A DNA stretch of 64,000 bases from Nannocystis sp. RBIL2 (lineage in GTDB: Bacteria; Myxococcota_A; Polyangia; Nannocystales; Nannocystaceae): the NCBI RefSeq assembly GCF_026626745.1, contig NZ_JAPNJW010000001.1:908311-972310 (forward strand). Direction: 5' to 3'. Shown one piece after another: positions 1-64,000 of this stretch (its first letter is position 1; each line of letters starts with the position of its first letter). The notes below the pieces were generated by a model. That model was not told the DNA's origin. It ran no database searches and saw only the letters and a program-made list of their open reading frames with translations. The position numbers were made by a program, and so were the translations under genes.

Positions 1-1
1 G

Positions 2-175
2 ACCACCGACGCCGACACCACCACGGGCGGCCTCGATCCCGACGCCCTGAGCGCCTGCCAGGCCTACTGCGAGCGCTGGGGCGAGTGCGGCTTCCAGCCC
101 GACCTCGCCGGCTGCATCGACGGCTGCAGCGGCAATCAGATCGGCCTCGCCGCCGCGCGCTGCTGCGGCTTCTGA
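2..175 (+). CDS. 3' end of a Cys-rich secreted protein (partial, start lies outside the window)
   Basis: An open frame runs from the window edge to TGA at 173-175. It encodes ...SACQAYCERWGECGFQPDLAGCIDGCSGNQIGLAAARCCGF with many spaced Cys and high GC3. It loosely resembles the Cys-rich lipoprotein paralogs at 40254 and 40971. Confidence 0.4.
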   Translation, partial: TTDADTTTGGLDPDALSACQAYCERWGECGFQPDLAGCIDGCSGNQIGLAAARCCGF

Positions 176-244
176 GGCCGGGGCCCCTCGCTCGCGCCGG
201 GCCGCGACTTGAGCCCACGCGCGGCCTCGCGTCACACTGCCCTC

Positions 245-1711
245 ATGCCCACCGCCGAGGCTGGCGTCCGCCCCACGCGTGTCCCTCGCTCGTTCCGCCC
301 GCACCTGCGACTCGCAGCTGCGCTGCTGCTCGCCGCCTGCCCGGCGAACAGCGCCGGCACCACCGACAGTCTCCCGCTCACGTCCACCGGCACCACCACC
401 GCCGATCCAGCCACCACGATCGCTACCACCGAGGTCGCAACGACGACCACCACCGGCGAGCCCATCACCACCTCGACCACCGGCGACACGCCCGACCCCA
501 CGACCACGGGCACCACCGCCGCCGGCACCACCGAGGTCGCCCCGCCGCCGGAGGTCGCCCTGACCCTCATCACCGACGACAACCGCGCCTACGTCGAGAT
601 GCACGGCGGCTGGGGCCCGCACCTGCGCGGCCTCATGCGCGCGCCCGACGACAGCCTGTGGTTTCACGTCGATGCCGGCGAGGACGTGTATCACAACCGC
701 ACCATCCGCTACCTCCGCCGCGGCGCCGGCGAGCCCGCGTGGAGCCTCGTCGCCGAACAACCGCACACTGACGGCATCCAGCAGAACGCCGCCAGCGTGC
801 TGGTCGGCTCGACGATCCTCACCTACGGCGTCAACATCCAGCAGCACTTCCTCGAGGAGTGCTACCTCGACACCGCCGACCCGTCGGTGCACGCCTGCAA
901 CGCAGTGCTCGTCAGCGGCCAGGTCTACACCACCCCGCCCGCCTCGAACTACGTCGGCGCCGCGGTGCTCGGCCCCGGCGCGCGCATCGTGTGGTTTACC
1001 GTCGTCGGCGAGGGCGGCGGCCCCGGTCGCTGGGTCTACACCTACGACTTCGGCGGCGGCTGGAACGGCCCGGTCGAGGTCGACCTCGGCGGCGCCAACG
1101 ACCTCGGCTACGTCCACGCCATGGCCACGCCCGGCGGCCAGCTGGCGCTGGTCGGCCAGACCTTCACCGGCCAGTACCCCGACGGCACTTACGCCGCGGT
1201 GGTCGCCGATGTCACGTTGGGACAGGTCCCTACATTCATGTCCCTCGAGCCACCCGACCCGGCCGCGCAGGTCCGCAGCGGCGCCGACCTGTTCCACGAC
1301 AGCGCCGGCGACACCCACGTGCTCGCGTATTTCGACGGCGTCGTCGCCTATTACCACCGCCCCGCCGGCGCGAGCTGGGCCAGCCACACCGCCCCGCTGC
1401 ACGTGTTCTCCGACACCTATCGTGCCCGCTTCATCCGGCCCGCAGACGACCGCCTGTGGCTCGTCCGCGGCAGCGCCGGCGGCCAGGGCGTCCAGCTGCT
1501 GCGGTCTCCGACCCGGCGCGGCGGGCCGGTCGACTGGGCGGCCGCCGAGATCGTCGACGTCCCCAGCCCCGACCCCGGCTTCGCCGCCCCGTCCGCGATC
1601 TACGTCGAATCGCCGACCTACCAGCCCGCCCCGGCCGGCGCGCTCGAGTTCGCGGTGTGCGGCGCGTACCAGGTCGGCGACCGCTCGATCTGGCACGGCC
1701 GCCTCGAGTGA
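245..1711 (+). CDS. hypothetical secreted lipoprotein with Thr-rich linker
   Basis: ORF 209..1711. The internal Met at 245 precedes a signal peptide with lipobox (LRLAAALLLAAC), then a T/P-rich low-complexity linker and a roughly 400-aa globular part. Codon usage is high in GC3. Confidence 0.6.
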   Translation: MPTAEAGVRPTRVPRSFRPHLRLAAALLLAACPANSAGTTDSLPLTSTGTTTADPATTIATTEVATTTTTGEPITTSTTGDTPDPTTTGTTAAGTTEVAPPPEVALTLITDDNRAYVEMHGGWGPHLRGLMRAPDDSLWFHVDAGEDVYHNRTIRYLRRGAGEPAWSLVAEQPHTDGIQQNAASVLVGSTILTYGVNIQQHFLEECYLDTADPSVHACNAVLVSGQVYTTPPASNYVGAAVLGPGARIVWFTVVGEGGGPGRWVYTYDFGGGWNGPVEVDLGGANDLGYVHAMATPGGQLALVGQTFTGQYPDGTYAAVVADVTLGQVPTFMSLEPPDPAAQVRSGADLFHDSAGDTHVLAYFDGVVAYYHRPAGASWASHTAPLHVFSDTYRARFIRPADDRLWLVRGSAGGQGVQLLRSPTRRGGPVDWAAAEIVDVPSPDPGFAAPSAIYVESPTYQPAPAGALEFAVCGAYQVGDRSIWHGRLE

Positions 1712-1762
1712 CATGTCCCCGCGGACATCCCCGTCCTCGCTCGCCGAATCATCACAGCGTGT

Positions 1763-2695
1763 TCACGGCAGGCGGGTGATGAACAGCGCGTCCGGCAGCG
1801 ACGCGAACGTCGCCCCCTCCGGGCACGTCGGGATCTTGTCGTGGCAATGGATGTCGTCGAGCCGGCCCTTGCCGCGGCAGATCAGCCCCGCCGGGCCCCA
1901 CGCGGCCTCCACCGGGCTCTTGAAGTATTCGTCGGTGGTCCCGTGGATCCCCCACACGTCCTCCAGCACCACCGAGACCCCGGCCTGCGTGTGCGCGCTC
2001 CCGTCGTAGCAATAATCGGCGCGGACCACCCGGATCGCAGTCTCGAACAATTCGAGATCTTGCGTCGTCTGCGCCAAATCATAATACCCGAGCGCCGCCG
2101 CCTTGCCGGTCGCGCCGGTGTCGCAGGCCAGGTAGAGCAACCCCGGCGCGGGCGTCACCTCGCCGGTGGCCTCGTGGATGGTGAGCCCCGACAGCACCCG
2201 CGCGTGGCCGGGGCCGTCCTGGCCTTCGGGACAGTTCGGCACCTCGACGTCGCCCTGGTGGTGGAAGAACTGGTAGTGCGGCACGCCGTCGATCTCGAGC
2301 ACGTCGAGCAGGAACATCGGCAGCGACGTGAGCCCCATGTTGAAGCCGATGGTCCACTCCGAGCCCAGCAGCGCGGCCCCGCGGTGCACCTCGCCGACCC
2401 CGTCCACACCGACGAGCTCGCCGGTGTCCACCCCCAGCTCCGTGAGCGCGACGTCGCCCGCGAGCGCCACGCCGTCGAGCCCCGCGCCGAGGTGCGGCAC
2501 CCCGAGCGGCCCGAGCTCGGAGAACTGGTGGTCGTCGAGGGCGTGGGTGTTGAACACGGGGCCGCCGCCCGAATTGCCGCCGGTGAGCAGGACGCGGAGC
2601 TCGACCTCCTCGTCTTCGGGTGCACAGGCGGTCCCCAGCAGAGACGCGAGGAGGAGGCAGACAGGGGTCCAGGACTGCAAGACAGGTCGCATGCC
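1763..2695 (-). CDS. ADYC-domain lipoprotein
   Basis: The minus ORF's Met at 2695 gives MRPVLQSWTPVCLLLASLLGTAC (lipobox). The C-terminal region contains RADYCYDGSAHT, the signature of the myxobacterial ADYC domain family. The upstream ORF extension is Arg-rich junk. Confidence 0.65.
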   Translation of the reverse strand, partial: GMRPVLQSWTPVCLLLASLLGTACAPEDEEVELRVLLTGGNSGGGPVFNTHALDDHQFSELGPLGVPHLGAGLDGVALAGDVALTELGVDTGELVGVDGVGEVHRGAALLGSEWTIGFNMGLTSLPMFLLDVLEIDGVPHYQFFHHQGDVEVPNCPEGQDGPGHARVLSGLTIHEATGEVTPAPGLLYLACDTGATGKAAALGYYDLAQTTQDLELFETAIRVVRADYCYDGSAHTQAGVSVVLEDVWGIHGTTDEYFKSPVEAAWGPAGLICRGKGRLDDIHCHDKIPTCPEGATFASLPDALFITRLP

Positions 2696-2916
2696 CGCGC
2701 CTGTGCAAGTCCCGGGCCCGACTGGGGGCGCGAGGCCGAAGCCCGCCGCTCCTGGCTCACCCCTCACTCGGCGCCCTCGCTCCCCGCTCCTGTCGTCCGC
2801 CGGACCACGCCCGCGCGTCGGCTGTCGACCGCCCGACCACAAGCCGCCTCCACCCGCCCTGCGCCCCCGTCGACGCGCGTGGCACAGGGGCTGCACTGCG
2901 GCCGGCGAGAACGATC

Positions 2917-5250
2917 ATGCAAGCTCCTGCCCCGCGCCGCCTCCTCATCTCTGCCGTCAGCCTCGCAGTCGTCGCCGCTTGCGACCCCGAGCTCGCGCCG
3001 CGACCGGAAACCACCGCGCGCGAGGCCAGCCTGCTGGCCGCGCCCGGGCTCGACTGCCTCACCGACACCAAGCTGCGCCTGCATCACGACGACGGCACCC
3101 TCGACGTCACCACCGACCTCGCCGCCGGCCTCGCCGAGCTCGCGCGGCCCCGCGACCTCGTCGAGCTGTCCTTCGCGGTCACCCCCCAGTGCGCCGCCGA
3201 CCACCGGCGCGTCACCCTCGCCGCCTACACCACCCAGGGCATCAACCTCGGCCTCGACCCGGTCTACCCGCCGACCGCCTTCGACGTCCACACCACCCGC
3301 CTCGGCGGCGACACTTACCTCCTGCGCGTGCGCTTGCCCGACTGCTACTACGAGCTCGACCTCGCGTTCGGCGAGCCGCTCCCGGTCCAGCGGCCCCAGC
3401 TCTCCTACGCCGCCCAGTCGCGCCTGATCCTCGCCGCGATCGGCGGCGACACCACTTGCGACGAGGCCCCCCTCGCGGTCGAGCGCTTCGATCCGGTCGA
3501 GGCCGGCTGGGGCGACGCTCCCGTGTCCGCTCACTTCGGCTGGCGGCTCACCGCCGACCCTGCAGCCCAGCTGCGCTGCGAGTTCGACTTCGACGCCGAC
3601 GGCCAGCCCGACGTGATCCACGAGCCCTGCAGCCGCACCACCGAGCTCGTCAAGACCGCCGCCCTGCCGCAGTGGACCTACCCCGTCGGCAAGCACCGGC
3701 CCGAGCTCGTCGTCAGCGACGGCCAGCGGCGGATCTGGGCCGGCACCGACATCTACGCCAACCACCTCGACTACAAGCCCGACGTCCACTTCCTCGAGGA
3801 GCGGCCCGACTTCCTCGGCGCCGACGTCACAGTCGAGCCCGCCCCCGACCTGAGCCAGGTCGTGCTCCACTTCAAGGACGCGGCGACGCTCCCCGACGTC
3901 GCCGCGGGCGAGGTCGTCGTCGGCCACGGCGGCGCGCGCGGCTACATGCTGCGCGTCGAAGCCGTCACCTACGAAGACGCCGACCTCGTGCTCCTCGGCG
4001 TGCCGGTCGGCCTCGACGACGTCCTCGCCGGCGGCTTCTTCGGCGTCCGCGACCTCCCGATCGACACCTCCGACGTCGCCTGCGTCGCCGAGCCGTGCCC
4101 CGACGAGATCGTCGTGCTCCCCGATCTGCCCGCGGGCCCCGGCGAGACCGCGGAGATCGGGACGCTCGCGCTCGACGAGAGCGTCGACCCGATCCCTCCT
4201 CCGGGCGGCCCCAGGCTGGTGTTCAAGTTCGGCGACCACGGCGAGCTCCACTTCTCCCCCGGCCTCGACGTCGAGCGCTTCGAGCTCGACGTCGATTGGT
4301 TCAGCGTCCCTCACGCCGACGTGGCGATCACGCCGACCATCCACGCCAGCATCGTCGTCAAGGCCGGCCTCACCCAGGCCTTCGAGTTCGGCGAGCTCTA
4401 CCTCGGGACCTTGCCGCTGGCCATCCCGGTGTCGATCATGCTGCGGCCCGAGCTGGAGGTCGAGGCCGCCTACAAGTTCACCGGCACCGTCGCTGCGAGC
4501 GCCACCGGCACCGCCTTCAAGGATCACACCGGCTGGCGGACTGGGCTCGAGACCCACGTCGACGGCCTCCTCGACAACTTCGGCGCCGCCATGGGCCCCG
4601 AGCTCAGCGCCACCTTGCTGGCCAAGTTCGTCATGACGCTGGGCTTCCTCGACGGCCCCTACGTCGCGCCGCTCGCCACCGTCGGCCTGCGCAACACCAT
4701 GGACGGCTGCGAGACCTGCAACCAGGCTTTCTGGGAGGGCGGCGCCGAGTTCGGGTGGGAGGCCTTCGGCAGCGAGCTGTTCGACGCGATCAAGATCATC
4801 CTCGCCGCCGGCGAGATCTGGAAGGACTGCGAGGCCACCGGGCCGTCCTGCGAGCCGCTGTCGGGCGGCCCCGTGATCGTCCGCCCGCGCGACGGCGTCC
4901 TCCTCGACTGCCAGCAATACCCGAAGCTGGTGTTCCGCGCGCCCGGGGCCGCCACCACCGAGGACGTGAACAGCCCGCATCAGTTCACCATCCACGTGAA
5001 CGCGACGCACCAGCAGCACGGCCTCTACGACTACGTCGTCAACACCGCCTTCCGCGGCGGCCTGCCCGAGTGGGACATCCAGTGCGTCCCGCTGGGCGAC
5101 GACGGCTGGGGCGAGTGCAGCTTCACCCCCGCCGACAACCCGTGCAGCTTCGGCGGCTCGCAGTGGTCCAATCATTCGTGGAGCGTCACCGCCCACGTCC
5201 CGCCCGCCAGCGGCAGCCCCACCGACGTGGCGACCTTCGACGTCCCCTGA
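2917..5250 (+). CDS. large hypothetical lipoprotein (777 aa)
   Basis: ATG at 2917 is in frame with ORF 2620..5250. The signal peptide with lipobox is MQAPAPRRLLISAVSLAVVAAC. Coding bias is good throughout and I recognise no domain. Confidence 0.6.
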   Translation: MQAPAPRRLLISAVSLAVVAACDPELAPRPETTAREASLLAAPGLDCLTDTKLRLHHDDGTLDVTTDLAAGLAELARPRDLVELSFAVTPQCAADHRRVTLAAYTTQGINLGLDPVYPPTAFDVHTTRLGGDTYLLRVRLPDCYYELDLAFGEPLPVQRPQLSYAAQSRLILAAIGGDTTCDEAPLAVERFDPVEAGWGDAPVSAHFGWRLTADPAAQLRCEFDFDADGQPDVIHEPCSRTTELVKTAALPQWTYPVGKHRPELVVSDGQRRIWAGTDIYANHLDYKPDVHFLEERPDFLGADVTVEPAPDLSQVVLHFKDAATLPDVAAGEVVVGHGGARGYMLRVEAVTYEDADLVLLGVPVGLDDVLAGGFFGVRDLPIDTSDVACVAEPCPDEIVVLPDLPAGPGETAEIGTLALDESVDPIPPPGGPRLVFKFGDHGELHFSPGLDVERFELDVDWFSVPHADVAITPTIHASIVVKAGLTQAFEFGELYLGTLPLAIPVSIMLRPELEVEAAYKFTGTVAASATGTAFKDHTGWRTGLETHVDGLLDNFGAAMGPELSATLLAKFVMTLGFLDGPYVAPLATVGLRNTMDGCETCNQAFWEGGAEFGWEAFGSELFDAIKIILAAGEIWKDCEATGPSCEPLSGGPVIVRPRDGVLLDCQQYPKLVFRAPGAATTEDVNSPHQFTIHVNATHQQHGLYDYVVNTAFRGGLPEWDIQCVPLGDDGWGECSFTPADNPCSFGGSQWSNHSWSVTAHVPPASGSPTDVATFDVP

Positions 5251-5253
5251 GCC

Positions 5254-6615
<1,362 letters not shown>

Positions 6616-6762
6616 CGCCTACGCCTACGATCAAACGCCGGCGAGGGCAACGTGGCGCGCTCACACGCGCGCCCGCGGTCGCCCGCGCACGCCCCTCCGC
6701 GGGCCCGCCCTTGAACACCCGGTGCCGCCGATTCAGGCTTACGCAGCCCTGTCGGGCCTGTC

Positions 6763-8292
6763 ATGCGAACTCGAAGCCTGTCCGCAGTATTCGCCGTATC
6801 GACCCTCTTCCTCTCCGCGTGCGGCGATCGCCCGCTCGAGGACCAGCCCGAGGATGGTTGCGCGCTCGACCAGCCGTCCCTCCTCGTGCCGCTGCCCGCC
6901 GGTTGGGATCCGGACGAGCGATCGTCGAGCCTCAACATGTGGGTCACCGACGATCACCTTCTCTACGCCTTCGACGAGGTGGGGCAAAAAGGCCGGTTCG
7001 ATCTCGTCCCTCTCTGCGGCGGCGCCCCCGAGTTCGTCGCCGAGAAGGCCCCCCCGTTCATGTCCTATTCGGTGATGAACTCCGAGCAAGGCCCGGTGCT
7101 CTTTAAATTCGGCGACTACACGCTGGACGTGATCGATCGCCTCGAGGTCCCGGGCCGCGACGAGGTCCGGCGAGTCGGTGAATTCTCCCTGCCGCCCGGC
7201 GACGAAGACGACGTGCTGTCGGTGGAGTGGCGCGGCGGCGACTTCGGCACGGTGTACGGATTCAACCTGACCAGCACGGAGCCGGACCCCGTGGTCCGCG
7301 GCGTGGCAGGGATCGGCGGCGGGCACTCGCGCTACTACTTCCACAGCGGCGACCCCGACGCGCCGGTCGTGCTCATCGGCGACGACATCGTCCGTTACTA
7401 CCAGGCCGACAATCTGGCCTTCATGCTCCGCGACGACGGCAGCGTCGACACCTTCGACCGCGAGACCGGCGAGGCCGCGCACATCCTCGACGGCGCGCGA
7501 TACATCGAATCGGTGTGGACCGCCGACGACCACCTCCACCTGCTCTACCAGGTCATGGGCGACGACGCGTCCGAGTCGGTGCGCATCCGCGACCTCGGCA
7601 CCGGTGAGGAGCGCGAGGTCACCGTCAACGACTTCGCGGCCGACTCCTGGGGCCGCGGCCCGACGACGGGCGCCGGTTATTGGCGCGTTGCGGCCGGCCC
7701 GGACACCACAGTGTTCGCGCTCCACGGCCCCGACTCTCGCTTCGTCGAGGCCTACCGACTCGATACCCTCGAGCCCCTCGCAATCCCCGACCACGTCGGC
7801 CCCTCGTCCTTTATTCAGGGTAATTACCCTGGATTCGCGCTCGTCGTGCCCGATCCCGAGGACCACGTGATCGCAGTGTGGAACGCGCTGACAGGTGCGA
7901 TGGTCGAGATCTACCGCGGCCCCGAGCCGGACTGGCGGTTCCGCGTGATCCACGACGACGGCCGCGTGCTTTACGAGCGCCCGAACGGCGACGGCAGCAT
8001 GCGACGAATCGCCGTCGATCTGGCCTCGGGCGAGACCAACACCGTGATCCCGCGGATCGGCGATTCGTGGTTCACTCTGGAGGACGGCCGGCTCCTCTCG
8101 CGGCTCGACATCAGCGACGACGAGATCCAGCACGAGTTCGAGTACGCGCTGGTCGACCCCGACACCGGCGATTATGAGGTCCTGGTCGAAAGGACAGCTG
8201 AAGCGGCGATCGTCGAGGGTGTCGGGCTCCTGTACCTCGACCTCGAGGCGTCCAGGCCGGGCATCTGGACCCTCCCGTTCCCGCCGCGCTGA
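6763..8292 (+). CDS. hypothetical lipoprotein
   Basis: MRTRSLSAVFAVSTLFLSACGD gives a signal peptide plus lipobox. It is a 509-aa ORF with consistent codon bias and no recognisable catalytic motif. Confidence 0.6.
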   Translation: MRTRSLSAVFAVSTLFLSACGDRPLEDQPEDGCALDQPSLLVPLPAGWDPDERSSSLNMWVTDDHLLYAFDEVGQKGRFDLVPLCGGAPEFVAEKAPPFMSYSVMNSEQGPVLFKFGDYTLDVIDRLEVPGRDEVRRVGEFSLPPGDEDDVLSVEWRGGDFGTVYGFNLTSTEPDPVVRGVAGIGGGHSRYYFHSGDPDAPVVLIGDDIVRYYQADNLAFMLRDDGSVDTFDRETGEAAHILDGARYIESVWTADDHLHLLYQVMGDDASESVRIRDLGTGEEREVTVNDFAADSWGRGPTTGAGYWRVAAGPDTTVFALHGPDSRFVEAYRLDTLEPLAIPDHVGPSSFIQGNYPGFALVVPDPEDHVIAVWNALTGAMVEIYRGPEPDWRFRVIHDDGRVLYERPNGDGSMRRIAVDLASGETNTVIPRIGDSWFTLEDGRLLSRLDISDDEIQHEFEYALVDPDTGDYEVLVERTAEAAIVEGVGLLYLDLEASRPGIWTLPFPPR

Positions 8293-8528
8293 TCCGTCGA
8301 GCCTCGACCGGGCCGTCGCCGCCGTGCTCCCGTGCGCGCAGAGACACGGACGGCGACGCCCGCCTGGCAGCGCACTCGCGGTCCCATGCAAGGGATGCAC
8401 CGAGTCGCATCCACGGCATCCCCCGACCCCTATCCCGCCAGCGCCCGCCGGCCCCGCCTGGGCCCTTCCCAGCCCCTGCGGGCGTTCTCGCGCTTGTCTC
8501 GATCGAGGGTTTCTGCTCTCATCGAGCG

Positions 8529-10031
8529 ATGCGTAGTTCGACTCGTCTTCGCTGCCAAACCACCGCATTTACCCTCGCCACCCTCGCGGCGATCCACGGA
8601 TGCGGCGACGCGGGCAGCAGCACGGCGAGCGACGGCACTGCCACCCAGGGCCCGGGCCCGACCGGCACCGCCGGGACGATGACCGGCACCGGCACCGCCA
8701 CCGAGACCTCGGGCGACGTGCCCACGGGCACCGGCACGCAGGGCGAGACGCAGGGCACCACCACCACCGCGCCGACCACCACCGCGCCGACGAGCACGAC
8801 CACCGCGACCACCACCGAGGGCGTCACGGTCACCAGCACCGACGGCACCGCCACCACCGCGACGACGACCACCACCACGGGCGGCATGAAGCTCGACATG
8901 GGCGGCCCGCCGGTCTGTCCGCCCGACGATCAGCCCGTCACCTTCGATTACATCTGGATCGCCAACACCACCCAGGGCACGGTCTCCAAGATCAACACGA
9001 TGACGGGCGTCGAGGAGGGCCGCTATTACACCAACGCGGTGCCGGGCAGCGGCGAGCCGTCGCGCACCTCCGTCAACCAGTTCGGCGACGTCGCGGTCAG
9101 CAACCGCAATCCGGGCAGCGTCACCAAGGTCATGGCATTGCCGGAGAAGTGCGTCGACAACAACGGCAACGGCGTGATCGACACCTCGACGGGCCCTGGC
9201 GACATTCGCCCGTGGGGTCAGGACGAATGCGTGGTGTGGCACACCGCGCTGCCGCTGGCCGACGGCTATTACGGCGGCGCGCGCCCGACCGCGTGGGAGG
9301 GCGTGGCCCAGGACCCGGTCACCTGCGAGACCCCGGTCCCGCGGCTGTGGGTCGGCTACAAGGACATCAACGGCATCGCCCACTTCGCGCGCCTCGAAGG
9401 CAACACCGGCGCGATCCTCGACGACGTCCAGCGCCCCGGCTGGACCACCAACACGTTCGGCCCCTACGGCGGCGCCGTCAACTCCGCCGGCGACCTGTTC
9501 GTCATCGGCTACGACAACGAGGTCTCGATCCGCATCGACGCCGCCACCCTCGCGATCGAGGAGCTCGGCCTCTCCCCCGGCCAGTACAAGTACGGCATGG
9601 GCGTCGACCAGAACGGCAACATGTGGGTCGGCAGCTTCTCCGGCACCGATCACATGTACTTCTACGACCCGGTCGCCAAGCAGTGGCAGGGTATGGGCAA
9701 CGGCGGCAACAACGGCGGCGGCGCGCTCGGCATCGCCGTCGACGACGAGAACCGGGTGTGGGGCGCCGCCAACGGCCCGTGCCGCCTCATCGAGCTCGAC
9801 GGCGACACCAAGACCTGGACCAACCAGAACATCACCCTGCCCGACTGCGGCTCGCCGTGGGGCGTCAGCATCGACAACGAGGGCTACGTATGGGTCGTCG
9901 ACAAGGCCAACAAGGCCTACAAGGTCGACCCCGACACCTATGAGATCAAGCTCGTCGTCACCGGCCTCGTCAATCCATATACCTACTCCGACATGACCGG
10001 CCAGGGCCTCAAGCTCGTCCTCCCGCAGTGA
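8529..10031 (+). CDS. hypothetical lipoprotein with Thr/Gly-rich linker and beta-propeller-like C-terminal region
   Basis: It starts with the signal/lipobox (LATLAAIHGC), followed by a long TGT/TTT-rich linker and a roughly 380-aa region with repeated Gly/aromatic segments. Confidence 0.6.
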   Translation: MRSSTRLRCQTTAFTLATLAAIHGCGDAGSSTASDGTATQGPGPTGTAGTMTGTGTATETSGDVPTGTGTQGETQGTTTTAPTTTAPTSTTTATTTEGVTVTSTDGTATTATTTTTTGGMKLDMGGPPVCPPDDQPVTFDYIWIANTTQGTVSKINTMTGVEEGRYYTNAVPGSGEPSRTSVNQFGDVAVSNRNPGSVTKVMALPEKCVDNNGNGVIDTSTGPGDIRPWGQDECVVWHTALPLADGYYGGARPTAWEGVAQDPVTCETPVPRLWVGYKDINGIAHFARLEGNTGAILDDVQRPGWTTNTFGPYGGAVNSAGDLFVIGYDNEVSIRIDAATLAIEELGLSPGQYKYGMGVDQNGNMWVGSFSGTDHMYFYDPVAKQWQGMGNGGNNGGGALGIAVDDENRVWGAANGPCRLIELDGDTKTWTNQNITLPDCGSPWGVSIDNEGYVWVVDKANKAYKVDPDTYEIKLVVTGLVNPYTYSDMTGQGLKLVLPQ

Positions 10032-10064
10032 CGCGGGCGCGCGCTCGCGGGCACCTCGCCGCCG

Positions 10065-10463
10065 TCAGCACGTACACGCCGGCGGCCCGCAGAACCGGCC
10101 CACGAGATGCAGCAGGTCGTCGATGTCGATCGGCTTGCTCAGCCCTTCCAGGCCCATCTCGACCGCCTTCTCGGCCACGCGGTGATCGCCCGAGACCACC
10201 ACCACCGGGACCCCGGCGATCGCCGGGTCCTCGCGTTGCTCGGCGCGGAACTCCTGCCCGTTCATCACCGGCATCATCAGGTCGAGCAGGACCAGGCACG
10301 GACGGACCCCGCTGCGCAGCGCGTCCAGGGCCTCCTGACCGTTGCCCGCCGCCGCGACGCGATACCCCGACACCTCGAGCACCGTCTGCAGCGTCTCGCA
10401 GACGTCCGGGTCGTCGTCGACGACGAGCACCAGTCCGCCCGTCTCCTTGTTCTCGACCGTCAT
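10065..10463 (-). CDS. response regulator receiver protein (stand-alone REC)
   Basis: MTVENKETGGLVLVVDDDPDV...LLDLMMPVMNG...VVVVSG is a typical CheY-like receiver with the phospho-acceptor Asp context. Its start codon overlaps the kinase stop (ATGA at 10460-10463). Confidence 0.8.
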   Translation of the reverse strand: MTVENKETGGLVLVVDDDPDVCETLQTVLEVSGYRVAAAGNGQEALDALRSGVRPCLVLLDLMMPVMNGQEFRAEQREDPAIAGVPVVVVSGDHRVAEKAVEMGLEGLSKPIDIDDLLHLVGRFCGPPACTC

Positions 10464-13400
10464 GACTGTGGACCTCCGACCGTCGCCGCGGGCGGCGCCG
10501 CGCTCGTGCACGGCAGCTCGACGATGAACGTCGTCCCCTCGCCCGGCGTGCTCGTGGCGCGGATCGTACCACAGTGGCCCTCGACGATCCTGCGGGCGAT
10601 GTAGAGGCCCAACCCCAGCCCGCCGTAGTTCTCCGCCGACACGCCGCGCTCGAAGCGTTCGAAGATCCGCGGCAAGCGGTCCGGGTCGATGCCGATCCCG
10701 TGGTCGCGGATCGTCAACCGGGCCACGTCGCCGGTGCGCTCCACCGCGATCTCGATCGGCCCCCCGGCCCCGAACTTGGCCGCGTTCGAGAGGATGTTGG
10801 AGACGACCTGCTCGAGGCGCGAGCGGTCCCAGCGTCCGACCACCGGCGCCGGGGCCTCGATCGTCGCCGAGCTGCCGGCGCGCGCCAGGTCGGGCTGGAA
10901 CCGGGCCACGACCTCGCGCACGAGGCCGCTCAGCTCGACCTCGGCGAGCGACAGCGCGAGCTGCCAGGTCTCGATGCGCGACACGTCGAGGAGGTCGCCG
11001 ATCAGCCGGTTCATCCGCCCCGACTGACGGATCGCCAGGTCGAGCAGCTTGCTCGTGACCTGCGGATCGAGCGGCTTGCCGGTCGGGGTCGGCTTGACGA
11101 TCGTCTGCAGCGCGAGGGTCAGCGACGTCATCGGCGTGCGCAGCTCGTGCGACGCGACCGACAGGAATTCGTCGCGCAGCCGCAGCGCCGCCTGGGCCTG
11201 GCGGTAGAGCCTGGCGTTGTCGATCGCCATGGCCGCGCGGCGGGCGAGCTCCACCAGCAGCTCGAGGTCGGCGGCCGCGTAGCGGAAGCCCGGCCGCGCC
11301 GCGCCGAGCGTGATGGCGCCGATGATCCGCGAGGCGGCCGGGAGCGGCGCCACGATCGTGGTCACGACCCCGAGCTTGCGCAGCAGCCCGACGTGGTCCT
11401 CGTCGACGAAGTAGCGCGAGAAGTTCTCGTCGGTCATCTCGATGAGGAGCGGCGTGTTGGTGCGGATCGCCGTCGACGACGGGTGCGGTGAATCGAGGCG
11501 CGGCGGATAGCGAGCGCGCATCTCCTCGAGCACCGCGGCCTGCATCGGGTTGCTCGGCGCCGACGTGCGGCGGCGGATCTCCTGGCCCTCGACGACATCG
11601 ATCGCGCACCAGTCGGCGAACGAGCCCACGCACAGGTCGGCCAGGCGATGCAGCACCTCTTCGTAGTCGAGCGACTCGCCGAGCAGCTTGCTCGCGTCGC
11701 CGAGGAACGCCGCGCGCCGGTGGTCCGCCTCGGCCGCCTGCCGCGCCGCCTGCTCCTGCGTCAGCAGCGTCGCGTTCTCGAGCGAGATGGCGGCCTGCGC
11801 GGCCAGCAGCTCGAGCACCGTCAGGTGCTCGCTGCGGAACGCGCTCGGGACCAGGCTGTTCTCGAGGTAGAGGACGTCCTGCACCATACCGCGGCGGCGG
11901 ATCGGGAAGCACAGGAGCGAGCGCGGCTGGACCTGCGCGACGTACTCGTCGAGGCCGAACCGACCCGGGTCGGCGCGCGCGTCGTCGAGGAGCACGCGCT
12001 CCCCGGTGCGATGGACGTATTGCACGATCGACGCCGGCACCAGCCTGGCGAGCTCCTCGGGCCCGCGGCGGCGCAGATCGGCGCGCATCCCCGCCTCGTC
12101 GAGCGTGGCGCTGGCCTCGAGCGTCAGCTCGCCGTGCCGGACCCCGATGAGGTGCGCGGTGTGGGCCCCGCTCTGTTCGAGCACCACGCTGAGCAAGCGG
12201 CGCAGCAGCTTCTCCTGCACGATCTCGCTCGAGATCGACTGCGACGCCTTGGTCACCGCCAGCAGATCGATGTGCTCCGCAGTGACCGTGTCGCTGGCCA
12301 CGCAACCGCCCGGCGGCGCCTCGGACAGGCCCTCCTCCTGCTCGTCGAGCTGGCGGACCTTGCCGTGCGCGCCCCACCTCAAGTAGCTGGCGCGCGCCGC
12401 GTGCAGGTGCGTCTCCGCCAGCATCTCGAGCCCGCGGTCGCGGTAGAAGCGGGCCAGCAGCTCGTCGGCGATCGCCTGGTTTTGCACGAAGCCGTGCTCG
12501 CGCGCCCCCTTGAGCGCGCGGTCGTAGCATTGCAGGGCGTCGCGCTCGCGGCCCTCGAGCCGGGCGATCTCGGCCGAGACCAGCGCGTGCTTGTGGCCGA
12601 AATTCTGCGGGCAGGAGGCCGCCCACTCCGCCAGCTTCGCCTCGTGTCGCGCCAGCACCGCGAGCGCCTCGCGCTGCCGCACCGGCGCGGCGGGTGACAC
12701 GTGGGCCGCCAGCGCCAGCGCGTAATAATACCAGTACTCGGGCTCCTGGATATGCGCCAGCGAGCACCACAGCAACGGCGCCGCAGCGTCCCCGGCCGCC
12801 AGCGCCGCCGCGTAATCGCCGCTGAGGAACAGCCCCTGCAGCTTCATGATGAAGTACCAGCACTTCACCACCGTCCACGGCGACGCGGTCATCTCCGCCT
12901 GGTACGCCTCGTCGTCGAACACCTCGTCGCTGAAGCTCGCGCGGCTGCGGGTCCGTCCCTGGAGGTTGCGGACCAGCCGCTGGATCCCGACCAGCACCTG
13001 CGACGAGCCGCCGAAGTTCGCGTTGCGCGTGAAGTCCAGCCGGCGCTCGAGCTCCCGGTCGACCTGGTCGAGCGGCTCGCCGAGCACCAGCAAATCAGCC
13101 ACGTAATGATTGCAGCAGTAGCAGGCGAACGTGATGTCGCCGGTCTGGAGCGCCGTCTGGAACGCGATCTCGAGGTAGCGCAGCGCGCCGCGCAGGTGCT
13201 GCGTCCAGAAGCAGATGCAATCGCCGAAGATGCAGTGGAGCTTGGCGCGGTACGCCACCAGCCCGAGCCGCTCCGCCAGGTCGTACCCCAGCTTGCCGAA
13301 CTGGTACCCCTCGCGATAGCGGCCGAACGACGGGCCCAGCACCATCCCGAAGTACGCGTAGCCGAGCGCCGAGGCCTCGCCGTTGCCGTGGCGCAGGCTG

Positions 13401-16165
13401 ATCTCGACCATGCGGCAATAGCAGAGGAACGGCAGCTCGGGGTCGGTGTTGAGCGCCGGCGCGAACAGCACCGCGAGGATCCCGAGCGCCGCGCGCATGT
13501 CGGGGTCGACGAGCGGCGGCAGATCGACGAGGTCTTCGATCCGCCGCTCGCCGAGCGCGTCCTGGATCGTCTGCAGCTCGCGCTGCACCTGCGCGCGCGT
13601 CGGGTGGACCGGCACCTCGACCCCGAGCCACCGCAGGCCCTCGATCCCGCGCTCGACCGCGGTGCGGAGATCCTGCCGGCTGGTGAACAGGTCGACCTCG
13701 ACCCGCCGGATCTCCGCGCGCTCGCGGCGGGTTTGCGCGTGCTCGAAGAGCGCCGCGAATTGCGACTCCGCCGCGTCGAATCGACCCTGCAAATATTCAC
13801 ACTCGGCCCGCCCGAACCCCAGGGAAAAGGCCAGCGAGTGCTGCTCGTCCCACGCCTCGGCCCCGAGCAATCCGTTCCCGGCCGAGTAGTAGCGGACCGC
13901 CGCGTCGTAGGCGGTCGCGGCCTGGGCCTTGCGTCCGGCCGCCAGGTGGAGCGCTGCGACCCGCACCTTCTCCTCGCTCGGCTCGAGCAGGTGCGCCCCC
14001 GCTTCGAAGTGACCGGCGACCTCGAACAGCTGCGCCTCGAGCTCCTCGCGCGCCAGGCGAGCCAGCAGCGCCCGCCCGATCCGCAGGTGGACGGCGGCCC
14101 GCTCCGCCGCGGGGATCAGGCTGAACGCCGCCTCCTGCACGCGGTCGTGGACGAACTTGTAGGTGTCGCCGTCGCGCAGCACCAGCCCCGCCTGGACCGC
14201 CGCCGACAGGTCGCGCCGCACCTCCTCCTCCGACCGCTCGGCCAGCGCCGCGAGCAGGCCGAGCTCGGTGACGCCGCCGAGGCAGGCGGCCAGCTCGAGG
14301 GCCTCGCGCGCCGCCGGCGACAGGCGCTGCAGCGTCTTCACCACCAGCTCGGCGACGTTGCTCGTCGACGTCTTGGCCTGGATCCGCGGGATGTCCCCCG
14401 CCCACGTCCCGGATGCCAGGTCGAGCGCGATGAGCCCCTCCTGATGCAGCATGTTCAAGAATTGCAGCGCGAAGAACGGGTTGCCGGCGGTCTTGCCGTG
14501 GATCAGGCGAGCGAGCGCCGCCGCGTCGCGGACGCGCCCGCCGAACGTCGCAGTGACGAGCGCGGCGAGGTGCTCCTCGGACAGCGGCCCGAGGAAGATG
14601 TCGCACACCGCCACGTTGGCCGCGCGCGCCCTGGCGAGCGCCGTCATCAACGGATGCGACGCGCTCACCTCGTTGTCCCGGTACGCGCAGATCCACAGGA
14701 AGTAATGGATGTCGGGGTGCGTGACCAGGTGGGTGAGCAGCGCCAGGCTGGCCGAATCGACCCATTGCACGTCGTCGAGGAACAGCGCCACCGGGTGCTC
14801 GCGGGCCGTGAACACCCGGAGGAATTGGCGAAACACCAGGTGGAACCGGCTCTGCGCGTCCGACCCCGACAGCTCGGGCACGGGCGGCTGCTCGCCGATC
14901 ACGAGCGCGAGCTCGGGGATGATGTCGACGATCAGCCGCGCGTTCAGGCCGAGCGCCGCCGTCAAGCGCCCGCGCCACTCGGTGACGCGCTCCTCCGGCT
15001 CGGCGAGGATGTCGCGGACCAGGGCGCGGAAGGCCTGCGAGATCGTCGCGTAGGGGATCCCGCGCTGGTACTGATCGAACTTGCCCGAGAGGAAGAAGCC
15101 ATGGGCCTGGACGATCGGTCGCTGCAGCTTGTGGACCAGCGTCGACTTGCCCACCCCTGAATAGCCGGACACGCGCACGACCCCCGGCCCCCCGGTCTCG
15201 ACCATCGCCTCGAACGCCCCGCGGAGCGCCGCCAGCTCGCGCTCGCGGCCGTACAGCTGCTGCGGCACGCGGGGCCGCTCCGACAGGTCCTCTTCGCCGA
15301 GCGTGAACGGCTCGATGCGCCCGTGCGCGTGCCAGGCCGCCAGGCACCGCTCGAGATCGCGGCGAAGCCCGCGTGCGCTCTGGTAGCGGTCCTCCGCGAC
15401 CTTGGCCAGCAGCTTCACCACGATCGCCGACACCACCTCCGGCACCGACGGGCGCAGCGCCGCCGGCGGCGTGACGCGGCGCGCCACGTGGCAGTGGATC
15501 CATTCCAGCGGATCGCTGGCGCGGAACGGCAGGCGTCCGGTCAGCATGCGGTAGAACGTGACGCCCAGCGAGTAGAGGTCGCTGCGGAAGTCGAGCGGGC
15601 GGTTCATCCGCCCGGTCTGCTCCGGCGACATGTACGGCAGCGATCCAGTCAGGATCCCGGCCGTCGGCGCGAGCCCCGACTCGCGGTGCCGCGGCGACGC
15701 CACGCCGAGGTTGGCCAGCTTGACCTCGCCGCGCACCGGGTCGACCACGATGTTGTCGGGCTTGAGATCCTTGTGGATCACGTCGCGCCGGTGGAGCTCC
15801 TCGACCGCCCCGGCGATGCCGATCGCCAGCGACAGGAAGCGCTCGATCGGCAGCGGCGTCGCAGTGAGCAGCTGCTCGAGGAACGTCCCCTCGAAGTGCT
15901 CGAGCACCAGCGCCGGCATGCCGCGATACGTGTCCAGGGCGATCGGCTTGACCGTCCCCGGGATGTCGAGCGACCGCCCGAGCTCGTACTCCGCCCGCAA
16001 GCGCTCGAGCTCCCGCGCCGGACGCAGCCGTGGGTCGAGCGTCTTGATGACGACCGCGCGGTTGTCCTCCACCCGAACCGCGCGGTAGATGCCCGCGCCT
16101 GCGCTCTGACTGAGCAGTCCGGTGGCGCGGTACTTCGCCGGGTCGGCTGCCCCTGCGTCGCCCAT
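10460..16165 (-). CDS. giant hybrid sensor: Ser/Thr protein kinase - P-loop NTPase - TPR-like - GAF - histidine kinase (about 1900 aa)
   Basis: The N-terminal Hanks kinase has HKDLKPDNIVV and DLYSLGV. A P-loop GYSGVGKST follows, then a long helical repeat region, GAF-like segments, the HisKA H-box SHELRTPMTSL and HATPase G-boxes (GGLGLGLYIARRIVEGHCGTI). The start was chosen at the Met at 16165 preceding the kinase domain, because the upstream part of the ORF is Arg-rich. Confidence 0.8.
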   Translation of the reverse strand: MGDAGAADPAKYRATGLLSQSAGAGIYRAVRVEDNRAVVIKTLDPRLRPARELERLRAEYELGRSLDIPGTVKPIALDTYRGMPALVLEHFEGTFLEQLLTATPLPIERFLSLAIGIAGAVEELHRRDVIHKDLKPDNIVVDPVRGEVKLANLGVASPRHRESGLAPTAGILTGSLPYMSPEQTGRMNRPLDFRSDLYSLGVTFYRMLTGRLPFRASDPLEWIHCHVARRVTPPAALRPSVPEVVSAIVVKLLAKVAEDRYQSARGLRRDLERCLAAWHAHGRIEPFTLGEEDLSERPRVPQQLYGRERELAALRGAFEAMVETGGPGVVRVSGYSGVGKSTLVHKLQRPIVQAHGFFLSGKFDQYQRGIPYATISQAFRALVRDILAEPEERVTEWRGRLTAALGLNARLIVDIIPELALVIGEQPPVPELSGSDAQSRFHLVFRQFLRVFTAREHPVALFLDDVQWVDSASLALLTHLVTHPDIHYFLWICAYRDNEVSASHPLMTALARARAANVAVCDIFLGPLSEEHLAALVTATFGGRVRDAAALARLIHGKTAGNPFFALQFLNMLHQEGLIALDLASGTWAGDIPRIQAKTSTSNVAELVVKTLQRLSPAAREALELAACLGGVTELGLLAALAERSEEEVRRDLSAAVQAGLVLRDGDTYKFVHDRVQEAAFSLIPAAERAAVHLRIGRALLARLAREELEAQLFEVAGHFEAGAHLLEPSEEKVRVAALHLAAGRKAQAATAYDAAVRYYSAGNGLLGAEAWDEQHSLAFSLGFGRAECEYLQGRFDAAESQFAALFEHAQTRRERAEIRRVEVDLFTSRQDLRTAVERGIEGLRWLGVEVPVHPTRAQVQRELQTIQDALGERRIEDLVDLPPLVDPDMRAALGILAVLFAPALNTDPELPFLCYCRMVEISLRHGNGEASALGYAYFGMVLGPSFGRYREGYQFGKLGYDLAERLGLVAYRAKLHCIFGDCICFWTQHLRGALRYLEIAFQTALQTGDITFACYCCNHYVADLLVLGEPLDQVDRELERRLDFTRNANFGGSSQVLVGIQRLVRNLQGRTRSRASFSDEVFDDEAYQAEMTASPWTVVKCWYFIMKLQGLFLSGDYAAALAAGDAAAPLLWCSLAHIQEPEYWYYYALALAAHVSPAAPVRQREALAVLARHEAKLAEWAASCPQNFGHKHALVSAEIARLEGRERDALQCYDRALKGAREHGFVQNQAIADELLARFYRDRGLEMLAETHLHAARASYLRWGAHGKVRQLDEQEEGLSEAPPGGCVASDTVTAEHIDLLAVTKASQSISSEIVQEKLLRRLLSVVLEQSGAHTAHLIGVRHGELTLEASATLDEAGMRADLRRRGPEELARLVPASIVQYVHRTGERVLLDDARADPGRFGLDEYVAQVQPRSLLCFPIRRRGMVQDVLYLENSLVPSAFRSEHLTVLELLAAQAAISLENATLLTQEQAARQAAEADHRRAAFLGDASKLLGESLDYEEVLHRLADLCVGSFADWCAIDVVEGQEIRRRTSAPSNPMQAAVLEEMRARYPPRLDSPHPSSTAIRTNTPLLIEMTDENFSRYFVDEDHVGLLRKLGVVTTIVAPLPAASRIIGAITLGAARPGFRYAAADLELLVELARRAAMAIDNARLYRQAQAALRLRDEFLSVASHELRTPMTSLTLALQTIVKPTPTGKPLDPQVTSKLLDLAIRQSGRMNRLIGDLLDVSRIETWQLALSLAEVELSGLVREVVARFQPDLARAGSSATIEAPAPVVGRWDRSRLEQVVSNILSNAAKFGAGGPIEIAVERTGDVARLTIRDHGIGIDPDRLPRIFERFERGVSAENYGGLGLGLYIARRIVEGHCGTIRATSTPGEGTTFIVELPCTSAAPPAATVGGPQS

Positions 16166-16358
16166 GCAGATACCGTGGCGTGGCCCGCCGGGGAAAACCA
16201 CCAGGTTCGCCCGTGCCCCTCGGCCCCGCTCGGCGACGCGCGCGTCGAAGCGCCCTCTCGTCCGTCCGCGTGCTGCGCCGAACCCCGTTCGCCCTAACTC
16301 TCGCGCGCTCGCGGGCGGCCCGCCCGCGGCCCCCTGCACGCGCGTGCGCTCGTTCACC

Positions 16359-16832
16359 TCACGCGATCGCCCCGCGCAGCCGCAGCCGCAGCCGCACGAA
16401 CCACGCGAACAGCTTGAACGCGAGCGATTCCGGCGGCGGCAGCGGCCGCACCCGCGTGTTGTGAAACGCAGTGATCGTCCAGCCCTCGCCGGCGCGGACC
16501 AGCACGTAGGTCTGCCGGGACAACCGGTCGGCCGGGATCCCGCGCTGCCACGGCCACACTGCCCCGCCGATCGCGTGGGCCACCGCCACGTCGTGGCCGA
16601 TCCGGCGCACGTCGGTGACCTCCCCGCGCAGGCTCGTCCCGCGCAGCACCGTGGCGAACAGCGCCGCGTGGGCCCGCTCGACCTCCGCCCGCCCGCGCGC
16701 CAGGCCGCCGTCGAACGTCACGTAATCGACCTCCGGCGCGAACAGGGCCGCGAACGCCCGCGCGTCGCCGCGGCTCCACGCCTCGAAGGTCGCCAGCACA
16801 TGCCCGCGGATCTCCGCCTCGTCGGTTTGCAT
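16359..16832 (-). CDS. SnoaL-like / NTF2-like (DUF4440-type) small protein
   Basis: 157 aa with the MQTDEAEIRGHVLATFEAWSRGDARAFAALFAPEVDYVTFDG pattern typical of NTF2-like fold proteins. It lies divergent to a LysR gene. Confidence 0.7.
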   Translation of the reverse strand: MQTDEAEIRGHVLATFEAWSRGDARAFAALFAPEVDYVTFDGGLARGRAEVERAHAALFATVLRGTSLRGEVTDVRRIGHDVAVAHAIGGAVWPWQRGIPADRLSRQTYVLVRAGEGWTITAFHNTRVRPLPPPESLAFKLFAWFVRLRLRLRGAIA

Positions 16833-16865
16833 ACGACCGGAGTAGCCCTGGTCAGCGATGACGAC

Positions 16866-16898
16866 CAGTGATAACTCCTCATCTTATATATCACTGGC
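16866..16898. promoter_or_regulatory. AT-rich inverted repeat CCAGTGATA-N15-TATCACTGG in the divergent LysR/NTF2 promoter (candidate LysR operator)
   Basis: A perfect 9-bp inverted repeat flanks an AT-rich core (tcttatatatc) in a genome that is otherwise about 72% GC. It sits in the 76-bp spacer between the divergent LysR regulator and its probable target. Confidence 0.4.
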
Positions 16899-16908
16899 GG
16901 TGATACTC

Positions 16909-17841
16909 GTGGACCTCGCAGCGATCGACCTCAACCTGTTCCTCGTCCTCGACGCAGTGCTCACCGAGGGCAGCGCCACCGCGGCGGCGCGGCGCCTGCA
17001 CGTCACCCAGTCCGCGGTCTCGAACGCCCTGGCGCGGCTGCGCGAGGTCGTCGGCGACCCGCTCGTGGTCCGGCGCGGTCGCGGCCTGGCGCCGACCCCG
17101 GTGGCAGTCCAGCTGCAGCCGCGGATCGCCGCCGGCCTGCACGAGCTGCGGGCTGCCCTCGCCGCCGGCCGCGAGTTCGACCCTGCCACCACCACGCGCC
17201 GCTTCTCCATCGCCCTCACCGACAACCAGGAGGTCTCCGACCTGCCGCGGATCGTCGCCCGCTTCGAGCGCCAGCTCCCGCGCGCCTCCTTGCAGGTCGT
17301 CACGGTCGAGCGGCTGATCGCCAGCGACGGCCTCGCCGCCGGCCTCGTCGACCTCGCCCTCGCCCCCGCCGCGGTCACTGCACCCGGCCTGCGCCAGACC
17401 CCGCTCTACAGCGAACAGGGCGTCCTCGTCGTCCGCCGCGACAACCGCAAGGTCGGCCGTCGCCTCGACCGCGCCGCCTTCGAGGCCACTCCCTACGTCG
17501 ACGTGCAGATCCTCGGCGAGGGCGGCCACGGCCACCGCGTCGCCCGCGACAACCTCGCCCGCGCCGGCCTGCGCCGCCGCGTCGTCCTCACCGTCCCGCA
17601 CTTCATGGCCGCCGCAGTCGCCGTCTCGCGCACCGACTGGATGACCGGCCTCCCGCGCCGCTTCGCCGCCGAGGTCAGCCGCCGCCTCCCCCTGCGCACC
17701 GTCGCCGCCCCGCTCGAGATCGTCGACTTCCCGCTCGCCCTGCACTGGCACGCGCGCACCGACGCCGACCCCGGCGCGCAGTTCTTTCGCGCCCTCGTCG
17801 TCGCCGCCCTCCGGCCCCCGGCCTCGCGCGCGCGCTCCTGA
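16909..17841 (+). CDS. LysR-family transcriptional regulator
   Basis: The N-terminal HTH (IDLNLFLVLDAVLTEGSATAAARRLHVTQSAVSNALARLRE) is followed by a LysR substrate-binding fold. GTG at 16909 is preferred over ATG at 16858, because the upstream 50 bp are AT-rich and contain the palindrome. Confidence 0.8.
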   Translation: MDLAAIDLNLFLVLDAVLTEGSATAAARRLHVTQSAVSNALARLREVVGDPLVVRRGRGLAPTPVAVQLQPRIAAGLHELRAALAAGREFDPATTTRRFSIALTDNQEVSDLPRIVARFERQLPRASLQVVTVERLIASDGLAAGLVDLALAPAAVTAPGLRQTPLYSEQGVLVVRRDNRKVGRRLDRAAFEATPYVDVQILGEGGHGHRVARDNLARAGLRRRVVLTVPHFMAAAVAVSRTDWMTGLPRRFAAEVSRRLPLRTVAAPLEIVDFPLALHWHARTDADPGAQFFRALVVAALRPPASRARS

Positions 17842-17881
17842 TCCGACCTGCCCCCGGGGCCATGTCTATCGAGGCGCCGCG

Positions 17882-18532
17882 TCAATCGGCCTCGAAGATC
17901 ACCCGCTCGAAGTCACCCGACCCGTTGAGGTTCTCGGTCGTGCCGCAGCGATAGCCAGTGCCGATCTCGTTGCCGAGGGTGTGCCAGCACAGGCGCATAT
18001 TGGAGTTGGCCTCCGGACCGCCGAATTGAGTGTCGCACTCCGTACGATTCACCGCATCGCCCGCCTGCGCGAAGCCCCACGACCAATTGTCGCTGAAGTA
18101 CCAGGCGACCCCGTTGGCCTCGTGCTTGCCGGTGAGCTGGGTGCCGACGTCGAACAGAACGTCCGCGCGCTCCCCCATCGCCAGCAGCTGGAAATTGGGC
18201 GCGCCGACCTGGCGACAGGCCATGAGGAGCTTCGACCCGGTGCAATCCTGGCCGAGGATCGTCCCGGTGAGGTCGGGCTCGGACTCGCCGTAGATATTCG
18301 AGAAGCACTCGGTCCAGCCGACCAGGTCGCCCGCGGGCACGTCCGCCTGCGGTCCCTCCGCCCAGTACATCGGCTCCGGGCCGCCACCGTCGTCATCGTC
18401 ATCGTCATCGTCGTGGTCGTCGTTATCGTCGTGGTCGTCCTGGTCGTCGTGATCGTCGTGATCGACCTCGCAATTTTGAAGATAGGGGATTGTGCACAAT
18501 AGGCCGCTCAACGCGATCGTGGTGAAGTTCAT
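17882..18532 (-). CDS. hypothetical secreted protein with acidic (DHDD)n His/Asp repeat
   Basis: Met at 18532 with a GGAGAA RBS 5 nt upstream. The signal peptide is MNFTTIALSGLLCTIPYLQNC, followed by DHDDHDDQDDHDDNDDHDDDDDDDDGGG and a Cys-containing globular domain. Confidence 0.55.
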   Translation of the reverse strand: MNFTTIALSGLLCTIPYLQNCEVDHDDHDDQDDHDDNDDHDDDDDDDDGGGPEPMYWAEGPQADVPAGDLVGWTECFSNIYGESEPDLTGTILGQDCTGSKLLMACRQVGAPNFQLLAMGERADVLFDVGTQLTGKHEANGVAWYFSDNWSWGFAQAGDAVNRTECDTQFGGPEANSNMRLCWHTLGNEIGTGYRCGTTENLNGSGDFERVIFEAD

Positions 18533-18705
18533 GGGATTCTCCGGGCGCCTCGAATATGCGACACGTCGCAGGGGCGGCAACGATGAAGGTTGACGCCGCG
18601 CACGTCTCTCCGCCCCTACTCGAGCACGCCCCGAGCCCACGGCGTTCTGCAAGCTTGTCCAACACGCTCGCGCTCGCGCCACGAAGTTCCCCGCGCACCC
18701 GGCCG

Positions 18706-18968
18706 CGCCGAAAGCTCGCGAGAAAGCGTCGATGCGACGGCCAGCCCTGGCCGTCGCATCGACGCCGACGTCCTGCCTTTCGGGCGCGCTCCCGAACGGA
18801 GCCGAGTCCGGCGCGGCGGCTCCTCACGGCTGCAGCCGTGCCCGGGGTCCGGGGAAGGGCCGGCCGCGAATTAGAGACAGGATGGGCGCGAGGAACGAGC
18901 GTCCATCCTGTCGGTCAACTCGCGGCCGGACCTTCCCCGGACCCCCCGCGAGGCGCAGCCGGCAATTA
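18706..18968 (-). ncRNA. candidate structured RNA / 3'-UTR-terminator module, copy 1 of a duplicated roughly 260-bp element
   Basis: It is about 80% identical to 48651-48909 and contains four hairpins. The differences between copies are compensatory, for example a 15-bp stem cgatgcgacggccag/ctggccgtcgcatcg versus ctgttcggcggccag/ctggccgccgaacag. It begins 28 bp after the pfkB-family gene stop on the minus strand. On the minus strand it ends in a GC hairpin followed by CGCUUUCUCGCG. Confidence 0.4.
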
Positions 18969-18996
18969 GCGAAGCCCCCGCGCTACTCCCCGAGCC

Positions 18997-19938
18997 TCAG
19001 GTCAAGCTCGCGCGCGCAAAGTTCGTCAGCGCAGCGAACGTCTCGAAGCGCTTCTGGATCGTCGCCGCATCGAGCCCCTTCAGCCGGTCGTACGAGAACC
19101 CCTCGACGCAGAACGAAGCCATCACCGACCCGTAGATCATCGCGGTGCGCAGCGAGGCCCCGCTGGTCTCCACCCCTGGGCGGGCCAGATAGCCCATGAA
19201 GCCGCCCGCGAAGCTGTCGCCAGCGCCCGTCGGGTCGACCACGTCTTCGAGCGGCAGCGCCGGCGCCGAGAACATCTCACCGTCCGCGTCGAACAGCAGC
19301 GCCCCGTACTCACCGCGCTTGATCACCACGTTGCGGGGACCGAGGGCCCGGATCGCGCGGGCTGCCTTCACGATGTTGTGCTCGCCGCTGAGCTGGCGGG
19401 CCTCCTCGTCGTTGAGGGTCAGCACGTCCACGTTCTTGAGCACCGCCTTGAGGTCGTCGTTGGCGATCGAGATCCACAGGTTCATCGTGTCGAGGCCGAC
19501 CAGGCGGGGCCGATGCATCTGCGCGAACACGTCGCTCTGCAGGCGCGGCTGGATGTTGGCCAGGAACAGGAACTCGCTGCCGCGGAACTCGTCCGGCAGG
19601 CGCGGCTGGAACTTCTCGAACACGTTGAGGTGCGTCTCGAGCGTCGTCCGGTCGTTCATGTTCTCGTGGTACTGGCCCTTCCAGCGGAAGGTCAGCCCGT
19701 CCTGCACGATCTCGAGGCCAGAGGTGTCGACGCCTGCGGCCTTCAGGTCGGCCACCGCGTAGTCGGGGAAGTCGCGCCCGACCACGCCGACCAGCCGCAC
19801 CTGGGACAGGTACGACGCCGCCATCGCGAAGAAGGTCGCCGACCCGCCGACGCTCTCGGGCCGCTCGGCGCGGGGCGTGATGATCCAGTCGATGGCGACG
19901 CTGCCGACGACGACGAGGTGGGGCTTACTGACGGTCAT
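18997..19938 (-). CDS. PfkB-family carbohydrate/nucleoside kinase
   Basis: It has a ribokinase-like fold with the signature DPTGAGDSFAGGFMGYLA near the C-terminus and an N-terminal GS/VAxD motif. It is probably co-transcribed downstream of mtnP. Confidence 0.8.
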   Translation of the reverse strand: MTVSKPHLVVVGSVAIDWIITPRAERPESVGGSATFFAMAASYLSQVRLVGVVGRDFPDYAVADLKAAGVDTSGLEIVQDGLTFRWKGQYHENMNDRTTLETHLNVFEKFQPRLPDEFRGSEFLFLANIQPRLQSDVFAQMHRPRLVGLDTMNLWISIANDDLKAVLKNVDVLTLNDEEARQLSGEHNIVKAARAIRALGPRNVVIKRGEYGALLFDADGEMFSAPALPLEDVVDPTGAGDSFAGGFMGYLARPGVETSGASLRTAMIYGSVMASFCVEGFSYDRLKGLDAATIQKRFETFAALTNFARASLT

Positions 19939-20027
19939 GGCTCTCTCTTCGTTGCTGTTCGTTCAAACATGCCTGAAAGGACAGGCATCGACGGACATGG
20001 GCACTGGCACATGTCCTCTGGGACATC

Positions 20028-20954
20028 TCACTCCGGCGCCTGCAGCAGGTGGCCCGCGATCAGGTCGAGGCGCTTGCGCGTCTCGGCCGGGATCCGCGCC
20101 TTATCGGTGATGAGCGCGTGCTGCAGCGCCTGCGGGTACGGCAGCTCCGCGGTCGACGCCGGCAGCTCCGCGGCCACGCGGGCGATGAGCCGGCGCGACA
20201 GCGCCACGTTGGCCTTCAGCACCGCGATCACGGCCTCGACGCTGACCTCGCCCTCGCTCTGGTGCCAGCAGTCGTAGTCGGTGGCCAGCGCGACCAGGGC
20301 GTAGGCGATCTCGGCCTCGCGGGCGAGCTTCGCCTCGGGCAGCGCGGTCATGCCGATCACGTGCGCGCCCCACGAGCGGTACAGGTTGGACTCGGCGCGG
20401 GTCGAGAAGGCCGGGCCCTCCATCACCACGCAGGTGCCGCCGACGTGGACCCGGGCGCCCTCGGCCTCCGCCGCGCCGGCGACGCGGCGCGACAGCCCCG
20501 CGTCGACCGGATCGCCCATCTGCACGTGCGCCACCAGCCCGCCGCCGAAGAAGGTCTGGGCGCGGCCGGCGGTGCGGTCGATGAACTGGTCGGGGATGAC
20601 GACGTCGCCGGGCGCGATGTCCTCGCGCAGCGAGCCGACCGCCGACACGCTGAGCAGGTGGGTCACGCCGAGCTGCTTGAAGCCGTGCACGTTGGCGCGG
20701 AAGTTGATCTCCGACGGCAGCAGCACGTGCCCGCGGCCGTGTCGCGGCAGGAACACCGCGCGCACCGGCGGCAGACCGTCCGCCCGCGGCAGGAGCCCCA
20801 CGGTGTAGACGTCGGACGGTCGTCCGAAGGGCGTCTCGAGCGCGACCTGCTCGACCTCTTCGAGCCCCTCGATCTCGTAAAGCCCCGAGCCGCCGACGAC
20901 TCCCAGCACCAGACGATCACGGGCCTCGGGCGAAGCAGGATGCGGGGTCGACAT
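20028..20954 (-). CDS. mtnP: S-methyl-5'-thioadenosine phosphorylase
   Basis: VLGVVGGSGLYE...FLPRHGRGH...VIGMTALPEAKLAREAEIAYALVALATDYDCW is characteristic of the PNP/MTAP family at the right length (308 aa). Confidence 0.85.
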   Translation of the reverse strand: MSTPHPASPEARDRLVLGVVGGSGLYEIEGLEEVEQVALETPFGRPSDVYTVGLLPRADGLPPVRAVFLPRHGRGHVLLPSEINFRANVHGFKQLGVTHLLSVSAVGSLREDIAPGDVVIPDQFIDRTAGRAQTFFGGGLVAHVQMGDPVDAGLSRRVAGAAEAEGARVHVGGTCVVMEGPAFSTRAESNLYRSWGAHVIGMTALPEAKLAREAEIAYALVALATDYDCWHQSEGEVSVEAVIAVLKANVALSRRLIARVAAELPASTAELPYPQALQHALITDKARIPAETRKRLDLIAGHLLQAPE

Positions 20955-20997
20955 CGGCGGCGAGGATACCGGCGGCCCCCCGACGCGCCAAGCGCCG

Positions 20998-22611
20998 TTG
21001 CGCGCGACCCCTCACGCACGATACACAGCGGTCACGGCACCCGAGTTCCATCACGACCGCCGCGGCTGCGTCGCCGCCGGTCACCCCGTCACCGCAGCGG
21101 CCGCCATGCACGCGCTCGCGGCCGGGGGCAACGCGTTCGACGCCGTGCTCGCCGCGCTGATGGCCGCGTGTGTCGCCGAGCCGGTGCTCGCCTCGCCCGG
21201 CGGCGGCGGCTTCATCCTCGCGCTCCCGGCCGGCGGCGAGCCGCGGCTCTACGACGCCTTCGTGCACACGCCGCGCGTGCGCCGGCCGCAGGCCGAGGCC
21301 AACGCGCGCGAGGTGATCACCGACTGGGGCACCGCGCAGCAGGCCTTCCACATCGGGGTCGGCTGCGCCGCCACGCCGGGCCTCGTCGCCGGCATGTTCG
21401 CGGTCCACCGCGAGCTCGCGCGCCTGCCGATGCCCGTCATCGCCGCCCCCGCGGTGCAGGCCGCCCGCGACGGCATCGCAGTGTCGCCCTTCATGGCCTA
21501 CCTCATGACGCTGGTGGCGCCGATCTACCTCGAGCTGCCGGCCGCCCGCGCGATCTTCGGCGATCCGGCGGCCGTGGAGGGCGGCGCGCCGACGCCGGTC
21601 AAGGCCGGCGGGCGCCTCGTCAACCCTGTCCTCGGGGACATGCTCGAGCAGCTCGCGCGCGAGGGCGAGGACCTGTTCTACCGCGGCGACGTCGCCGCCG
21701 CGATCGTCCGCCAGAGCCGCGAGGCCGGCGGCCACATCACCGCCGACGACCTCGCCGCCTACCGCGTGCAGGCCCGCGCCCCGCTGCGCCTGCGCTACCG
21801 CGACGCCACCCTCCTCACCAACCCGCCGCCGGCCGCCGGCGGCCTGATGATCGCCTTCGCTCTCGCCTTGCTCTCGGGACATGGCCTGAAGGACATGGGC
21901 TTTCAGACAGCCGAGCACACGGCCCTGCTCGCCCGCGTCCAGGCCGAGACGGTGCGCGCGCGCGCCACCGCCGGCCCGCCGCGCGAGGGCGTCGAGGCGA
22001 CCTGGCTCGGCGGCGACCTGCTGGCCGCCCACGCCGCGGCGCTGGCCGGCCCGCTGCGCAGCCGCGGCACCACCCACGTCAGCGTCATCGACGCCGCCGG
22101 CAACGCCGCCACCGCCACCGTCAGCAACGGCGAGGGCTGCGGCGAGATCGTCCCCGGCACCGGCATGATGCTCAACAACATGCTCGGCGAGGACGACGTC
22201 AACCCGCCGGGCCCGCACGCCTGGCCGCTCGATCAGCGCCTGGCGTCGATGATGTCGCCGACCGCGATCATCGGCGACGACGGCAGCCTGCTGGTGTGCG
22301 GCAGCGGCGGCTCGAAGCGGATCCGCACCGCCGTCCTGCAGGTCGTCTCCAACGTCCTCGACTTCGGCTTGCCCCTGCCCGCCGCGATCGCGGCCCCGCG
22401 GATCCACGTCGAGGACGACCACGTCAGCTTCGAGGCCGGCCTCAGCCCCGCCGCCGCCGAGACCCTCGCCGGCCTGTTCGCCCGCACCACCGCCTGGCCC
22501 GGCCTCAACATGTTCTTCGGCGGCGTCCACACCGTCCAGCGCACCAAGGACGGCCGCCTGTCGGGCTTCGGCGACCCCCGCCGCGACGGCGTCTGCCTCG
22601 GCGGCGAGTAA
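20998..22611 (+). CDS. ggt: gamma-glutamyltransferase family protein
   Basis: It has a GGT fold with the autoprocessing/catalytic Thr context RGTTHVSVIDAAGNA and a glycine-rich oxyanion segment (GSGGSKRI). The exact start is uncertain (ATG 20998 or a downstream GTG). Confidence 0.8.
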   Translation: MRATPHARYTAVTAPEFHHDRRGCVAAGHPVTAAAAMHALAAGGNAFDAVLAALMAACVAEPVLASPGGGGFILALPAGGEPRLYDAFVHTPRVRRPQAEANAREVITDWGTAQQAFHIGVGCAATPGLVAGMFAVHRELARLPMPVIAAPAVQAARDGIAVSPFMAYLMTLVAPIYLELPAARAIFGDPAAVEGGAPTPVKAGGRLVNPVLGDMLEQLAREGEDLFYRGDVAAAIVRQSREAGGHITADDLAAYRVQARAPLRLRYRDATLLTNPPPAAGGLMIAFALALLSGHGLKDMGFQTAEHTALLARVQAETVRARATAGPPREGVEATWLGGDLLAAHAAALAGPLRSRGTTHVSVIDAAGNAATATVSNGEGCGEIVPGTGMMLNNMLGEDDVNPPGPHAWPLDQRLASMMSPTAIIGDDGSLLVCGSGGSKRIRTAVLQVVSNVLDFGLPLPAAIAAPRIHVEDDHVSFEAGLSPAAAETLAGLFARTTAWPGLNMFFGGVHTVQRTKDGRLSGFGDPRRDGVCLGGE

Positions 22612-22647
22612 GCGGCGCCTTCGGCGGAGCGGCGCGCGCCGTCGCTC

Positions 22648-25600
22648 TCATGTCCTTTCAGACATGTCCTTTGCGCCATCCCGTTGCCTCGGCCGCACCA
22701 GCGACGCAGCGCACGGCAGCACCAGCAGCGTCAGGAACAGCGTCGACACCAGCCCGCCGACCACCACAGTCGCCAGCGGCCGCTGCACGTCGGAGCCGAT
22801 CCCGGTCGCCCGCGCCGCGGGGACCATCCCGAGCAGCGCGACCAGGATCATGAGCAGCAACGGGCGCACCGCCCGGGCGGCCCCCTGCACCGTGTCCTCG
22901 CCCGCGTCGCCGCCGGCCGCGACCGCGCGGATCGACTCGACCAGCAGCACCCCGCTCATCACCGCCACGCCGAACAGCGACACCATCCCGACCGCCGCCG
23001 ACACGCTGAGGTGGATCCCGCGCAGCCACAGCGCGAGCACCCCGCCGAGCAACGAGAACGGCACGCACGCCAGCACCAACAGCGCCCAGCGCAGCGAGCG
23101 GAAGGTGAAGCACAGCAGCGACAGGATGATGCCCAGCGTCAGCGGCAAGATCACCACCAGACGTCGCCGCGCCCGCGCCAGGTTCTCGAACTGCCCGCCC
23201 CACTCGACCCGGTAGCCCGGCGGCAGCTGCAGCGTCGCCTGCAGCCGCCGCTGCGCCTCGGCGACGAAGCTGCCCTGGTCGCGCCCGCGGATGTTGGTGC
23301 GCACGGTGACCTGGCGGTGGTTCTCGCGCCGGGCGATGATCGTCGCGCCCTCGACCAACTCGATGTCGGCGACCTCGGCCAGCGGCACCCGACCGCCGCG
23401 GCGCGGCGTGATCATCAAACGCCCGATCGCCTCCCCGCTGGCGCGCGCCTCCGGGATGAACCGCAGCGCCGCCGCGAACCGCCGCGAGCCCTCGTACACC
23501 GTGGCGATCGGCCGCCCGCCGATCGCCAGGCTCACCAGCTGCTGCACGTCCGACACGTCGACCCCGTAGCGCGCCATGTCGGCCCGCCGCAGGCGCAGCC
23601 GCAGCTGCTCCTGCGCCGCCTCCTGCTCGATCGCGGTGTCGGCCGCCCCGGCGATCCCGGCCACCAGCGCGCGGCTCTGCACCGCCAGCCGCCGCAGCTC
23701 GTCGAGGTCGGGGCCGCGGAGGATGATCGCCAGATCGGCCGACGACCCGGTCGCCGCCTCGGTCGCGTTGTCGAGGATCGGCTGGGTGAAGCTGAACGTG
23801 GCGCCGGGGATCGCCGCTCGCAGCCGCCGCGCCAGCGCCTCGACCAGGTCGGCCTTGACCTGTCCCTTCGGCCACGTTTCGTACGGCTGCAGGTCGACCA
23901 AAAATTCGTTGCGGTTGGGCCCGTACGGGTCGGTGCCCGAGTCGTTGCGCCCGGTCTGCGAGGCGACCCGCCGGACCTCGGGCGACTGCAGCACCAGGCC
24001 CCGGATCGTCGTCGCGATCTCGGCCGACTTGAACAGCGACAGCCCGCGCGGCAGGTTGCAGCGGATCCAGATCGACCCCTCGTCGAGCTGCGGGAGGAAC
24101 TCGGTGCCGACGCGGCGACCCACCAGCACCAGCGCCGCCACAGTCATTACCGCCGCCACTGCCACCACCGGTCTGGCGCGCCGCACGAGGCGCCGGACCA
24201 GCCCCGCGTAGCCGGCCGCGATCGCCGACATCACCCGGCTGGGGCGGCTCTTCACTCCGCGGCGGAACACGTAGCTCGCCAGCACCGGCGTCAGCGTCAG
24301 GCTCAGCAGCAGCGCGCCGAGCAGGGCAGTGCTGACGGTGAACGCCATCGGCGTGAACAGCCGCCGCTCGACCCGCTGCAGCATGAACAGCGGCAGATAC
24401 GCGGCGATGATGATCGCCAGCGAGAACCCGATCGGCCGCGCCACCTCGCGGGCCGCCGCACCGAACTCGCTCGGCTCGGCCGGCGCCCGCGGGTCGGGCC
24501 GCTGCTGCAGCCGGTGCACGATCGCCTCGACCATCACCAGAGTGCCGTCGACGATGATGCCGAAGTCGAGCGCCCCGAGGCTCAGCAGGTTGGCCGGGAC
24601 CCCGGCCAGCTTCATGCACACGAACGCGAACAGCAGCGACAGCGGGATCATCAGCGCAGTCAGCAGCGCCGCGCGCACGCTGCCGAGCAGGAGCACCAGC
24701 ACGAACACGACGATGGTCACCCCCTCGGCCAGCGTGCGCGAGACCGTGCGCAGCGTCCGACCGACCAGCTCGCTGCGGTCGTAGAAGCCCTCGATGCGGG
24801 CCCCGGCCAGCTCCTCGCCGGCGTTCAGCGCGTCGACGCGGGCGTGGATGCCCCGCAGCACCTCGCTCGGGTTCTCCCACCGTCGCATCAGCACCACGCC
24901 CTCGACCCCGCCCTGGGCCGCGTCGAGGCCGAAGATCCCGGTCGGCGGCGCCGGGCCGATCCGCACCGTGGCGGCGTCGCGGACGAAGATCGGCACCCCG
25001 TCGTCGACCCCGACCAGCGTCGATGCGATGTCCTCGGCGGTCTGCAGCTGGCCGACGCTGCGCACCGCGATCGACTGCTGACCGTTGTCGATCACCCCGC
25101 CGCCCGCGTTCTCGTTGTTGTCCTCGATCGCCGCCGCGATGTCGTCGATCGACAGGTGGAACTTGTCGAGCGCGAGCGGGTCGAGCTCGACCTGGTACTG
25201 CCGGACCTCGCCGCCGAACGTGACGACGTCGGCCACCCCGGGCGCCTGCAGCAGCCGCGGCGCCACCACCCAGTCCTGCAGCGTGCGCAGCTGCATCGTC
25301 GTCAGCGTGGCGCTCACCAGGTGGTAGCGGAACATCTCGCCGATCGCCGTCGACATCGGCCCGAGCGACGACTCCACCCCCGGCGGCAGATCGGCGTCGC
25401 GCAGCTTCTCGAGCACCACCTGGCGCGCGACCAGATCGTCGATCGCGTCGTCGAAGGTCAGCTCGACCACCGACAGGCCGAAGATCGTCCGCGAGCGGCG
25501 GCCGATCACGTGCGGCACGCTGCCGAGGGACCGCTCGATCGGCACCGTGACCAGCTGCTCGACCTCCTCCGCCGCGTAGCCCGGCAGCGTCGTGATCACC

Positions 25601-25743
25601 ACCACCTGCGTGTCCGACACGTCCGGATAGGCCTCGATCTTCAGCGTCGCCAGCGCGTACGCCCCCGCCGCGCTCCACACCCCCGTGGCCAGCAGCACCG
25701 CGAGGCGGAAGCGCAGGGCGAGGAGCGGCAGCCGCGTCAGCAT
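22648..25743 (-). CDS. czcA: heavy-metal efflux RND permease (CzcA/CusA family)
   Basis: 1031 aa with 12 TM helices and RND architecture. It is the last gene of an OMF-MFP-RND operon in czcCBA order. Confidence 0.9.
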   Translation of the reverse strand: MLTRLPLLALRFRLAVLLATGVWSAAGAYALATLKIEAYPDVSDTQVVVITTLPGYAAEEVEQLVTVPIERSLGSVPHVIGRRSRTIFGLSVVELTFDDAIDDLVARQVVLEKLRDADLPPGVESSLGPMSTAIGEMFRYHLVSATLTTMQLRTLQDWVVAPRLLQAPGVADVVTFGGEVRQYQVELDPLALDKFHLSIDDIAAAIEDNNENAGGGVIDNGQQSIAVRSVGQLQTAEDIASTLVGVDDGVPIFVRDAATVRIGPAPPTGIFGLDAAQGGVEGVVLMRRWENPSEVLRGIHARVDALNAGEELAGARIEGFYDRSELVGRTLRTVSRTLAEGVTIVVFVLVLLLGSVRAALLTALMIPLSLLFAFVCMKLAGVPANLLSLGALDFGIIVDGTLVMVEAIVHRLQQRPDPRAPAEPSEFGAAAREVARPIGFSLAIIIAAYLPLFMLQRVERRLFTPMAFTVSTALLGALLLSLTLTPVLASYVFRRGVKSRPSRVMSAIAAGYAGLVRRLVRRARPVVAVAAVMTVAALVLVGRRVGTEFLPQLDEGSIWIRCNLPRGLSLFKSAEIATTIRGLVLQSPEVRRVASQTGRNDSGTDPYGPNRNEFLVDLQPYETWPKGQVKADLVEALARRLRAAIPGATFSFTQPILDNATEAATGSSADLAIILRGPDLDELRRLAVQSRALVAGIAGAADTAIEQEAAQEQLRLRLRRADMARYGVDVSDVQQLVSLAIGGRPIATVYEGSRRFAAALRFIPEARASGEAIGRLMITPRRGGRVPLAEVADIELVEGATIIARRENHRQVTVRTNIRGRDQGSFVAEAQRRLQATLQLPPGYRVEWGGQFENLARARRRLVVILPLTLGIILSLLCFTFRSLRWALLVLACVPFSLLGGVLALWLRGIHLSVSAAVGMVSLFGVAVMSGVLLVESIRAVAAGGDAGEDTVQGAARAVRPLLLMILVALLGMVPAARATGIGSDVQRPLATVVVGGLVSTLFLTLLVLPCAASLVRPRQRDGAKDMSERT

Positions 25744-25749
25744 CGATCC

Positions 25750-26919
25750 TCACTCCGACGGCAGCAGCAACAGTCCGCCGTCGACCACCACCCGCTCGCC
25801 GACCTTCGCCCCCTCCGCCAGCCCGAGCCACTCGCCGCTGCGCGCCCCGATCCTCACCGCCCGCACCTCGAAGCGGCCCGGGCCGCGCTCGACCAGCACG
25901 ACGTCGCCGCCGTCGCGGTGCAGCACCGCCGACTGCGGCACCGCCGGCATCGACGTGGTCGCCCGCGAGTGACGCACGCGACCGAACATCTCCGGGCGCA
26001 GGCGGCCGTCGGGGTTCGGCAGCGCCGCCTGGACCTTGATCGTCCGCGTCTTCGGCTCGACGGTGTCGGCGATCCGCACCACCCGGGCCGCGAACGTCTC
26101 GCCCGGGTAGGCCGCCAGCTCGGTCTGCATCGACTCGCCGAGCGCGACGAAGCGGATCAGGTTCTCCGGCACGTCGGCCGTCACCAGCACCGCGCTGAGG
26201 TCGGCGATCGTCATCAGCGGCTGGGCCGTGTCGGAGTGGAACTCGCCCGGCGCGACGTGCAGCTCGAGCACCTTGCCGGCGATCGGCGCGCGCACCGAGA
26301 TCGTGTCGCGCCGATCGCCCGCGACCAGCCCGAGCAGCCCGAGGTGCCGGCGCGCCTGCTTGCGATCGGCCTCGCTCCGCACCACCGCCGCCCGGGCTTC
26401 GGCGTGGGCCGCGTCGACGTTGTCGACCTCCTTGCGCGCCACCGCGTCGTGGGCGAAGAGCCCGTGGACGCGCTCGCGGTCGGCGGTGGCCTTGACCAGC
26501 CCGGCCCGCGCCGCCAGCACGTCGGCCTCGGACTGCTCGTAGTGGGCGATCGCCGCGTCGGCCTCGGGGCTGTCGAGCACCAGCAACACGTCGCCCGCCG
26601 CCACGCGATCGCCCACGCGGACATCGACCTCGCGCACGCGCCCGGTCACCGGCAGGAGCACGTGCGACAACCTGCCCGGATCGATCTCGAGCTGCGCCGG
26701 AGACACCACCTCGTCGGTCGACAGCTCGCGCGCAGTGACCCCGCCGATCTTCAGGCTCGACAGCATCGGCGAGTCGGCCGGCAGCTCGATCTGCGGCGAA
26801 TTGCTCGGCACCGCCGCCGGCGCCGACGCGGCCTCGCGCTGCGGCGTCCGCGGTCGACACGGCCCGAGCGAGCCGATCAACCACATCGCGATCCACCACC
26901 CGCGCGCGCTCACTGCCAT
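25750..26919 (-). CDS. czcB: efflux RND periplasmic adaptor (membrane fusion protein)
   Basis: It has biotin-lipoyl-like and beta-barrel MFP segments (DVRVGDRVAAGDVLLVLDSPEA...). It overlaps the upstream OMF gene by 10 nt. Confidence 0.8.
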   Translation of the reverse strand: MAVSARGWWIAMWLIGSLGPCRPRTPQREAASAPAAVPSNSPQIELPADSPMLSSLKIGGVTARELSTDEVVSPAQLEIDPGRLSHVLLPVTGRVREVDVRVGDRVAAGDVLLVLDSPEADAAIAHYEQSEADVLAARAGLVKATADRERVHGLFAHDAVARKEVDNVDAAHAEARAAVVRSEADRKQARRHLGLLGLVAGDRRDTISVRAPIAGKVLELHVAPGEFHSDTAQPLMTIADLSAVLVTADVPENLIRFVALGESMQTELAAYPGETFAARVVRIADTVEPKTRTIKVQAALPNPDGRLRPEMFGRVRHSRATTSMPAVPQSAVLHRDGGDVVLVERGPGRFEVRAVRIGARSGEWLGLAEGAKVGERVVVDGGLLLLPSE

Positions 26920-28211
26920 CCTCCGCTCGCCGTCACCGCCTCGATCTCGTACAGCGCCCGGGCGAACGAAGCCCGCGCCTCGTTGTAGGTCCGGCGCGTG
27001 TCGTTGTGGGCCCGCTGGGCGTCGATCAGCTCGATCAGGCTGGCCTCGCCGCGGCGGTACGCGTACTCCGCCGTCGCCAGCACCTGCTCCGCCCGCGCCA
27101 GCATCCCGCCCTCGAAGCTCGCCAGCAGCTCGCGCGCCACCTCATAGGCCACGTGGGCGTTCGCCGCCTCGATGCGGATCGCCTGTTCGACCGCCAGCGC
27201 CCGCTGATCGGCCTGCGCCGCCTGCTGACGGGAGCGCTCGATCTGCCCCTGATTGCGGTCGAACAGCCGCAGCGGCACCACCACGAAGAACCCGAGCGAG
27301 TTGCCGGTGCCGGCCAGACCTTGCTGGCGCCGCGCCTCCACGCCGACGCTCAGGTCGATCTTGCCCTCGGCGATCTGGCGGCGCACGTCGAGCTGGGTGA
27401 AGCGCTGCTCGTCGTGCGCCGCCCGCAGATCGGGCCGCTCACGCAGCGCTTGGGCCCGGATCTCCGCCAGCGCCCGCGGCGTCACGTCGGCCCGCATCTC
27501 GCCCGTGACGGAGATCGCAGCCGCCGCCTCGGTGCGGCCGAGCAGCAGCGCCAGGTTGTTGCTCGCGACCCGCTGCGCCCCCTCCGCCTGCCGCAGCTCG
27601 TTGCTCGCCTGCAGCTCGGCGATCTGCGCGCGCGTCAGGTCGACCTTGGCGAGGTCGCCGTTGGCGACGCGGACCTCGTTGAGCGCGACCACGCGGGCGT
27701 ACAGGTCGCGGTGCACCTCGGCGAGCTCGACCGCCGCGGCCGCGTACTGCACGTCGACGCAGGCGCGCTGCACGTCGCGGACCAGCCGGCGGACCGCGTC
27801 GCGGAGGCGCTGCTCGGCGACCGCCACGCCGGTCTCGGCGACCTCGATCCGGCGCTTGCGCTTGCGGCCCACGCGGAACAGCCAGTCGGTGCGGACGAAG
27901 AACTCCTCGGGGCCGGCGTGGTTGACGTTGTCGTAGTGCGTGCCGAGCAGGTCGAGGTGGTCGGCGCCGACGCTGAGCGTCGGGTTCAGGCGCAGCCGCG
28001 CCGTGACGATCTCGGCCCGCGCCAGCGGCACCTCGTATCTCTCGGCCAGGAGCTCCAGGTTGTGCCCCAGCGCCTCGCCGACCGCCTCCTCCACGCTCAT
28101 CACCTCCACCGGCGTCAACGGCGCCGCGCTCGCCTGGCCCGAGAGCCAGATGAGCACGAGCCCCGCCCCGCGGACGCGGAGCCGGCGCGCACGGGCATGC
28201 GAGCGAGACAC
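26910..28211 (-). CDS. czcC: TolC-family outer membrane efflux protein
   Basis: It has the signal peptide MSRSHARARRLRVRGAGLVLIWLSGQASA and repeated coiled-coil/beta-barrel halves typical of OMF proteins. It is the first gene of the operon. Confidence 0.8.
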   Translation of the reverse strand: MSRSHARARRLRVRGAGLVLIWLSGQASAAPLTPVEVMSVEEAVGEALGHNLELLAERYEVPLARAEIVTARLRLNPTLSVGADHLDLLGTHYDNVNHAGPEEFFVRTDWLFRVGRKRKRRIEVAETGVAVAEQRLRDAVRRLVRDVQRACVDVQYAAAAVELAEVHRDLYARVVALNEVRVANGDLAKVDLTRAQIAELQASNELRQAEGAQRVASNNLALLLGRTEAAAAISVTGEMRADVTPRALAEIRAQALRERPDLRAAHDEQRFTQLDVRRQIAEGKIDLSVGVEARRQQGLAGTGNSLGFFVVVPLRLFDRNQGQIERSRQQAAQADQRALAVEQAIRIEAANAHVAYEVARELLASFEGGMLARAEQVLATAEYAYRRGEASLIELIDAQRAHNDTRRTYNEARASFARALYEIEAVTASGGWQ

Positions 28212-28289
28212 ACGACGGTGTTATGCCGACGACCCGGGCCGGCAAGCGGGCGCCCGGTCGCGCCCGCAGCCGGCGGCCGGACGGCGAGC

Positions 28290-28470
28290 TGGCCCCCGGG
28301 ACATGCTCGTTCGGACAGCTCGAGACTCCCGCCCGCAGACTGCTCCCCGCGAGAACATGCCCCGAGGGCTCGCCCGCTTTGGACCCCGCCTCACCCGGCC
28401 TGGTCTTCCGGACATGACCCGAAGGACATGATCGTAAGCGCATGTCCGTGAGCACATGCCCTTTCAAACA
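28290..28470. repeat. cluster of CATG-centred palindromes (GGACATG/CATGTCC units) in the czcCBA promoter region
   Basis: At least 7 copies of (G)GACATG(H)(Y)C or its inverse lie within 180 bp upstream of the czcC start, including gcatgtccgtgagcacatgc (a 6-bp stem). Confidence 0.5.
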
Positions 28471-28510
28471 TGTCTCGCGCCCGTCCGGCGCCCCGACTCG
28501 GCCGGCCCGC

Positions 28511-29395
28511 TCAGAACGAGCCGCGCAGGCTGAGCCCGACGAACCCCGGCGCCAGCGCCGGCGCGAACGCGGTGCTGGGCTGCGAGCGGCGCTTGAGCCC
28601 GACGACCAGCAGGGCCACGCCGGCGCCCGCCAGCAGCGGGGCCAGCACCGCTCCGGCGATGGTCATCGACTCGGCCGCCTTGCCGCGGTCGAGCAGGTCC
28701 TGGCACGACGGCGACGGCATGCTGAGCACGCACATGTTGGCCGGGTCGTCGAACTGCTTCTCGATCGAAGAGACGCGCGCCCCGCCGACCCCGGCCACGA
28801 CCGCCGCGCCCACCCCGAGCCCGATCATCACCCCGCCGCCGATCGCCAGCCCCTTCCACGGCTTCGGCTCCGGCAGGTCGTCCGGCGACGGCGGCGGCAG
28901 CTCCTCGGGGCCCTCGACCGCGTCCGGGACCGATGGCTTCTCGGCCGCGGCCGCCGCTTCGGCCTCGGCCAGCCGCTGCTTGAAGTCGTCGCGCGCCGCC
29001 ACGATCTTGGAGCTGATGGGCGTCTCGGTCCCGTACGCGCGGGTGAAGCCCTCGCAGTAGGCGTCGAGCGCCTGGGCCGCCTCGCGCAGCGCCTCCGGCC
29101 GCTTCTCGCCCTGCAGCCCGCGCGTGAACGCGTCGACCACGTACTCGTAGACCGCGGCGCGGTTGTCCCGGTGGGCCGTCGTCTCCTTGAGGTTGGCCGC
29201 CGCCGCGATCCACGTGCGCGCCGCCTCGAGGTTCTCGCCGCGGTCGAACTTGGCCTGTCCCTCGGTGAACCCGGCCTCGAACGCCGCCAGCGCCTTCGCG
29301 TCCTGAGCGGGTGCCGCCAGCGCCGGCGACGGCGCCAGCAACGCGAGCGCGGTGAGGAGAGACAGGACCCGAGAGGGACGCGTGGCGTGCTTCAT
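28511..29395 (-). CDS. hypothetical secreted/membrane protein
   Basis: Met at 29395 gives the signal peptide MKHATRPSRVLSLLTALALLAPSPALAAPA, a helical domain and two C-terminal hydrophobic segments. The upstream part of ORF 28511..29800 is Arg-rich junk. Confidence 0.5.
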   Translation of the reverse strand: MKHATRPSRVLSLLTALALLAPSPALAAPAQDAKALAAFEAGFTEGQAKFDRGENLEAARTWIAAAANLKETTAHRDNRAAVYEYVVDAFTRGLQGEKRPEALREAAQALDAYCEGFTRAYGTETPISSKIVAARDDFKQRLAEAEAAAAAEKPSVPDAVEGPEELPPPSPDDLPEPKPWKGLAIGGGVMIGLGVGAAVVAGVGGARVSSIEKQFDDPANMCVLSMPSPSCQDLLDRGKAAESMTIAGAVLAPLLAGAGVALLVVGLKRRSQPSTAFAPALAPGFVGLSLRGSF

Positions 29396-30193
29396 GTCGT
29401 GTGGGGGATGTCCGAAAGGACAGGGCAGATCGGACCGGTGCGCGGCGCAGTCGCAGTCAGCAGGGCGCCTCGGGGGGCGAGGGCCGGGCTGCGGGCAGGG
29501 CCGAGGGGGGCGGCCCGTCCGGGCCCGCACAGGCGCGGTCGACCTCGACGAGGGCGAGCGACCAGTTGCGGGCGAAGCGGCGCGACATCCGGGGAAAAAC
29601 CGGCGCGAGTGTACAACACCTGCGCCCGCCGAGCGTCGCGCTGATCCGCGCCGCCGGCGCGCCGCCGGCCCCTCGCAGCCGCTGCACGGGCCGCTTCCGG
29701 GGCCCTCGAGGCCGACCGCCACCTCGCTGCAGCGCGCCGCCCTCGTCCGGCTGACTGCGACACCTTCGCCTTCGTCGTCGCGGCCCGGTCGCTGTCGCAA
29801 GCTCTCGCGTCGACCTTCGCCCTGTCATCTCCGTCGCGTCCGCCAGCCTCGTGCGACGAGCCTGAGGCCCGAAGCCCCGAGGTCGGCGCACGTGCACGAA
29901 GATGGGCCCGGCGCGGCGGTCGCTGCCCGTGAACCGCAGCCGGCGGGCAGCGCCGGGGACCCACATCACGGCCGACATCCGGGGAGGATCCCGGACACCT
30001 GCACTGACGGCGATCGATCGCCGCGAGCACACCCCAGCAGGTCGACGTTTCGCCGCCAACATGGCAAAAGACACCGTTTTAGCGCAGATCCGCCCGCCCG
30101 GCGCACCGGCGCCCGCACCCGGCCTCGCTCCAGAACGGACTTCGTTCTAGCGTGCAGAACGGCCACGGCTGGTGTAGGTAAGCGAGACCAGGC

Positions 30194-31891
<1,698 letters not shown>

Positions 31892-32075
31892 CGCCCTGCC
31901 CGCTGCCAGCGACAGGCGCTGTCATGTCCGCATGCTCGCGCGCACTCGTCCTCGCCCGTGCCGGCATCTCGCGCGCACCGGCGACGCGAAGCCCGGCCCT
32001 GCCCGCGAGGTCATGAGCGCCGCCGCCGCTCACCTGCCCTGCGTTTCATGACCCAACCACCATGACCGAAAGAGC

Positions 32076-33524
32076 ATGACCGTGAAGACATCCCAGCTGT
32101 CCCTCGCGTCATCCCTCCTCCTCGCCGCCTGCTTCGACCCGGTCGGCAGCGACACGACCGCCACCGGCGGCAGCGACGGCCCCGCCACCACCAGCAGCGC
32201 CACCACGGTCGAGACCGGGAGCACTGTCAGCGGCGAGGGCCCGGGCACCAGCCCGGGACCCACCGGGCCCACCAGCGGTGAGGAGGGCACCGTCACCCTC
32301 ACCGGCGACACCTCGACCGGCACCGACACCACGGGCGAGCCCTGCACCCTCGACGTGTGCCCCTGCGACAGCGCCTCCGAGTGCCAGCCCGGCCAGCAGT
32401 GTCACGAGGGCAAGTGCGTCGAGTGCATCGACAGCGCCACCTGCAACGGCCGCGTGTGCGACCCCGTCGACCACGTCTGTCGCGCCTGCCGCGAGCATGA
32501 CGAGTGCCCGGAGACCGCCTGTGAGCTCGACGACGGCGTCTGCTTCCCCGAGGACAGCACCAGCCACGCCTTCATCGACCCCACCCTCGTCTGCGGCGAG
32601 CAGTCCTGCGCCAAGGATCAGCCGTGCTGCTCGATCGGCCAGGCCATGAACCAGCACCAGGACGCGGTGCACCTCGTCGTCCACCTGCTCCCCGGCACCT
32701 ATTCGACCGGCATCCACCTCGTGCAGGGCGGGCGCAAGATCGCCGTCCTCGGCAGCGAGCTCACCACCTTCACCGTCGACGTCGAGCCCGCAGTCCTCCT
32801 GGGCGACGAGATGCAGGACCTCGCCATCGACAGCGAGCTCTACGTCTCGCAGATCCGCATCGAAAACGGTCAGGGCGCCGCCGCAGTCCGTTGCCGCTCC
32901 TCCGCCCAGCTATGGCTCGACGACGTCCGGATCGTCGCCTACGGCGGCCGCGCCATCTCGACCGCCGACTGCACCACCGTGGTCCGCCGCAACCAGCTCG
33001 CGCAGAACGTCTACTCCGTCCACATCGCCGAGGGCACCACGTTGCGGCTAGAGAACAGCCTCGTCGCCCACTTCAACATGGGCGCCGCGCTCGAGATCGG
33101 CAACGCCAGCACCGCAAACCTCCTCTACACCACGCTCGGCGACGTCACCCAGCACGAGTCGGGCCTGTTTGTCTGCCTCGACGGCACCGCCGGCCTCATC
33201 GCCCGCAACTCGGCGCTCTTGAGCCACGGCGTCGTCAACACCTTCTCCTGTGCCTCCAGCGCGGCCCAGCTCGAGAACTCGGTCGTCAGCGCCTCGGAGC
33301 TGGAGAACGTCGAAACCAACACCAGCGTCATCCAGCCGCAGGACGTCCCGCAGATCTTCATGAGCTGGAACGGCGGCGACCTGCACGTGTTCGCTGACGG
33401 CGGCCCGCTCGCCGGCGTCGCCCGCTGGAAGCAGGGCGACCCGCGGACCGACGTCGACGGCGATCCGCGGCCGCTGATGGACGGCGCGCCCGACGTCGCC
33501 GGCGGCGACCGCCCGCCGGGTTGA
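32076..33524 (+). CDS. lipoprotein with Cys-rich module and right-handed beta-helix-like region
   Basis: It starts with the lipobox (SLLLAAC) and a T/S/G linker, then a Cys-rich segment (CTLDVCPCDSASECQPGQQCHEGKCVECID...) and repeated segments (ENSLVAHFNMGAALEIGNAS...) consistent with parallel beta-helix repeats. Confidence 0.6.
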   Translation: MTVKTSQLSLASSLLLAACFDPVGSDTTATGGSDGPATTSSATTVETGSTVSGEGPGTSPGPTGPTSGEEGTVTLTGDTSTGTDTTGEPCTLDVCPCDSASECQPGQQCHEGKCVECIDSATCNGRVCDPVDHVCRACREHDECPETACELDDGVCFPEDSTSHAFIDPTLVCGEQSCAKDQPCCSIGQAMNQHQDAVHLVVHLLPGTYSTGIHLVQGGRKIAVLGSELTTFTVDVEPAVLLGDEMQDLAIDSELYVSQIRIENGQGAAAVRCRSSAQLWLDDVRIVAYGGRAISTADCTTVVRRNQLAQNVYSVHIAEGTTLRLENSLVAHFNMGAALEIGNASTANLLYTTLGDVTQHESGLFVCLDGTAGLIARNSALLSHGVVNTFSCASSAAQLENSVVSASELENVETNTSVIQPQDVPQIFMSWNGGDLHVFADGGPLAGVARWKQGDPRTDVDGDPRPLMDGAPDVAGGDRPPG

Positions 33525-33749
33525 CCGTGACCTAACTCCGACCGGGTCGCCTCCGACGCGGCCCGTTCGCGCGGTCGATCGCCCCATCACGCCCGTGCAT
33601 GCCCCTGTCGCCCGCCCGAAGCGCGTTCGCGCACCAGACGCACATGCACTCGCATTGCAATTGCAGTCGGCTGACAACAGCGACTCGAGTGCGAGAGCGG
33701 CCCGCTCGCTTGACGGCCTCGGCCGGGATCTCTTAACCGTTCGATCCCG

Positions 33750-35786
33750 GTGCCACGCGCTCGCGCCACGCTCTGCACCTGCCTCGCGGCGTGCCTGTGG
33801 GCCTCGCCCGGCCAGGCCGCGCCCGCGGTGGTCCCCCCGAGCCCGCGGACCCGCGTCGACGCCGTCTATCCGCTCGCCGAGGCGCGCAGCGACGCCGTCG
33901 CGGTCGAGCTGGCCGTCACCGTCGAGGCCGACGGCCGGGTCGGCGCCGTCGAGGTCCTGAAGAGCGGCGGCGCGGCCTTCGACGACGCCGCAGTCGCCGC
34001 GGTCAAGCAGTGGCGGTTCGACCCGGCGCGCCGCGACGACGTCGCGGTGGCCGTCAAGATCCGCGTGCCCTTCAACTTCGCCCCGCCGGCCCAGCCCGCC
34101 GAGGCGCCCGCGGGTGAACCTGCCCCTTCGGCCCCACCCGGACAACCTGGCCCTTCGGCCAGCCCGCCAGGTCCGTCGCAACCTGCCCCTCCGGACAGCC
34201 AGCCGGGCCCGTCTCAACCCGCCCCTTCAGCCGGCCAGCCAGGCCCGTCTCAACCTGCCCCTTCGGCCAGCCCCACCCGACCTGCCCCCTCGGACAGCCA
34301 GCCGGGCCCGTCGCAACCTGCCCCTTCGGCCAGCCAGCCCGAGCCGGTGCTCGACGTCGCCGCGCGCAGCCGCCGGCCGCCGCCGCGGGCCGCCAGCGAC
34401 TTCGTCGTCGAGCGCGACGTCCTCGCCGCCCCGCCGCGGCAGAGCGCCGCCGACATGCTGAGCAGCGCCCCCGGCGTCTACGTCGCGCGGGCCGAGGGCG
34501 AGGCCGTCGCGCACGAGATCACCCTGCGCGGCTTCAACGCGGCGCACGGCCAGGACATCGAGATCACCGCCGGCGCCTTGCCGCTGAACCAGGTCTCGCA
34601 CCTGCACGGCCAGGGCTACGCCGACCTCAACTGGATCGTCCCCGAGACGGTGCGATCGATCCGCGTCACCGAGGGCGTCTACGACCCGCGGCAGGGCGAC
34701 TTCGCGGTCGCCGGCAGCATCGACTTCGACCTCGCCGTCCCGCGCCGCGGCATCCAGCTGCGCAGCACCGGCGGCTCCTTCGCCACCTTCCGCCAGCTCG
34801 TCCTGTGGGCCCCCAAGGGTCAGGACGACGAGACCTTCGCCGCCGCCGCGGTCCGCCGCACCCGCGGCTTCGGCATGAACCGCGGCGGCCTCTCGGGCAT
34901 GGCCATGGGCCAGTTCGCCTTCTCGGCCGCGGGCGGCTGGCGCGGCAAGGTCCACGTCGCCGCCTACGCCGCGCGGGCCGGCCTCGCCGGCGTCCTGCGC
35001 CGGGACGACGTCGCCGCCGGCGCCGTCGGCTTCTACGACAGCTACGGCGACCCCTCGGCCAACAGTCAGTCCGCCTCGGCCGCGCGCGGCCACCTCTCGC
35101 TCGAGCTCCAGCGCCGCGGCGAGGGCGGGGCGGTCACCCGCATGGCCGTGTGGACCGCCCTCGTCGACTTCCACAGCCGCGAGAACTTCACCGGCTACAC
35201 CCAGCGCGGCGTCGTCATGCCGCAGTGGGTCGGCCGCGGCGACCTCATCGAGCAGCAGAACCGCGACTTCGGCGGCGGCATGCGCCTGTCCCATCGGACA
35301 GCCGGCTGGCGCCCCGCCCCGTGGTTCCACGCCGCCCTCGAGGTCGGCGCGGCCGCGCGGATCCACAACATCCAGCAGGCGCAGAACCTCTTGCAAGCGC
35401 CGCAGAACGAGACCTGGGACCGGCGCGTCGACGCCACCGTGCTCGCCAGCGACGTCGGCCTCTACGGCGACCTCGACCTCCGCTTCGGCAAGCGCGTGCG
35501 CTTGCGCGGCGGCGGTCGGGCCGACGTCCTCCACTACGACATCGACGACCGCCTCGGCAACTTCATCGCCCCCTACCAGATCGAGAGCCACCTCGTCGGC
35601 CACCGCCGCACCGCCACCGGCGTGGCCGCCGGCCCGCGCGTCAGCCTCGAGGTCGCGCCTGTCCCTTGGGTCAGCCTGTTCGCCGCCTACGGCCAGGGCT
35701 ACCGCTCGCCGCAGGCGCGCCAGCTCGACGAGGGCGAGCGGGCTCCGTTCGCCAAGGTCCACAGCACCGAGGCGGCGTGCGCATGA
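33750..35786 (+). CDS. TonB-dependent receptor-like protein with N-terminal TonB-C-like domain and Pro-rich repeat linker (N-terminal 678-aa portion)
   Basis: It has a GTG start and signal peptide. The N-terminus carries a TonB C-terminal-like domain (YPLAEARSDAVAVELAVTVEADGRVGAVEVLKSGGAAFDDAAVAAVKQWRFDPARRDDVAV). Six 36-bp PAPSASQPGPSQ repeats follow, then plug-like motifs (MLSSAPGVYVARAEG...ITLRGFNA) and beta-barrel strands. The frame ends at TGA 35784-35786. Confidence 0.65.
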   Translation: MPRARATLCTCLAACLWASPGQAAPAVVPPSPRTRVDAVYPLAEARSDAVAVELAVTVEADGRVGAVEVLKSGGAAFDDAAVAAVKQWRFDPARRDDVAVAVKIRVPFNFAPPAQPAEAPAGEPAPSAPPGQPGPSASPPGPSQPAPPDSQPGPSQPAPSAGQPGPSQPAPSASPTRPAPSDSQPGPSQPAPSASQPEPVLDVAARSRRPPPRAASDFVVERDVLAAPPRQSAADMLSSAPGVYVARAEGEAVAHEITLRGFNAAHGQDIEITAGALPLNQVSHLHGQGYADLNWIVPETVRSIRVTEGVYDPRQGDFAVAGSIDFDLAVPRRGIQLRSTGGSFATFRQLVLWAPKGQDDETFAAAAVRRTRGFGMNRGGLSGMAMGQFAFSAAGGWRGKVHVAAYAARAGLAGVLRRDDVAAGAVGFYDSYGDPSANSQSASAARGHLSLELQRRGEGGAVTRMAVWTALVDFHSRENFTGYTQRGVVMPQWVGRGDLIEQQNRDFGGGMRLSHRTAGWRPAPWFHAALEVGAAARIHNIQQAQNLLQAPQNETWDRRVDATVLASDVGLYGDLDLRFGKRVRLRGGGRADVLHYDIDDRLGNFIAPYQIESHLVGHRRTATGVAAGPRVSLEVAPVPWVSLFAAYGQGYRSPQARQLDEGERAPFAKVHSTEAACA

Positions 35787-36412
35787 GCCCGCTCGGCGGT
35801 CGCCTCCAGCTCAGCGCCGCCGGCTTCGCCACCTTCCTCGCCCAGGACCTCGCCTTCGACCCCGAGGAGGGCCGGCTCGAGAAAGTCGGCCCGACGCGGC
35901 GGGCCGGCGCCGCGGTCCAGCTGATCGCGCGCCCGCTGCCGTGGTTGGTCGCCGCCGGCAGCGTCACCTACGTCCACGCCGTCCTGCGCGCCCCGCCGCC
36001 GGCCACCGCCGAGAACCCCTCCCCGCCCTACGTCCCCGGCCAGCTGCTGCCCTACGTCCCGCCCGTGGTCGTGCGCGCCGACATCGGCATCGACAAGGAC
36101 CTCGCCTTACTCAAGGGCCGCCCGCTCGGCCTGCGCGTCGGCCTCGGCTACTCCTACCTGTCCCCGCGGCCATTGCCCTACGGACAGTTCGCCGACCCCG
36201 TCCACCTCCTCGACGCCAGCGCCGCGGTGCGTTGGTCGGTCGTCGAGGTCGGCGTCGAGGCCTTCAACCTGCTGGCCCGTCGCTGGGCCGCCACCGAGTA
36301 CAACTTCGTGTCCGACTGGGGCACCCGCCCGATCCCCTCCCTCCTGCCCGCCCGCCACTTCGCCGCCGGCCCTCCGCTCAGCGTCATGGGCACCCTCACC
36401 CTGCACTTCTAG
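35783..36412 (+). CDS. C-terminal beta-barrel portion of the TonB-dependent receptor (separate frame, ATGA overlap)
   Basis: ATG at 35783 overlaps the upstream TGA. It encodes 209 aa of alternating-amphipathic barrel strands ending in the canonical C-terminal aromatic (...MGTLTLHF). This is either a split gene or a frameshifted single receptor. Confidence 0.5.
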   Translation: MSPLGGRLQLSAAGFATFLAQDLAFDPEEGRLEKVGPTRRAGAAVQLIARPLPWLVAAGSVTYVHAVLRAPPPATAENPSPPYVPGQLLPYVPPVVVRADIGIDKDLALLKGRPLGLRVGLGYSYLSPRPLPYGQFADPVHLLDASAAVRWSVVEVGVEAFNLLARRWAATEYNFVSDWGTRPIPSLLPARHFAAGPPLSVMGTLTLHF

Positions 36413-36469
36413 CCGCCTGTCCTCTCGGACTTCCCCGCGACTCGCGCTCGCAGCCGAAGTTTTCGCCCC

Positions 36470-36760
36470 GCATCGCCTTCCGACTCCGCGCGCCTCTCCG
36501 CCGCCTGCCCTCGGAGCCCGTTCCCGACCACCGCTTCCCCACGCGCATCGCCGCCCGACTCCGCGCCCTCTCCGCCGCCTGCCCTCGGAGCCCGTCCCCG
36601 AACGTCGCTTCCCCTCGCGCATCGCCGCCCGCTCCACGCCTCACATGAGTCGCCGCCCTCTCCATCGGGCCCGCCGCACCGACCCTCATCGCTCCTCACC
36701 CCGCCTCGCCTCATCAGCTGTCCCTTCGCACCTGTCCTCTCGCACCTGTCCCTTGTTACC
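36470..36760. repeat. tandem roughly 70-bp direct repeats (2.5 copies) plus three CTGTCC half-site units between receptor and lipoprotein genes
   Basis: The unit gcatcgcc...ccgcctgccctcggagcccgt(t/c)cccga...cgcttcccc repeats at 36470, 36541 and 36611. It is followed by cagctgtcccttcgcacctgtcctctcgcacctgtcccttg. Confidence 0.6.
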
Positions 36761-36773
36761 GGCCCTTTCGCCC

Positions 36774-37502
36774 ATGTCCCTCCGACCAGCCATGCTCCTC
36801 CTGCTCTGCGCCGCCTGCGGCGCCACCGGCGAGCCGGCCTTTCAGGCCCCGCTGCGGGCGCGAGGGGCCGCGGCCGAGCTGACCGCGGGCGCCTGGACAG
36901 TGACCCTCACGCGAGCAGAAGTCGGCCTCGGCCCGCTCTACCTGTGCGCCACCGCGGCCGCCTCCTCCGAGCTGTGCGCCACCGCGGCCGCCGAGTTCGC
37001 AGCGGTCGCCCCCGTCGACCTGCTCGACCTCGGCCCGCAGCCGCTCGGCGAGCTCGACGTCCTGCCCGGCCAGGTCCGCTCGGCCATGCTCGACTACGGC
37101 GTCACCTGGCTCAAGACGCAGGCCAAGCCGGGCGCTCAGGACGGCGCGCCGGGCCGGCGCGCCGCCCGGTTCGCCGGCACGGCTGTCTCTGCGGACATGT
37201 CCTTCGAGTTCACCGCCGACCTCGACGTCGCCCCCGTGCTCCGCGGCAGCCGCACCATCGAGGGCCTGCGGATCGGCCCCTTCGACCTCGACGTCGGCGG
37301 CGCGCTCGACGTCACGATCGACGGCGCCGCCTGGTGGGCCGGCGTCGAATTCGACGCCCTCGCCGCGCTCGGCCCCGGCCCGCACGACCTCGCCGCCCTG
37401 GCCGCCGAAGATCCGGCCTCGCCCGCCGCCGACGCCCTGGCCGCCGTCCGCTTCGCCATGATCGCCGTCCCGCCGCGGTTCGCCTGGACCGCCGAGGAAT
37501 GA
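36774..37502 (+). CDS. hypothetical lipoprotein in the TonB-system cluster
   Basis: MSLRPAMLLLLCAACGATG gives a lipobox. The protein is 242 aa, and the exbB start follows 5 nt after its stop. Confidence 0.55.
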   Translation: MSLRPAMLLLLCAACGATGEPAFQAPLRARGAAAELTAGAWTVTLTRAEVGLGPLYLCATAAASSELCATAAAEFAAVAPVDLLDLGPQPLGELDVLPGQVRSAMLDYGVTWLKTQAKPGAQDGAPGRRAARFAGTAVSADMSFEFTADLDVAPVLRGSRTIEGLRIGPFDLDVGGALDVTIDGAAWWAGVEFDALAALGPGPHDLAALAAEDPASPAADALAAVRFAMIAVPPRFAWTAEE

Positions 37503-37506
37503 CCCC

Positions 37507-38196
37507 ATGACCCCGATCGACGCCCTCCAGCAGCTCTTCCTCCGCGCCGGCGCCGGCTGGGTGCTGTGGCTGCTCGGCCTGCTCTCGCTCGTCAGCGTCG
37601 CCCTCACCGTCGAGCGCTGGTTGGTCCTGCGCGCCCGCGGCGGCGACCTGCGCGTGCTCGCCGGCCGCGTCGCGGCCCTCCTGCAGGCCGGCGACCGCGA
37701 CGGCGCGCTGCGCCTGCTCGCCGCCTCGCCGAGCGTCGCCGCGGCGATCGCCGCCGCCGGCCTGCGCCTCGCCGACCGCGGGCCCAAGGCCGCCGAGTAC
37801 GCCATGCAGAGCGCCCTCGCCCTCGAGCGCGGCCAGCTCGAGCGCGGCCTTATCTTCCTCGGCACCCTCGGCAACAACGCCCCGTTCGTCGGCCTGCTCG
37901 GCACCGTCATCGGCGTCATCGCCGCCTTCGAGGAGCTCGGCCACGCCGCCCCCGGCCACGGCGGGGGCACCGGCGCCGCCTCGCAGGTCGCCTCCAACGC
38001 CGTCATGTCGAGCATCGCCGAGGCCCTCGTCGCCACCGCCGTCGGCCTCCTCGTGGCCCTCCCCGCAGTCGCCGCCTACAACGCCTTCCAGCGCAAGATC
38101 ACCTCGCTGTGCCAGGGCAGCGAGGCGCTCACCAACCTCGTCCTCGCGTACATGTCCGATACGACAGGCCCCGAAGGCCAGCCGGAGGTGCGCTGA
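37507..38196 (+). CDS. exbB: MotA/TolQ/ExbB proton-channel family protein
   Basis: Three TM helices with the conserved GLLGTVIGVIAAF...AEALVATAVGLLVALPAVAAYN TolQ/ExbB core. There is a GAGGAA RBS. Confidence 0.85.
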   Translation: MTPIDALQQLFLRAGAGWVLWLLGLLSLVSVALTVERWLVLRARGGDLRVLAGRVAALLQAGDRDGALRLLAASPSVAAAIAAAGLRLADRGPKAAEYAMQSALALERGQLERGLIFLGTLGNNAPFVGLLGTVIGVIAAFEELGHAAPGHGGGTGAASQVASNAVMSSIAEALVATAVGLLVALPAVAAYNAFQRKITSLCQGSEALTNLVLAYMSDTTGPEGQPEVR

Positions 38197-38636
38197 TGGC
38201 CGGCCACAGCAGCGGCGACCCGGGCGGCATGATCGTCGGCATCAACGTCACGCCGATGGTCGACATCGTCCTGGTGCTGCTCATCATCTTCATCGTCACC
38301 GCCAAGATCATCGTCACCCCCGCGGTCGAGATGGACCTGCCGGAGGCCAGCACCGCCGGCGAGGTCCAGGTCGTCCTGTCGGTGATCGTCCCCGAGCGCG
38401 GCGCCACCCTCGTCGACGGCGAGCCGATCGCCGGCGACGACGAGCTGATGACCCGCGCCGCCGCAGTGCGCGCCCGCAGCCCGCAGGTCCGCGCCGTCAT
38501 CCACGCCGACGGCGAGGTCCCCCACCGCCGCGTGATCGCCACCATCGACGCCCTCCAGCGCGGCGGCGTCTACCGCGTCGCCTTCGCCACCCTGTCCCCC
38601 GCGCCAGGCCCCGCCGGCCAGGAGGCGACGCCGTGA
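38196..38636 (+). CDS. exbD: biopolymer transport protein ExbD/TolR
   Basis: ATG overlaps the exbB stop (TGATG). The protein has a single N-terminal TM helix (INVTPMVDIVLVLLIIFIV) with the conserved Asp and a periplasmic domain, 146 aa. Confidence 0.85.
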   Translation: MAGHSSGDPGGMIVGINVTPMVDIVLVLLIIFIVTAKIIVTPAVEMDLPEASTAGEVQVVLSVIVPERGATLVDGEPIAGDDELMTRAAAVRARSPQVRAVIHADGEVPHRRVIATIDALQRGGVYRVAFATLSPAPGPAGQEATP

Positions 38637-38647
38637 CCCGCTCGTCG

Positions 38648-38880
38648 CATCACATGTCCTTCGGGACAGCCTCCGGCGCGCCCGACACGGCTCATCACCT
38701 GTCTCTCGGGCCATCCTCCCCCGCGCCCGCACGAGCTCTGCCGCGAGCCCTCGCCCGAGCGAGCGCCGCCACGCCTCATCGCCTGTCCTTCGGGCCATCC
38801 TCCGCCGCGCGAGCTCAGGCGCCCGCGCGAGCCCTCGCGCGAGCGAGTGCCGCCGCTCCCCACCTGTCCTTGAAAAAATC
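38648..38880. repeat. tandem roughly 84-bp repeats, each headed by a CATCAC(C/A)TGTCCTTCGGG hairpin-family unit, in the exbD-tonB spacer
   Basis: The units are catcacatgtccttcgggacagcctcc, catcacctgtctctcgggccatcctcc, ctcatcgcctgtccttcgggccatcctcc and cacctgtccttgaaaaaa. Units 2 and 3 are full 84-bp tandem copies. Confidence 0.6.
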
Positions 38881-38898
38881 CTCAGTGGAGGTCCGCGC

Positions 38899-39735
38899 GT
38901 GACTCGGCCGGGCATCGCCGCCCAGGTGTTCGCCGCCGCTGCGCCGCCGGCCTCGCGGCGGCACCACGCGATCATCGTCGCCGTCGTCCTGCACCTCGGC
39001 GTCGCCGTGATGATCTTGCGGGCCCAGCCCACTCTGGAGACCTGGAGCGCCACCATGGCCGCGCGCGTCCACGACGAGCTGACCCGCCTGCAGCTCGCCG
39101 ACGTCGAGCGCACCGAGCCTACGCCTCCGCCGCCCGAGCCGACCCCCTCCGAGCCCCCGCCGCCCACCAGCGAGCCGGCCCCCGCCGTCGCCGCGACCCC
39201 ACCCGCCCCCGCGCGACCGGCCCGGCCCGCCCCCGCGCGCGCCGGCAAGGTCGTCGCCGCCCCGCCGGGCGCCCTCGACCTCACCGGCGACGTCGTCGTC
39301 GTCGGCAACGCCAGCGCCTACGTCGGCGGCGCCACCAGCTCGACCGGCACCGGCACCAAACCTGTCCCGAACGCCAGCTCGGGGCCGTCGCCCGCGCAGT
39401 CGCCCACGCCGCCCGCGAACCCCCCGCCTGCCTCCCCCGGCACCATCGATCGCTCGCGCTCGGTCGCCCTCGCCAGCGACGAGTGGAACTGCCCCTGGCC
39501 GCTCGAGGCCGACGGCCTCGCGCTTGACGAGCAGGTCGCCACGATCCGCGTCGCCGTCGACGCCCGCGGCGTCGTCGAGTCCGCCGAGCTCGTCACCGAC
39601 CCCGGCGACGGCTTCGGCGCCGCCGCCCTCGCCTGCGCCCGCCGGACCCGCTTCACCCCCGCGCTCGACCGCGACGGCCGCCCGGTCCGCGCCCGCTCGC
39701 CTGCCATTCGCGTCCACTTCACCCGCGACCGCTGA
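38899..39735 (+). CDS. tonB: energy transducer TonB
   Basis: GTG start with a GGAGGT RBS. It has an N-terminal TM anchor (AIIVAVVLHLGVAVMIL), a Pro-rich spacer (EPTPPPPEPTPSEPPPPTSEPAP) and a C-terminal TonB-C domain (IRVAVDARGVVESAELVTDPGDGFGAAALACARRTRFTPA). Confidence 0.8.
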   Translation: MTRPGIAAQVFAAAAPPASRRHHAIIVAVVLHLGVAVMILRAQPTLETWSATMAARVHDELTRLQLADVERTEPTPPPPEPTPSEPPPPTSEPAPAVAATPPAPARPARPAPARAGKVVAAPPGALDLTGDVVVVGNASAYVGGATSSTGTGTKPVPNASSGPSPAQSPTPPANPPPASPGTIDRSRSVALASDEWNCPWPLEADGLALDEQVATIRVAVDARGVVESAELVTDPGDGFGAAALACARRTRFTPALDRDGRPVRARSPAIRVHFTRDR

Positions 39736-39783
39736 TTCCGCCTGCACTTCGGGACATGTCCTGAAGACCACTCCATCGCCGCC

Positions 39784-40102
39784 CATGCTCGACCCGCAGC
39801 CACCGACCCCGAAGCCGCGCCGCCTCGCCCCCCTGGGCGTCGCGCTGTTGCTGCTCACGTGTCGCTCGGAGCGGGCCGGCGCTGACGACTGCGCCGTCAT
39901 CCTCGACCGGATCGTCGCCCTCGAGCTCGCCGAGCAGGGCTACCGCGATCCCGAGCTCACGCGGCGCAAGCAGCAGGAGTTCGCGCGGCGGTTCGTCCCC
40001 GAGCTGCAGCGCTGCGAGGGCCTCTCGCTCCCGCCGGGCGCGCGCGAGTGCATCGCGCGGGCCGGCTCGGCCGAGGAGATCAGCCACGTCTGCCTGCGCT
40101 GA
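39784..40102 (+). CDS. small hypothetical lipoprotein
   Basis: MLDPQPPTPKPRRLAPLGVALLLLTC gives a lipobox, 106 aa with 4 Cys, and lies downstream of tonB. Coding bias is moderate. Confidence 0.45.
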
Positions 40103-40253
40103 CGCGCGTCCACGCGCCGCGCTGCGGCCCCGCGCTCGCCTCCTCCGTTCACCTGTCCTTTCAGACAGGCCTCACGCGCCGCCGCTGCGGCCCCCCGGCC
40201 CCACGGACCGCGGTTGACAACGCGATCGCGCGGGCCGCAGACTGCGGATCGCC

Positions 40254-40952
40254 ATGGGGAAGCCGGCCACCGCGCTCGTCGTCGCGCTCGTGCTCGCCGC
40301 CTGCAAGTCGGAGCCCGGGGACGAGAGCACCGGCAGCGGCAGCGACGGCACGACCACGACCACGACCTCCGCCGCTGCCACGACCCCGGGGCCCACCACC
40401 GCCGGGCCCACCACCGCCGAGCTCACCACCACGTCGACCACCTCCGTCGACACCGAGACCTCGACCACCGGCGTCGACGAGGCGCTGTGCGCCGACTACT
40501 GCGCCGACGTCATGACGAACTGTCTCGACCCGCAGGCGCAGTACCCGAACGCCGACAGCTGCAAGCGCGCCTGCGCCAGCTTCCCCGCCGGTGCGCGCGG
40601 TGACGTCTCGGGCAACAGCTACGCCTGTCGCCGCTACCACACCGACGCCGCCGTCATGGACGCGGCGACCCACTGCGTGCACGCCGGCCCGAGCGGCGGC
40701 GGCGCCTGCGGCGACAACTGCGACGGCTTCTGCGCCCTCGCGGTGTCCGTCTGCCCGGGCGAGCACCCGAGCCTCGACGCCTGCCTGGCCTCCTGCGCCG
40801 GCTTCACCGACGACGAGGAGTTCGACGTGGGCGACGTCGCCGGCGACACCCTCGCCTGCCGCCTCTACCACCTCACCGTCGCGGCCACCGGCGAGGCCGA
40901 CGCCGCAGTGCACTGCCCGCACACCCTCCAGGGCTCCCCGCCCTGCATGTAA
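40254..40952 (+). CDS. Cys-rich lipoprotein with internally duplicated SGN(S)xACRxYH...HCxH module (paralog A)
   Basis: It has the lipobox (LVLAAC), a T-rich linker, about 20 Cys, the repeated motifs SGNSYACRRYH...THCVHAGPSGGGACG and TLACRLYHLT...VHCPHT, and a C-terminal SPPCM. Confidence 0.6.
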   Translation: MGKPATALVVALVLAACKSEPGDESTGSGSDGTTTTTTSAAATTPGPTTAGPTTAELTTTSTTSVDTETSTTGVDEALCADYCADVMTNCLDPQAQYPNADSCKRACASFPAGARGDVSGNSYACRRYHTDAAVMDAATHCVHAGPSGGGACGDNCDGFCALAVSVCPGEHPSLDACLASCAGFTDDEEFDVGDVAGDTLACRLYHLTVAATGEADAAVHCPHTLQGSPPCM

Positions 40953-40970
40953 AGACATGTCCCTTCAACC

Positions 40971-41759
40971 ATGCCGGTTCACGCCGCCACGCAAGGCCCT
41001 CGCATGACCTCTCGCGCCTTCCTTCCCCTCCTCGTCACCCTCCTGTTCCCCGCCTGCTTCGACGACTCGCGCGGTGACGACACCGGCTCGACCGTGAGCA
41101 CCACGGTCATGACCACGACCGCGACCCAGGTCAGCGGCGACGTCACGACCACCACGACGACCGGCACCTCCACGACCGACTGGACCTCCGGCGAGCCCAC
41201 CACCTCGACCACCACCAGCGACGTCGATCCGCTCACCAGCACCAGCGACCCGACCACCGGCACCTCGAGCACCGGCGGCGACACCAACGTCGGCTGCCAG
41301 ATGTACTGCGCGGCGATGATGGGCAGCTGCACCGGCACCAACGCCCAGTACCCGAGCAACGAGAGCTGCCTCGGCGCCTGCGGCGGCCTCCCGCCGGGCT
41401 CGCCGGGCGAGACCTCCGGCAACTCGCTGTCCTGCCGGGCCTACCACGCCGGCATGGCCTCGATCGATCCGGGCGTCCACTGCATCCACGCCGGCCCCAG
41501 CGGCGCCGGCGCGTGCGGCCAGAGCTGCGAGGGCTTCTGCGCCATCGCCACCTCGATCTGCCCGACCGAGCACCCGAGCCCCGGCGACTGCATGGCCACC
41601 TGCGCCAACTTCATGGACACCGAGCCGTACAACACCGAGGACGCCGCCGGCAACACCCTCGCCTGCCGCCTCTACCACCTCACGATCGCCTCCACTGGCC
41701 CGGCCGAGGCCCAGGTCCACTGCGGCCACACCATCGAGGCCTCGCCGCCCTGCATGTGA
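40971..41759 (+). CDS. Cys-rich lipoprotein paralog B
   Basis: It has the same architecture and motifs as 40254..40952 (SGNSLSCRAYH...VHCIHAGPSGAGACG, TLACRLYHLT...VHCGHT, C-terminal SPPCM). It is a tandem paralog 18 bp downstream. Confidence 0.6.
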   Translation: MPVHAATQGPRMTSRAFLPLLVTLLFPACFDDSRGDDTGSTVSTTVMTTTATQVSGDVTTTTTTGTSTTDWTSGEPTTSTTTSDVDPLTSTSDPTTGTSSTGGDTNVGCQMYCAAMMGSCTGTNAQYPSNESCLGACGGLPPGSPGETSGNSLSCRAYHAGMASIDPGVHCIHAGPSGAGACGQSCEGFCAIATSICPTEHPSPGDCMATCANFMDTEPYNTEDAAGNTLACRLYHLTIASTGPAEAQVHCGHTIEASPPCM

Positions 41760-41860
41760 CTTGAAGGGCAGGTCCTCCGGGGCATGCTCCGGAGGACAGG
41801 CTCTTCAGGACATGCTCCCAAGGCCAGGCCCCGCGCCCGCTCCCGACCGCAGAGCGCCCC

Positions 41861-41912
41861 AAAAAGCGAAGGCCGCGGCCGCCGCTCCACCGAGCGTCGG
41901 CCCGCGGCCTTC
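41861..41912 (-). terminator. intrinsic terminator for the vWA lipoprotein gene
   Basis: An 11-bp perfect stem gaaggccgcgg/ccgcggccttc with a 22-nt loop sits 14 bp after the minus-strand stop. On the minus strand it is followed by CGCUUUUUGGGG. Genes are convergent here. Confidence 0.6.
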
Positions 41913-41925
41913 GTCACTCCCGTCC

Positions 41926-44082
41926 TCAGCGGGCCGACGGCCACGCGTCGGGCCCGGACGCCGGGGTGCGGCGCACCGGGTTGCGCGGCTGCTCGTAGCG
42001 CGAGCAGAACTTGTCCCACAGCGACAGCACGCGGGTGACCTCGGGGTCGTTCATCCCCTGGGCCATGTCGCGCAGGTCGGCCTTGCCCTGCTCGCACTGC
42101 TGCCAGCCGTCGGCGTCGATCCAGGCTCCGGCGATCGGCGCCGTGCCGATCGGCTGCGGCCGCGAGGCCATCAGCGCCAGGCGGTCGGCCCACGCGATCA
42201 GCAGGCGGCCCTTGCGGATGTTGTAGGCCTCGCGCTCGATCTCCGCCAGCTGGAACGCCCGCTCCTCGACCATCTTCTGCCCCGACTCCGGGTCCTCGTA
42301 CTCGATGGTCAGCATGATCTGGTCCTGCGGCCGCAGCTTCTTGCCGCGCGCCATCAGGTCGGACAGGAACAGCTGCGACGTGTTGGCGAAGTAGTGGATC
42401 GCCTGCACGTCCTCCTTCACCGCCGAGCTCTCCTCGCCGTAGAACACGTTCATGCGCAGCGACGGCGGCAGGTGCAGCTGGAAGTGGACGTCCATCGCCG
42501 TCGTCTCGAGCAGCGAGATGAAGCGCGGACCGAACACCGCGTCGACCTCTGCCTCCGAGCCGAGGAACACGTAGGCCCCCTTGCCGCGCTCGGTCAGCTT
42601 GTCGAGCAGCGCGTCGTTGAACTCGGTGCCGACGCCGACGCCCGACAGGCGGATCTTCCGCTCGTCGTAGTACTTGGCGACCATCGACATGGTCCGCGGG
42701 TCGGTGTTGCCGGTGTTGGCGAGCGCGTCGGTGACCAGCACCACGCGGTTGTTGTAGGTGTGCTGGTAGCCGCGGTCGGCCAGCTCGTAGCCGCGGGTCA
42801 GGCCCGCGTGCACGTCGGTCGACCCGCGCGGCTTCATGCGCTCGATCGCCTTCTCGAGCACCTCCGGCTTGTCGCGCCCGACCACGAAGTTCTCGACCGG
42901 CACGCACACCTCGTGATCGAACAGCACCACGTTGACGAGGTCGCCGGTCTTGAGCTCGCCCATCATCTTCCGCATGCCCCGCTTGAGGTAGTCCATGCGG
43001 CCCTCGTCGCTCATCGACCCCGAGCGGTCGACCACGAACGTCAGGTTGCCGTTGCGCCGCGCCTGCTTGTCGACCGGGCGCCCGCGGATCGCCAGCGCCA
43101 GGTTGTAGATCCCGTCCTGCTTCGGATCCTTGGCGATCTCGGGCAGCACCGAGAAGTCGTCGGTCTGCGCCACCTCGGCCGTCTCGAACGAGAAGTAGTT
43201 GAGAAGCTCGTGCGGCCGGATGTGCTCGAGCGGCACCGGCAGGAACTTGTCGATGGCGAAGATCACCCGCTGCGCCGACGACAGGCTCATCGTGTCGTCG
43301 TTCGACAGGTACGTCGCCTGCCCCCAGTCGCTGTACTGCGCCTCGCCGTCGCCAACCTGCTGGACCGGCTCGTACGCCACCGAGTTGTCGTCCTCCGCCT
43401 CGTCGCGGGCCACCTGCGCCTCGGCCGGCGCCGCCGCGCTCGCTCCCGGCCGCTCCTCGGCCGCCTTGTCGCGCCCGCGGTCCTTCTTCTTCTCGGCCTT
43501 CTCGGCCCTGCGCACGTCGGCCGCCGCCTCGCCGCGAGTGTTCGCCGACTTCGACGCAGTCACCGGCGGCGGCGGAGGAGACTGCGGCGGCGCTGCGCCG
43601 GCATCGAACCCGCTGCTGCTGCCGCGACCGGCCGCGCCCTTGCCGAGCGCCCCGGCCGACGGCGTCGTCTGGATCGGCGCCGGCGAGGACGGAGGCGCCG
43701 AGCCGCCGCCGTAGGTCACCTGCTTGTACTTCGGCTTCGGCGGCGCCGGCTTCTTGATCGGCTTGGGGATCGCCCCGCCCGAGGGGCCACCGGACGCGAT
43801 GGCGCCGCCGCTCGGCCCGTAGCACTGATCGATCCGCGACACCATCTTCGGCAGCGCCGCCAGGTTCGGCGGCGGCGCGTCGCTGCGGTTGCGCGGCGGG
43901 TGCGGACGCGCCGAGAACGTGTGCGGCGCCGCCTCGTAAGCCACGTCCCCTTGCCCGTGCGCCAGCATCACGTTGTTGTTGCCGTCGGGCGTCACCGTGC
44001 CGATCGGGGTCACCGAGCTCGAGCGGCACTGCGTCAGCGCGAGCGGGGTCGCCAGGAGGATCCACTTCATCCACGGGTTCAT
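41926..44082 (-). CDS. von Willebrand factor A (vWA) domain lipoprotein
   Basis: Met at 44082 with a GGAGA RBS. It has the lipobox MNPWMKWILLATPLALTQC, a long Pro/Ala/Lys-rich low-complexity region, and a vWA domain with a MIDAS-like DxSxS (NLTFVVDRSGSMSDEG) and a downstream TD...D. Confidence 0.75.
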   Translation of the reverse strand: MNPWMKWILLATPLALTQCRSSSVTPIGTVTPDGNNNVMLAHGQGDVAYEAAPHTFSARPHPPRNRSDAPPPNLAALPKMVSRIDQCYGPSGGAIASGGPSGGAIPKPIKKPAPPKPKYKQVTYGGGSAPPSSPAPIQTTPSAGALGKGAAGRGSSSGFDAGAAPPQSPPPPPVTASKSANTRGEAAADVRRAEKAEKKKDRGRDKAAEERPGASAAAPAEAQVARDEAEDDNSVAYEPVQQVGDGEAQYSDWGQATYLSNDDTMSLSSAQRVIFAIDKFLPVPLEHIRPHELLNYFSFETAEVAQTDDFSVLPEIAKDPKQDGIYNLALAIRGRPVDKQARRNGNLTFVVDRSGSMSDEGRMDYLKRGMRKMMGELKTGDLVNVVLFDHEVCVPVENFVVGRDKPEVLEKAIERMKPRGSTDVHAGLTRGYELADRGYQHTYNNRVVLVTDALANTGNTDPRTMSMVAKYYDERKIRLSGVGVGTEFNDALLDKLTERGKGAYVFLGSEAEVDAVFGPRFISLLETTAMDVHFQLHLPPSLRMNVFYGEESSAVKEDVQAIHYFANTSQLFLSDLMARGKKLRPQDQIMLTIEYEDPESGQKMVEERAFQLAEIEREAYNIRKGRLLIAWADRLALMASRPQPIGTAPIAGAWIDADGWQQCEQGKADLRDMAQGMNDPEVTRVLSLWDKFCSRYEQPRNPVRRTPASGPDAWPSAR

Positions 44083-44382
44083 GCGCGTCTCCTTGGGCCG
44101 GGGCACCGGCCAGCTTGACAGCCTCGTGCCTCGGCGTGCAGCCCCACAACGCCGCCGCCGTGCCCGCGCTGACACCCCGCGGACACGCCCCGCGAGCGCC
44201 CCGGCGCGGCCGCGACCGCCGGGCGGTTCCGCCCCGGGCGCCGCGTCGCGCTCGCTGTTCACATGTCCCGAAGGACAGCTCACACCTCCGCCGCCGAACG
44301 CCGAACAAACTCACCGCCGCCCCGCCGCAGCCCCCTGGCGTCCCGGCGGGGCTCGCGTCTACCATCCGAGGCTGCTGCGTCC

Positions 44383-45462
44383 ATGCTCGGCCCGACCTCC
44401 GCGCTGCTCCTCCTGTCGCTGGCCGGACCGCCCGCGATCGAGTGGCGCGCCCCTGCCGGCTGCCCGACCCGCGACGACGTCCTCGAAGCTCTGGCCGCCC
44501 TCACCCGGCCGCCCGACCTCGAGGGCGTGCGCGTGCGCGGCGTCGTCCGCCGGGTCGCCGGGCGCTACGAGCTGCGGCTCGACATCCACACGCAGAGCCT
44601 CACCCAGCGCCGGGTCGAGCGCGCCGACGCCTGCGAGTCGCTCGACGGCGCCGCGGCCCTGATCATCGCCATCGCCATCGACCCGCTCGAGTTCGCCAAC
44701 CAGCTCGCGCCCCCGGCCCCTGAACCGCAGCCCGAACCCGAGCCCACCCCTCCGACCCCCGTCCCGCCGCCGCCCGAGGTCGCCGCGCCCGCGCCCCTCG
44801 ATCCCGAGCTCCCGCCGGCCAGCGATCCCCCGCCAGCGCCGCCCCCCGCTCCGCCCTCGCGTCCGTCCCCGCCCCGAGCCGCGCGCGCCCACAAGCTCAG
44901 CGTCCTCCTTCGCGTCGACGGGGCGATCGACGCCGGCATCACCCCGACGATCGCCGGCGACATCGGCGGCGCGTTCGGCTTCCTCTACCACCGCCTCCGC
45001 GTCGAGGCCGTCGCCCACTACATGCCGGCGCGCCCGCTCGACTACTTCAACGCCGAGGTCGGCTTGGACGCCAAGGTCGGCATGGTCGCCCGTTGGGCCC
45101 TGGGGGTCCGCGGTTGCGGCCGGTTTCTCCCCGGCGCCCTCGAGATCCCCGTGTGCCTCGGCCTCGAGGGCGGCCAGTTCCTCGCCGAGGGCGCCGGCAT
45201 CACCATCGACCGCCGACAGGCCCGCCCGCCCTGGTTCGCAATCCTGCTCGGACTCGGCCTCGTGTGGTCGCCGCACCCGCGGATCGGCCTCGGAGTCCGC
45301 ACCGACTTCGTCATCGCCCCGCTGCGGGCCCAGTTCACCGTCAGCGACGAACTCGTCTTCATCACCGGGCCGGTCGGCGTGCGCTTCGGAGGCGGCCTCG
45401 AGATTCGTCTCGGGCCCGGCGCGCGGCATGACGGATCGACCTCGGCCCGGCCAAAGAAATAA
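44383..45462 (+). CDS. hypothetical secreted protein, possible outer-membrane beta-barrel, first gene of an ECF-sigma operon
   Basis: It has the signal peptide MLGPTSALLLLSLAGPPA, a Pro-rich linker (PAPEPQPEPEPTPPTPVPPPPE) and a C-terminal 170 aa of alternating hydrophobic beta-strand pattern. Its stop abuts the sigma-factor start. Confidence 0.5.
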   Translation: MLGPTSALLLLSLAGPPAIEWRAPAGCPTRDDVLEALAALTRPPDLEGVRVRGVVRRVAGRYELRLDIHTQSLTQRRVERADACESLDGAAALIIAIAIDPLEFANQLAPPAPEPQPEPEPTPPTPVPPPPEVAAPAPLDPELPPASDPPPAPPPAPPSRPSPPRAARAHKLSVLLRVDGAIDAGITPTIAGDIGGAFGFLYHRLRVEAVAHYMPARPLDYFNAEVGLDAKVGMVARWALGVRGCGRFLPGALEIPVCLGLEGGQFLAEGAGITIDRRQARPPWFAILLGLGLVWSPHPRIGLGVRTDFVIAPLRAQFTVSDELVFITGPVGVRFGGGLEIRLGPGARHDGSTSARPKK

Positions 45463-46038
45463 GTGACTGCCGTGCTGAAGCTTCAGCCGCCCATATCTGG
45501 CCCCGAGGAGCACGCGCAGCGCGGGTTCGCCACCGTGTACTACGCTTACTTCGACCTCGTCTGGCGGATCCTTCGCCGCCTCGGGGTCCCTTATGACCAG
45601 CTCGAGGACGCCGCCCAGGACGTGTTCCTCGTGCTGCACCGCCGCCTACCCGGCCTGGACCCGCAGATCTCGCTGCGGAGCTGGCTGTTCGGCACCGCGC
45701 GGCGGGTCGCCAGCGACTTCCGCCGCGGTCTTCGGCGCCATGAGCGCCGGATCCAGGCATTCGCCGTCGTCCACACCCATCAACCGCGCGAACGCGACGC
45801 CGAGCGCGCCGAGGCCGCCGATTTCGTGCAACGCTTCCTCGACAGCCTCGACAACGACAAGCGCATGGTCTTCATCCTCGCCGACCTCGAGGGCTTCACG
45901 GCGCCGGAGATCTCCCAGGCCCTCGATGTCAAATTGAACACCGTTTATTCGCGTCTGCGGGCCGCTCGGGCTGAGTTCGAGCGGGCCATCGCCGAGACCG
46001 AACGAGCGGATGGGAGGCAAGCAGCATGGAACCGCTGA
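45463..46038 (+). CDS. RNA polymerase ECF-type sigma-70 factor
   Basis: Region 2 (YYAYFDLVWRILRRLGVPYDQLEDAAQDVFLVLHRRLPGL) and region 4 HTH (DKRMVFILADLEGFTAPEISQALDVKLNTVYSRLRAARAE). It has a GTG start. Confidence 0.85.
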   Translation: MTAVLKLQPPISGPEEHAQRGFATVYYAYFDLVWRILRRLGVPYDQLEDAAQDVFLVLHRRLPGLDPQISLRSWLFGTARRVASDFRRGLRRHERRIQAFAVVHTHQPRERDAERAEAADFVQRFLDSLDNDKRMVFILADLEGFTAPEISQALDVKLNTVYSRLRAARAEFERAIAETERADGRQAAWNR

Positions 46039-46736
46039 GTTCGGAGGCGCGGGCGCGCCTGGCCGCATTTCGCAGCGCCGAGTCGCCCGACCGCGCGATC
46101 GCCGACCGAGTCCTCGCCGCGCTCGAGCAGCGCGTCGAGGAGGGCGGCGGCGACGATCTCGACGACGAAGCACCTTCTCGCTCGCGCCTCGCCCCGCGGG
46201 TCCTCGCCGGCTTCGCCTTGGCGGCCGGCGTCCTGCTGGCCCTGACCTGGGCAGTCATGAAGGGCGGCGAGGCGCCGCAGACCCACGTCGCCGCCCCGTA
46301 TCAAGCCCGCGAGGGCGACGCGACTCAGACCGCCGAGCCCGTCCAGCGCCCCGATCCCGCCCGCGCCTCCGCGCCCGATCCGGCGCCCGAGGTCGCACCC
46401 GAGGCGCAGGCCACCGACAAGCCTGTCCCTGCGGACACCTCCAAGGCGCGCCGCCCTGCGCGTGAGGACACCGTCGCCGCCGAGGTCGACCTGCTGCGGC
46501 GGGCCAAGCTGGCCGCGCCCGCCGAGCGCCTGCAGTTGATCGAGGAGCACGCCCGGCGGTTCCCCGGTGGCATTTTGGCCGCCGAGCGCAGCCTGCTCGA
46601 AATCGAGGCCCGCTGCGCCCTCGGCCAGCGCGACGCCGCCCGCGAGCTGGTCGCCAGCTTCCCGCGACGTTTTCCGGGCTCGCCTCTGGTCGACCGGGCG
46701 GCCACCCTCTGTAATGGATCGGCCGCGCAGCCCTGA
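46026..46736 (+). CDS. putative anti-sigma factor (single-pass membrane)
   Basis: It overlaps the sigma gene by 13 nt. It has an N-terminal cytoplasmic helix, one TM segment (VLAGFALAAGVLLALTWAV) and a periplasmic Ala/Pro-rich region, which is the typical ECF partner layout. Confidence 0.55.
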   Translation: MEPLSSEARARLAAFRSAESPDRAIADRVLAALEQRVEEGGGDDLDDEAPSRSRLAPRVLAGFALAAGVLLALTWAVMKGGEAPQTHVAAPYQAREGDATQTAEPVQRPDPARASAPDPAPEVAPEAQATDKPVPADTSKARRPAREDTVAAEVDLLRRAKLAAPAERLQLIEEHARRFPGGILAAERSLLEIEARCALGQRDAARELVASFPRRFPGSPLVDRAATLCNGSAAQP

Positions 46737-46748
46737 CCCCCGCGGCGG

Positions 46749-48335
46749 GTGAGACGACCCGTGCCCACTTCCCGAACGCACCGCAGCCCGATCGCCTCCG
46801 CGGCGAGGGCCTGCCTCGCCGTGGTTCTCACCTGTCCTTTCGTACACCTCGGCTGCCTCCTCGATCCCAGCCCGCTGGGCGAGCTCCCGGGCGACACCGA
46901 CGGCCCTGACACCGTCGAGCTCGATACCCTCGTCGTCACCTCGCAGCACGTCGACGACACCACCGTCGGTCCGCTGCCGACCACCACCGCCGAGCCGGGC
47001 ACCACCGGCGACCCGCCCGACGGCACCACCGGTGAGCCCGTCACCACCGGCGACGATCCGCCGCCGGAGACCGGCTGCATCGACGGCGGCGCCTGCGAGC
47101 AGCTCGACGTCCTGTTCGTCATCGACAACTCCGGCACCATGGGCGAGGAGCAGAGCCAGCTCGCCGACAGCTTCCCTGCCTTCGTCTCGCTGCTGCGCGG
47201 CCTCAGCGACGCCAACGGTCAGCTCGTCGGCGCCGACGTGCACATCATGGTCACCACCACCGACGTGCCGCACCCGCTGTGCACGCCGTTCGAGAAGCCC
47301 GACTACGACGCCGCCGACGGCCAGCCGATCGACACCCCGTGCACCGACCGGCTGGCGCGGTTTACCGGCCTCGGCGCCGATCCGCCGGTGATGTCCGAGA
47401 TCTGCACCTCGCGCTGCTCCGAGGCCGCCCCCTCGATCCCCACCGATCCGTTCATCCGCTTCAGCCCCACCAGCCACAACATCATCGACCCTGACGGCAT
47501 GGGCGACCCCGCGGCCGACGCCCTCGCCTGCATCGGCCCCCAGGGCATCGACGGCTGCGGCATGGAGTCGCCGCTCGAGGCCATGCTGCGCGCGCTCGAC
47601 CTCGAGGCGCGGTGGAACATCGGCGAGCGGCCCTTCTTGCGCCCCGGCGCCCCGCTGGCGGTCGTCCTCGTCACCGACGAGACCGACTGCTCCACCCTCA
47701 ACTTCGCCTACTTCGACCCCAAGCTGCACGACGACCCCGAGTTCAGCAAGTACTGGCCGTCCCACCCGAGCAGCGGCCAGCGGACCGAGCCCACCAGCGC
47801 CGTGTGCTGGAACGCCGGCATGACCTGCGCCGACGACGACGACGACGGCGAGTACGAGTGGTGCATGTCCGAGGACAAGCACGTCCTCCAGCCCGTCGCC
47901 CGCTACACCGAGGCCCTCGCCGGCCTGCGCCAGCTCCACGGCAAAGAAGTCGTCATGCTCGTCCTCGGCGGCGTCCCTCAGGTCACCGAGCACAACCAAG
48001 CCCCTCCGTTCGAGCCCCTCGTCGGCGGCGTCGACGCCCTCGTCTACCGCGACTGGCAGCCCGACGACATCCTCCCCGGCGACAGCGACACCCCCGCCGA
48101 CAAGCAGTTCGAGTTCGGCATCGGCCCCGGCTGCGTCGGCCCCGCCGGCCAGGCCGTCCCGCCCGGGCGGATCCAGGAAGTCTGCCAGTCGCTCGACATC
48201 CCCGACGACCCCGACACCGCCGTCAACGAACGCGCCATGCGCTGCTGCATCGAGTCCGTCTGCGACAGCGACTACACCCCCGCCCTCGGCTGCCTCGCCG
48301 GCATGCTGCAGCCGACCCTCCACGCCATGCCCTGA
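46749..48335 (+). CDS. hypothetical secreted vWA-like protein, last gene of the ECF operon
   Basis: It has a signal peptide, a T/P/G-rich linker and a DxSxT context (LFVIDNSGTMGEEQSQL) with many Cys pairs. The N-terminal signal-peptide codons contain a hairpin-family unit (ctcacctgtcctttcgtacacctc). Confidence 0.6.
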   Translation: MRRPVPTSRTHRSPIASAARACLAVVLTCPFVHLGCLLDPSPLGELPGDTDGPDTVELDTLVVTSQHVDDTTVGPLPTTTAEPGTTGDPPDGTTGEPVTTGDDPPPETGCIDGGACEQLDVLFVIDNSGTMGEEQSQLADSFPAFVSLLRGLSDANGQLVGADVHIMVTTTDVPHPLCTPFEKPDYDAADGQPIDTPCTDRLARFTGLGADPPVMSEICTSRCSEAAPSIPTDPFIRFSPTSHNIIDPDGMGDPAADALACIGPQGIDGCGMESPLEAMLRALDLEARWNIGERPFLRPGAPLAVVLVTDETDCSTLNFAYFDPKLHDDPEFSKYWPSHPSSGQRTEPTSAVCWNAGMTCADDDDDGEYEWCMSEDKHVLQPVARYTEALAGLRQLHGKEVVMLVLGGVPQVTEHNQAPPFEPLVGGVDALVYRDWQPDDILPGDSDTPADKQFEFGIGPGCVGPAGQAVPPGRIQEVCQSLDIPDDPDTAVNERAMRCCIESVCDSDYTPALGCLAGMLQPTLHAMP

Positions 48336-48414
48336 AGGACATGCTCCACAGGCCATGTCCTCGGCGACATGGCCTTCAAGCATGCCCTTCAGACCATGCG
48401 CACGGAAGCGACCC

Positions 48415-48640
48415 CCGACTCACCGCCCGGCGACCGCCAGCCCGCCTCGCGCCGTGATGTCCACGCGCCGCCGCCCCCCGACCGCCAGCCGGCGCCGCGC
48501 CGTGATGCCCACGCGCCGACACCCCCCGATTGCCAGCCCGCGCCGCGCCGTGATGCTCACGCGCCTCCGCCCCACGACCGCCAGCCCTCACCGCGCCACG
48601 ACGCCGCGCCGCGCCACGACCCGCAGTCCCTCGCCGCGCG
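48415..48640. repeat. about 3.5 tandem copies of a 60-bp direct repeat
   Basis: The unit gaccgccagcc(c/g)gc(c/g)ycgcgccgtgatg(y)ycacgcgcc...cccc(c) repeats head to tail between the vWA-like gene and element copy 2. Confidence 0.6.
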
Positions 48641-48650
48641 GAGATGCCAC

Positions 48651-48909
48651 GCCGAAAGGACGCGAGAAAGCGTCTGTTCGGCGGCCAGCCCTGGCCGCCG
48701 AACAGGCGCCCCAGCTCTGCTCCCGACGACTGCCGCCAGCGAAGCCGAGGCGGCGTGGCGGCTTCTCACGGCTGCAGCCGTGCCAGGGGTCCGGGGAAGG
48801 GGCGGCCGCGAATTAGAGGCGAGATGGGCGCGAGGCACGAGCGTCCATCCCGCCGGTTAACTCGCGGCCGCTCCTTCCCCGGACCCCCCGCGAGGCGCAG
48901 TCGGCAATA
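48651..48909 (-). ncRNA. candidate structured RNA / 3'-UTR-terminator module, copy 2
   Basis: It is the homolog of 18706-18968 with covarying stems. It begins 16 bp after the stop (48925) of the minus-strand hydrolase gene. In this copy the a/c mismatch on the plus strand of one stem would be a U.G wobble on the minus strand. Confidence 0.4.
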
Positions 48910-48924
48910 CGCGAACCAGAGCAC

Positions 48925-51003
48925 CTACCCCGGATCGCAAACCCCCTCGCAAGAGTTCGAGACCACCCCCTCGAGCAAGAACGCCCCGAGGATCCCCTGC
49001 ACCGCCGGCTCGTCGACCGCCGCCCCGTGCGCCCCATTGTCCCCGGCCGCAGGCAGGTTCTCGACCGGAGGCAGCGGCCCCTTCTTCGTATCGACCTGCA
49101 GCAGCGCCGACCCCGTGAACCCCGGCGGAGCCTCCTCGATCCCCCACACCGGCCACACCGAAGGTCCTGCCATCCTCATCCCGTACGAGCGGGCCATCGC
49201 CTCCGACGCGATGTTTGCCACCTGTGCGTCGCCGATCGACTCGATGAGCAGCAGAGCATCGCCAGCCTCCTCGATCAGCGAGCGGTACGTCACCGGGTCT
49301 GCCACGTCGAACACTGCCTGGTACAGCGCGAACAGGAACTCGCGGTTCTGCGTGCTCGGCTGCGTCGCTGCCCACACCGAGTTCACCTGTTCGAACGCAG
49401 TCGAGCGCCACACCATCAGCGAGTAGTTCGACGCCCCGACCACCAGCACGCCGCGTCGCAGGTTCGGCGCCATCGCAGTCACCGTCGCCCCCATGATCCC
49501 GCCCTGCGACCCGCCGACGTAGTACACCGACGACGGGTCGATCAGCCCTTGCAGCGCCGGCTCCTGCGCCAGCTCGCCCTGGGCCAGATACGCCAGCGTC
49601 GTGAAGTTCACCGTCGACTGCACCAGTCGTTCGCCCAGCGTCCGGCCGCCGACGAAGTTGCCGCCGAGCATCCCGATCACCGCCGCGATGTCATCCTCCG
49701 ACATCCCCCAGAAGTCGGTCCCTGCCATGATGAGCGACCCGTTCTTCTTCGCCACCGACTCCGCCTCCGAGCCCGAGCCGAGCAGCCCGTGCCCGTACAC
49801 CGCCACCGGCGCCGGCGTCTTCGCCTCGTAGATCGCCTGCGGCACCGCGATCCAGAAGTTCGCGGTCGCGGTGTTCGAGCAGTCCGGCAGCCCCTCCGGA
49901 TCGCGGGCGAACACAGTCCCGGGCCCGCTGTTGCCCTCGAGGCAGCTCGGCACCGTGAACGTCCCGCGCACCACCAGCGGCACCTGCGTGCCCGGGAACT
50001 CGCTCACCTCCGCGATCGTGTAGCCGAGGTCCCCGGCCTCCGCGCTCGCCACGACCTGCGGCATGATCGCAGTGAAGTCGCGCTGCAGGTCCGCCTGCGT
50101 GTTCGTCGTGAAGTCCCACGCCAGCTGCAGCGACCCGCGATCGATCCCCGCGGCGGCCAGCGTCGCGAAGATCTCGTCGTAGCGTTCGCGCTCGGCCTCG
50201 AGCTGCGGCACGTCGGTCGTCAGCGCATCGCGCAGCGCGCGGAACAGCGGCGAGGTCGGGATCTCCTCGCCGTTTTTATCGCGCAGCCCGCGAACGGCGA
50301 CCACGTAGCGCTCGCCCGCACGCGGCTGTCGCATCGGCCGCACGAAGATCGTCTGTGGTTCGCCTGCCACGGCCGTCGCATCGACCTCCGCGAAGTATGG
50401 CCAGCGTTCCCCCGAGCTGACCTCGAGCAGCACGATCGGCGCCTCGTCGGCCAGCGAACTTCCGATGTCACCGAGCGGCGGCAGCGACGACCCGTCGATG
50501 GGCTGCGCCGACGCGAACCGGATCTGCGCGTTGGGAGTGAACCCCGGCTTCCCGTTGATGAACTCGTCTGCGGGGAACTCCGCCTGCTGCGTGTTCTTCG
50601 GCAGCAGCGCCGCCGGCAACGCCACTGCCAGGCCGGTCGGGCTGTCGCCTGACGACGTCGTGTAGAAGTTCGACGGCCACGGGTACACGCACTGGCCGCG
50701 GCCTGCGGGGTCGCCGAGCGGGTGGCAACCGGCCTCGATGTCCGCGCGACCGACGGCCTCGCAGCTCCCCCCGACGCACGCTTCGTCCGTCGCGCAGCCC
50801 TCGGGGCAACCGTCCTGCGCGCCAGTAGATCCGGAGCTGCCCGATGACGAGGTCGTTGGGACAGGTTCCGTCGGACCTGTCGTCTCGGACATCTCGGAGC
50901 TCGCCCCGGTGGTCGAGGCGCCGTCGGTCGCGCTGCTCACGGCCGGATCCTGGCAAGCGACGAGGCCGACGGTGACGAGGGATACGAGGCTCGATCTGCG
51001 CAC
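48925..51003 (-). CDS. secreted lipoprotein with alpha/beta-hydrolase-like nucleophile elbow
   Basis: It has a GTG start and the lipobox (VTVGLVAC), an S/T/G linker, an EGF-like Cys cluster and a roughly 550-aa domain containing VYYVGGSQGGIMGATV (a GxSxG-type elbow). Confidence 0.6.
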   Translation of the reverse strand: MRRSSLVSLVTVGLVACQDPAVSSATDGASTTGASSEMSETTGPTEPVPTTSSSGSSGSTGAQDGCPEGCATDEACVGGSCEAVGRADIEAGCHPLGDPAGRGQCVYPWPSNFYTTSSGDSPTGLAVALPAALLPKNTQQAEFPADEFINGKPGFTPNAQIRFASAQPIDGSSLPPLGDIGSSLADEAPIVLLEVSSGERWPYFAEVDATAVAGEPQTIFVRPMRQPRAGERYVVAVRGLRDKNGEEIPTSPLFRALRDALTTDVPQLEAERERYDEIFATLAAAGIDRGSLQLAWDFTTNTQADLQRDFTAIMPQVVASAEAGDLGYTIAEVSEFPGTQVPLVVRGTFTVPSCLEGNSGPGTVFARDPEGLPDCSNTATANFWIAVPQAIYEAKTPAPVAVYGHGLLGSGSEAESVAKKNGSLIMAGTDFWGMSEDDIAAVIGMLGGNFVGGRTLGERLVQSTVNFTTLAYLAQGELAQEPALQGLIDPSSVYYVGGSQGGIMGATVTAMAPNLRRGVLVVGASNYSLMVWRSTAFEQVNSVWAATQPSTQNREFLFALYQAVFDVADPVTYRSLIEEAGDALLLIESIGDAQVANIASEAMARSYGMRMAGPSVWPVWGIEEAPPGFTGSALLQVDTKKGPLPPVENLPAAGDNGAHGAAVDEPAVQGILGAFLLEGVVSNSCEGVCDPG

Positions 51004-51063
51004 GATCGACCGAGTACCCGAGCGCGGGCCCGACCGGCAACACCTTCTCGCCGGCCGACGGGC

Positions 51064-51594
51064 CTACGAGCCGGCGAGCGGCCGCGACCACACGCGGACG
51101 ATCCGGTCGTCGGGCGTGCGCTGATACAGGACCAGCTCGGCGATCGTGAACTCGCCGGGGACGGTCAACGAGAACAGCGCGCTGATGTCCGCGTCGGTGA
51201 GCGGCCCCGCCATGCGGATCGTGCAGTGGGGAAAGAACGGGAACTGGCTCTCCTCGAACGCGATACCCGAGTGTTTGAGCGCCTCGTGGAGGGCCATGAA
51301 CGGCATCGGGTCCGACATGCTGAGGCAGAAGATGTCGGTGTCCGGGAAGCGGACCATCCCGCCGAGGCTCGCGCGGATCGGCGCCCACTCCTGCGCGAAG
51401 GCCTCGAGCTTGGGTTCGACGCGGTCCCAGTGGAGCTGCGGCAGCATCGCCCCCACGCCGCTCGAGCCCGTGATCGTGATCTCGGGCGGGAAGTCTTTGA
51501 GGCGCTGACAGTAGCGGCGCCGCAGCGCCATCACTTCCGACGCCTGCGGCTCCGGCAGGTCGAGGCAGATGTACGTCGGCGGGACGAGGTTCAT
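51064..51594 (-). CDS. hypothetical protein, possible 2H phosphoesterase (LigT-like) superfamily
   Basis: Met at 51594 with a GGAG RBS, 176 aa. Only one clear H-x-T motif (FPHCTIR) is present, so the family assignment is tentative. Confidence 0.45.
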   Translation of the reverse strand: MNLVPPTYICLDLPEPQASEVMALRRRYCQRLKDFPPEITITGSSGVGAMLPQLHWDRVEPKLEAFAQEWAPIRASLGGMVRFPDTDIFCLSMSDPMPFMALHEALKHSGIAFEESQFPFFPHCTIRMAGPLTDADISALFSLTVPGEFTIAELVLYQRTPDDRIVRVWSRPLAGS

Positions 51595-51763
51595 CGCTCC
51601 AAGATCGGTAATACAACGCTTTCGCGGGCGCGTCACGGCCCGACCTCGGCGCGTGGGGTCTTCTGCGGACAGGGAACCTCAGTAGACAGCCCCCCTCACG
51701 GTGCGCGCCGTGGACGCAATTCTTGACCTTCCTTATGGTGGATCCCCCAGCAAGGAGCCGCCC

Positions 51764-53536
51764 ATGCCCAGGCAGCCTCGTTTCGCCCGCGCACCATCCA
51801 GGCCACAAGGTCCGGGTGAACTCGCGGTCCTTCTCACTCTCACGGCGAGCCTCGCCAGCGGTTGCTATCACGGCGCCGGCCAGGAACAGAGCGCCAGCAA
51901 CCCCACCCTGACCGGCGGCGAGGATCCCACCGAGACCGGCGGGCCGAACTCCGCCGGTACCGACGGCGATCCGACCGAAGGTACCGACCCGACTGACGGC
52001 GGTGGGGAAGAGTTCGCCCCGGCCCCCGCGCGCCTGCGCCTGCTGCTCGCGCGCCAGTACCGGAGCTCCGTCGCCTACCTGCTCGGCGACGCCGCGGCCG
52101 CCGTGGTCGAGACCCCGCCGGACAGCGCGCTCAACGGCTTCGAGTCGATCGGCGCCGCCCAGCTCGCGCTCAACGACCAGGCCGTCGACACCTACGAGAA
52201 GTCGGCGCGCAAGGTCGCGTCCGCCGCCGACGACGCCATCCTCGCCAGCTACCACACCTGTGTGCCGACCGGCGCCGACGACGAGGCCTGTCACAAGGAG
52301 TTCGTCGCCAACTTCGGCCGCGTCGCCTGGCGCCGCAGCCTCACGCAGGCCGAGATCGATCGCTACGGCGCGGTCGGCCGCGACGCCGCGCTGGCGTTCG
52401 GCAACTGGGAGTCGGGCCGCGAGTACGCCGTCGCCGGCCTGCTGCAGTCGCCCTACTTCCTCTACCAGGTCGAGGTCGGCGAGCCCGATCCCGACGATCC
52501 GGCGCAGCGGGTGCTGACCGGCGTCGAGCTCGCCACGCGCCTCAGCTTCTTCTTGCTCGACACCACCCCGACGCGCGAGCTCATCGACCTCGGCGAGGGC
52601 GACGGCCTCGCCACCGCCGACTCGGTGCGGGCTGTCGCTTGGACCATGCTCGAAACGCCAGCCGCGCGCGGCGCCCTCGGCGGCTTCTTCGCCGAGGTCC
52701 TGCGCCTGCGCACCCTCGAGGCCCTGCCGAAGGATCCCGCCACCTTCCCCGCCTGGTCGCCCGCGCTCGGGACCGCCATGCGCGAAGAGGCGTTGAAGCT
52801 CATCGACGACATCGCCTTCACGCGCGAGGCCGACTTCCGCGACTTCCTCGACGCCCCCTACACCTTCGCCAACGGCCCGCTCGCCGCGCTCTACGGCCTC
52901 ATCCCCGACCCTGCGGTGCTCGGCGACACCTGGCAGCAGTTCGACCTCCCGGTCGACAGCAAGCGCGGGGGCCTGCTCGGTCAGGGCGGCTTCCTCGCCG
53001 CCTACGCGCACATCAGCAGCACCTCGCCGACCCTGCGCGGCAAGTTCGTGCGCGAGGTCTTGATGTGTCAGGGCATCCCGGCGCCGCCGCCCGACGTCGT
53101 CACCGAGCTGCCGGTCGGCGAGGACTACCCGACCATGCGCGACCGCCTGGCCGAGCACCAGACCAACCCCTCGTGCTCGGGCTGCCACAAGCTCATGGAC
53201 GACATCGGCTTCGGCCTCGAGAACTTCGACGGCATCGGCGTGTTCCGCCTCGTCGAGAACGGCGTCACCCTCGACACCGTCAGCAACCTCGACGGCCTCG
53301 GCGAGTTCGACGGCGCCCGCGAGCTCGGCGGCCTCCTGCGCGAGAGCCCGGCCGTCACGCGTTGCCTCGTGCGCAACCTGTTCCGCCACGCCACCGGCCA
53401 CCTCGAGGTGCCCGGCGAGGCCGAGGCGTTGAAGGACCTCGACCAGGCGTTCGAGGACAACGAGTACCGCATGAAGGAGCTCCTCGCCGAGCTCGTCGCC
53501 AGCCCCGCCTTCCTGCGCGTGGGCACCCCGGAGTGA
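51764..53536 (+). CDS. DUF1592/DUF1588-type (PSD/PSCyt-like) protein with CxxCH motif
   Basis: AGGAG RBS, signal/lipobox (LASGC) and a D/T/G-rich linker. The conserved C-terminal block NPSCSGCHKLMDDIGFGLENFDGIG is typical of the DUF1592/1588 family and includes a c-type-haem-like CSGCH. Confidence 0.8.
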   Translation: MPRQPRFARAPSRPQGPGELAVLLTLTASLASGCYHGAGQEQSASNPTLTGGEDPTETGGPNSAGTDGDPTEGTDPTDGGGEEFAPAPARLRLLLARQYRSSVAYLLGDAAAAVVETPPDSALNGFESIGAAQLALNDQAVDTYEKSARKVASAADDAILASYHTCVPTGADDEACHKEFVANFGRVAWRRSLTQAEIDRYGAVGRDAALAFGNWESGREYAVAGLLQSPYFLYQVEVGEPDPDDPAQRVLTGVELATRLSFFLLDTTPTRELIDLGEGDGLATADSVRAVAWTMLETPAARGALGGFFAEVLRLRTLEALPKDPATFPAWSPALGTAMREEALKLIDDIAFTREADFRDFLDAPYTFANGPLAALYGLIPDPAVLGDTWQQFDLPVDSKRGGLLGQGGFLAAYAHISSTSPTLRGKFVREVLMCQGIPAPPPDVVTELPVGEDYPTMRDRLAEHQTNPSCSGCHKLMDDIGFGLENFDGIGVFRLVENGVTLDTVSNLDGLGEFDGARELGGLLRESPAVTRCLVRNLFRHATGHLEVPGEAEALKDLDQAFEDNEYRMKELLAELVASPAFLRVGTPE

Positions 53537-53561
53537 AAGGAGCACGAGTCATGAAGCGCCA

Positions 53562-54933
53562 TCAACTCAGCCGTCGCACCCTGCTCCGCGGCGTCGCCGG
53601 GGGCACCTCCGTCGCGCTCGCGCTCCCGCTGCTCGAGGCCATGCTCAACTCGAACGGCACCGCCCACGCCGATGGCACCGCCCTGCCGCGGCGCATGATC
53701 ACCTGGCACTTCGGCAACGGCGTCGCCCTCGTCGACCCCGCCGACGTCGGCAAGGGCAACCGCTGGGCCCCCGCCGAGACCGGCCCGGGCTACCCGCTGA
53801 CCCCGCAGCTGGCCGCGCTCGAGGGCGTGCGCGACTACTGCAACCTGCTCACCGGCTTCGACATCAAGGCCTCCTCGAAGCACCGCCGCGGCCACCACGA
53901 CGGCTGCGCCGGCTTCTTCTCCGGCTTCCCGTTCATCGAGCTGCCGCACGCCGAGAACAGCTACTCGTCGAAGTTCGGCGGCCCCTCGATCGACCAGGTC
54001 GCCGCCGCCGCCGTCGGCGGTCAGACCTTCCTGCCGTCGCTGCAGCTCGCGGTGTCGAAGCGGGTCATCACCGGCGAGGGCCCGACCCTGCAGTACCTCT
54101 CGCACAAGGGCCCGGACCAGCCGCTGCCGCCGTTCTTCAACCCGCAGGAGGCGTTCGCCGCCCTGTTCGAGAGCTTCGTCCCGCCCGACGACCCGACCAA
54201 GGGCCCGCGCGTCGACATCCTCGACGCAGTGCGCGAGGACGTGAAGGCGCTCAAGCTGCGGGTCGGCAGCGCCGACAAGCTCCGCCTCGACGCCCACCTC
54301 GCCAGCGTCGAGCAGATCAAGAAGCAGATCGAGACCCTGCCGCCGGCCTGCACCCTGCCGGGCATGCCGATCGAGACCAACATGGACATCGACGGCGCCG
54401 AGCCGATCGAGCTCGTCAACGCGGCCATGGTCGAGATCATCATCGAGGCGTTCCGCTGCGACCTGACACGGATCGTCAGCATCCAGTTCTCGGGCTCGGT
54501 CGGCTACCACGTCTTCAAGAGCCTCGGCCACGCCAAGGGTCACCACGACATGACCCACGACACCGCCGACAACGAGGCGGTCGACCAGTCCACGATCAAG
54601 ACCGTCGAGTGCTTCGCGGTCCTTCTCAACCGCCTCAAGGAGTCGGTCGAGGGCGACGGCAACCTGCTCGACAACTCGTGCGTGATCCTCGGCAGCGACG
54701 CCGCCTCGGGCTACACCCACAGCGTGTTCGACCAGCCGTGCATCGTCGCCGGCCGCGGCGGCGGCACCCTGCGCTACCCCGCCGAGCACTACCACTCGCA
54801 GTCGAGCGAGAACACCTCCGACATCCTGCTCGCCTGCCTGCAGTCGGTCGTGCCGGAGGCCACCGAGGTCGGCGCCACCAACGCCGACGGCGACGGCTAC
54901 TCCAACACCCCGTGCGCCGCCCTCCTGGCCTGA
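53562..54933 (+). CDS. DUF1552-domain protein with Tat signal
   Basis: AAAGGAG RBS and a twin-arginine signal (LSRRTLLRGVAGG). It is the usual partner gene found immediately downstream of DUF1592 proteins. Confidence 0.8.
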
Positions 54934-54936
54934 GAG

Positions 54937-55170
54937 ACATCTAAAACTGTCCGCAAGGACAGCCCGCGCGGCGAGGTCGGCTCACCCGGCCTCGCCGCAG
55001 TCGCGACGTCCGGTCCACTCTCGAGACCGCCGCCGCCGCGCATCACCTGTCCCGCAGGACAGCCTTCGATCGACCGGCGCGCGGCGGCGAGCGCTCCTGA
55101 CCTGCCCTCAAGGACAGCCGCCGACCCTCCCTTGCGAGCGCGCCACCCCCCTCCGCACCACCTGACGTGC
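54937..55170. repeat. hairpin-family units plus a 9-bp GC stem-loop downstream of the DUF1552 gene
   Basis: actgtccgcaaggacagcc (54947), the perfect stem gcggcgagg/cctcgccgc (54967-54997), catcacctgtcccgcaggacagcc (55041) and gacctgccctcaaggacagcc (55099). Confidence 0.55.
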
Positions 55171-55481
55171 AGGACATCTGACCGCCCGACCCGCGAGGAC
55201 CGGGGCGGGGGTGATCTACGGCCGCCGGCCCCCCAGGCCCCCGGATGCCCCCAGACCAAGGGGGATTTCTCGCCGTCCGGCGCCATTCGCGCAACCCCGC
55301 GCGACGCCAAACCGCCGCGGAGGTGGCCCTGCGGCCGCTTTCGCGGAACGCGTGTAACCCGCGACGCACACGTGCCCGTGGAACGGCAGGACCGCTTTCT
55401 CGCCGACTCCCCACCGATCGGACCCCGGCTCCATGTAGTGTGGTCTTGCTCGCTGATCGCGGCCCCGAGAGGCACACCGAG

Positions 55482-55865
55482 ATGAACCTGAAAGACGTGA
55501 ATTCGACCCTCACCGAGATCGAAGACGGCCTGATGGGCGGCCTCGCCACCATCGACGTCTTCAGCAAGACGTCCGGTATGTCGGTCGCCGGCATCCGCAG
55601 CTCGCCCAAGGCGTGCGCCCTCTTCAACATCCTCTGTGAACGAATCACGGAGGCGCTCAAGAAGTCCCAGCTGCCGGTGCCCGACTTCGTCTATCAGACG
55701 CTCCTACGCCTCGGCGAGGAGGGCAACGTCATGATCATCGTCGTCGACCTGACCGACAAGTACCGCATGGGCATGGCCGTCGACTGCATCAAGGCGCCGC
55801 TCGGCATCCTCGTCAGCGTCGTCCTCCCGGACACCATCCCGCGGCTCCGCAACTCGCTGCGCTGA
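55482..55865 (+). CDS. small hypothetical protein (127 aa), weak roadblock/LC7-like resemblance
   Basis: GAGAGG RBS and an ORF with acceptable coding bias, with GC slightly below its neighbours. The DGLMGGLATIDVF...GMSVAGI pattern is reminiscent of roadblock/MglB-like folds, though this is not secure. It is flanked on both sides by hairpin arrays. Confidence 0.45.
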   Translation: MNLKDVNSTLTEIEDGLMGGLATIDVFSKTSGMSVAGIRSSPKACALFNILCERITEALKKSQLPVPDFVYQTLLRLGEEGNVMIIVVDLTDKYRMGMAVDCIKAPLGILVSVVLPDTIPRLRNSLR

Positions 55866-55959
55866 ACCGCGCCCGAGCCCCGTCCGCCCGGCGTCCTGCG
55901 ACTCCGGGCGGCTTCGTCGCGACCGCGCCCCGACGTCGCATCTCGGGTAGCGCCGGCTC

Positions 55960-56122
55960 GCCTGTCTGAAGAGACAGCCCGCCATGAAGCGCGGAGCGCC
56001 TGTCCGAAGCGACAGCCAAGCGCGGACCACCTGTCCGAAGAGACAGCCCATCACAGCCGCGAGCACCTGTCCGAAACGACAGCCCCTTCACGACCGAAGA
56101 GCGCCTGTCCGAAGCGACAGCC
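55960..56122. repeat. tandem array of five CTGTC-(c)GAAG(n)-GACAG hairpin units (period 31-38 bp)
   Basis: gcctgtctgaagagacagcc, cgcctgtccgaagcgacagcc, cacctgtccgaagagacagccc, cacctgtccgaaacgacagccc and cgcctgtccgaagcgacagcc, separated by related 12-19-nt spacers. Confidence 0.7.
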
Positions 56123-56148
56123 GCTACCCTCGGCTCACCGCGCCCCGC

Positions 56149-56529
56149 TCACTCCACGCCCGCCGCCTCGCGCCGCGCCGACCAGCGCAGCAGCGAATCG
56201 AGGGTCGGGCACAGCGACTGGCCCCAATCGGTCAGGCGATATTCGACGCGCGGAGGCACCTCGCCGAACACCTCGCGCTGCACCAATCCGTCGCTCTCGA
56301 GCCGGCGCAGCTGCTGCGCCAGCATCTTCTGTGACACCTCCGGAATGGCGCGTTCGAGCTCCGAGTAGCGCAGCACCTTGCCGCCGAACAGGTTGAACAA
56401 GATCCGCAGCTTCCAGCGCCCCTCGAGCAGCGCCAGCGCCTCGCTCACCGCCTCGGCCGCCGTCTCCGGCGTCAGCGGCTCGGACTTACCTGCGGGTGAG
56501 TGGCTGACTTTTTCGTGCGTACTTGTCAC
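56149..56529 (-). CDS. HxlR-family winged-helix transcriptional regulator
   Basis: ALALLEGRWKLRILFNLFGGKVLRYSELERAIPEVSQKMLAQQLRRLESDGLVQREV matches the HxlR/MarR-like wHTH core. It has a GTG start and lies divergent to an SDR gene. Confidence 0.8.
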   Translation of the reverse strand: MTSTHEKVSHSPAGKSEPLTPETAAEAVSEALALLEGRWKLRILFNLFGGKVLRYSELERAIPEVSQKMLAQQLRRLESDGLVQREVFGEVPPRVEYRLTDWGQSLCPTLDSLLRWSARREAAGVE

Positions 56530-56616
56530 TCCCGCAGACTAGTCCCATCTTCGCGGTCCGAGCAATCGGCGGCGGCGAACGACGCGCCGCGCGTACGCTC
56601 GTCCGGAGACTGACCC

Positions 56617-57420
56617 ATGAGCCAGGCAACGCCTCTCTTCTATGACCCCCGCGAATTCACCGGCAAGCGCGTCCTCGTCACCGGCGGCACGCAGGGTATG
56701 GGTGCCGCGGTGGTGCGCCGACTCGCCGCTGGCGGCGCCTCGGTCGCCACCACCGCGCGCTCCGCCTTGCCCGAAGGACAGGAGCCGGCCCTGTTCGTGC
56801 AGGCCGACATCTCCACCCGCGAGGGCGCCGAGCGGGTCGTCCGCGCCGTGACCGACGCCTTCGGCGGCCTCGACATCCTCGTCAACAACGCCGGTGGTTC
56901 GACCGCTCCCGGCGGCGGCGCCCTCGCCCTCGACGACGAGCAGTGGCGCCACGACCTCGACCTCAACCTGCTCGCCGCCGTCCGCTTCGACCGCGCCTTC
57001 CTGCCCGGCATGGTCGCCCAGCGCTACGGCGTCATCCTCCACGTCTCGTCGATCCAGCGGCGCATGCCGCTCTACGAGTCCACCCTCGCCTACGCCGCAG
57101 CCAAGGCCGCCCTCAGCACTTACAGCAAGGGCCTGGCCAAGGAGTTCGGCCCCCAGGGCGTGCGCGTCAACAGCATCGCCCCCGGCTACGTCGAGACCGC
57201 CGCCGCCCACGCCCTCGTCGTCCGCCTGGCCGCCGAGGCCGGCACCGACGAGGCCACCGCGCGCAACGGCCTCATGACCTCGCTCGGCGGCATCCCGATC
57301 GGCCGCCCCGGCCGGCCGGAGGAGGTCGCCGAGCTCGTCGCCTTCCTCGTCTCCGACCGCGCCGCCTCGATCCACGGCAGCGAGACCACCATCGACGGCG
57401 GCACCGTCCCGGTCGTGTGA
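56617..57420 (+). CDS. SDR-family NAD(P)-dependent oxidoreductase
   Basis: It has TGGTQGMGAAV (a TGxxxGxG cofactor site), NNAG, and the catalytic YAAAKAAL (YxxxK). Confidence 0.85.
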   Translation: MSQATPLFYDPREFTGKRVLVTGGTQGMGAAVVRRLAAGGASVATTARSALPEGQEPALFVQADISTREGAERVVRAVTDAFGGLDILVNNAGGSTAPGGGALALDDEQWRHDLDLNLLAAVRFDRAFLPGMVAQRYGVILHVSSIQRRMPLYESTLAYAAAKAALSTYSKGLAKEFGPQGVRVNSIAPGYVETAAAHALVVRLAAEAGTDEATARNGLMTSLGGIPIGRPGRPEEVAELVAFLVSDRAASIHGSETTIDGGTVPVV

Positions 57421-57440
57421 GCCCGCCCGGGCGGCGATGA

Positions 57441-57540
57441 CAGGTCCGTTCGAGCATGTCCTCTGCGACATGCTCGAACGGACATCCCGCCGGTCACCGC
57501 ACCACGAGCATCCGGATCTCCGACATGTCCTCGATGGCGA
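57441..57540. repeat. nested CATG-centred palindromes in the convergent SDR/ALDH intergenic region
   Basis: cgttcgagcatg-tcctctgcga-catgctcgaacg is a perfect 12-bp inverted repeat flanked by gacaggtc...ggacatcc, with a further cgacatgtcctcg at 57522. Confidence 0.5.
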
Positions 57541-58915
57541 AGCGCAGCCCCTCGCGGCCGAGGCCGGACTCCTTGACCCCGCCGTAGGGCATCGGGTCGG
57601 CGCGGAACGACGGCACGTCGTTGATGATCACCCCGCCGACCTCGAGCGAGTCCCAGGCCTGGTGCATGCGGTCGATGTCGCGGGTGAACACGCCCGCCTG
57701 CAGGCCGAACTTGCTGTCGTTGACCTGCCACAGCGCCTCGTCGAAGCTGGCGAACTCCTGCAGCAGCGCCACCGGCCCGAACGCCTCCTCGGCGGCGATC
57801 GGCTGGTCGCGCGGCACGTTCTCGAGCAGCGTCGGCGCCACCATCACCCCGTCGCGCTGGCCGCCGCACAGGAGCCGCGCGCCGGCCTTGACCGCGGCGT
57901 CGATCCACCCGGCGATCCGGCCCGCCTCCTTCTCGGAGATGATCGGCCCGATGAAGGTGTCCTCGTCGCGCGGGTCGCCGACGCGCAGCTTGTTGGTGGC
58001 CGCGACCAGGCGCTCGCGCAGCTCGGCGTAGATCGACGAGTGCGCGATGATCCGCTGCACGCTGATGCAGCTCTGGCCCGACTGGTAGAACGCTCCGGTG
58101 ATGAGCCGCGGCACCACCTTCTCGAGGTCGGCGGTCTCGTCGACCACGCAGGCCGCGTTGCCGCCGAGCTCGAGCACCACCTTCTTCTTGCCGGCGCGGG
58201 CCTTCATCGCCCAGCCGACCGCCGGCGAGCCGGTGAAGCTGAGCAGCTTGAGGCGGTCGTCGCTGGCCAGCGCGTCGGCGCCGGCGCGCGGGCACGGCAC
58301 GATCGACCATGACCCTTCGGGCAGGTCCGTCTCGGCCAGCACCTCGCCGATCAGCAGCGCCGAGATCGGGGTCGCGCTGGCCGGCTTGAGCACGAACGGG
58401 CAGCCCGCGGCGATCGCCGGCGCGATCTTGTGGGCCGCCAGGTTGAGCGGGAAGTTGAACGGCGCGATCAGCGAACACGCGCCGATCGGCACCCGCTTCC
58501 ACTGGCCACGGTAGCCTTGCAGGCGCGGGCTGCTCGCCATCGCCAGCACCTCGCCGGCCGGGCGCGTCACCTCGGCCGCTGCGGCCTTGAACGTCTCGAT
58601 CAGGCGGCCCACCTCGCCGCGGGCGTCGCGGATCGGCTTGCCCGCCTCGATGCACAGCACCCGCGCCAGTTCGGCCGCGCGCTCCTCGAACCGGCGCGCG
58701 CAGTGCTCGAGCGCGGCCTGGCGGGCATAGGGCGGCAGCGCGGCCATCGCCCGCGTCGTCCCGGCGGCGGCGGCGATCGCCGCGTCGAGCGTGCCGGGGT
58801 CGGCCTGGGCCACGCGGGCCGCCTCTTCGCCGGAGAACTTGTCCAGCACGGGCAGGTCGAAGTTGGCCTGCACCGCGCGGCCGCCGAGGAACAGGGGATA
58901 TGTCTCGCGGAGCAT
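57494..58915 (-). CDS. aldehyde dehydrogenase family protein
   Basis: It has the catalytic Cys context FYQSGQSCISVQR and the Glu context VLELGGNAACVV, and it is 473 aa. The start was taken at the Met at 58915, because the upstream ORF part is Arg-rich. Confidence 0.85.
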   Translation of the reverse strand: MLRETYPLFLGGRAVQANFDLPVLDKFSGEEAARVAQADPGTLDAAIAAAAGTTRAMAALPPYARQAALEHCARRFEERAAELARVLCIEAGKPIRDARGEVGRLIETFKAAAAEVTRPAGEVLAMASSPRLQGYRGQWKRVPIGACSLIAPFNFPLNLAAHKIAPAIAAGCPFVLKPASATPISALLIGEVLAETDLPEGSWSIVPCPRAGADALASDDRLKLLSFTGSPAVGWAMKARAGKKKVVLELGGNAACVVDETADLEKVVPRLITGAFYQSGQSCISVQRIIAHSSIYAELRERLVAATNKLRVGDPRDEDTFIGPIISEKEAGRIAGWIDAAVKAGARLLCGGQRDGVMVAPTLLENVPRDQPIAAEEAFGPVALLQEFASFDEALWQVNDSKFGLQAGVFTRDIDRMHQAWDSLEVGGVIINDVPSFRADPMPYGGVKESGLGREGLRFAIEDMSEIRMLVVR

Positions 58916-58923
58916 GCCTCGGT

Positions 58924-60219
58924 TTACACCACCTCGGGACCGGCAGCGACCGCGCCCCGCAGCAGCGCCCCGCGGACGAACACCGCGCGGGCGGGCGCCG
59001 CGTCGCGCCGGAACGCCAGGGCGTCGAACAGCCCGTCGGCGGCCGCGATCTCGGGCGCGTCGATCACCGCCAGATCGGCCGAGTAACCGGGCTGCAGACA
59101 ACCGAGCTCGGCCGCCATCCCCAGCGCGCAAGCTCCGCCCCGCGTCGCCAGCCACAACAGCTCCTCGGCCGTCGCGGGCGCCCCGGCGATGAGGCTCGCG
59201 TCATAGGCGCTCGCGACCACCTGGCGCAGCGAGAAGCTACGGCCGGCGCCGACGTCGGTGCCGAGCCCGACGCGGATGTCCCGCCCGGTGGCCGCCCGCA
59301 GGCGCATGCAACCGCTGCCGAGGAAGAAGTTGCTGTCGGGGCAATGTGCCACCGCCCCGCCGGCCGCCGCCAGTCGATCCCACTCGCCGTCCGACAAGTG
59401 CACGCAGTGCGCGAACAACGAGCGCGGCCCGCTGAGCCCGTGCGACTCGTACACCTCGAGGTAATCGCGGGCCGCCGGGAACGCCGCCGCGGTGTGCACC
59501 AGCTCATCAGTATTTTCGGACAGGTGCGTTTGGACATGTAACCCGTGCGCCTCGGCCAGCCGCCCGGCCGCGCGCAGCAGCTCCGGCGTGCAGCTGAGGG
59601 CGAACCGCGGCGTGACGCAGAACCCGAGTCGGCCGTCGTGGCCGTGCCAGCGGGCGATCAGCCTCTCGCAGCCCGCGATCGCCTCGTCGGCCCCGACGAG
59701 CAGCCCCGGCGGCGCCCCGCGATCCATCAGAGTCATGCCGACCAGCGCCCGCAGCCCGCAGCGGCTCAGCTCCTGGAACAGCACGTCGGTGGCGGCCTCG
59801 TGGCTCGAGGCGTAGATCGCCGCGCATGTGGTGCCCTGACGGATCATCGCCTCGCAGAACTCCCACGCCACCGCCGCCGCGTAGCGCACGCTGTGGAACC
59901 GCTGCTCCTCGGGGAACACGGTCCGCTCGAGCCAGAGGAGCAGCGGCCCGCTGGCGCTGCCGATCACGCGGGTCTGCGGGAAGTGGACGTGGGTGTCGAC
60001 GAAGCCCGGCAAGATCACCGCCCCCGGGTACGACTGCGGCAGCGGGCAATCCTCCGGCGCCGGCGCGATCGAGGCGATCCGTCCGTCCTCGCCGATCGTC
60101 AGCAGGCCGTCGGCGATGCGCTCGATCCTCGCCTGCCGCGGATCGGGGCACAAAATGCGCCCCCGCAGCACGCGGGCGCGGGACGGGGTCTTCGCGGGGC
60201 CGTCGGTGATCGTCGACAT
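58924..60219 (-). CDS. amidohydrolase, guanine-deaminase-like
   Basis: It has the metal-binding HxH (GFVDTHVHFPQ), HLSEN and a C-terminal DxG-type motif in a TIM-barrel amidohydrolase of 431 aa. The start is the Met at 60219. It lies 8 bp upstream of the ALDH gene. Confidence 0.8.
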   Translation of the reverse strand: MSTITDGPAKTPSRARVLRGRILCPDPRQARIERIADGLLTIGEDGRIASIAPAPEDCPLPQSYPGAVILPGFVDTHVHFPQTRVIGSASGPLLLWLERTVFPEEQRFHSVRYAAAVAWEFCEAMIRQGTTCAAIYASSHEAATDVLFQELSRCGLRALVGMTLMDRGAPPGLLVGADEAIAGCERLIARWHGHDGRLGFCVTPRFALSCTPELLRAAGRLAEAHGLHVQTHLSENTDELVHTAAAFPAARDYLEVYESHGLSGPRSLFAHCVHLSDGEWDRLAAAGGAVAHCPDSNFFLGSGCMRLRAATGRDIRVGLGTDVGAGRSFSLRQVVASAYDASLIAGAPATAEELLWLATRGGACALGMAAELGCLQPGYSADLAVIDAPEIAAADGLFDALAFRRDAAPARAVFVRGALLRGAVAAGPEVV

Positions 60220-60249
60220 CCGGCCGAAGGTGCCCGTTGCCGCCGCCGC

Positions 60250-60470
60250 GCGCAATCCGGTCGCGCGCCAAAGTGCTCGCGAGTCCTGCGTCGGCCCGCG
60301 AGCGCGACCCCGTGTTCGCGCCCTCGCCTGCACGCCTCTGCGATCTCGACCCCGTGTTCGCCCCGCCCGCGAGCCTCCGCGAACGCGATGTCGTGTTCGC
60401 GCCGCCCGCGAGTCCTGCGTGCCTCCGCGAGCGCGATCACGAGGCCGCCCGTTCCAGCAAACTCGCATCG
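60250..60470. repeat. four imperfect tandem repeats (about 40 bp, CGCGAgCGCGAyC-CCGTGTTCGCG core) immediately upstream of the guaD-like gene
   Basis: ...cccgcgagcgcgaccccgtgttcgcgcc / ...ctgcgatctcgaccccgtgttcgccc / ...ccgcgaacgcgatgtcgtgttcgcgcc / ...ccgcgagcgcgatcacg. Confidence 0.55.
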
Positions 60471-61346
60471 TCGAGCACCGCTCGCAACGCCACGAGCCAC
60501 CCGCACTCGCCCTCCATCGACCTCGCCGCCCTCGCCGCCCTCGACCCGCGAGCCGCCGGCGACACGCCCGGACCTCGCCGGCGCCGACCGCGAATCCCTC
60601 ACCGCTCCCGCCGGCGCGCCGCAATCCTGCGCAACCTGTGCAACGAGTCTCACCGCCGTCCTCACCGCCGCCTGGCCCATCATCAACCTGTCCATAAAGA
60701 CATATCATCCATCGCCGCCGACGTCCCCGCGCCGACGTCGACAATCGCGCGAGACTTGAGCCCCGCCCGCCGCTCGCTCGCCGCCACCGTGACGCCGACC
60801 ACGCCGGCGCCCTCGCGCCCCGCCTTCACGCGTTCGCAGTCGTGGAGCCCTCGAACCAGCGCGGCGGCTCCAGCGTCGCGGTCCGCTCTATCGCCACGCA
60901 GGCCGCACGCGCCGGCGGCGAGCTCGACCGTTCCATAACCCCTCATTCGTGGCGCATTGCACAAGTGCCATTCGCGGTCGCGCGACGTCCGTGATCCGCT
61001 TCCGTCTCGCTTACGAGCCACAATCGCTTCCATGCCCGGCGCACCCGCAAATACCCGGTCTTTCGTCGCCACGATCGCCGCTCGATCCTTGATCCGTCGC
61101 ACAATCGCGGGCTCTCGACCGATCCGCAAGAACGGCGGTCTGACCGCCTTGCGCGCGCTTCTGCCGGCGTTTCGTCGCCCACATCAATTTAGAACTTTGG
61201 GACAGGCGATGTTTAGCGCCCGCTGCGCGTCGCGGTCGGGCGGACACGCGCCACGGGCCGGCGGCGCCGCTTGAACGCGCCGCATCGGCCTCGCGACGCC
61301 GCGGTTGGGGCGTGTGTGCGGGTCGGTGCAAGACTGGTCGAGTCCC

Positions 61347-64000
61347 ATGAGCGTCATCATTCCCGATACGGACGCGTCGGGGATCTCGGTGGACATCACG
61401 CAGTCGCTGCCTGGTGTCGCGATCTCGGTCCCTGCGACCCTGCCTCCGCGGCTCGGTCGGTTCACCATCCTCGAGCGCCTCGGCGGCGGCACGGCGGTCG
61501 TCTACGCCGCTTACGACGAGCTCCTCGACCGCAAGGTCGCGATCAAGGTCCTGCCCGACACCGGGTCGAAGGGCCAGATCCGGCTGCTGCGCGAGGCTCA
61601 GGCGATGGCCGGCGTCAGCCACCCCAATGTCATCACCGTGCTCGAGGCCGGGGTCATCAAGGGCCAGGTCTACGTCGCCATGGAGCTGATCCGCGGCGCC
61701 GCGCTGCCGGCCTGGCTGGCCGCCGGGCCCCGGACCTGGCGCGAGATCCACGACGTATTCACTCAGGCCGCGAGAGGCCTCGCCGCCGCCCACGAGGTGG
61801 GCCTCCTGCACCGCGACTTCAAGCCCGGCAACGTCATGATCGACGCCACCGGCCGCGCCTGCGTCCTCGACTTCGGGCTCGTGCGCGCCACCCCCGATCG
61901 CCCGGGCCTGCTCGACCTGTCCTCGGGCGCCAGTCAGAGCATGCGGATCCGCGTCGGCGACGACGGCGAGGACATCCTCGGCACGCCCGCCTATCTCGCG
62001 CCCGAGCGCTGGCGCGGCGGCGCGGCCGAGCCGGCCTCCGACCAGTTCAGCTTCTGCGTCGCCCTCTACGAGGCTTTGTTCGGCCTGCCGCCGTTCGCCG
62101 GCAACGACATCCTCGCGCTCTCGCACGCGATCACCAACGGCCACCTGCGGCCTCCACCGCGCAACCACGGCGTGCCCGCGTGGCTGATCGCTGCCCTCAT
62201 GCGCGGCCTCAAGACCGAGCCGCGCGACCGCTACCCGTCGATGGAGGCGCTGCTCGGCGCGCTCGTCCCGTCGCGCGGGCGGACCTGGCGGGTCGTCGGC
62301 GCCGCGCTGGCGCTCGCCCTCACCGCCGGCGCCGCCGGCCTCGCCTTCGTGCCCGAGGCCGCCGCCGAGTCCCCGTGTGCCGACGCCGACGCCGACATCG
62401 CCCGCGTGTGGGGCCCGGCCCAGCGCAACGCCGTCGCCACCGCCTTGCGCGACGCGGCGCCCAACTACGCCGCGGTGCTGTGGCCCAGGGTCGCCGACAA
62501 GCTCGATCGCTTCGCCGCCTCGTGGGCCGAGAACCACCGCGACACTTGCCTCGCCGAGCACCAGGGCCGCTACACCGAGGCCTTGCTCGATCGCCAGCGC
62601 CGCTGCCTCGATCGCCGGCGCGACGCCTTCGACGAGACCGTCAAGGCCCTCTCGATCGCCGACATGGACATGGCCCCGCGGGCGCTCGGCGCCGCCAGCG
62701 ATCTCGTGCCGCCCTCCGCCTGTCACGAGCTCGCCTTTCTCAAGGCCGAGCCGCCCGCGCCCGACGACCCCGAGCTCGGCGAGCGGGTCGCCGACCTGCG
62801 CAATCACATGGCGCGGGCCGAGGCGCTGGCCAAGCTCGGGCGGATCCACGACGCGGTCGATCAGGCCGTCGACATCGAGGCCGCCGCCGAGCAGATCGGC
62901 TACGCCCCGCTGCGGGCCGAGGTCGCGCTGCTGCGCGGGCGGCTCTCGCTCAACACCTCCGAGGAGACCGGCCAGGAGCTCGAGTGGTTGACCCGGGCCA
63001 TGCGCAGCGGCATCGAGTCGCGCGGCGACGCGATCGCGGCCGAGGCCGTGGCCTCGCGGATCGTCGCCGCCAGTCGCCGGCCCGAGATGGTCGCTCGCGC
63101 CCTCGCCGACGAGCCCCTCGCCCTCGCCCTCGCCTCTCGCGGCGCCGCCCCCGAGGCCCTGCGCGGCCTCGTCCTGCACAACCTCGGCGTCGCCAACCTC
63201 GCCCAGCGCAACTCGGCCGAGGCGCGGCGCTACTTCACCGAGGCCCTGAGCGTGCGCCAGGGCGCCCTGTCGGCCGGCCACCGCGACGTCGGCTACACCC
63301 TGCTCAACCTCGCCTCCGTCACCGAGCCGGGCGCCGCGCGCGACGACCTCCTCGCGCGCGCCCTCGAGATCTTCGACGCCGAGCTCGGCGTCGTCCACCC
63401 CGCCACGATCGAGGCGCGGATCACCGCCGCCCAGCTGGCCGAGCCGGGCGAGGCCTGGTCGATCCTCCAGACCGGCTGCGTCGCGCTCGAGCGATTCTTG
63501 CCCGACGACCTCGTGCGCCGCACGCGGTGCCTCTTCCACCTCGGCCGCGCCGCCACCGAGATCGGCTATGACGACGACGCCGCCTCGGTCTTCCGCGCCG
63601 CCGCCGAGCTGTCGGAGCTGTCCGGCACGCGCCTGTTCGGGCCCGAGGCGACCCTGCTCGCCGGCTACCGCGGCCTCGCCGGTCTGGTCGACGACAACAC
63701 CGCCGTCGAGCACCTCCAGGCCACCCTCGCGCGCATGCCGGACGCCACCTGGTCGAGCGAGGAGATCGCCGAGCTGCGCCTGGTCCTCGGCCAGAACTTG
63801 CTCGTCCGCGGCCGACCGCTCGAGGCCCGCGTCCCGCTGGCCGCCGCGGTCGCCGAGCTCACCGTCCTCGCCGCCGACGACCCGCACTGGGCCCCGCGCC
63901 TCGCTCGCGCCCACCGCACCCTCGCCGAGGCCCTGCTGACCGCCACGCCTCCCGCCGTGGCCGCCGCTCGCCCGCACCTCGGGGCCGCGCTCGCCTTCTA
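61347..64000 (+). CDS. Ser/Thr protein kinase with TM helix and TPR-like C-terminal region (3'-truncated by window end)
   Basis: The frame is not in the ORF track because it has no stop within the window. It contains VAIKVL, HRDFKPGNVMID, DFGLV and GTPAYLAPER, a TM segment WRVVGAALALALTAGAAGLAFV, then an Ala/Leu-rich helical repeat region with very high GC3. Confidence 0.8.
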   Translation, partial: MSVIIPDTDASGISVDITQSLPGVAISVPATLPPRLGRFTILERLGGGTAVVYAAYDELLDRKVAIKVLPDTGSKGQIRLLREAQAMAGVSHPNVITVLEAGVIKGQVYVAMELIRGAALPAWLAAGPRTWREIHDVFTQAARGLAAAHEVGLLHRDFKPGNVMIDATGRACVLDFGLVRATPDRPGLLDLSSGASQSMRIRVGDDGEDILGTPAYLAPERWRGGAAEPASDQFSFCVALYEALFGLPPFAGNDILALSHAITNGHLRPPPRNHGVPAWLIAALMRGLKTEPRDRYPSMEALLGALVPSRGRTWRVVGAALALALTAGAAGLAFVPEAAAESPCADADADIARVWGPAQRNAVATALRDAAPNYAAVLWPRVADKLDRFAASWAENHRDTCLAEHQGRYTEALLDRQRRCLDRRRDAFDETVKALSIADMDMAPRALGAASDLVPPSACHELAFLKAEPPAPDDPELGERVADLRNHMARAEALAKLGRIHDAVDQAVDIEAAAEQIGYAPLRAEVALLRGRLSLNTSEETGQELEWLTRAMRSGIESRGDAIAAEAVASRIVAASRRPEMVARALADEPLALALASRGAAPEALRGLVLHNLGVANLAQRNSAEARRYFTEALSVRQGALSAGHRDVGYTLLNLASVTEPGAARDDLLARALEIFDAELGVVHPATIEARITAAQLAEPGEAWSILQTGCVALERFLPDDLVRRTRCLFHLGRAATEIGYDDDAASVFRAAAELSELSGTRLFGPEATLLAGYRGLAGLVDDNTAVEHLQATLARMPDATWSSEEIAELRLVLGQNLLVRGRPLEARVPLAAAVAELTVLAADDPHWAPRLARAHRTLAEALLTATPPAVAAARPHLGAALAF

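Follow-up and report, generated by a model that had tools for sequence, protein, structure and literature searches.

The 64-kb stretch of Nannocystis sp. RBIL2 DNA analysed here (the window) carries an array of short hairpin repeats among genes for a DUF1552 protein, a predicted Roadblock-fold protein, an HxlR-type regulator and an SDR protein. The DUF1552 (HXXSHH) gene (plus strand, 53551..54933) lies upstream of a 127-aa gene (plus strand, 55482..55865), which is convergent with the HxlR gene (minus strand, 56149..56529; PF01638, E 6e-30), and between the stop codons of these last two (55865 and 56149) five units of CCTGTCYGAARMGACAGCC occupy 55961-56122. All five match CCTGTCCGAAGCGACAGCC with at most two mismatches each, and their starts are 38, 31, 36 and 38 bp apart. 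The original prediction of five tandem units with a 31-38-bp period was borne out, as the window contains 6 matches to CCTGTCCGAAGCGACAGCC at ≤3 mismatches where shuffled sequences lead one to expect 0.04; the sixth lies on the minus strand at 37181-37199. We scored the units with R1, a covariance model of the repeat family that was trained on 118 copies, all from other genomes. Unit 1 (CCTGTCTGAAGAGACAGCC, 55961..55979) has a 6-bp stem with a GAAG loop and scores 18.8 bits on the plus and 16.6 on the minus strand, and unit 2 (CCTGTCCGAAGCGACAGCC, 55999..56017) has a 5-bp stem with a 6-nt loop, as do four of the five units, and scores 18.0 bits on the minus and 14.4 on the plus strand. Unit 3 (CCTGTCCGAAGAGACAGCC, 56030..56048) is the best of the five (22.5 bits, plus strand, E ~0.001) and is followed by unit 4 (CCTGTCCGAAACGACAGCC, 56066..56084; 16.9 bits, plus strand) and unit 5 (CCTGTCCGAAGCGACAGCC, 56104..56122; 19.5 bits, minus strand), whose end is 27 nt from the stop codon of the HxlR gene on the opposite strand. 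On their better strand the units thus score 17–22.5 bits, and as units 2 and 5 favour the minus strand the orientation of the array is ambiguous.

The regular alternation of repeat and spacer, together with a 116-aa ORF (55984-56334) that spans the array, could be taken to indicate a degenerate or miniature CRISPR array or a coding repeat region. CRISPR arrays have repeats of 23–55 bp, unique spacers of like length, a leader and usually cas genes, a description that does not apply to the array: its repeats measure 19–21 bp, its spacers are 12–19 bp long and resemble one another, and solitary copies of this repeat are scattered over the genome, which upholds the earlier judgement that this is not CRISPR. 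A coding role is contradicted by the 38, 31, 36 and 38 bp periods, which break the reading frame, unlike those of the coding arrays of the same family, and by a codon-usage gene model (trained on the genes called in loci L001, L002 and L004, and reproducing the called genes of L001) that shows no coding signal here. We therefore reject both readings, the chance of either being negligible. Taken as 31-nt stretches of core plus spacer, the units are 74–90% identical to one another, and both the similarity of the spacers and the 31-38-bp period would be explained if clusters grow by tandem duplication of whole units.

On the other side of the small gene, three more units had been predicted and are present, accompanied by a weak fourth. 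The first (CTGTCCGCAAGGACAGCC, 54947..54964, plus strand) begins 14 nt after the DUF1552 stop codon, has a perfect 6-bp stem with a GCAA loop (−5.9 kcal/mol as a single-stranded DNA hairpin) and scores 20.5 bits with R1. The second (CACCTGTCCCGCAGGACAGCC, 55044..55064, plus strand, also placed at 55047) is the top match to R1 in the window (29 bits, E 2e-5), the third (GACCTGCCCTCAAGGACAGCC, 55099..55119, plus strand, also placed at 55102) scores 27.2 bits, and the degenerate fourth (CACCTGACGTGCAGGACATC, ~55157..55182, plus strand) reaches 13.8 bits (E 0.23). The last codons of the DUF1552 gene and its TGA stop lie within a further degenerate unit (CTGGCCtgagAGACAT, 54927-54942), recognisable in N. 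punicea too, so that the repeat element appears to supply the end of this reading frame. The predicted 9-bp GC stem also exists and is part of a longer inverted repeat (54968-54980 and 54986-54998; 13-nt arms, one mismatch, 5-nt loop) that forms a GC-rich terminator-like hairpin 3′ of the DUF1552 gene (54968..54998, plus strand) and does not belong to the repeat family. A second terminator-like hairpin, recognised as an inverted repeat and by folding, is located 3′ of the 127-aa gene and upstream of the array (CCGCCCGG...CCGGGCGG then CTTCGTCG, 55884..55911, plus strand). A scan for promoters and terminators was of little help, with no promoter-like site and three weak terminator-like matches where 0.9 were expected. 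The lower GC content attributed to the small gene is real (0.62–0.66 over the ORF and 0.70–0.75 nearby) but is not peculiar to it, since the HxlR gene shows a similar drop, as does the DUF1552 gene in its 3′ half.

The 127-aa ORF is a real gene: its product is 98% identical to a protein of N. punicea and has 93 homologues at 63–98% identity. Pfam returned no match for this protein and a PDB profile search yielded only E>0.3, making structure prediction necessary. The AlphaFold2 model (pLDDT 81, pTM 0.76), an alpha-beta-alpha sandwich with the element order H-E-E-H-E-E-E-H, resembles Roadblock3 (9jue, TM 0.74–0.77) and M. xanthus MglB (6izw and 6hjm, TM ~0.7) in a Foldseek search of the PDB (E ~1e-5), and the protein is accordingly modelled as having a Roadblock/LC7/MglB fold, in agreement with the Roadblock/LC7 similarity that the original prediction had suggested looking for by structure. 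The gene belongs to a multi-copy Nannocystis family with several paralogues per genome, whose members are found next to a response regulator, two ABM-domain genes, ProRS or a tandem second copy. The arrangement ABM (antibiotic biosynthesis monooxygenase-like), 127-aa gene, ABM is conserved in loci L117, L118 and L120, and in a MAG (L124, 4001-4902) a tandem pair of 127-aa genes adjoins a response regulator. Around eight other members of the family we found no arrays, with one or two repeat copies nearby at most. The proposal of a repeat island specific to the small gene is thus rejected, as about 35 copies of the repeat occur in the window and the eight other family members are without arrays; a repeat dispersed at one copy per ~1–2 kb says little about the small gene next to which it happens to be arrayed.

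The family to which the units belong has the consensus (C)AC-CTGTCC-N4-GGACAG-CC or, derived from 330 copies oriented to the C-rich strand, (C)A-C-CTGTCC-[C/T]NNN-GGACAG-C-C. The element is ~21 nt long, with a 6+4+6 core whose two 6-nt halves are very strongly conserved and whose loop is free, and the position table of the 330 copies confines conservation to positions −3 to +2 around the core. As single-stranded DNA canonical copies have a predicted stability of −4 to −6 kcal/mol. The motif CTGTCC-N4-GGACAG occurs 40 times in the window at ≤2 mismatches, against 3.95 expected, and R1 finds 35 distinct sites at E≤0.05, all five array units among them. Perfect 6-bp hairpins of any sequence number 183 in the window and 179–219 in Markov simulations; a general excess of hairpins can therefore be dismissed, and the signal is that of a specific motif. 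Rfam had no matches in permissive mode on 50–60 kb or in gathering mode on the whole window.

A scan for CACCTGTCCNNNNGGACAGCC across one genome per species (185,579 species) returned at least 112 blocks. Among the 112 listed, 67 are from Nannocystis/Nannocystaceae (N. punicea, exedens, pusilla, bainbridge, radixulma and several MAGs), and the other 45, which are from unrelated phyla, have 47 copies between them, essentially the seeded match alone. In loci of Nannocystis punicea, exedens, pusilla and bainbridge that were retrieved without regard to the motif, its density is 0.4–0.9 per kb, where chance would give ~0.06 per kb. More distant relatives (loci L122-L124, L126 and L128) have few copies or none, and neither the scan blocks listed nor the retrieved relatives show enrichment outside the genus Nannocystis. 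Extrapolation from 0.4–0.9 per kb suggests that an 11–13 Mb genome probably carries several thousand copies. The searchable literature yielded nothing relevant on REP or RAYT elements of Nannocystis or other myxobacteria, an absence that is not proof of novelty, and the repeat family looks undescribed.

The syntenic locus of N. punicea lies at ~7.36 Mb of CP114040.1, and in both N. punicea (L001) and N. bainbridge (L125) the order 2′,5′-RNA-ligase, PSD/DUF1592-family, DUF1552, 127-aa, HxlR, SDR and aldehyde dehydrogenase is kept, the coding sequences being 92–96% identical to those of the window. The two loci also keep the pair of GC-rich terminator-like hairpins and, ahead of the small gene, a conserved leader. 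The arrays differ in number, loop and spacing: 3′ of the 127-aa gene the window has five units with GAAG/GAAA loops 31–38 bp apart, N. punicea three CCTGTCCCCAAGYACAGG units, a single canonical unit and an additional small ORF, and N. bainbridge three units 95–100 bp apart, and upstream of the gene there are three or four, about seven and about three units, respectively. The extra ORF of N. punicea (minus strand, 57–72 aa, L001 6634-6849) lies between array and HxlR gene, corresponding to the gap 56122-56149 of the window; neither the window nor N. bainbridge has it, a further sign of frequent rearrangement in this spacer. In more distant relatives synteny stops directly 3′ of the DUF1552 gene, and one such spacer (L126) is without units. 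The original prediction had held that the repeats would be incidental if the small ORF kept its neighbours in related genomes that lack them. Gene and neighbours are indeed conserved, and repeats are present in the related loci but are not themselves conserved; since the genes stay while the arrays change, the arrays are best regarded as fast-evolving passengers of the spacer.

With the codon-usage gene model we determined the placement of copies with at most one mismatch in 602 kb, comprising 70 Nannocystis loci and the window. The loci were for the most part selected by presence of the motif, and members of one array are not independent of each other, which inflates the p-values derived from this sample. 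The 330 copies include 157 in intergenic DNA and 170 inside predicted genes; with 84% of the DNA coding, intergenic DNA is enriched ~5-fold per base. Convergent spacers carry 4.4 copies per kb, co-directional ones 1.5–1.8 and divergent ones 0.37, and the distance from a copy to the nearest stop codon has a median of 58 nt. Neighbouring copies are arranged head-to-tail (91 direct and 4 inverted pairs overall; 48 and 0 among intergenic pairs), and the same loop is found in 30% of adjacent pairs but in 2.5% of random pairs, which points to local duplication. We found no transposase or other mobilising enzyme for the repeat in the DNA examined. E. coli RayT, used as a tblastn query on 1.06 Mb of retrieved DNA, gave no credible match, the best (E 0.12) falling within an unrelated 591-aa ORF. 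In a comparison of filled and empty sites between the window and N. punicea, alignments were messy in the variable spacers, no clean pair of such sites emerged and no target-site duplication was readable.

This placement raises the question of whether the array is a functional 3′ UTR element that protects the mRNA of the 127-aa or HxlR gene from 3′ exonucleases, or that acts as a two-way terminator between the convergent genes. Some E. coli REPs have been shown to act as mRNA 3′-end protectors or two-way terminators, and a position between convergent genes, a family preference for gene 3′ ends and the avoidance of divergent spacers are all what such a role would predict; in published surveys REPs are described as plausibly transcribed RNA elements (PMC3733652). 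The hairpins, however, are weak, with stems of 5–6 bp and stabilities of −2.4 to −5.9 kcal/mol as single-stranded DNA (predicted at −2.4 to −4.4 kcal/mol for the four distinct array-unit sequences), no T-tract follows the array units, and the 283-nt spacer folds only slightly better than its shuffles (z = −2.2 for the plus and −1.4 for the minus strand). Both genes upstream of units already possess stronger GC-rich hairpins of their own that are conserved between species, in contrast to the array units, and half of the family lies within coding sequence. We therefore consider an RNA-level function unlikely, all the more because the orientation of the copies tracks strand skew and not transcription, as set out below.

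The copies inside genes favour one reading frame. Among the co-oriented coding copies, 83 of 110 use the frame CCT-GTC-CNN-NNG-GAC-AGC, which encodes PVPxDS, and 71% of the spacings between adjacent copies are multiples of 3. All 31 of 31 PVPxDS peptides are encoded by CCT-GTC-CCN-NNG-GAC-AGC despite CCT making up just 4.5% of Pro codons, which argues that the peptide is a by-product of the DNA motif and not the reverse. Residues around PVPxDS are rich in Pro, Ala and Ser, and coding tandem arrays have periods of 21, 27, 33, 36... bp. In the window, an array at 34143-34339 encodes, in a TonB-dependent receptor-like protein, the QPAPSxSQPGPS linker that joins the TonB_C domain to the Plug domain, and it differs from its N. 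punicea orthologue by in-frame indels; in a Ser/Thr kinase, two copies at 31525-31589 give rise to EPVPxDT in the C-terminal tail.

The window holds other repeats as well. Arrays of the left half-site only (CACCTGTCCCTTCG and variants), with a 14-nt period, are found at 36718-36781 (plus strand), 41775-41833 (reverse) and 48320-48410; as an inverted partner is missing, multiplication of the conserved half evidently does not require a hairpin. There are two more intergenic tandem repeats, one of 74-bp period at 36469-36660 and one of 48-bp period at 48423-48654, the 74-bp repeat carrying degenerate copies of the element (CCTGCCCTCGGAGCCC) and being absent from the orthologous spacer of N. punicea. 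A second dispersed intergenic repeat of ~260–290 nt is present at 48630-48915 and 18721-18975 of the window and in N. punicea (L071, 6868-7154). Its copies are 80–83% identical and contain a very long hairpin besides one of 18 bp, in which four pair changes are compensatory; Rfam has no match for it, and it could be a MITE or a structured RNA.

The flanks of the element are asymmetric, position −2 being A in 70% of copies and the mirror position +2 being T in 25%, and hence give each copy an orientation. This orientation follows local GC skew, with ratios of 154:11 in negative-skew and 15:78 in positive-skew loci. When only the A/T flank positions of intergenic copies are considered, the ratios are 61:5 and 8:36 (Fisher p = 6e-16, for copies that are not independent). 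Of the 21 clusters in convergent spacers, whose flanking genes impose no direction, 18 agree with the skew, and in co-directional spacers where gene direction and skew are discordant clusters follow skew by 5:1; these counts (18:3 and 5:1) rule out gene direction as the determinant of orientation for intergenic copies. Discordant clusters of coding copies split 10:9. Overall, the asymmetric flanks are on the C-rich strand ~90% of the time irrespective of gene direction. We had also taken up wobble-type variants as a potential indicator of the strand that folds and dropped them, since G-to-A and T-to-C changes are also expected from strand mutation bias.

The GC skew of the window itself is −0.115 (25775 C, 20444 G) and persists in minus-strand genes, whose third-codon-position skew is near zero instead of ~+0.4, which points to a strong mutational bias of the entire strand. 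In the N. punicea and N. pusilla assemblies the sign of the skew flips in megabase-scale blocks, and a skew that is strand-wide and changes sign on this scale is read as replication-associated. Leading strands are usually G-rich, and under this rule the CAC...CC form would lie on the lagging strand. The bias towards the C-rich strand regardless of gene direction suggests that spread or retention of the element is coupled to replication, which may act through hairpins on single-stranded DNA or through a strand-specific enzyme.

A polarity of this kind is also known from protein-binding motifs, and the copies could be sites for an abundant DNA-binding protein (nucleoid- or chromosome-organising, KOPS- or Chi-like) or a DNA-uptake-type signal, kept by selection or molecular drive rather than by transposition. 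The strongly conserved 6+6 core with its free loop would fit a protein-bound site too, as would the frequency of imperfect stems (182 with one mismatch and 159 perfect), the half-site-only arrays with their 14-nt period, and the tolerance of one preferred frame in genes, which is seen with uptake sequences. Against a fixed dimer site, the partner half is complementary in other registers as well (CCTGT-N8-ACAGG in N. punicea), favouring pairing, and paired variants co-occur above expectation, a stem covariation that is modest (odds ratios 3–6) and confounded by whole-unit copying. Moreover, head-to-tail arrays of up to 9 units at irregular spacing are unusual for known polar motifs, and there is no known candidate protein. 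We regard this explanation as quite improbable, and it shares with the RNA element a poorer fit to the weak stems, the non-conservation at the locus, the polarity and the coding copies.

The reading that we favour, and hold to be probable, sees in the array a local cluster of a REP-like palindromic repeat specific to Nannocystis, a cluster that has grown by tandem duplication and is most likely a near-neutral passenger of this spacer. The family is dispersed at roughly one copy per 1–2 kb; copies accumulate in the spacers that follow genes and also, as in-frame insertions, in disordered protein linkers, and clusters would expand and contract by tandem duplication of units of core plus spacer. 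At this locus the units lie past the terminator-like hairpin that is conserved after the 127-aa gene and a short way beyond the HxlR stop codon, and they most likely are near-neutral and serve no purpose specific to the small gene; the most they would do is add weak hairpins to the 3′ ends of two convergent transcripts. A more far-reaching version, to which we give limited but real credence, is that the repeat is active, spreading on single-stranded DNA during replication and, because it is tolerated in one reading frame, perhaps also providing an ongoing source of proline-rich inter-domain linkers or, alternatively, that it is a chromosome-polarity or DNA-uptake signal new to Myxococcota. In the active case spread on single-stranded DNA, by means of an enzyme or of hairpin-driven template switching, would account for the lock to one replication strand.

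In the passenger reading, the array tells little about the Roadblock-fold gene or the HxlR gene, and additional evidence would be needed before similar arrays in Nannocystis are taken for CRISPR, for regulatory islands or for insertion hot spots. In practice the element also gets in the way when Nannocystis genomes are assembled, repeat-masked and searched for genes. If its polarity is replication-coupled, the family offers a tractable case of hairpin repeats shaping spacers and linkers in very large GC-rich genomes, and if the repeat is indeed active it would be a DNA-level driver of protein linker evolution in Nannocystis.

Finally, we compared the family with known systems. REPs are defined by Di Nocera et al. 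2013 (PMC3733652) as 20–40 bp palindromic stem-loop units of high copy number, mainly extragenic and marked by a GTAG/CGTC tag. As described there for the REP/BIME elements of Enterobacteria and Pseudomonas, the Nannocystis repeat is a short palindrome, high-copy, lineage-specific, clustered and fast-changing, and it sits between co-directional or convergent genes, 3′ of coding regions and rarely in promoter spacers (PMC3733652). It is a small palindromic stem-loop at the small and weak end of the range (5-bp stems here, 5–6 bp in the family, element ~21 nt), and it is numerous and dispersed (35 sites in 64 kb; 0.4–0.9 per kb in unselected loci). Its intergenic copies follow the REP placement (4.4 versus 0.37 per kb in convergent and divergent spacers), yet 170 of 330 copies are in coding sequence; intragenic REPs are also noted in the literature (PMC3733652). 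The REP-like character ascribed to the array in the original prediction holds in this sense, through placement at gene 3′ ends and fast turnover. An unpaired GTAG/CGTC tag at one end is absent, the 330 copies having only (C)AC 5′ and CC 3′. Unlike REPINs, which form inverted doublets, the Nannocystis copies are neighbours head-to-tail (91 direct, 4 inverted) with an orientation locked to strand skew, and no RAYT was found in the 1.06 Mb of retrieved DNA. Lacking both the tag and the inverted doublets, the family is not filed by us in the classical REP/REPIN families.

For the copies inside genes, the closest parallel is with the Rickettsia palindromic elements (RPEs), which reportedly (Ogata et al. 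2000) lie in frame in protein-coding genes and are tolerated as extra peptide segments. The Nannocystis palindrome is likewise in frame within genes, with 83 of 110 co-oriented copies in one frame. RPEs are, however, 100–150 bp long and inserted singly, whereas the present element is ~21 nt long and forms in-frame tandem arrays that yield Pro/Ser/Ala-rich inter-domain linkers. With IS200/IS605-type elements the family shares behaviour only, namely a basis in hairpins and a replication-related orientation bias, IS608 and ISDra2 targeting the lagging-strand template (PMC6006769). It differs from them in having no identified transposase gene, cleavage site or target site. KOPS, Chi and DUS/USS are short, genus-specific motifs with thousands of copies in coding and non-coding DNA, the polar ones among them strand-biased, and in each of these respects the Nannocystis motif resembles them; in contrast to it, they are not known to be free-loop hairpins or to form tandem arrays. 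Among REP-like elements, the family is thus unusual in its head-to-tail arrays, in its ~90% skew-tied orientation and in its many in-frame linker copies.
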